A stretch of 64,000 nucleotides of DNA, from NCBI GenBank assembly GCA_002269645.1, contig NIVC01002758.1, positions 62,001 through 126,000 of the forward strand, in the 5' to 3' direction. Both the position numbers and the translations under genes were made by a program. Below, in pieces: positions 1 to 64,000 of this stretch. The notes under the pieces are model-generated. The model searched no databases and was not told where the DNA came from. It saw nothing but the letters and a program-made list of their open reading frames with translations. Origin of the DNA: Macrostomum lignano. Its lineage: Eukaryota. Position 1 is the stretch's first letter, and every line of letters starts with the position of its first letter.

Positions 1-993
1 TGTGCGTTGAGGCACAAAAGGTGAACAAAGTAGGAATTGGGGGCATTGGGGGGAGTGAAAAGTGAATAAAAGGTGCGCTGCTGTGGAGGTGCAGAAAAAG
101 TGTACAGTGTGCACTGGAGGCACGAAAGGTGAATAAAAGGTGCACAGTGGGCACTTTAGGCGTAGAGGCAATGCAAGGGGCGTTAAAGTTTCAACTGGCG
201 AAGTTTTTTGCTACCTTTTCTCACTATTGGAAATTTTTCCTCACTAATGCAAACCTTTTCATCACTTTTCGGAACTTTTCCTGAGTATTTGAAAGTCATT
301 AAGACTTATCAGTATAGGAAATGTTTAGTTTTGTGGTTTGTCAGGAGTAGGAAGGGGATAGCAGCGATTAGTATAGGTGTAAATAAAGCTTTTCTATGTT
401 CAATCTGTGCGTGCAATGTACGAGTATGTAACTCTCAGTTAATTTTGTTACAAATTATTAATGCGTTAATTCGTGCATAGGCATGAAAGGTGAGCGAGGT
501 GCACAAAAGAGGCACTTTGGGGGTCTCTTTTGAGCGTGTTTTGGAAATGCACCTGTATACATATTTACGCACATGTACACCTTATGCACCTCTAATTTAC
601 CTTTCGTGCCTGAAATGCACCTTAAATGCACCTTAAATGCACCTCTAATTCACCTTTCATGCGCTTTCTGCGCCCCTTCAGCACCTTTCCTGCACCTGCT
701 GTGCCTCACTTGTGAGCCTACTCTTCACCTTTTGCGCACCTCCAGTGCCCCTTGTACACCTTTACTGCCCCTACCGCCGCAACCAATCAAAATTGAGAAT
801 TCACCTTCTGCCTGACCACTTCACCGATTTTACACCTTTCATGCCTCTTTTCAAAAATATTGGTGACATTTAGGCATAAAAGGTGCACTCAGGTGCATTT
901 CCAAAGCACACACGAAATAGGCCACCAAAGTGCCTCTTTTGTGCACCTCGTTCACCTTTCATGCCTCTGCAGGTGCATAACTTTTCCAACGGG
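1..993. mobile_element. Probable right end of a CMC/EnSpm-like DNA transposon with subterminal repeats (left end outside the window)
   Basis: AGGTGCA/AAGGTG motifs are dense at 1-500 and the complementary TGCACCT/CACCTT motifs at 550-960. The region ends in ...TTTTCCAACGGG (993), a CCC-type terminus like that of the element at 57576-62418. The partner TIR is not visible. Confidence 0.35.
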
Positions 994-1744
994 AAAAGGA
1001 AGGAACAAAAAGGCAATGAAGCTGAAGCCTAGTGGGAAATATTCTTCTACTGCTTTAAAAGTTTTTGACTCTCCAATGCTTTCCATAGAAGTCTAGCAAA
1101 GAAGACTTTTGGGACAGCCGTCGTAGTTTTTCTTACTGACTGAAGGAATATTCTGTACTCAGATTGTAGATTTGTAAGCCTTCTTTACTTTTTTGTCTTT
1201 ATGACATCGTGCTTCATGTTGTAGCTATATTTAGTTTCTATAAATTAGTTATTCCAATATCCTGTCTGGTGACTAGTATGTATTTTTTATTGTTGTGTCT
1301 TCTATTATACAAAAAATTAGTAAAGCTTGATTGGATTTTTTAACTCATTGAATTGCCTCAGTAGCCTTGGTAACCCGGATAAAAATCTACTACTATTTGC
1401 ATTTCAACTGCCAGTATGCCAATAATAAAGAACCTGCGTGAAAACGAATTTCTAACTGGATTTTTTATCATTTAAGCAAGCCTTCTAATCTTCCATCCGG
1501 TGCATTCATTCACTATTGTCTGGCATTTGCTTTTTTAATTTCCATTTTCCAATGCTATATATCTCCTCACACCAATGTCTGTATTCCCAATGCATAGCTG
1601 ACAAAAGCAATCAGCAGCTTTGATTAATTAGTATAAAAGTACAAATTCAGCGCATGAGATCGCTTGCCTACAGCAGCGAACTGCTTCTTCTTATTTGTTT
1701 TCAAATTGCCTTTTTTCAGTGTGTCCGATTCTTTGCGTTAAAGC

Positions 1745-1838
1745 TGTGTAGGTAACGTCTGGGATCAGGAAGAGAAGCTTAGCCGTAACAAGTCCTGGGT
1801 TCGATTCCGTGTGCCGCTACGTTAATTTTGGGCTGTGG
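1745..1838 (+). mobile_element. Truncated tRNA-derived SINE head (family B)
   Basis: B-box GGTTCGATTCC at ~1798-1808, followed by GTTAATTTTGGGCTG. This matches the minus-strand element at ~10150-10530 (ATTAATTTGGGGCTG). Confidence 0.4.
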
Positions 1839-1839
1839 A

Positions 1840-1928
1840 AACTAACTAACTAGCTAACTAGCTAACTAACTAACTGACTAACTAACTAACTAACTAATTA
1901 GCTAACTAACTAACTAGCTAGCTATCTG

Positions 1929-1959
<31 letters not shown>

Positions 1960-1960
1960 G

Positions 1961-1993
<33 letters not shown>

Positions 1994-2011
1994 TTAGCTA
2001 ACTAACTAACG

Positions 2012-2061
<50 letters not shown>

Positions 2062-2079
2062 TTAGCTAACTAACTAACG

Positions 2080-2129
<50 letters not shown>

Positions 2130-2176
2130 TTAGCTAACTAACTAACTAGCTAGCTAACTAACTAACTAGCTAACTG

Positions 2177-2213
<37 letters not shown>

Positions 2214-2263
2214 TTAGCTAACTAACTAACTAGCTAGCTAACTGACTAACTAACTAGCTAACT

Positions 2264-2306
<43 letters not shown>

Positions 2307-2310
2307 TTAG

Positions 2311-2354
<44 letters not shown>

Positions 2355-2454
2355 TTAGCTAACTAACTAACTAGCTAGCTAACTAACTAACTAGCTAACT
2401 GACTAACTAACTAACTAACTAACTAACTAGCTAACTAAGTAACTAACTAATTAG

Positions 2455-2506
<52 letters not shown>

Positions 2507-2556
2507 TTAGCTAACTAACTAACTAGCTAGCTAACTGACTAACTAACTAGCTAACT

Positions 2557-2610
<54 letters not shown>

Positions 2611-2620
2611 GCTAACTAAG

Positions 2621-2687
<67 letters not shown>

Positions 2688-2705
2688 TTAGCTGACTAAC
2701 TGGCT
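1840..2705. repeat. (TAAC)n microsatellite with TAGC/TGAC/TAAT variants
   Basis: Seen directly in the sequence. Confidence 0.97.
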
Positions 2706-3045
2706 ATCTAAACAACGGACTACTTAACCAACTATGTAACTAAGTAGCTACCTAGTTGGACTTGAATCGGAGTCTTGACAGTTACTGTGTCTCAATAGTA
2801 TGATGATACCTTTTTTTACGACAGAGCCTCTTCTTTTAGTTAATAGCAGTTTTTATCACTTAATTTGTTACTTAGAGAACTTAGTATAATGAGAAGCCTC
2901 AATCGGAAAATTTATGCTCTAAAACAAACAAGCCTATTTTTCTACTCTACTATCTTCGCCAGCGAGACGCAGCTGAAGGTTTCATATTCGGAGGTTTCAA
3001 TTATACGCAAATCAGCTGTCTTCACAACAGAATATAGAATAAAAC

Positions 3046-3570
3046 ATGTCTGGCGACAGCAGCGCAGCACCAATCCCGCCGGCTGTAATGTGGGCCCAGC
3101 GCAAGGACAAACTGTACGTCACCATCTGTCTGGAGGATGTGCAGAATAAAAAGCTGGAGCTCACCGAGAAGCAGCTAATATTTAGCGGCGTCGGCGGTAC
3201 AGACAGGAAGCCGCACGCTGTCACTATCGACTTTCACAAGGAGGTGAACCCTGACGACAGCAAGCAGCTGGTCACCGACAGGGAGATTGTCATGTGCATC
3301 AAGAAGAAAGAGTCCGGGCCTTATTGGCCTCGGCTGCTGTCCGATTCCACTAAGCGGCACTGGCTGAAAACCGACTTCAATCGCTGGCTGGACGAAGACG
3401 ATTCAGATGACGACATGGCTGCCAGGGAGAACAACCTGGAGGAGATGATGGCCAGGATGGGCTCGGGATTCGGCGGAGGGGACGACGGACTGCCGTTGCC
3501 AGGCGACGATATAGGCGCGGACGAGCCGGATCAGGATAGCGACGATGAGGACCTGCCGGATCTGGAGTGA
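3046..3570 (+). CDS. PTGES3: p23 / prostaglandin E synthase 3-like HSP90 co-chaperone (single exon, 174 aa)
   Basis: CS-domain motifs WAQR, WPRLL and WLKTDFNRWLDEDDSDDD, followed by a Gly/Met-rich acidic tail. Confidence 0.93.
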   Translation: MSGDSSAAPIPPAVMWAQRKDKLYVTICLEDVQNKKLELTEKQLIFSGVGGTDRKPHAVTIDFHKEVNPDDSKQLVTDREIVMCIKKKESGPYWPRLLSDSTKRHWLKTDFNRWLDEDDSDDDMAARENNLEEMMARMGSGFGGGDDGLPLPGDDIGADEPDQDSDDEDLPDLE

Positions 3571-4557
3571 TTCTCTCCAATAGGAGTCTTGGCGCCTGAC
3601 AAAGGAGAGGAGAGATTGGGGGGTGGGGGAACTGAAATTCAGTTAAATATTAAAAGGTCTTAATGAGCAACAGATTGAAAGTGAACTTCTTATTCAATGG
3701 ATCAACACTTGTTCATAAATAGTTGAACCCCTAATCTCTTTAACCGCGTGAATTGCTAACTCCTGGTGAATTTAACTGTGTTTTCATATTCCACCCAGCA
3801 GCATTGTTTGAACAAAAATACGTGTTTTAAATTGCAAAATGACCTATTCATAGTGCTTTTTGTAAGCTTTTAAATTTCTCTTATAATAATATCAATAGAA
3901 ATGACTTGCTCACCGCCTATACGACGCACCAGACCTTAACAGTGTTGGCCTTTTCCTGCGTTTTGAATGTTTATAACCGACAACTTAATGTTTTGCTGCG
4001 GCAATTTCGTTAGAAAATAATAACTCTACATTTATTTGGTTAGCTGCCATGGTCTCCAACTCTCCTTATGTCAGGCGTCTCCAGTGCTGTCTCTAATTAC
4101 TATACTTTTTTAGAGAACGTTTTTGTACCATTTCTCTGTTTCATTTTCTCACAGTGTCCATCTTAAAGTTGAGCAGGTCCAGAAGAAGATCAGTTTGTTC
4201 TAGGTTAAACGGAATTCCATGTGTTAAACTTGAGCACTAGTGTAAGTTCCGCCTGATGCCTCTCCGGTTAAGTTATATTTACCTTCTATATTGTCAGTAC
4301 GGATGAATCACCTTCATAATAATATTCACCTTGACTACAATGCTAACATCTAGTGTCATGTATACTCCAGCATAAGATTATTTTAGTGAATATCCAGCCA
4401 CATTGGTTTACATTAAGCCATAGTTTAAAATGGGAGTTTAAAAAAAGAAAAAGCTGAAAGCTTTGATTTCCTTGCTGTTGGATAAAGATTCTCTTCGTTG
4501 TTTATTAATTTGTTTTTTGTTTAAATCGTAGCTTTAATTGTACGAGTAGTTAGCAAA

Positions 4558-6237
4558 TCAGAGTTCTTGCTCATCCCAGGACCATCCCGTCCGCTTGGAT
4601 ATTTGAGCACCAACTGCTGCTGGTTGAAACTTCTTTGGCTGCAATGCCGCATACCGCCAATTGTCAGTCTGCATCTCCGGCAGAGGTTGCTGCTTTTGAA
4701 GCTCACCAGCTCTAGCTGTGTTGTCTTGTTTGCCTGATGCTAATCTTGGCTGCCAATGATTTACACCGTCGAGTTTCTGGTCCTTGCTAGCTGATGCTTG
4801 AATCCCAGCTGGTAGTTGGTCAGGTGTTGCTTGTCGCTGATACAGAGGCGACTGTACTGGTTCTGGCTGACTCCAGTGATGCGACCTGTAGATGAATTGG
4901 TACAAGTGTCTTGTTTACTCTTGGAATGGCTCAACATTTCTTCTTTTGCATCCAACTTTCACTATAACCATTCTTCACGCAAATTATGTTAAAAAATTAA
5001 ATATTAACGACCTTGCTGCATTCTGGCGTCTTTAAAACATCCTGTATGTGGATATTACAAACGTATAATAAGGAAATCGTTTAAAAAGATAGTAACTTTG
5101 AGTTCCTACTTTTAACAGGTTTGAATTTTGAAGCTGTGAAAGCGACTTTTTGGCATCAAGCAAATAAATAAAGCAATGATCTTCCTATGTAGGAGTCCCT
5201 CGTTCCAAGATTGATTATAAAACTTCTGCATAGAAATACAATCTTGTATACAAAGCCTGCCAGCATACTTTGATGATGACTCCTGTTGCAATTTAAGTTG
5301 TTCAAGTTGCTCGCCCAGACGACGAACGCTGTCCTCCATACGTTTGAGACTTCTCGATACTGCGCGCTCTTTTGTTCTCCAGCCTTCGTCATCAGTTAGT
5401 TGATCTAAGTTGACGCGCTGAGTAGAGTGGTCGATTGGCACAAGTGACACCGTAGCCCGGTGATGTTGCGTCTGGTACTGGTAGCCATTTCCTTCGTACG
5501 TGTAGCCTCCGCCTGTTTGAGCTAGCCTCTTGAGTCGATTGGCTAGATTGATCTGAGCACAGCAACGACAGCCAGAGCTGCTCATAGTGTAGCTTGTGTT
5601 TTGATGTCGCTTCTGCTGCTTATTCTTCTGCGGCTGAAGATATTCGGATATCAGTTTGTTAACTCGATCGTTTTCCATTATTGCTGAATTGGATCTGTGG
5701 CTATGCTCCGGTGTCAGGCGTTCCGTAGTACTGATTGGCTGAAAGATAGGGGTCGTGCATCGTACATAGTTGCGCACAAGTCGTAGCATGATTTCCAAAT
5801 ATTCTTACCTTTGTTAATTCGCCCTTGTTTTCACTTGTATCGGTAACGATTTGGCTTATACTATCTAGCCTTTCGATCGTCTCTTCCAAGCCTTTGGCTT
5901 TATCTATCGCTCGTCGCTCCGAATCCTTTAAGCCTATTTCAAACGTGACTGTCTTTTGCATGTCCATTTTAACTGGAAAGAGATTGCTATCGAAGATAAG
6001 GTCGATTGCTCTATTAAAAGTTTGCTCTAAGCAGTTTTTGTCACGGCTAACTAGAGCGCGTTCGTCTCTGCTTTGCTGCTTTGCAAAACTGCTTTGCTGC
6101 GTTCGTTGCCTTGTCACTTCTTGCTGTTTATAGCTGTACTGGAAAGTGTCCTTTGTACTTTTCCTTCCTCTGAGCCATTCATCCATCCAGTTCCATGCTT
6201 TACAGGGAACAACCAAAGTGCAGTGCAGTACTTCCAT
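4558..6237 (-). CDS. Uncharacterised ~408-aa protein, 3 exons (6237-5809, 5738-5269, 4885-4558)
   Basis: Three overlapping ORFs join in phase through GT-AG introns: AAG|GTAAGA...TTTCAG|CCA (phase 0) and AA|GTATGC...CTACAG|G (phase 2). A predicted coiled coil is present (RSLKRMEDSVRRLGEQLEQLK). No family recognised. Confidence 0.55.
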
Positions 6238-6673
6238 CGCTGCACGTGTTTGTATTGACTAGCTTTTTAATACGGAAATTGACTTCCCGTTTTACTCTTC
6301 TAGAAAGGCTTGTCTATATCCCCATATGTACTCTCTCTGCACATGCATTTAGCCCATATTTGCTCTTATTGTGCAAACTAGAAATATGGGTAACTTGCTT
6401 GAAAACTAGCACGACTTGCAGAGTCAGGTTCGTGTTTATTAATGGAAGTAAATAGGACTGCGATTCTGGTTATTTTGTTTAAACTGTTTGCACTAGGTTT
6501 AGCATTTTCCACTCACCCATTTTCCCCATAGTAGCTCCGCAGTTTACTTGTGTCTAGACAAAACTTTTCGTCATTTTCACATGAATTCATGCTATAAATT
6601 CTTTCAGGCCTACTGTGAGTAGCCAGATCTAGAAATAAAAACAGATTTTTATACAAAATAAAATCAATAAAAA
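6238..6673. promoter_or_regulatory. Putative bidirectional promoter between head-to-head genes
   Basis: The start codons at 6237 (-) and 6674 (+) diverge and are only ~440 bp apart. Inferred from geometry only. Confidence 0.4.
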
Positions 6674-7144
6674 ATGTCGCAGCCAAGTTCAGCGGTCATT
6701 GTGGAAGGCGAGGCGCCAGAATCGGACGATGAAGAGCAGCAGCTGACTGACTCGCCATCCTCCGATGTCAGTTCAAAGAAATCGACTGCTCCAACTGTTG
6801 CAAAAGACGCCATAGCAACAGAGCACGGGGCGCAGTCTCGGCTGCAGCAGCAGCAGCAGCAAAAGACTAGCCAGCAGGAGCAGCAGCGTCGCTACGCTAG
6901 CAGCGCGTTGCACGCCAGATTTTTTCAAGACGCCGGCAAACTGCAATCCGCGCTGGTTGCTAGGCGAGCGTCAACCTACGAGGCGGCTACTAAAGAGCTG
7001 CGCGGAGTTGCTAGCCAATTAGCTAAGACGCACGCGTGCATTCAGGATGCCTCGCATGCGCTTCGGCTGACTACTAATGATCTGTACAAACTTGACGACC
7101 GGCTGCAAGCCCTGACTAAGACTGACTGGCTGGCTGGCTTGTGA
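6674..7144 (+). CDS. BLOC1S3: BLOC-1 subunit 3 (single exon, 156 aa)
   Basis: N-terminal V.GEA.ESD.E motif (IVEGEAPESDDEE) and a C-terminal helical region (LHARFFQ...LRLTTNDLYKLDDRL) resemble BLOC1S3. Confidence 0.75.
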   Translation: MSQPSSAVIVEGEAPESDDEEQQLTDSPSSDVSSKKSTAPTVAKDAIATEHGAQSRLQQQQQQKTSQQEQQRRYASSALHARFFQDAGKLQSALVARRASTYEAATKELRGVASQLAKTHACIQDASHALRLTTNDLYKLDDRLQALTKTDWLAGL

Positions 7145-7469
7145 ACGGCTATATTAAACTGATAGTTTTCACACTTTGCTACCAATTACTGGCAAAACTT
7201 TCACTAACTCGTTAGATCATACATTGTTCAGTCGGTTTTTTAGTGCTTTCCAATACTATATGTGTACTATATGTAAACTTTATGATTTTTGATAGATTGT
7301 CTGTCTCGTTAAAGTATATGATTATTTTTTGTATATAATTAAACCTATTTATGATTTTCAATATCTAAAAACTGAAATTAGAAAGTGTTCGATTTGATTT
7401 TAAGAAAATTTCAGGTGGATCCTATAATTTATGGAGGCTATATTTAATCCTAGCAATAATTAGACTGAG

Positions 7470-8390
7470 GAATAGATCAGCTACCCAACAACAGACTAGG
7501 GGATAGAGCGACTCCCTAGCAATAGACTGAGGGATAGAGAGGCCCCCTCTACAACAGACTGGGGGTAGAGAGGCCCCTCTACAACAGACTGGGGGTAGAG
7601 AGGCCTCTCTACAACAGACTGGGGGTAGAGAGGCAGGCCCCTCTACAACAGACTGGGGGTAGAGAGGCCTCTCTACAACTGACTGGGGGTAGAGAGGCCC
7701 CTCTACAACAGACTGGGGGGTAGAGAGGCCCCTCTACAACAGACTGGGGGTAGAGAGGCCCCTCAACAACAGACTGGGGGGTAGAGAGGCCCCTCTACAA
7801 CAGGCTGGGGGTAGAGAGGCCCCTCTAGACCAGACTGGGGATAGAGAGGCCCCCTCTATAATGGATAGAGAGGCCCCCTCTAGACCAGACTGGGGATAGA
7901 GAGGCTCCCTCTATAATGGATAGAGAGGCCCCCTCTAGACCAGACTGGGGATAGAGAGGCCCCCTCTATAATGGATAGAGAGGCCCCCTCTATAATGGAT
8001 AGAGAGGCCCCCTCTACAACAGACTGGGGGGTAGAGAGGCCCCCTCTAGACCAGACTGGGGATAGAGAGGCCCCCTCTATAATGGATAGAGAGGCCCCCT
8101 CTATAATGGATAGAGAGGCCCCCTCTATAATGGATAGAGAGGCCTCCTCTATAATGGATAGAGAGGCCCCCTCTACAACAGACTGGGGGGTAGAGAGGCC
8201 CCTCTACAACGGACTGGGGGTAGAGAGGCCCCTCTACAACAGGCTGGGGGATAGAGAGGCCCCTCTACAACTGGCTGGGGGATAGAGGCCCCTCAACAAC
8301 AGGCTGGGGGATAAAGGGCCCCTCAACAACAGACTGGGGGGGTAGAGAGACCCCCTCAACAACAGGCTGGGGATAGAGCGGCTACCCAAC
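7470..8390. repeat. Composite minisatellite (~30-bp GAGAGGCCCCTCTACAACAGACTGGGGGTA and 24-bp ATGGATAGAGAGGCCCCCTCTATA units)
   Basis: Tandem units seen directly; they explain the spurious ORF 7971-8285. Confidence 0.93.
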
Positions 8391-8446
8391 AACATATTTT
8401 CAAGTTATTGAAATTGCAACTTCATTAACCCCATGGATTTCTTCAG

Positions 8447-11400
8447 TTGTCCAAAGCCACAGCTCGATTTGGTAGCAGCCTTGCCGCTACCGCGCGCTCA
8501 GTTGCTGGTCATAGACTGAGTACCAACTGCTTATTGTTGCGTCAGTCATTTTCGCCGGCGCTTTGTAGGCGATGGGTAGCAACGGAGCCGGCAATTTTCT
8601 CGTCCACCGCAGCGTCAGTTTACACGGTTGCTAGGCGACAGAAACACACAGATTTGCGCCCGCCAAAGCCAACAATTGCTTATCGACTAGTGGCCTCAGC
8701 GCCAGCCGGTCTGCAACCTTACCTGAGACTGGCTCGATTAGATAGGCCTATTGGCACCTGGCTATTGTACCTGCCTTGCGCTTGGAGCATCACCTTGGCA
8801 ACTCCAGCTGGCCTGCTGCCAGATCCGCTTGTGCTGGGCCTATTCGGCTGCGGCGCCCTGCTGATGCGAGGCGCCGGCTGTACTATGAATGACATTTTAG
8901 ATAGGTGAGCCGGACAGAGAGTAGGGGAGGGAGAAGAAAAAGGAGATGAGAGATGAGAGGCGAGATGAGAGGAGGGAGGAGAGGAGAAAAGAAAGGAGAA
9001 AAGCGAAGAATGGAAAGTGGAGAGGAGAGAAGAAAATATAGATAAGAGGATAGAGGAGAGAAGAGAAAAGATAGATAAGAGGAGAGAGGAGAGAAGAGAA
9101 AAGATAGATAAGAGGAGAGAGGAGAGAAGAGAAGAAAGGAGAGAGAGAGATGGGAGGAGAGGGGATAGGAGAGAAGAAAGGAGATGAATGGGATGAGAGA
9201 AGAAAAGAGAGGAAAAGAGAGAGATGAGAGGAGAAGGGAGAGAGGGGAGAGAGAAGAGAGAGAGATAGAGCTGAGAAGAGAAGCGGGATTAGTATTGGGA
9301 AGTTTCAAGAACCCAAAAGGGTTGCATAGTGAGGCTTTGCGGCCGCATGCTGTAACATTGCTGCTATTAGTATTGGCCAGTGCTGAACAACTAAGGTTGG
9401 GACACTTAACCAAAGCATGCTACTAATAGTATTGAAAATTGAATGTCTCTCCTACTCAGGGATTATGACAAGCGCGTAGAACGCACCGAGGACCGGCCGA
9501 TACCTTCAGGCCAGGTGACTGTGCCCCGAGCTACAGCTTTCCTAATTGGCCAATCGCTGCTGGCCGCTTGCGTTCTGTTTCAATTCGACTGGTTCACCGT
9601 TGGTTTGGGCGTCGCTTCGCTCGGCTTAGTTGCCACTTATCCGCTGTTTAAACGGTTCACTTATTGGCCTCAGGCGGCGTTGGGTATGCCTAATTTATCG
9701 GTTTCATTTCTTCTTAATTATATTCTAATTTATAAAAGAAAGCCCTGGCACTATTGAAAAGTCGCTGCTAGTAAGCTACTTTTCTCGGATCTCCCTTGCA
9801 ACTTGCTCGACTCTGCGTAACCAGAAAATAGGATGAATCAAATGAGGTTTTACCATAGACTCAGGGGTCGGCAAACTTTTTATCTTAATGGCCAGATAAA
9901 GAATCTCGACCATTACTGTGGGCCAGATGAGAAAGGAAAAATGAATAGATAGAGAGAGAAGAGAAATAAAGAAAGTGAGAGATGCGATGAGAGAAGAGGA
10001 GAGGAGAGGAGTAGAGAAAAGAGAGGAGGGGAGAGAGGACTGAGAAGAAAAACAAACTTTGAGCGGGCCAGATTGCTATTGTGAAGTTTCAGAGGACCGA
10101 GGGCGGGCCAGAGTTTGCCGTCCCCCTGCCATAGACAACAGACCATTGCACTACTGCGGTATGGAGTGAGGATCGTTCTTAGTTAGATAAAAGAAGCAAG
10201 GGACTGTGTACACCCTGACATTGTCACACAACCGGCGAGAGGCATTACTGCCCATTCCGCCGACTCCCCCTGAGCAGGCACACAAGCGCACGGATACGTA
10301 CGCAGTCACACGCACAGGCACACGCTCACACAGGAGTGTACAGCGGCCCCTGACTTTATTTATCGTTAGGCATGTACACTTCACTGCGCCTTGGGGTTGG
10401 CCCTCAAGGGCGTTAATTGCACGAGCAGAGCCAAGCCGAGACTCCAATTCAGCCCCAAATTAATGTGACTGCACTTGGAATCGAGCCTGGGCCGCTGACA
10501 CGTCAGAGCGCCGCGCTAGACCGCTGGGTAGATCAAGGAAACAAAAAAATAGCAAGGCCTGTCATTAACTAAAGTTCACTAAATAGTTGAACTTCTGCTG
10601 CTGTAGTGCGATGAAACCTCACTGCTAGGTGTCTATCTAGTACTTATCTCCAAAAAACTACCTTGCGCGTCACAGGAATTACACTCAACTTCGGCATTCT
10701 GATTGGTTACTCAGCTATTCAAGCTCACTGTGATTGGCCAGTAGTGTTGCCACTGTACGGAGCGGCTATCCTGTGGACTATGATTTATGACACAATATAT
10801 TCGCATCAAGTATGAATTTATAATATTGTACACAATACTTAACAACCTTATCTACGAGTGCCTCTGTTGTGTGCGTTTTTTTCTAGAGTTATTTTAACTC
10901 CCAATAGGACACCTACAGTTGCGTTTAGTTCCTAGCTGCATAGCAACTAGATTTAGTTATTGTTGTATCCTGTTGTTTAACACTGTCAAGCCAGTTACCA
11001 TGGGCCATTGTGGGACACTTTTGTTTCTTAGGAAACTTTTGAAGGCTGTGTTCTATATTCCATGCAAGTTGATTCTCATATCGTTGGATTTTCTGCCAAA
11101 ATTTTCTAACGGAGAAGCAAAAAAAACTATAAATATTCTACATAGTCTACTATTGTGGTGAAGACCTCAGTAGGCAAGCATCGCATTTTAATGATATAAT
11201 ATATAATTGTCGATAGGTTGTAGCTTAACGGTTAGAGCGTCTAACTTCTGACTGAAAAGTCAGAGGTTCGATTCTCGACCCACTCGAAACAATTTGTGTC
11301 GTTTAACTCTGCATTGCTTCAGTTCACCCAGCTGTAAAATGGGTGCCAGCATTAGCTGGGGTAATTGAGGGTGTGTCAAAAGCCCCTGTATGTTATATCT

Positions 11401-12880
11401 TTGAAGAATATTTTTCAAGAATCTCTGGAACAACACAAGCCTTTAAGAAGTTTTCTAATAAAATGTAGTGTCCCACTCTGTACTTCTACTTGTAGTACTC
11501 GTAGTTCTTAAAATGCTTGCGCGCGCTGTCTGCCGTGTGTTCACTTATCTAGACGCACAAAAACTTTAAGATTGCTAAATATCTACTTACAGTAATCAAC
11601 AAAGTAGTTGTCTTGCATTTTGAAATTAAACATCTATATGAAATATGACAGCTATTCCTTACTTAGTAGCAGCATCGAGTATTTAATTAGTTTTTCTTCG
11701 CTTTTCTGTGGCGCTCCAGCTCCCAGTTCTGTCACCTGTTGTGTGGAGCGATCAGGCTTTCATATTCTATTTGGATAGCTTCTCTCTGGATATCACAGTG
11801 AGCTGAGTAGCCTCCAATCTCTGAAATGAGCTTGAGAATTAACTATAATAATGGAACTGCATTTAGTCACAGTATCGTTCGGCATAAACATGTTTTTTTA
11901 TTCAAGAACATTTTCAACTCTTTCACAGGGTTCACATTTAACTATGGGGCTCTGCTAGGCTATGCAGCACTAACTGGCACTATCGACTTGTCCGTTTGCC
12001 TGCCCCTGTATGCTGCTGGCTTTTGCTGGACAATGGTATATGACACCATCTATGCTCACCAGGTGACCGAACTGGGAAACGGGAGATATCTACTTTATCC
12101 AGTTATTGTTTTATATTATACTAATCATTTTATGTTATTATCTTATTTTTTGCAAATTATATTAAATTTAAAGCTTTATTTTTCACATTTTCTACTTAGA
12201 GTAGGCTATTTAGCTTTGGAAACATTGATTTCACAAAAAAATCAATATAGGAATGGCACTATGCTTGTGCGTATAATGGATTACACTAATTACAAAGGAA
12301 TATTATAGTTGTGTTGTATTTATTGTTTTATTTTAATTTGCAGCTGTTTAATTATGATTTATCACCAGGCTTTGTTGCGCATGAGGTGGCTTGTAACGCA
12401 CGTTTTTAACGCTCCTTTTTAAAAACCGAAAATGCTTATCTCGCTTTTCATCTTACTAACAGTAGTTTTAACTACCGAAATAAACTTTGTACTTTAATTT
12501 TTATTGTGCTATGTAAATTGTAGGACAAGGAGGACGATCTCATGGTTGGTGTTAAGTCGACCGCTTTGCTGTTTGGCGACGCAACAAAGTCCTGGCTGAC
12601 CGGCTTCACTCTGGGCATGTCGCTGCTTCTGGCCACGGCTGGCGCCAACGCAAACTGCGGCCTGTTTTATCACGCCGGTGCGCTGTACGCCTCGCTGCAC
12701 CTTGCCCAGCAGGTGGCCAGCGTTCAGTTGGACAATCCGGCCGACTGCTTGGCCAAATTCAAGTCCAATAGGAATCTGGGATTGGCCTTCTGGCTGGCTA
12801 TCGTGCTGGACAACTTCTTTGGCCTGCCCGTGCCCGGCTTTGGGGGCGGCTTTGAGGAGTCTCTGTTTGCTGAGGACTGA
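8447..12880 (+). CDS. COQ2: 4-hydroxybenzoate polyprenyltransferase COQ2; exons 8447-8904, 9460-9683, [10676-10809 OR 11929-12062], 12524-12880 (~391 aa)
   Basis: UbiA-family motifs: [54 protein letters not shown](A/S)HQDKEDD..GVKSTAL.FG. All splice phases are consistent. There is an Arg/Ser/Ala-rich presequence but no genomic ATG in front of it. Confidence 0.95.
8910..9285. repeat. Purine-rich (GA/GGAGA) low-complexity tract in COQ2 intron 1
   Basis: Seen directly in the sequence. Confidence 0.85.
9861..10128. mobile_element. hAT (Charlie-like) MITE in COQ2 intron 2
   Basis: Imperfect TIRs TCAGGGGTCGGCAAACT / AGTTTGCCGTCCCCCTG flanked by a perfect 8-bp TSD CCATAGAC (9853-9860 and 10129-10136). 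Confidence 0.8.
10150..10530 (-). mobile_element. tRNA-derived SINE (family B)
   Basis: On the minus strand the head reads AGCGGTCTAGCGCGGCGCTCTGAC...CCCAGGCTCGATTCC (A/B-box-like). The downstream motif is shared with the copy at ~1745. Confidence 0.5.
10676..10809 (+). CDS. COQ2: COQ2 mutually exclusive exon, rhodoquinone (coq-2e)-type: (G)[44 protein letters not shown]
   Basis: CACAG|GA acceptor and CAA|GTATGA donor, 134 nt, open in the COQ2 phase. Homologous to 11929-12062, with Leu in T-L-N and Ser in IY-S-HQ. Not in the ORF track. Confidence 0.88.
11212..11385 (+). mobile_element. tRNA-headed SINE with CORE-like domain (family A), copy 1
   Basis: tRNA-like head (TAGCTTAACGGTTAGAGCG...GGTTCGATTC) plus TTAACTCTGCATTGCTTCAGTTCACCCAGCTGTAAAATGGGTGCCAGCATTAGCTGGGGTA, which is identical in the copy at 43568. 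Confidence 0.8.
11929..12062 (+). CDS. COQ2: COQ2 mutually exclusive exon, ubiquinone (coq-2a)-type: (G)[44 protein letters not shown]
   Basis: TTTCACAG|GG acceptor and CAG|GTGACC donor, 134 nt. Phe in T-F-N and Ala in IY-A-HQ, as in vertebrate COQ2. Confidence 0.92.
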
Positions 12881-13254
12881 CTGTGTCTGTCTGTATTTTC
12901 AAGGCTTTCGCTAGATCGAGTTTTGTTATAGCTTAGAATTGGCTCTTATTAAATTTTGAGCTTTTTAGCATTTTCGATTCTATGTTTGGTAATGTAATTG
13001 CAACTATGTTGTGTGACTTTTATCCTCGTATGATGCACAATACTGTTAAAGCAAACGTGTTCATTTTAGATGTACCATCACATGGTTAAATGCATCTTTT
13101 ATATCGTTTTTTAAGCAAGTTAATGTTAGATTTTAGACGAAAAAAATTCAGCTGTAGCTAAAATGATTGAGAAGTTATTTTCCAATCTTCGAGTTATTTA
13201 GAAGCATATTTATTTATCGATATATATGCTTTTTTATCCTTTAGCGCAACCGCA

Positions 13255-13630
13255 TCACTCCGCCACTGTCCTGGAGGCTGTACATTGGCGCACCCACCTC
13301 ACTCCGCGACTCTGTCCCCTGGGCTGCACAATAGCGCATCCACCTCACTCCGCGACTCTGTCCCCTAGGCGGCACAATAGCGCACCCACCTAACTCCGCC
13401 ACTGCCCCGTGGGCTGTTCATTTGCGCACCCACCTCACTCCGCGACTGTCCCCATGGGCTGCACAATAGCGCACCCACCTCACTCCGCGACTCTGTCCCC
13501 TGGGCTGCACAATAGCGCACCCACCTCACTCCGCGACTCTGTCCCCTGGGCTGTTCATTTGCGCCCCACCTCACTCCGCCACTGCCCCTGGGCTGTTCAT
13601 TTGCGCCCCACCTCACTCCGCCACCCTGTC
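13255..13630. repeat. ~46-bp minisatellite with CCCACCTCACTCCGC core
   Basis: Tandem units; the same core recurs at 22620-22960 and 23745-24175. Confidence 0.9.
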
Positions 13631-13932
13631 TCCTAGGCTTTAGGTTGGTAAAGCTCACCTTTTTTGCCTAAATCATTCGTCTAATCGTCTCCTACATTTA
13701 AATAATTTTTGCTTTCATGAAAATTACTGTTGCAAACAAAGCAAACCAGATCAATAAAGTTCAGACGCTGTCATGCAACAGCTAGACAAGGAAACATCTG
13801 CTGCTCTTGCTACTACTAGCAGTAGTGCCACCTCGACGGCAACAGCGGCCGCTTCATGACTGTTCGATCCAGTGCCAACTCCGGCTGCTAGTCTAACTTA
13901 ATTGCAGTTTAATAGCTGATCGGATTAGCGCG

Positions 13933-48317
<34,385 letters not shown>

Positions 48318-48340
48318 TTAAGACTGTGATTTATCAGCTC

Positions 48341-48346
48341 AATAAA
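48341..48346 (+). terminator. Putative SMG1 polyadenylation signal AATAAA
   Basis: Canonical hexamer 24 nt after the SMG1 stop codon; usage not demonstrated. Confidence 0.45.
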
Positions 48347-48649
48347 AATACCGTGTCGCCATGGCAACATGCGTCTGTATAAGCAAATATTTAGGCCCCC
48401 GTGTGCCATACCAATCCATTGATCGATTTTGCAGTTTTCTTCCAATCTTCCTCTACCGTACTCAATAATAATTCAATTGTTGTCTGATCTGTTTGGCATT
48501 CCGAACTCTACAATGAATTCTCTGACCATTCATTGCTGCTGCGCTCAGTCAGCCGGCGCGATTGGCCGCTGCGAAATGGCTCGTTTGATTTTGCAAAATG
48601 CTTGTTTGGAGAGCTGCTCCACTGCTCCGTGTGTTTTTCATTTTTTATG

Positions 48650-48782
48650 GACAGATAGACAGATAAATTTATTGGTTGATAGATTGATAGACAGGCAGGC
48701 AGACAGACAGACAGACAGACACAGACAGACAGACAGACAGACACTAAGACAGACAGACAGACAGACACTAAGACAGACAGAA

Positions 48783-48819
<37 letters not shown>

Positions 48820-48850
48820 CTAAGACAGACACTAAGACAGACAGACAGAA

Positions 48851-48887
<37 letters not shown>

Positions 48888-48912
48888 CAGACAGACAGAT
48901 AGACAGACACTA

Positions 48913-48945
<33 letters not shown>

Positions 48946-48948
48946 CTA

Positions 48949-48989
<41 letters not shown>

Positions 48990-49004
48990 CTAAGACAGAC
49001 AGAA

Positions 49005-49041
<37 letters not shown>

Positions 49042-49192
49042 CACAGACAGACAGACAGACACTAAGACAGACAGACAGACAGACACTAAGACAGACAGAC
49101 AGACAGACAGACAGACACTAAGACAGACAGACAGACAGACACTAAGACAGACAGACAGACACTAAGACAGACAGAAAGACAGACAGACAGAA

Positions 49193-49225
<33 letters not shown>

Positions 49226-49226
49226 C

Positions 49227-49286
<60 letters not shown>

Positions 49287-49290
49287 TCAC
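48650..49290. repeat. (GACA)n microsatellite with CACTAA interruptions
   Basis: Seen directly; a similar tract lies at 51005-51185. Confidence 0.95.
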
Positions 49291-49927
49291 ACGTGTTAGT
49301 GTCATTCGGTTATACTATGTGAATTATCCTTAGCTGTATTACAGTGTATACAATATTTATGTAAGGCATGTAAAATTATAACACTATAATGTTGCGCTAG
49401 TGCTATTTCATCCTCAAAGATCCCCCTCTAAACTGGAGCAGTGCTGCTTATTTTTTAGGCATTGTTGCAGATTGTTGCGAAACTGCTGTCAATCAGATCT
49501 GCCTGGCTGAGCTGCCCTGCGATGCTTTTTGCTTAACAAAAAAACTGCAGCATGCTATTGCTATTTACAAGGGGATGAATTGGCAGAAACTTGTCTAGTT
49601 GTTTTAACAACAACCTGGCTGCTACGTTCGTATTGCATTCCGTGTGAAGCATTGTTGACTTTGCTGCTAAAGTTGCACTCCATGCCTACATGGCTTAACC
49701 GAGTGCATGCAGTTTTGCAGATTCTGGAGAGGCTGCATGGCCATTTTCAGTACATGCAGCACCGCGACAGCAGCAGGTGCAGTGAAGAGATAAGAGCATT
49801 CGGGTAAATAGGAGAAGCTGGGCTGAGGGGTGAGTGTGTATGAGATGAGATAGTAGGGAGTCAGAGATCACACGTGTAAATTTTAAGCATCAAATGTACT
49901 TGTAAAAATGAACAGATTTTCGTTACT

Positions 49928-50150
49928 GTCAGCTGGCAAGGGTTGCCTAATCAGCTGGCAAGGGTTGCCAAACCAGCTGGCAAGGGGTTGCCAAACCAGC
50001 TGGCAAGGGTTGCCTAACCAGCTGGCAAGGGTTGCCTAACCAGCTGGCAAGAGGTGCCTAATCAGCTGGCATTGGGGTTGCTTAATCAGCTGGCAAGGGT
50101 CGCCTAACCAGCTGGCAAGGGGTGCCTAATCAGCTGGCAAGGGGTTGCCA
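49928..50150. repeat. ~21-bp minisatellite CAGCTGGCAAGGGTTGCCTAAC
   Basis: Seen directly in the sequence. Confidence 0.9.
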
Positions 50151-50790
50151 TAGTTTTCAGCAGCCGATACCGATCAGAGACATGTAGATATAAATAAAAT
50201 TTCCATAATTCCAATCGATAAGCCATGCCGCAAATGCAAATATTGGGAACAATTCTGCGACTGGTTAAAGTAACAAGAAATTTCCACTTTTAGAGAATAA
50301 CTAATCCTACAGCAGCTTGCAGCATGCTTGAAGCTGCCAGAGCAAACAACCGCGTACTGCATGGTTTGCCAGACTGGTTAATACCAGTTATATTTGGCTA
50401 TTCTCAATATACGAGTATGCATCGATCCGCTCTCAAGTCCAATTCTTAATCAACAATTCACCTGCCGTTCCTTGCCGGGTGCAGCGCCTGTCAATTTGGA
50501 CAAATAATTGAGCCAAAATGAGAGGCACCAATAGCGTGGCTCCGGCTGGTGCGTGGTCATTGCCCCCCCCCTCCGGCAACTTACACTGTATATACAGTGT
50601 GTTTAGTTCTGTCTGCAGGAGCTTCTGGGCATGCAAAAACTCGTTGAAAAATAATTTGAGCAATTTCTGAGAACTATGCGAAATTCATGTAAGTGATTCG
50701 CACCTGGATTCTATACTGCAATTTGGCGACAAACCCTGCACGCAAGATTGTTATCCCCAATTATCATCTTTCTCTGCAGCGAACTGCCGG

Positions 50791-51105
50791 ATGCGCCTTC
50801 TAAACTCCTGCATGCTGCTGGAGCTGATGGCAACCTTGGCTGCGGCTGGCACCACCGTCTCTAGCGTCGCCATGACAACTACGAGCAATAGCAACGCGGC
50901 TGTCAACAGGATTAAATGCTACGTTTGCGACCCCTGCAGCATCTCCGATCCGCCAACGATGGCTCAGGCCAACAATAAGTCCGTGTGCGAGCACTGTGGG
51001 GTGAGAGACGGACAGACAGACAGACAAACAGACAGACCGACAGACAGACAGACAGACAGAAAGAAACACAGACACTAAGACAGACACTAAGACAGACAGA
51101 GACAC

Positions 51106-51136
<31 letters not shown>

Positions 51137-51616
51137 CTAAGACAGACAGACAGAGACAGACAGACAATAAGACAAACAGACAGTAGGCAGATAGAAACAG
51201 AGAAAAAAGAAAAGCCCTAATGCAGCTACTTTAAGTAGGAAGATGACAATTACGATCGTATTTAAGAAGGCATGACGCGGCTCCAAGTGTGCATGCGCTC
51301 GACGTATGCATAAAAGTTACAATGATAATGAGAGCTACCAGCAACCGTATTGCGTCAATTGCTGATTCGATTCCAACCCGTTCAACAGAAGTCCGTAGTG
51401 GGCTACTTGGGCACCGTCACCCGGGTAACCAGGCGCTGCTACAGACGCGAGGACCCATTGTACAAAGTCTGCCATGCCGGCATAGCTAAGGACGCCACTG
51501 ACACGTGCTGCAGCAATGAGGACTATTGCAACCGAGCCTGTGGAATCGCTGCTGTTGCTGCTTTTGCGCCTGCTCTGGGATTGGCGGTGATCGCTATGGC
51601 ACAGCTGATCAGCTGA
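50791..51616 (+). CDS. Ly6/uPAR (three-finger, quiver-like) GPI-anchored protein; exons 50791-51000 and 51389-51616 (~145 aa)
   Basis: Signal peptide, IKCYVC start, CEHC, RRC and the terminal CCSNEDYCN motif, then a hydrophobic GPI-type tail. Phase-0 intron GGG|GTGAGA...CAACAG|AAG containing a (GACA)n tract. Confidence 0.82.
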
Positions 51617-51669
51617 CAATGCACCTTTAACTGTACCTAATCGTGTCTATGCTTTGACTGGGCCATGTG

Positions 51670-52255
51670 TCTAACAGGTTCCTAACCCTAACAGGTCACG
51701 TGACTAACAGGTCGTGAGATCGTGTCTAACAATTTGTCTAACAGGTCATGAGGTCGTGTCTAACAATGTGTCTAAAAGGTCGTGAGGTCGTGTCTAACAA
51801 TGTGTCTAACAGGTCGTGGAATCGTGTCTAACAATGTGTCTAACAGGTCACGAGGTCGTGTCTAACAGGTCGTGAGGTCGTGTCTAACAATGTGTCCAAC
51901 AGGTCGTGAGGTCGTGTCTAACAATGTGTCTAACAGGTCATGGAATCGTGTCTAACAATGTGTCCAACAGGTCACGAGGTCGTATCTAACAATGTGTCTA
52001 ACAGGTCACGAGGTCGTGTCTAACAATGTGTCTAACAGGTCACGAGGTCGTGTCTAACAATGTGTCTAACAGGTCATGGGGTCGTGTCTAACAATGTGTC
52101 TAACAGGTCATGAGGTCGTGTCTAACAATGTGTCTAACAGGTCATGAGGTCGTGTCTAACAATGTGTCTAACAGGTCACGAGGTCGTGTCTAACAATGTG
52201 TCTAACAGATCATGCGTCTAACAAATCATGTCTATGTCTAACAATGCGTCTAATA
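51670..52255. repeat. ~29-bp minisatellite GTCGTGTCTAACAATGTGTCTAACAGGTCA
   Basis: Seen directly in the sequence. Confidence 0.92.
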
Positions 52256-52595
52256 ACAGATTAACTCTCAAAAATCCCGCTCAGTGCTTTACTAAAGTTA
52301 CTTTTTTCTTTATTTTTTTAAGTGCAAACCCCTTAAACTTTAACAGAAAGAAAAAGTACTAGAAGTACTTCAAAATTGCTCTTATTTAAAAAGCGCATTT
52401 TTAACTTTCAAAATTTTAGCAGTAAGTTAATACCTTTAAAATGCGCAATCAGTTGATGGGAAGAAAATTGATTAAAAATGTATTTTTTTGTTTTTAAAAA
52501 ATTGATAATAACTACTAAGAGGACCATTTTTCGCGTTATTTTCCTAGAGCCGTCAAATTGTGCTTTATTTACAGACTAAATCTAATCAGAACAAT

Positions 52596-53099
52596 TCACA
52601 GCAGAGTGCACTGGCTCATCCGGGCCCCAATAGACATCGGGCCCAATACGCCGTACTGCTCAAACGAAGAGTACAACGCCTCGTCAGCTCCGGTCAGAGT
52701 CAGACGATCGACAGTCGACGCTTCGGCAGCGCCGGACGGCAGGGGAGAATTCCACTCAGCAGGTGGCTGATCCCGATACTGCCAAACATCGTTGCCGGTC
52801 ATTGCCCGCAGTCTGGCATGCCGCCGACGCATCTCGCTGAGCACAAGCGCCTCAAATGCCGGTCGATCGTCATTCTGCTGCAGGCAATTGTCGTAGTCTA
52901 CGGCCCACTGGCTGCAGTCCGGCGGCGTGCCGTAAACAAACTCGTGATGCCTGCGGTAGGCCCGGCTGCGGCAGACTCTGAGCTCTTCTTTGTAGATTGA
53001 GCAGGGTCGGATCAACCAGCTGTACCTGTCCAGTTTGGGATTGGGCTGCTGACTCTGCTGCTCTTCTGCCGGCTTTGTTGAGGCCTCGGCGATAGGCAT
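52596..53099 (-). CDS. C22orf39: UPF0545 / C22orf39 homologue (single exon, 167 aa) ending in CaaX (CTLL)
   Basis: RPC..Y..E...C...........G..PDC.QW..DY..C cysteine pattern and W..R..PP.EW..PLP are characteristic of this family. Confidence 0.8.
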   Translation of the reverse strand: MPIAEASTKPAEEQQSQQPNPKLDRYSWLIRPCSIYKEELRVCRSRAYRRHHEFVYGTPPDCSQWAVDYDNCLQQNDDRPAFEALVLSEMRRRHARLRAMTGNDVWQYRDQPPAEWNSPLPSGAAEASTVDRLTLTGADEALYSSFEQYGVLGPMSIGARMSQCTLL

Positions 53100-53219
53100 G
53101 GTTGCTAGATAGTCAGTAAGATTAACTGAATTAACATGAATTCAATTTGAGCTGGGGAGTTGGCTTTGTGCGCTTTAATTGGTTCCTCTGTCTATTACAC
53201 CATAATGAATGGGTTTGCT

Positions 53220-54855
53220 TTGACACCTGACACCCTAGCCTAATATTCAGAAAAGCTTCTGACACCCTAGCCTAATCTTTGTATAGGCTTCTGACACCCT
53301 AGCCTAATCTTTATATAGGCTTCTGTCACCCTAGCCTAGTCTTTATATAGGCTTCTGACACCCTAGCCTATTCTTTATTTAGGCTTCTGACACCCTAGCC
53401 TAGTCTTTATATAGGCCTCTGATACCCTAGCCTAGTCTTTATATAGGCTTCTGACACCCTAGCCTAGTCTTTATATAGGCCTCTGATACCCTAGCCTAGT
53501 CTTTATATAGGCCTCTGATACCCTAGCCTAGTCTTTATATAGGCTTCTGACACCCTAGCCTAGTCTTTATTTAGGCTTCTGACACCCTAGCCTAGTCTTT
53601 ATATAGGCTTCTGACACCCTAGCCTAGTCTTTATTTAGGCTTCTGACACCCTAGCCTAGTCTTTATATAGGCTTCTGACACCCTAGCCTAGTCTTTATAT
53701 AGGCTTCTGACACCTTAGCCAAGTCTTTATATAGGCTTCTGACACCCTAGCTTAGTCTTAAGATAGGCTTCTGACACCTTAGCCAAGTCTTTATATAGGC
53801 TTCTGACACCCTAGCCTAGTCTTTATATAGGCTTCTGACACCCTAGCCTAGTCTTTATATAGGCCTCTGATACCCTAGCCTAGTCTTTATATAGGCTTCT
53901 GACACCCTAGCCTAGTCTTTATATAGGCCTCTGATACCCTAGCCTAGTCTTTATATAGGCTTCTGACACCCTAGCTTAGTCTTTAGATAGGCTTCTGATA
54001 CCCTAGCCTAATCTTTATATAGGCTTCTGACACCCTAGCTTAGTCTTAAGATAGGCTTCTGACACCCTAGCCTAGTCTTAAGATAGGCTTCTGACACCCT
54101 AGCTTAGTCTTTATATAGGCCTCTGACACCCTAGCCTAGTCTTTATATAGGCCTCTGATACCCTAGCCTAGTCTTTATATAGGCTTCTGACACCCTAGCT
54201 TAGTCTTAAGATAGGCTTCTGACACCCTAGCCTAGTCTTTATATAGGCTTCTGACACCCTAGCCTAGTCTTTATATAGGCCTCTGATACCCTAGCCTAGT
54301 CTTTATATAGGCTTCTGACACCCTAGCCTAGTCTTTATATAGGCCTCTGACACCCTAGCCTAATCTTTATATAGGCTTCTGACACCCTAGCCTAGTCTTA
54401 AGATAGGCTTCTGACACCCTAGCCTAGTCTTAAGATAGGCTTCTGATACCCTAGTCTAGTCTTAAGATAGGCCTTTGACACCCTAGCCTAGTCTTAAGAT
54501 AGGCTTCTGACACCCTAGCCTAGTCTTAAAATAGGCCTCTGACACCTGAGCCTAGTCTTAAGATAGGCTTCTGACACCCTAGCCTAGTCTTAAGATAGGC
54601 CTCTGACACCCTAGCCTAGTCTTAAGATAGGCTTCTGACACCCTAGCCTAGTCTTAAGATAGGCCTCTGACACCCTAGCCTAGTCTTAAGATAGGCTTCT
54701 GACACCCTAGCCTAGTCTTAAGATAGGCTTCTGACACCCTAGCCTAGTCTTAAGATAGGCCTCTGACACCCTAGCCTAGTCTTAAGATAGGCTTCTGACA
54801 CCCTAGCCTAGTCTTAAGATAGGCTTCTGACACCCTAGCCTAGTCTTAAGATAGG
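53220..54855. repeat. 32-bp minisatellite CTGACACCCTAGCCTAGTCTTTATATAGGCTT (~50 copies)
   Basis: Seen directly; the TTATAT variant shifts to TAAGAT towards the right end. Confidence 0.96.
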
Positions 54856-57800
54856 AACAAATGATCAATTATATAGGCTTAAACTTTTAGTACTGCAGTA
54901 TTAATTCTTAACTTTATTTTCTATATATATATATTATGTTTATAGGTTTTGTAAAGTTTATTACAATTAGAAAAAAATAATTTTTAGGGCCTATTTTATA
55001 TCTATATTATAATTTATGTCTTATTTAAAATAAGATTTTAACTTACAATAAAAACCTATTGTCTTAGGCCTTGATTATACTAATATACTATTATAATATA
55101 ACCTATAGTGTAGAATATAAAATTACATTCTATTTACACTAAAGTCTATACAAAATTCCTATTCTAATTTAAAATATAACTATTTTAATGTTAAAATATT
55201 TTGTTGCTATTATTATTTTGTTTGGCTTATCTTTTTATATTAATTATTATATAATATATTTATCAAAAAGCATAATGGCTATGCAGCAAGCTGCTCAAAC
55301 AAAGAGTTCGTTTAAGGCCTTGGCCTTGCCCTTGGGCCTTGGCCTATTTAATATATTATATTTATATTATATATAGGCCTCTATATCTAATAAAAGCATA
55401 TTGGTCAACTGACTTTTAATCAAGAATTAGCCTAGTCTGATACTCTGACAGACTCTGACAGATCAGACTCTGATATATAAAGTCATAACTATAAGTTTGA
55501 AATTGAATTTGAACAGCTCATTAACAACTTGATTAGACTAAGATGTTGAACTCATTTTACAGGTTTCAGCCAAGAACAAATATGACAAATTAAATTACGA
55601 ATATGAATTGCAACATCGATCATTTTACAGCAACAAATGGATGTAATTAATTGATGTAGGCCTATTTATGAAAGATTTGATGAAAAATAGCAACTAGCCC
55701 TAAAGTTTTGTTTTGTCTTGATCTTGAACTGCTCCCAAAGATTTTGCCTCTTAGACCCCTGCCATGCCTCCCCACTGTAAATTTAGTTAGATGTATAAGT
55801 GTAGTAACATCAAAATGAAGTGGTGTAAATTGCAGATAAATGAAAACGCTTGCACTTTTATTCGTCCTGTGATTAATATTATTTATAATAGTTATAGTAA
55901 TAGTTATTCACACATGATCTTGCATAAAAGAAAGTATTATATTATTCAGTCAAAGCGAAAAAGACTGCGTCAGACGTAATATTTTATTTTACTGACATAT
56001 GATAACTTATTTTGCATGTTTTCAAATAAACTTATAATGCAGATTATTTATCGTGCATTTTACAGATTCTATCGCTAAGTATAAAGGGTTTAATAGATGA
56101 GGGAATTATCACAGAATTAAAGCAAATCTTATTTTACCAAAATTTTGCTTTTTCATGATTTTCAGCATCTTTTATACCTTCTGTTCCTTTTAAAAAATAT
56201 TTTTATAACTGCAGCCGAAGGTGCTGTACATATGTACATGTATGTAGTCTTTTGATCAGCTGCTCAGCACACATGATGCTTAGCACCATATCCGGTATAA
56301 TATTAATAAATCACCTTTTTGTCCTTGCTTTTGGTTCAGTTTATTTGTTTTTTTTGGCGTGCATTCATAGAATTATTAATAATATTCGTTTGCAGAAAGT
56401 TCCACACAATGCAAGGAGCATAGATAGATAGAAAGGATAGAACAAATAAAAAAACTAGAGTTCTTGCGCACGCGCGCTCACAAAAAGGCAGGAGGGGCAG
56501 GCAGCTGTAGTCTGGGGGCTGAGACCCAGCGCCTGCAAGTCAGACATGAACAGGCACTCAGCGTCACAGTACAACCTTGGCCATGGCGCTTCGTTCTGTC
56601 GGCTGGTGTAGGAGGACCTGCAGGATGAGCCAAGGCCATGCACTGTCTCAAATCAAGGACACCAATACAAGGATCATGCACTGTTGCACTGTTTTATACT
56701 TACATTGTTATACTAATTAAGTGGTCCTTGTTTCCACAGCGTCGCTTAATTACATGTATTAAAAATATATAGGTACAATTTTGATTCAATGTCGACAACT
56801 TGAAAATTGAGAATCCTGATTGCTGATGATTAAGCAATACAGTAACTATGTAATTCAAAATTAATGATGATCGATAGGTGTGCTCGTAATTTATAGATAG
56901 TCGCTTGACTACCAAATACAGCGGCTGCAAATACAGATGTTAGAATTTGTTTTGAAAGCTATTTAAAGCTGTTTAAAAATGTCTGGTAACTGAAAAGAAT
57001 GACATCGAACAATACGATCATATAGGACCTTGTTTCTTGATCACGATTCCAAAAAAGATCTTTTTAATTCCAAAAACTCATTAATCAGAAATTTGCTAGT
57101 TTTGGCTTAGTTGCTTATAAGTTCTTTTAAATCACAGATAGTGGTGCCATTTTAAGACCTTCTTTTAAATTATTCACAGTATATATATTTACTTCAAGAA
57201 CTATATATTTAATACTGAGTCGTATTTCGCAAATATACCAATTGTATAGTTACATGCCTAGCAAAAGCTTGTTGGTGATAGCATACTGTACTTTAAAATA
57301 CCGCCGATAAACACAAAAGTATGTCACGTGATGTTTACATACAAATGCATGGCATGAGAGCCTAGAGACAGGACGGAGGCGTGTCTTTGATTCAGTCAGC
57401 TGTCTTCTGATATCAGCAATGAATCATATAGAAAGCTTGAGTTACAGTGTGATCAGAGAAACACTTGCTTTCGCCAAATATAGTGTTCTTGAGCTCAAAT
57501 CTATAGAGAGCGGCATTACCACTCAAGCGGCTTATTTGATGACGTTTGATCTTCTTATCAGCTGTAAGACTAAATCCCGGTGTAAAATTCGACGTCGATT
57601 CGAAGTCGATTCGAAGTCGATTTTTCTTCTAAAGTCGAATTGACGGAGATGCCGAATAGAAGTCGAAAATTCGACTTCGATTTGAGTTGCATCAACAGTT
57701 TTAACAAATTAAATTTACTCTTATAAATATTAACTTGACCGTAACGGCAGTACTTTTAGTAACAGAATAATTTAAATTTTTAGTTTAGAATTATGTTTAC

Positions 57801-59248
57801 TCGAGCTATTTTGCAGCACACGATACTAAATGGTGTGAGTTTAAATTAATGACGTTAAATTTGCAGAATTACTAGATCGCCTGGGCAAAAAAACGCTCGT
57901 AGTTAGAAGTTTACTTAAAGGTTTGCAATTTCCAAGTAAATATGCAGTTCTGAATAAGTAATCAATTTAAAATAGCATTCGCAGTATGCAGCAGCAAATT
58001 AATTTAGTTCTTTCGACTGATTTTTTTCACAAAGTTATTTATGTGTTAACTTGTCATTTGGGATTTGCTCTCTCCTGACTTTTTCTAAAATTTTAGTCAT
58101 ATTGCATTTGGTCGCTATAGTCATAGCATCTATGCATGGGGTGTTATAATCAACAGCCATATTATTCAACATTCATTTTTGTAAAAAAAGTAATAAAACT
58201 TCCCTCTCTATAATTTTTGCAACTTTATAATTAACTAGCTGTAGTCACATTAGCAACCTTACTTTAAAAAGACACTTTTAACATGTTGTTTGAAGCACAG
58301 AGCCAATAGGCATGTGCTAAATATAGTGAGCATTCTTGTTTCAGCTATTTTTAAGATAAATTGCTACAATTTTTATTGTTTGTTTTTTGTGGATTTTATT
58401 ATGAAATCATAATTATTTTATGACAATTTTTATGGGGTCCAAACTAGATTGATGTCAATTTTTCAGTTAATACTTTGCTTAACTTTTTAAATATTTTTAT
58501 TAAGCTTTAATGAAATGATAATAAGTGATATAGGCTTCTAATCCAAATTGCTCATGGTGATGCTAAACAAGTTTTTGGTTTATTTGTCTCCAATCAAGAA
58601 GCACTCTATAAACTTATATAATGGAATTTTAATGATGTAGAACATAAAATTTTATTTCCTTTACAGTTGTAAAGTTCCAATTTTTTATTTTTGGGCTTTA
58701 GTTTAGAATTATTCATGAGATCCTAGGCCTATAAAATTAAAGCTTTAACTATTTGTTATTATAGATCCTTTATAAACTTTAGTGCCTTTGATACTTTATT
58801 GCACTTTAAATGGCTTTTGTAGATATAGACAATGTTTTACTTATAGTAATATGTTCCATCTAAAGCAAACACTGTATTATCATTTCTAAACTATTGCTGA
58901 ATTATTCTTACTGAGCAGTACAGACTGCATAATGTTTGAATTAGCTAGGGTCAAGTTCATCTTTTTTAAATATAGAGGGAATTTCAAACAGTTGGGAGAA
59001 AGGCGAAATACTATTTTTGAGTAGACATAATATCATTTATACAACTGTGTACATTTACATCGAAATCTTTCACTTAAAATTTAGTACAAAAAACATCCAC
59101 ATTGACAGCCAAATAATAACCAAGCATTATCAATAACAGACTAGTCCTTTTTAATTTCTTGTGCAATATTGCAAATTTTTTATTTATACAAAATAATTTA
59201 CTGTTCACTGTTTTAATTCACTGATTCAATTTACTGTTTCAGATTAAC

Positions 59249-61891
59249 ATGGCCTCACGAAATTTCAACAGGGAAATTCGGAAGAAACTGCTGGACTTTA
59301 TTCATGTAGAAGGGGATTCTGAGGCTCATGAATTTAATAGTAGGCCTATGGATGCTGAAAGACAATTTGGCTCAATCTTGGATGAAGATGAAGGTGTTGA
59401 ACCAACTGTATATATATCTGAGCAGGAGGATGATGCTGGGGAGGAGGATCACAAGTGAATCGTTCGAGTTTCGGGCGGATATCTGTGCCGTCACATCGTT
59501 TTGGAACAACATCATCCGATGAGACAGCAGATGAAACCGATGTGCATTCTGCTGGGAGCCCATTTGAAGCGCCGGTTTCTAGGAAGCCTGCACCTGAATC
59601 CAGACCTATGCTTCCAGATCCGTTGCTCCTGTTACGCAATCAACAGCACAGCGCGTGTTTGCCGCCACATGTTTCGTGCAGTTCTGGCCCATCTGATTTC
59701 CAAAATATCATGCACAACGGAGGAGTTGTCCCACAAACCTCCAACAGTGGCGATTCTCTCCTCCGAGAACTAACTGGAGACCTGCGGGTCACGCCACATT
59801 CGTCGGTTTCAAGCGGGAATCATCCGGTTCGGGATCATCAGGGCCGTTTCCATTTGGAGACACAAACAATAGTGAGCAAGTGGGAGAAAGACTTCCGTTC
59901 CGCTGGATTGGACCTTTACTCCAACAGAGGTAATGCAAATCGAAATCGTGCTGTAGAAACTTCATGATAAAGTACTCGTACATGCGTTGTTCTTGTTCCT
60001 GCAGGAATAGTGCATCTACTCGCCCACGTGGTGCGCGACATCAAGATGGTTTCAAAGAACCAGTCGACCACCTCATCTGACGCCGCTGAGTCTCCGTCAC
60101 TGGTACATATAGATGATTCACTTGGTGACCTTCCGATGAAAAATGTATCTGAATACCAGAGCTTCTGTCGGAAGCTACAAGAATCTGGTTTCCGGAACGC
60201 TATAGTAAGTCAATTCATGTCTCAATACTTTTATCAAATGTTTATGGGCGCAAAATTGCTTCATATTTCATGAGTTTAACATCATTTTAAATAAATATCA
60301 CGAAATATTATGCTGCATGCATGAAAAAGTTCTTTGGTACGGTACAAATAAAAATGACTGATGTTGCAGGTGACTCAAACGCGCGTCCTTTTACAGATTT
60401 CGAAGCTACGACGCCTTGGTGGCAACACTGCTGAAGCCCACACAGCAAGAATAATGGACTTTCTGCTGTCAAGAAAGTTTCAACAGGCTTTCAATCGGTC
60501 TGGTAGGGATTATTCGCAAGCACGAAAAACAAGTGGCAATAAGCTATCATTTGCCAAAACCTTGGAACCGATCGTCATTTGTAAGTTAATGTTATGAACT
60601 AATGCTCCTGCCAAACCTTTGCTTAGGAATTTATACGTATCATTTCCAAATGTACTTCGTATATTTATATTTACCCGTTAATGTACCACTAATGTGCACT
60701 ACTAATATATTTACAGGGGCGTCACCAACGGGGGGGACAGGGGGGACATGTCCCCTCCAGTAAAATATCTGGGGGGGCATGCCAATGCTTTGTCCCCCCA
60801 CCCCCACCTTGTGGCCCGTTATTAATTTTTGCTGCATGGTGACAAAATAGCACCGGCGGAGCTAAAATGAGTGCCTGCAGTGCTAAAATGAGTGTCTGCA
60901 GTGCTAAAATGAGTGCCTGCAGTGCTAAAATGAGTGCCTGTGGCGCTAAAATAAGTGTCTGCGGCGCTAAAATGAGTGCCTGCGGAGCTAAAATGAGTGC
61001 CTGCAGTGCTAAAATGAGTGTCTGCAGTGCTAAAATGAGTGCCTGTGGCGCTAAAATGAGTGCCTGTGGCGCTAAAATAAGTGCCTAAGGCGCTAAAATG
61101 AGTGCCTGTGGAGCTAAAATGAGTGCCTGCAGTGCTAAAATGAGTGCCTGCAGTGCTAAAATGAGTGCCTGTGGCGCTAAAATAAGTGCCTAAGGCGCTA
61201 AAATGAGTGCCTGTGGAGCTAAAATGAGTGCCTGCAGTGCTAAAATGAGTGCCTGCAGTGCTAAAATGAGTGCCTGTGGCGCTAAAATAAGTGTCTGCGG
61301 CGCTAAAATGAGTGCCTGCGGAGCTAAAATGAGTGCCTGCAGTGCTAAAATGAGTGCCTGCAGTGCTAAAATGAGTGCCTGTGGCGCTAAAATAAGTGCC
61401 TAAGGCGCTAAAATGAATGCCTGTGGAGCTAAAATGAGTGCCTGCAGTGCTAAAATGAGTGCCTGCAGTGCTAAAATGAGTGCCTGTGGCGCTAAAATAA
61501 GTGTCTGCGGCGCTAAAATGAGTGCCTGCGGAGCTAAAATGAGTGCCTGCAGTGCTAAAATTAGTGCTGACAACACCGATTCTGAAAATAATGTACCTGT
61601 AGGCATTTCGTCGTGTACATGTGCATATAGAATTCTTGGCTTTGTCCCCCCCACCATAAAATCCATGGCGACGCCTCTGTCTATTTACCTGTAATTGTAT
61701 TTCCATGCAGTTAAAACGATGTCACAAAAAGTACTCGCGTGCCTACGTGTAAAATGCAGTGAATTTATTTGCTTTCAGTGGCCGTAACCAAGGCGTTTCC
61801 GCAAGCTTCTGAGGAGCGAATCACTCAAAAGATTAAGCGAATGCTGAAAGATTCAAAAGTAAGGGCCACGTCAAAGCGACATGAGGAGTGA
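59249..61891 (+). CDS. DUF4806/BEN-like-domain protein carried by the TIR element; exons ~59249-59929 (frameshift or small intron near 59455), 60005-60204, 60397-60580, 61779-61891
   Basis: The spliced C-terminus LPMKNVSEYQSFCRKLQESGFRNAI|ISKLRRLGG...RIMDFLLSRKFQQAFNRSG...LSFAK...|LAVTKAFPQASEERITQKIKRMLKDS follows the DUF4806 pattern as I recall it. Splice phases are consistent. Confidence 0.6.
60714..61679. mobile_element. hAT-type non-autonomous element nested in an intron of the DUF4806-like gene
   Basis: TIRs CAGGGGCGTC / GACGCCTCTG and an 8-bp TSD TATATTTA / TCTATTTA (1 mismatch). Contains a 21-bp minisatellite (GCTAAAATGAGTGCCTGCAGT, ~60860-61570). Confidence 0.78.
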
Positions 61892-62780
61892 ATTTAAGAG
61901 TGATTAGATGTCTGCATCATGATACGTTTTTAAATACGAACTACTACTCATATATCATATGCTTCTCAAAGACGCTGGATATCAAAGTCCATTCATCATA
62001 AATTTCTTAGTTTTTAGTTTTTCCGACTTTTTGCGCTGTCTTTTCTAATCGTTGTAATTGTTTTGTTAATTTATATACCAAAGCTTCTCTTTACTGCGCT
62101 CGTAGTTTCTTTAAAAATAAACCATATTTCAGCTTTTTGTGTTCCATTTTATGCGGTTATTTTGTTCTGATTTAATGCCGCGCATTCAAAAGATATACTA
62201 CATGAAGTCACCCTCGTATTGAATATTTAAATTAAGTTATTTATTTAAAGAATTTTGTTTGTTTTGAGGCCACATTCAGAGGCGAAAATCAAGGAAGTAT
62301 CGCGAAATTTAGGCCGAAAAACTCGACTTCGAATCGACGTCGAATCACCGGGACATCATTCGACGTCGATTCGGCTTAAAATTTTCGAAGTCGATTCGAC
62401 GTCGATTTTTACACCGGGATCAAATGTGAGTTCGAATTAGACTCATATTAAAATGAATATGACAGTAAAAAACAGCTAAATTTCTAGATAATACCGGAGT
62501 ACGCCGGGTGTCGAAAACAGAGCGGAAAATCTGGCCGTCACAAGGTCAGAGCAGCTCTATTGAACAGCTTTGAGTACAATTTGAGTTGGTTTCACCTTGA
62601 CCTGGCTGCTTGGCCACGCGCATAAATTCCGGACCATGAAAGACATATACATGTAGCAAACCAGTCAGCAAAATAGCTGTAAATAAAAAGCTAAAAATAG
62701 CGCCTAAAAATTCTCCGAGATAGGCAAGCAGGTGATGATATCAAATTTGATTTCACCGCTTTTATTGTTCAAGATCATTT

Positions 62781-63177
62781 CGTATGAAACATTCGCCGAC
62801 ACTTATTCAGACACTTCTACAGACACTTTAGTTTCTGTCGTACGAATCGTAGGAACAAGCATTAAATTTGTTTATTCCTCACAAACTACTAGTAAACTGC
62901 TTTATTTTAAGCTTTTTTTGCTTTATTTTATTAAATATGAATCATGAAATTTGTTATTCTGCATAGATTCTCTTCACGTGAAGAAGAATGTTAAATTTGT
63001 CCAGGACACTTCCTAATTCATATTTAATAAAATAAAGCAAAAAAGCTTAAAATAAAGCAGTTTACTGGTAGTTTGTTAGGAATAAACAAATTTAATGCTT
63101 GTTCCTACGATTCGTACGACAGAAACTAAAGTGTCTGTAGAAGTGTCTGAATAAGTGTCGGCGAATGTTTCATACGT
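62781..63177. mobile_element. Foldback / Mutator-like MITE with ~160-bp TIRs
   Basis: 62781-62942 is the near-perfect reverse complement of 63016-63176. The element is flanked by a 9-bp direct repeat AGATCATTT. Confidence 0.8.
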
Positions 63178-63735
63178 AGATCATTTGCATCTCTTTATTA
63201 CCAATTTTAATGTGGGTCTGCGAATTCTGAAACAAAAAGAAAAAAATTTGTTGTTTATTCGATAGTAACGTACTGAATGTACTAAAATTAATTGTAGCAA
63301 TATATTGGTTTATTTGATTCGATTGTCAGTTTATCGTTCGTCAACAGTTGGAAGAACAATTTAATATGAGTTTGAGAAGGGATACTGTGCGAGAAATTAA
63401 TCGAAAAAAAACTACTCACAACAGAGAGACAATAAATTTAAATTTACATATTTACATGCAAAAGTTGCTGCAGATTATTTTTGCCTTTTTTAATTAAAAC
63501 ATTAAAAACATAAAACAAAGACTCCAGTGCCATGGATGCTTAATGCATACACGCAACAAAGACAACTAAAAAGTAAGAATGAATAGCAATTAAATAATTC
63601 TAAAAAAATGTGACACTTGTGAAACGCTCGCACAACATTTTCTCGCATCATATCTATGAAGTACCTGCACTTAGCAACTGAGTAGCATCTGCTGGCTGCC
63701 TTCATCATGCTGCAAGAGTTCTCTTGTGCTCAAAA

Positions 63736-64000
63736 TTACACTCTCGGTTCCATCACCAGCTGATAGTTCTTTGGCGACCAGACCAGGCCGTCGGAGCCCT
63801 CCATCAGCCTGGCGACATACTCCGGGGTCACGTCGCCCGCCAGACGAAATCGGTAGCGTCGAATGAGCTCGACAGTCACCAGAGTGATCTGCAGCTCGGC
63901 CAGGCGCTCTCCCGGACACGAGCGCGGCCCGACAGAGAACGGGATGACCTCAGCCGGCTTCTTGAACTGGCCGCCGGGTCCGGTGAGGAACCTGGCCGGA
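63736..64000 (-). CDS. Cytochrome P450, C-terminal 87 aa (5' part outside the window)
   Basis: The minus strand reads PARF (PERF motif)...FSVGPRSCPGERLA (heme-binding FxxGxRxCxG)...MEPRV*. Confidence 0.92.
   Translation of the reverse strand, partial: PARFLTGPGGQFKKPAEVIPFSVGPRSCPGERLAELQITLVTVELIRRYRFRLAGDVTPEYVARLMEGSDGLVWSPKNYQLVMEPRV

Follow-up and report, generated by a model that had tools for sequence, protein, structure and literature searches.

Flatworms use the AUG of the spliced leader as an initiator codon, and more than 40 Schistosoma mansoni cDNAs require the leader AUG (Cheng et al., 2006, as cited in PMC9851317). For Macrostomum lignano, PMC8629364 describes a single 35-nt spliced leader, CGGTCTCTTACTGCGAAGACTCAATTTATTGCATG, with ATG at its 3′ end; the 3′ end of this leader is TTTATTGCATG. 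The Macrostomum leader likely has a final ATG start codon (PMC10468722). PMC8629364 also gives [T/C]TNCAG as the top trans-acceptor motif of M. lignano and a repeat-adjusted distance of 1 kb as its operon threshold, and PMC5730564 explains that gN names in this species denote genes within one transcriptional unit.

Here we analyze the COQ2 locus in a 64-kb stretch of M. lignano scaffold NIVC01002758.1, assembly Mlig_3_7 (hereafter “the window”), and compare it with paralogous contigs L001 and L004, for three genomic copies in all. Positions are those of the window, and all features lie on the plus strand except the minisatellite, which was assigned no strand. An original prediction, made from the sequence of this stretch, held that COQ2 lacks a genomic start codon and receives its AUG from a spliced leader.

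The COQ2 Gene and Its Upstream Neighbors

Judged by its sequence, the encoded protein is a genuine COQ2. The product scores 361.9 bits against TIGR01474 (4-hydroxybenzoate octaprenyltransferase; cut-off 275.45), with residues 90–370 matching model positions 1–281 of 282, and 190.7 bits against Pfam UbiA (PF01040) over residues 109–356; its best named protein matches are animal mitochondrial COQ2. Exon 1 (8447–8904) ends at the donor AG/GTGAGC (8904/8905), and joining it to the leader end ...GCATG gives M-LSKATARF... It is followed by exon 2 (9460–9683), the alternative exons 3a (10676–10809) and 3b (11929–12062), and a last exon (12524–12880) with its TGA stop at 12878–12880. All exons and splice sites of the window copy are intact.

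The gene also contains two mutually exclusive exons of 134 nt, a known pair whose alternative use shifts synthesis between rhodoquinone and ubiquinone. Exon 3a (134 nt) is the “e-type” alternative, in which the two diagnostic residues are Leu and Ser, and the equally long exon 3b is the pan-eukaryotic “a-type” alternative, in which they are Phe and Ala.

Immediately upstream on the same strand lies BLOC1S3 (6674–7144), a single-exon gene of 156 aa identified by its open reading frame, by PF15753, and by an exact match to a GenBank-annotated gene. Its A/T-rich 3′ region (7145–7487) has ATTAAA hexamers at 7153–7158 and 7338–7343, and the bulk of the spacer between BLOC1S3 and COQ2 is a minisatellite with a period of 30/31 nt and about 30 copies (7488–8394). 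BLOC1S3 and a minisatellite are what had been proposed to lie upstream of COQ2. Spacer length varies with the minisatellite, at 1302, 1131, and 716 nt in the three paralogs. The 1302 nt of the window, counted from the BLOC1S3 stop to the proposed acceptor, shrink to approximately 395 nt when the 907-nt minisatellite is subtracted.

In the L001 paralog, the CS-domain gene, BLOC1S3, and COQ2 bear the names Mlig002721.g1,.g2, and.g3, respectively, although such a prefix is also given to paralogous units that cluster together at 95% identity. The genes are same-strand neighbors, BLOC1S3 and COQ2 are separated by a repeat-adjusted distance below 1 kb, and all three share one transcriptional-unit name (taken from L001). 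COQ2 probably forms the third cistron in a polycistronic unit comprising the CS-domain gene, BLOC1S3, and COQ2. A search of the 64-kb window for leader RNA genes and other known RNAs returned none.

Absence of a Usable Genomic Start Codon

The COQ2 frame is closed upstream by an in-frame TAA at 8426–8428, which is kept in all three paralogs. The next ATG (8433–8435) is out of frame and opens a 28-codon reading frame that runs to a TGA at 8517–8519; it would be removed by the trans-splicing proposed below. The first in-frame genomic ATG does not occur until 8864–8866, at codon 140 counted from 8447 (Met141 of a leader-initiated product), and falls some 50 model positions into the conserved 4-hydroxybenzoate polyprenyltransferase core defined by TIGR01474. 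Direct reading and translation, together with the Pfam and TIGR01474 matches, therefore bear out three parts of the original prediction: that a TAA closes the frame at 8426–8428, that the 8433 ATG belongs to another frame and precedes the acceptor AG, and that the first in-frame ATG falls inside the UbiA domain. The TAA, the out-of-frame ATG, and the missing in-frame ATG are identical in the three paralogous copies. COQ2 has no in-frame AUG upstream of essential sequence, and the gene has no usable genomic start codon in M. lignano.

Two ways of rescuing the ATG at 8433 were considered and rejected. An assembly indel that would bring it into frame is ruled out because the same stop and ATG state is found in three paralogous, independent contigs, which are identical over 8403–8444, including the ATG. 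A hypothetical 74-nt intron (8472–8545) would also place it in frame, yet the donor, GTAGCA, is non-consensus, the two public models covering exon 1 both keep the interval as coding, and the resulting N-terminus would be acidic.

Initiation at 8864 itself, the sole in-frame genomic ATG, would remove about 50 of the 282 TIGR01474 positions and any presequence. A related reading is that the 5′ end of the window copy is defective and yields no functional enzyme: with three genomic copies, one could decay, and for the window copy GenBank shows just a 112-aa fragment. Against this, exon 1 upstream of 8864 differs among the three copies mainly at synonymous sites, and the gene is otherwise intact, as described above. 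A start at 8864 or a defective copy is, in our estimation, hardly credible.

A Candidate Trans-Splice Acceptor in Frame With COQ2

The proposed trans-splice acceptor, ATTTCTTCAG, occupies 8437–8446. The original prediction had placed an acceptor at exactly this point: TTTCTTCAG ends at 8446, and the TTG at 8447 opens the frame. It had also argued from the general property that flatworm leaders end in AUG, which the leader sequence in PMC8629364 substantiates for M. lignano. The last six bases of the acceptor, CTTCAG (8441–8446), match [T/C]TNCAG and set the leader ATG in the COQ2 frame, so that the predicted leader–exon junction at 8446/8447 reads ...TTGCATG followed directly by TTGTCCAAAGCCACAG. 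Among the 21 AG dinucleotides in 8396–8700, only that at 8445/8446 is both motif-matching and in frame. By chance, [T/C]TNCAG would occur in frame with a probability of approximately 2.6% within the seven codon slots after the stop, and of approximately 28% at some point along the non-conserved N-terminus of 88 codons. The acceptor bases are CAG in two of the three paralogs (the window and L004) and CTG in L001.

The region just past this junction has a presequence-like composition. The N-terminal extension (residues 2–89 of the 391-aa product, 8447–8710) stands ahead of the enzyme core; over residues 1–40 after the junction its charge is +5/−0, and 42% of residues are Ser, Thr, or Ala. This composition agrees with the presequence-type N-terminus anticipated earlier, and the extension is presumably a mitochondrial presequence.

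We also considered whether 8446 might instead receive an unrecognized ATG-bearing cis exon, whether from within the minisatellite, from the sequence before it, or from the genes farther upstream. The same acceptor could serve cis-splicing, flatworm acceptors are often common to cis- and trans-splicing (PMC12582326), and fifteen ATGs occur in 7145–8446. However, none of the three copies has a GT[GA]AG donor in the BLOC1S3–COQ2 spacer, in agreement with the earlier claim that no convincing ATG-bearing cis exon lies upstream. A conserved exon of this kind in the spacer is unlikely because spacer length varies among copies with the minisatellite, and spacer sequence is used by none of three gene models. 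One model, P0245, begins with an odd N-terminus, MLVSS, that was considered as a hint of an exon farther upstream and rejected: it is encoded upstream in no copy and, since the model also fuses both alternative exons, P0245 is best viewed as an ab initio artefact. Taken together, a cis exon spliced to 8446 appears very improbable.

A second way in which the leader AUG could be donated is at a downstream in-frame AG (8544–8545), where the acceptor TTGCGTCAG is followed by TCA and the exon would start at 8546, giving a shorter presequence. The junction would then read ...TTGCATG followed by TCATTTTCGCCGG. It might be the principal acceptor, or the one that L001 uses. All three paralogs have this AG, even L001, where the upstream one is missing, and the frame that follows is open for at least 100 codons. 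A start at 8546 would leave 56 residues before the core, nearer to the 66–69 of three other animal COQ2 orthologs than are the 89 for a start at 8447, and the product would still be basic (+6/−2 over the first 40 residues). However, the site fails [T/C]TNCAG, the first acidic residue of its product comes already at position 15, and the GenBank model P0001 (from 8483) and the model P0121 (from 8438) both include coding sequence upstream of 8546. Use of this downstream acceptor is therefore a minor possibility, and we regard it as unlikely.

Initiation might also take place at a near-cognate genomic codon, on trans-spliced or unspliced mRNA. The candidates are UUG at 8447, which reads CUG-UUG in L001, and CUG at 8516, whose −3 base is A. 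A TTG stands exactly at 8447, the A-to-T change at the L001 acceptor creates an adjoining in-frame CTG, and leader-bearing mRNAs of nematodes are documented to initiate at near-cognate codons (PMC9851317). The context of the TTG/CTG at 8444–8449 is poor, though, the −3 base being a pyrimidine and the +4 base T, and on any leader-bearing mRNA the leader’s own AUG comes first. From general knowledge, exclusive non-AUG initiation would moreover be unusual for a housekeeping enzyme. We find a near-cognate start quite improbable.

Given an ATG-ending leader, an in-frame acceptor that matches the motif, the missing consensus donor, a shared transcriptional-unit name, and a presequence-like peptide, an AUG donated by the leader is the best explanation for the COQ2 start, and 8446/8447 is more likely than not the junction used. 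Under this mechanism, the COQ2 pre-mRNA would be resolved by spliced-leader trans-splicing at CTTCAG (8441–8446), with the 35-nt leader, ending in ...UUGCAUG, joined directly to the UUG at 8447. The terminal AUG of the leader would become the first AUG of the mRNA, in frame, and translation would be expected to begin there. The predicted product is 391 aa long, with an 89-residue beginning that is basic, Ser/Thr/Ala-rich, and, up to the first acidic residue at position 48, acid-free, followed by the polyprenyltransferase core; the extension may direct the protein to mitochondria.

Gene Models and Divergence Among Copies

Public annotation of the three COQ2 copies in Mlig_3_7 consists of one 5′-partial model, one 112-aa fragment, and one copy left unannotated. 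The only near-full-length GenBank model of COQ2 is PAA57658.1 (L001), whose CDS begins at the base corresponding to window position 8483; this base is 36 nt past the proposed junction and does not follow an AG. For the window copy, GenBank has only a 112-aa open reading frame at 12542–12880. Neither public model covering exon 1 (P0001 and P0121) has a start codon. The ML2-derived P0121 begins at 8438 (FLQLSK). Aligned to the genome, a cDNA that carries the leader would start at 8437 in four of five scoring schemes, making 8438 its first full codon; the coincidence with the start of P0121 is circumstantial. The starts of 5′-partial GenBank CDSs were also considered as markers of trans-splicing and rejected as unusable, because those of the neighboring minus-strand gene differ between two paralogs and only one of them follows an AG. 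Protein searches, including ones with the COQ2 N-terminus, returned no protein derived from M. lignano transcripts, exact look-ups of BLOC1S3 and of the 112-aa open reading frame matched only the GenBank contig, and a scan of metagenome contigs for the predicted leader–exon junction gave no match, a result that carries no information on its use.

Variants that distinguish the paralogs are AGA/AGG at 8514–8516, GCT/GCC at 8486–8488, CGT/AGT at 8540–8542, and I/M in exon 4, whereas the sequence directly downstream of the junction does not differ. Exon 1 differences among the paralogs are all synonymous except R33S, and a hand tally of coding divergence between the window and L001 gives approximately 15 synonymous to 3 non-synonymous changes. 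The L001 reading frame is intact despite the CTG at its acceptor. That L001 is intact and differs mostly at synonymous sites implies either that this route to a start codon was lost recently or that the AG is not essential. Paralog divergence in non-coding DNA is 2–6%, too low for the onset of coding constraint to be mapped from the paralogs.

A further reading builds on these differences among copies. If the three COQ2 paralogs differ in whether they receive a leader AUG, L001 having lost its AG, then trans-splicing could act as a control point for quinone biosynthesis in this polyploid flatworm, with copies sub-functionalized or silenced through their translation start and mitochondrial import, and with this control combined with the rhodoquinone/ubiquinone exon switch. 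We offer this as a speculation that we think improbable.

Comparison With Known Systems

Confirmation would make COQ2 a clear case, from a free-living flatworm used as a model, of an essential mitochondrial enzyme that has a translation start, and therefore an import signal, only once trans-splicing has taken place. Annotation pipelines that ignore the leader ATG truncate or miss such genes, and counts or knockdowns of quinone-biosynthesis genes in M. lignano would be misled by such annotation.

The alternative exons of this gene resemble those of coq-2a/coq-2e (Tan et al., 2020; PMC7434440) in forming two 134-nt mutually exclusive exons with diagnostic positions 39 residues apart; that system has no bearing on the start codon, and M. 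lignano is absent from the species listed there. The slORFs detected by slORFfinder (PMC9851317) are similar to the COQ2 frame proposed here in that an open reading frame arises only once the leader is added. They come, however, from nematodes, ascidians, and euglenozoans and mostly use near-cognate codons, whereas COQ2 would use a canonical AUG on its main conserved open reading frame.

Within M. lignano, studies of the spliced leader and operons (Wudarski et al., 2017, PMC5730564; Ustyantsev and Berezikov, 2021, PMC8629364) share with this locus the Mlig_3_7 assembly, the leader, the [T/C]TNCAG motif, repeat-inflated spacers, and gN names. They differ in emphasis: PMC8629364 does not discuss the leader ATG as a start codon, its sole passage on AUG or start codons concerning 5′-UTR clearance, and PMC5730564 has at least two mentions of ATG that refer to an artificial ATG in reporter constructs, with “start codon” not mentioned. 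The literature searched yielded no list of leader-AUG-dependent genes for M. lignano and no mention of Mlig002721.

The leader-AUG mRNAs of S. mansoni (Cheng et al., 2006) correspond to COQ2 in combining an AUG-ending leader with a recipient open reading frame that is AUG-less and in frame with the junction. The case described here differs in its organism, the free-living macrostomorph M. lignano, and in its gene, COQ2. The mechanism has been known in flatworms since 2006; COQ2 would be a further instance of it and leaves the understanding of the mechanism unchanged.

The COQ2 Reading Frame

In the translation of 8380-8920 the COQ2 frame (plus strand) is closed by an in-frame TAA at 8426-8428, and its first in-frame ATG lies at 8864, a start that would remove the entire N-terminal extension along with about 50 conserved core positions. 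Between the two lie an out-of-frame ATG at 8433-8435, which starts a 28-codon ORF ending at TGA 8517-8519, and the run ATTTCTTCAG, read directly, which ends at 8446 and is followed by the open COQ2 frame, beginning with TTG at 8447. The original prediction had placed the TAA, both ATGs and the end of the acceptor correctly, as it had all its coordinates.

Exon 1 ends at 8904 (donor AG/GTGAGC) and is followed by exon 2 (9460-9683), one of two alternative third exons, and a last exon at 12524-12880. Once a Met is added at the proposed junction, the product has 391 aa; residues 90-370 span the whole of TIGR01474 (4-hydroxybenzoate octaprenyltransferase, equivalog) at 361.9 bits (cut-off 275.45), and Pfam UbiA matches residues 109-356. 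The best protein match is PAA57658.1, [quoted passage not shown]. The BLOC1S3 protein matches contig NIVC01002758.1 exactly, and contig and window are identical across 17,144 shared bases, which bears out the flatworm origin assumed in the original prediction. Introns 1 and 2 carry long, purine-only (GA-rich) low-complexity tracts (8943-9283 and about 9930-10050). Exons 3a and 3b flank an intron with a tRNA-like stretch (ggttgtagcttaacggttagagcg...ggttcgattctcgacc) at about 11215-11290, for which ARAGORN and Rfam gave no call and which may be a remnant of a tRNA-derived repeat.

Three Copies of the Locus

The Mlig_3_7 assembly (GCA_002269645.1) contains three paralogous clusters of a CS-domain gene, BLOC1S3 and COQ2, one in the window and one each on contigs NIVC01002460.1 (L001) and NIVC01000309.1 (L004); at least the window and L001 also have a large SMG1-like gene 3' of the cluster. 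In their alignment all three copies keep the TAA in the COQ2 frame and the ATG outside it, and an in-frame ATG is absent from each. Because these features are common to the three, an assembly error is excluded as the cause of the missing start.

Exon 1 differs among the copies at five positions, four synonymous and one R33S (in L004), and a hand tally over the whole coding sequence gave about 15 synonymous and 3 non-synonymous differences between the window and L001. Since most differences are synonymous, COQ2 is judged to have been under purifying selection; non-coding divergence between copies (2-6%) is too low for locating the onset of coding constraint. The proposed acceptor reads CAG in the window and L004 (14814-14818) and CTG in L001 (9960-9964, equivalent to window 8442-8446), the CTG being, as judged from three sequences, the derived state. 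The change may mean that L001 has recently lost its route to a start codon, or that the AG can be dispensed with. The L001 ORF is otherwise intact, and L001 is the sole copy with a near-full-length GenBank CDS.

Candidate Sources of the Initiator Codon

M. lignano has a single 35-nt leader, CGGTCTCTTACTGCGAAGACTCAATTTATTGCATG, and trans-splices about 30% of its genes, with [T/C]TNCAG as the top motif at the acceptors (PMC8629364). Only one of the 21 AGs in 8396-8700, that at 8445/8446, combines this motif with a leader ATG in the COQ2 frame. Given how often the motif occurs in the window, an in-frame match would arise by chance with a probability of about 2.6% in the seven codon slots that follow the stop and of about 28% anywhere in the 88-codon non-conserved N-terminus. 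Joined at 8446/8447, the leader's AUG would start the COQ2 frame. Counted from this Met, the first 40 residues have a charge of +5/-0 (computed composition), no acidic residue comes before position 48, and Ser, Thr or Ala make up 42% of residues. With this charge, acid-free start and Ser/Thr/Ala content, the predicted N-terminus is typical of a mitochondrial presequence in composition.

An upstream cis exon could instead supply the ATG. Against this, the species consensus donor, GT[G/A]AG, is not found in the BLOC1S3-COQ2 spacer of any of the three copies, and the spacer varies in length (1302, 1131, and 716 nt); an ATG-bearing cis exon there is unlikely, in line with the earlier view that none convincing lies upstream. 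The ATG at 8433 was rejected as a start, as only a 74-nt intron whose donor is poor would bring it into frame, and both public models that span exon 1 keep that stretch as coding. Near-cognate initiation is a less likely source, with candidates in TTG 8447, CTG-TTG in L001 and CTG 8516; TTG 8447 sits in a poor sequence context, and on a leader-bearing mRNA the leader AUG would come first. The most serious rival is a second in-frame AG, the acceptor TTGCGTCAG with exon start 8546, which is conserved in all three copies, would still yield a basic N-terminus, and would put 56 residues before the core (vs. 89 from 8447), nearer to the 66-69 of three other animal COQ2 proteins, but does not fit [T/C]TNCAG.

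That the leader donates the COQ2 AUG at one or other in-frame acceptor is, in our judgment, probable; donation at exactly 8446/8447 is the best available explanation and somewhat likely. The original prediction was right about the missing start codon, and its putative leader-supplied Met is the best available explanation.

Spacers and Neighboring Genes

Genes have been classed as operonic in this species if they are same-strand neighbors with a repeat-adjusted spacing of <1 kb (PMC8629364). The BLOC1S3 stop lies 1302 nt from the acceptor, or about 395 nt after subtraction of a 907-nt minisatellite. In L001 the CS-domain gene, BLOC1S3 and COQ2 are named Mlig002721.g1,.g2, and.g3, a numbering that marks genes of a single transcriptional unit (PMC5730564); the prefix is also common to paralogous units clustered at 95% identity ("g6" on a third contig). 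The name Mlig002721 was absent from searchable papers and supplements, and exact look-ups of complete ORFs from the locus gave the GenBank contig as sole match. Homology searches yielded no M. lignano proteins derived from transcripts, and metagenomes scanned for the predicted junction sequence gave no match, as was to be expected.

A second minisatellite (13242-13639, 46-nt period, about 8 copies) occupies the spacer between COQ2 and the SMG1-like gene, mirroring the 30/31-nt one upstream of COQ2; both spacers of the putative operon are repeat-inflated, like the M. lignano operons in PMC8629364. The SMG1-like kinase gene encodes 3801 aa with ankyrin repeats at the N-terminus. Its acceptor AATTGCAG (13900-13907) fits the trans-acceptor motif; the gene's own ATG is 25 nt on, at 13933, and the AUG of a leader spliced here would open a 4-codon upstream ORF (M-F-N-S-stop).

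Public Gene Models

No public model uses a genome-encoded ATG upstream of COQ2, and in GenBank none of the three copies of the gene is fully annotated. PAA57658.1, from L001, is 5'-partial and begins AATARSV, equivalent to window 8483; this start lies 36 nt 3' of the proposed junction and is not preceded by an AG. The window copy is represented by a 112-aa ORF in the last exon (12542-12880), and that of L004 (14819 onward) is without GenBank annotation. UniRef A0A1I8GS08, from the older ML2 assembly, matches the L004 copy and begins FLQLSK, at codon 8438. Aligned to the genome, a leader-bearing cDNA matches from 8437 onward in four of five scoring schemes, extended by chance similarity of ATTTATTGCATG to ATTTCTT-CA-G; the first complete codon would then be 8438, exactly the start of A0A1I8GS08. 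This fit is no more than a hint that the model may derive from a leader-bearing cDNA. Among the UniRef models from the older assembly, one of 1857 aa fuses COQ2 with the downstream SMG1-like gene and one of 428 aa contains both alternative exons.

A minus-strand gene lies between the CS-domain gene and BLOC1S3 (about 5810-6100; L001 6209-7659, L004 11513-12951). It is unannotated on the window contig and 5'-partial in the two paralogs, with differing start points and with reading frames that differ because the length of an A-run just upstream of an internal ATG (MDMQKTV...) differs. Annotated 5' ends are therefore imprecise markers of splice sites.

Alternative Exons and Comparison With Known Systems

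COQ2 exons 3a (10676-10809) and 3b (11929-12062), 134 nt each and mutually exclusive, are present in both the window and L001. They differ at two diagnostic residues 39 positions apart, Leu and Ser in 3a (ITLN...IYSHQ) and Phe and Ala in 3b (FTFN...IYAHQ); PAA57658.1 takes 3a and A0A1I8GS08 takes 3b. By its residues, the pair corresponds to the splice switch of Tan et al. (2020) between coq-2e (rhodoquinone) and coq-2a (ubiquinone), which in helminths, molluscs and annelids controls which of the two quinones is made (PMC7434440); M. lignano is outside the species list of that study.

Flatworm leaders reported so far all end in AUG, and Cheng et al. (2006, as summarized in PMC9851317) showed that this AUG can act as initiator, with more than 40 S. 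mansoni cDNAs depending on it. Later flatworm papers restate leader-AUG initiation, and a recent Macrostomum genome paper considers the final ATG of the leader a likely start codon (PMC10468722). The mechanism proposed here would therefore be a textbook case for the phylum. M. lignano shares with other flatworms a leader ending in AUG; new here are the COQ2 example in this species, as predicted from sequence, and its consequence for annotation.

Follow-up and report, generated by a model that had tools for sequence, protein, structure and literature searches.

A probable coq-2 a/e alternative exon pair in COQ2 of the flatworm Macrostomum lignano, with a candidate RNA stem at the a-exon donor

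The coq-2 gene of Caenorhabditis elegans carries two alternative exons, 6e and 6a, each 134 nt long with e upstream, and the e exon is defined by two substitutions, Phe204 to Leu and Ala243 to Ser, that lie 39 residues apart (Tan et al., 2020, eLife 9:e56376). Functional proof exists in this nematode, in which the e exon serves rhodoquinone and the a exon ubiquinone synthesis: deletion of the e exon abolishes rhodoquinone (Tan et al., 2020). Wherever lineages have been examined, the e exon accompanies rhodoquinone synthesis, and parasites shift from a to e upon entry into anaerobic hosts (Tan et al., 2020). Exon pairs of this kind, found in other worms as well as in molluscs and annelids, permit synthesis of either ubiquinone or rhodoquinone, an anaerobic carrier. 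Alternative exons of this class measure 131-140 nt, a length that is not a multiple of three; in supplementary file 3 of the same study, e lies upstream of a in 20/20 species, and both exons are 134 nt in 3/3 platyhelminths (Tan et al., 2020). The underlying biology is therefore already established, and the a/e arrangement itself is already described in three platyhelminths, including the free-living planarian Schmidtea mediterranea; Macrostomum lignano, missing from the species list of Tan et al., is the species newly added here.

We analyzed a 64,000-nt stretch of DNA (the window; all features below lie on its forward strand), for which a first-pass annotation made from the letters alone had proposed a COQ2 gene with two versions of one exon in a free-living flatworm. 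Both the gene and the animal were correctly named: the predicted product matches PF01040 of the UbiA family (E 7e-56, residues 30-277), the best named of its 6313 homologues are all COQ2, that is, mitochondrial 4-hydroxybenzoate polyprenyltransferases, and it is 99% identical to M. lignano PAA57658.1. The first recognisable coding exon (8429-8904) is open from 8429, ends in the donor GATAG/gtgagc at 8904/8905 and aligns with the N-terminal part of PAA57658.1 and of A0A1I8GS08, both of which are 5'-partial; it holds no in-frame ATG ahead of the conserved domain. Exon 2 (9460-9683) encodes the region of the first Asp-rich motif, a stretch of 15 residues, and ends in phase 1 at TTGG/gtatgc, while the last coding exon (12524-12880), whose translation starts with a stretch of 18 residues, runs to a stop codon at 12878-12880. 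As a source of the missing start codon we considered the M. lignano spliced leader, which has an ATG at its end, trans-spliced at cag/TTG (8446/8447); the frame is compatible, yet this candidate was left unsupported, with the acceptor reading CTG in the homeologous locus described below and PAA57658.1 beginning 12 codons further on. An ORF for BLOC1S3 neighbours COQ2. ARAGORN predicted no tRNAs, and a search of positions 8000-13500 against Rfam returned nothing over the gathering thresholds.

Between exon 2 and the last exon lie two copies of a 134-nt exon, which we refer to as the e-type (10676-10809; cacag/GAATTA...CATCAA/gtatga) and the a-type (11929-12062; cacag/GGTTCA...CACCAG/gtgacc) exon. 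Re-extraction and translation confirmed all details given for them in the first-pass annotation, namely the lengths, AG/GT ends, entry in phase 1, exit in phase 0 and the quoted peptides. Joined to the single G contributed by exon 2 at 9683, each encodes 45 residues (GITLNFG...IYSHQ for e, GFTFNYG...IYAHQ for a), and within each exon a single frame is open, the coding one. The two copies are identical at 75/134 nt and 25/45 amino acids (56% each), and each is found by tblastn with the peptide of the other (E ~5e-15); the same type of search revealed no third copy in the 64,000-nt window. The four junctions that had been put forward, 9683>10676 with 10809>12524 and 9683>11929 with 12062>12524, all preserve an uninterrupted frame of 396 codons. 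Because 134 is not divisible by three, inclusion of both exons, or of neither, shifts the frame and leads to early stop codons, and the enzyme is therefore encoded only by mRNAs that contain a single alternative exon. Exon 2 would be spliced either to the e exon or to the a exon, and from there to 12524. What the alternative exon encodes is a membrane segment lining the pocket for the aromatic substrate and bearing the second Asp-rich motif (YDTIYxHQDxxDD).

The residues that distinguish the two published exon classes are found at the corresponding positions in M. lignano. Residues 4 and 43 of the alternative exons, likewise 39 apart, are Leu and Ser in the upstream exon and Phe and Ala in the downstream exon, as the first-pass annotation had held, and both the published spacing and the columns of an alignment with the oyster Crassostrea virginica agree with this assignment: Leu/Ser falls on the residues of isoform X2 (e; GVTLNWG...VYSHQ) and Phe/Ala on those of isoform X1 (a; GLTFNYG...IYAHQ). 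In the oyster, the e exon has one codon fewer than in M. lignano (131 nt in C. gigas). Phe/Ala is the state in COQ2 of other eukaryotes. When the exon region was compared with representative proteins, 115 of the 150 best matches had Phe/Ala and only three had Leu/Ser, among them the Macrostomum protein and a nematode e-form; a separate query with the 73-residue exon region yielded only short fragments, 11 in number, none of which was a named e-form. Overall similarity was rejected as a basis for classifying the e exon, as its identity to other e exons (51-64%) overlaps that to a exons (39-64%) and it is no closer to the former overall; only position-specific residues discriminate, and the class assignment therefore rests on few positions. 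A nematode-like e exon is more similar to nematode a exons than to the Macrostomum e exon. The Leu/Ser pair, described as invariant, is not universal either, since an annelid e-like exon has Gln in place of Leu.

At the level of gene architecture the match with other flatworms extends further. In Schmidtea mediterranea (SMESG000018280), Schistosoma mansoni (Smp_347140) and Fasciola hepatica, the gene, the segment, the e-before-a order, the 134/134-nt lengths and the Leu/Ser versus Phe/Ala residues are all as in M. lignano, a likeness judged on published exon order, lengths and residues. The intron separating e from a differs in length: it is 1119 nt in M. lignano, whereas published coordinates put it at ~200-230 nt in both parasites and at ~5.5 kb in Schmidtea. 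On this evidence the locus probably represents the mutually exclusive a/e exon pair of coq-2, in M. lignano or a very close relative. Macrostomorpha branch more deeply among flatworms than planarians and the parasitic groups. The published architecture is thereby extended to an early-branching flatworm lineage, and the shared exon lengths and order fit a pair that is old within the phylum.

The upstream exon had been called hidden and unannotated, a description that fails for public data. The same assembly (GCA_002269645.1) contains a homeologous locus on contig NIVC01002460.1 (L001), in which both exons are again 134 nt with intact AG/GT ends, and joining its exon 1, exon 2, e exon and last exon yields GenBank PAA57658.1 exactly, with the a exon skipped. 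PAA57658.1, the e-form, is a transcript-derived model from an annotation that used RNA-seq and transcriptome assemblies as its sole input, while the a-form is UniRef A0A1I8GS08, a WormBase ParaSite/UniProt gene prediction fused to SMG1. Both isoforms are thus present in public M. lignano models, the e-form as an RNA-derived model at the homeologous locus and the a-form as a predicted protein. As each current public gene model holds just one of the alternative exons, the isoform pair escapes automated annotation.

The comparison of the two loci also bears on whether the upstream exon might be an unused or decaying tandem duplicate, leaving the a-form as the only enzyme that matters. Exons as a whole diverge less between the loci than introns (1.6% versus 5.5%; p = 3e-10), but for the e and a exons alone the difference from flanking introns (2.2% versus 4.5%) is not significant (p = 0.11), and an open frame of 44 codons has by itself a probability of ~12% in random sequence; these last two points favour a pseudo-exon. 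Other observations count against it. The e exon is part of a transcript-derived coding sequence at the homeologous locus; at both loci it retains its length, phase and splice sites and is free of indels, unlike the surrounding introns, which contain many. The e exon also keeps all invariant or near-invariant residues of the segment (G1, N5, G7, L27, Y28, T35, Y38, D39, T40, I41, Y42 and Q45), including those of the Asp-rich motif, and has precisely the rare Leu/Ser pair. We therefore regard a pseudo-exon as highly improbable.

If the enzyme acts as it does in C. elegans, 4-hydroxybenzoate would be prenylated by the a-form (Phe/Ala) on the way to ubiquinone, and 3-hydroxyanthranilate by the e-form (Leu/Ser) on the way to rhodoquinone; we infer the substrate preferences, the production of rhodoquinone in M. 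lignano and any regulation by oxygen from such precedents. The searchable literature contains no report of rhodoquinone in Macrostomum, which would suit an e-form expressed for another purpose, for example a different prenyl-acceptor or chain-length preference, in an animal devoid of rhodoquinone. This seems improbable given that the e exon and rhodoquinone co-occur in all lineages examined, that loss of the e exon eliminates rhodoquinone in C. elegans and that other flatworms, free-living ones included, make it. The first-pass annotation had proposed that splicing may switch the animal to rhodoquinone-based fumarate respiration under hypoxia. A genuine a/e pair need not imply an oxygen-triggered switch, however: both isoforms may be made constitutively, possibly in particular tissues or stages, and maintain a permanently mixed pool of ubiquinone and rhodoquinone. 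Such a pool has precedent in C. elegans and in cultured planarians, whose RQ9 was measured under normal culture, and the RNA behind the e-form model PAA57658.1 came from worms in ordinary laboratory culture, the model having passed an assembler setting that retained only isoforms at a level of at least 75% of the major one. Pointing the other way are the move of parasites from a to e in anaerobic hosts and the habitat of M. lignano, an intertidal species whose hypoxia tolerance has been studied. Weighing these points, we rate constitutive use of both exons as a serious contender, at somewhat under an even chance. Transgenesis, RNAi and an annotated genome are in place for M. lignano, and the species is therefore a possible free-living, tractable flatworm model for the rhodoquinone pathway, which is being pursued as an anthelmintic target.

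How the a/e switch is controlled is not addressed by Tan et al. (2020), who cite control by RNA structure for mrp-1. In the M. lignano gene we identified a previously unreported 21-nt inverted repeat, one arm of which lies in the intron (11721-11741), 187 nt upstream of the a-exon acceptor, and is complementary to the 5' splice site region of the a exon; the partner arm (12057-12077) comprises the last 6 nt of the a exon, the GT donor and 13 nt of the following intron. The arms are complementary at 19/21 positions, with a duplex z of ~-6, and the repeat may influence exon choice. By comparison, 17/18 duplex tests of splice sites against introns were unremarkable or borderline, and the remaining intronic inverted repeats (I1, I3-I12) were at chance level or AT-rich. 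If the stem formed, it would loop out the a exon and mask its donor, so that, as long as the stem stayed closed, splicing would by default go to the rhodoquinone (e) form. That this long-range stem sets the a/e choice in cis is a proposal drawn from base complementarity, and one we hold to be rather unlikely; if true, it would give the coq-2 a/e switch its first proposed cis-element.

Long-range intronic complementarity beside a variable exon is likewise a feature of Dscam1, 14-3-3xi, mrp-1 and human ATE1, whose mutually exclusive exons are controlled by RNA structure. Docking/selector sets combine a docking site with one selector per variable exon, are conserved and show covariation; M. lignano differs in having one strong, statistically supported stem, which overlaps a 5' splice site, and our search for a comparable stem partner, or selector, of the e exon found none. 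Both arms are identical in the homeologous locus, and covariation consequently lends the stem no support. A weaker pairing of similar kind occurs at the exon 2 donor, between 9669-9703 and 10229-10275.

The first recognisable coding exon of COQ2, on the forward strand, ends at 8904 (GATAG/gtgagc), and is followed by exon 2 at 9460-9683 (TTGG/gtatgc, with one spare G at its end) and by the last exon at 12524-12880, all five coding parts, the two alternative exons below included, being placed from open frames and boundary sequences. Reading 9400-12800 and slicing both intervals bore out the two 134-nt segments that the first-pass annotation had placed between exon 2 and the last exon, namely an upstream, rhodoquinone (RQ)-type e exon (10676-10809, forward strand; cacag/GAATTA...CATCAA/gtatga) and a downstream, ubiquinone (UQ)-type a exon (11929-12062, forward strand; cacag/GGTTCA...CACCAG/gtgacc), and the two peptides it reported were reproduced exactly when exon 2's spare G was placed before each segment. 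Each segment has a single open frame, the one that follows this G. The two copies are identical at 75/134 nt and 25/45 aa and detect each other in reciprocal tblastn (e peptide against a exon and vice versa, E about 5e-15), and tblastn with both peptides turned up no further copy anywhere in the 64-kb window. The first coding exon, exon 2, either alternative exon and the last exon together give 396 uninterrupted codons up to the stop, but including both alternative exons, or neither, shifts the frame and brings stops within about 10 codons. A frameshift upon double inclusion or skipping is the usual means of keeping such pairs exclusive in productive mRNA, and this frame logic permits a single cassette per productive COQ2 transcript. 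The encoded prenyltransferase belongs to the UbiA family (PF01040, E 7e-56), and those of its homologues that carry names are mitochondrial 4-hydroxybenzoate polyprenyltransferases, i.e. COQ2. Within 8426-8905, the first coding exon is without an in-frame ATG from an upstream stop (8426-8428) to the conserved domain, and both public M. lignano COQ2 models are likewise 5'-partial; the true start may lie in an upstream exon or be an AUG supplied by a spliced leader, and a candidate acceptor at 8446/8447 is not kept in the related locus described below.

Animals that make RQ carry two mutually exclusive coq-2 exons, of which the a exon is similar to pan-eukaryotic COQ2, whereas Phe204/Ala243 (C. 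elegans numbering) become Leu/Ser in all e exons examined by Tan et al. (2020; PMC7434440). In their supplementary file 3 the e exon lies upstream of the a exon in 20/20 species, and each of the three platyhelminths in the table (Fasciola, Schistosoma and Schmidtea, a free-living planarian) has two exons of 134 nt (PMC7434440); the window has the same order and the same 134/134 nt as each of these. Residues 4 and 43 are L/S in the upstream exon and F/A in the downstream exon, and their spacing of 39 equals 243-204. For Crassostrea virginica, which was among the species of Tan et al. (2020; PMC7434440), RefSeq has two COQ2 isoforms, X2 with GVTLNWG...VYSHQ and X1 with GLTFNYG...IYAHQ, and in an alignment of 12 sequences the window's L/S and F/A share columns with oyster X2 and X1, respectively. 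In the alignment the e exon retains all invariant or near-invariant residues of the segment, including YDTIYxHQD of the second Asp-rich motif. Searching 1.8 billion representative proteins by HMMER with the e-exon region as query, we classified the best 150 matches and found F/A at the diagnostic positions in 115 and L/S in only three (the Macrostomum protein, the Soboliphyme baturini nematode e-form and one unnamed protein), so that L+S is a rare, lineage-restricted combination that chance would not be expected to produce. The reading of the pair as coq-2 a/e is well supported. The 'invariant' Leu of e exons may have exceptions: a Helobdella robusta (leech) model, XP_009012311.1, joins two exons in tandem, one e-like and one a-like, and the former has Gln in place of Leu at the first of the diagnostic residues (GITQGWG...IYSCQ), while an unnamed JGI protein is a second Gln case (GITQNWG...IYSHQ).

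The best match to the e-form query was PAA57658.1 (BOX15_Mlig002721g3) of Macrostomum lignano, with 99% identity across the whole query; the first-pass annotation had correctly guessed a free-living flatworm. The genomic locus of PAA57658.1, L001 (GCA_002269645.1, NIVC01002460.1, 54-79 kb), aligns collinearly to the window for >20 kb, with 89-94% identity, and shares the order BLOC1S3 - COQ2 - SMG1. Because M. lignano has a hidden polyploidy and its assembly is redundant (PMC5730564), the window is best taken for a copy, homeologous or allelic, of this region in M. lignano or in a congener very close to it. Between the two loci the e exon differs by two substitutions, of which one is synonymous and the other Ile>Val, and the a exon by four, all synonymous; neither contains indels, and splice sites are intact at both loci, whereas introns show 3-10% divergence plus many indels. 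All exons pooled diverge less than introns (1.6% vs 5.5%, p = 3e-10), but for the e and a exons alone the excess of conservation over introns is not significant (p = 0.11), and the loci have diverged too little to allow a dN/dS test.

The L001 counterparts of exon 1, exon 2, e and the last exon, joined, equal PAA57658.1 residue for residue; the GenBank CDS therefore uses the junctions from exon 2 to e and from e to the last exon, and skips the a exon, which lies intact within its 'intron'. Since the M. lignano annotation was built only from RNA-seq and transcriptome assemblies with StringTie/TACO/TBONE/TransDecoder (PMC5730564), the e-form has RNA support at L001. The a-form is found in UniRef A0A1I8GS08, a WormBase-ParaSite-type prediction wrongly extended into SMG1. 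Each exon is thus already in some public model, though both are in no single model set, and the description of a 'hidden' exon does not hold for public data; the observation of the pair itself is confirmed, with both isoforms already in public databases. No paper linking Macrostomum to rhodoquinone or coq-2e was found in the literature searched, and the pair adds one more species to a published arrangement in which phylum and lifestyle were already covered.

The cassettes are interchangeable and encode the same membrane segment with different diagnostic active-site residues; the segment contributes to the enzyme core, and both residues adjoin the substrates (PMC7434440). The sole solved relative found by sequence, the Aeropyrum pernix UbiA homologue 4OD4/4OD5, was the structural template in the original a/e paper (PMC7434440); this archaeal sequence itself has Leu and Ser at both distinguishing positions (lgivLg..., fdtiySimd). 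In C. elegans, deletion of exon 6e abolishes RQ and deletion of 6a strongly lowers UQ (PMC7434440). By analogy, the M. lignano e-form would prenylate 3-hydroxyanthranilate towards RQ, and it is plausible that the animal could switch to RQ-dependent fumarate respiration under hypoxia. Constitutive co-expression of both isoforms with no oxygen response is a serious alternative, favoured by the assembly of the e-form from ordinary cultures (PMC5730564) and by the presence of a rhodoquinone, RQ9, in planarians in normal culture.

Long-range stems are a known means of steering mutually exclusive exons. The intronic 21 nt at 11721-11741 are complementary at 19/21 positions to 12057-12077, which comprise the 3'-terminal 6 nt of exon a, the GT donor and the 13 intronic nt after it, and this stem is present in the minimum-free-energy and centroid folds of 11690-12110 (z = -2.8). 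In RNAduplex tests pairing six splice-site windows with each of three introns (18 tests; dinucleotide shuffles, n=200), it was the sole clear outlier, at -38.0 kcal/mol versus -24.0 +/- 2.3 for shuffles (0/200). Both arms are identical in L001 and belong to a 108-nt intronic stretch that matches perfectly there; the two loci show conservation and no covariation. A weaker pairing joins the exon 2 donor region (9669-9703) to a site 530 nt inside the next intron, at 10229-10275 (-37.3 versus -28.5 +/- 2.6, 1/200; borderline after correction for 18 tests), its energy being preserved in L001 despite several substitutions. The 11721-11741/12057-12077 stem is only a candidate regulator of exon choice, and such masking of a splice site is the sole element here that may add something new.

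The e-a intron also contains a tRNA-like relic (11214-11283) that scores 21 bits with Rfam tRNA, below the 29-bit threshold, and in which ARAGORN found no tRNA; it is probably a decayed tRNA-derived repeat. Upstream of COQ2 lies BLOC1S3 (6671-7141, forward strand; PF15753, E 2e-19), with a minisatellite of 30/61-nt units between the two genes (7488-8394), and downstream lies the SMG1 kinase gene (from 13909 onward, forward strand; exon 1 13909-14121, next exon 20644), preceded by a minisatellite of 46/135-nt units (13242-13639) and with one of 21-nt units inside it (21054-21754). Most of the first SMG1 intron is filled by two highly regular tandem arrays, 24 nt x 185 copies at 14289-18733 and 34 nt x 54 copies at 18756-20558, each with 98% matches, which yield spurious open frames of >2100 codons; L001 has only about 160 nt of this intronic repeat.
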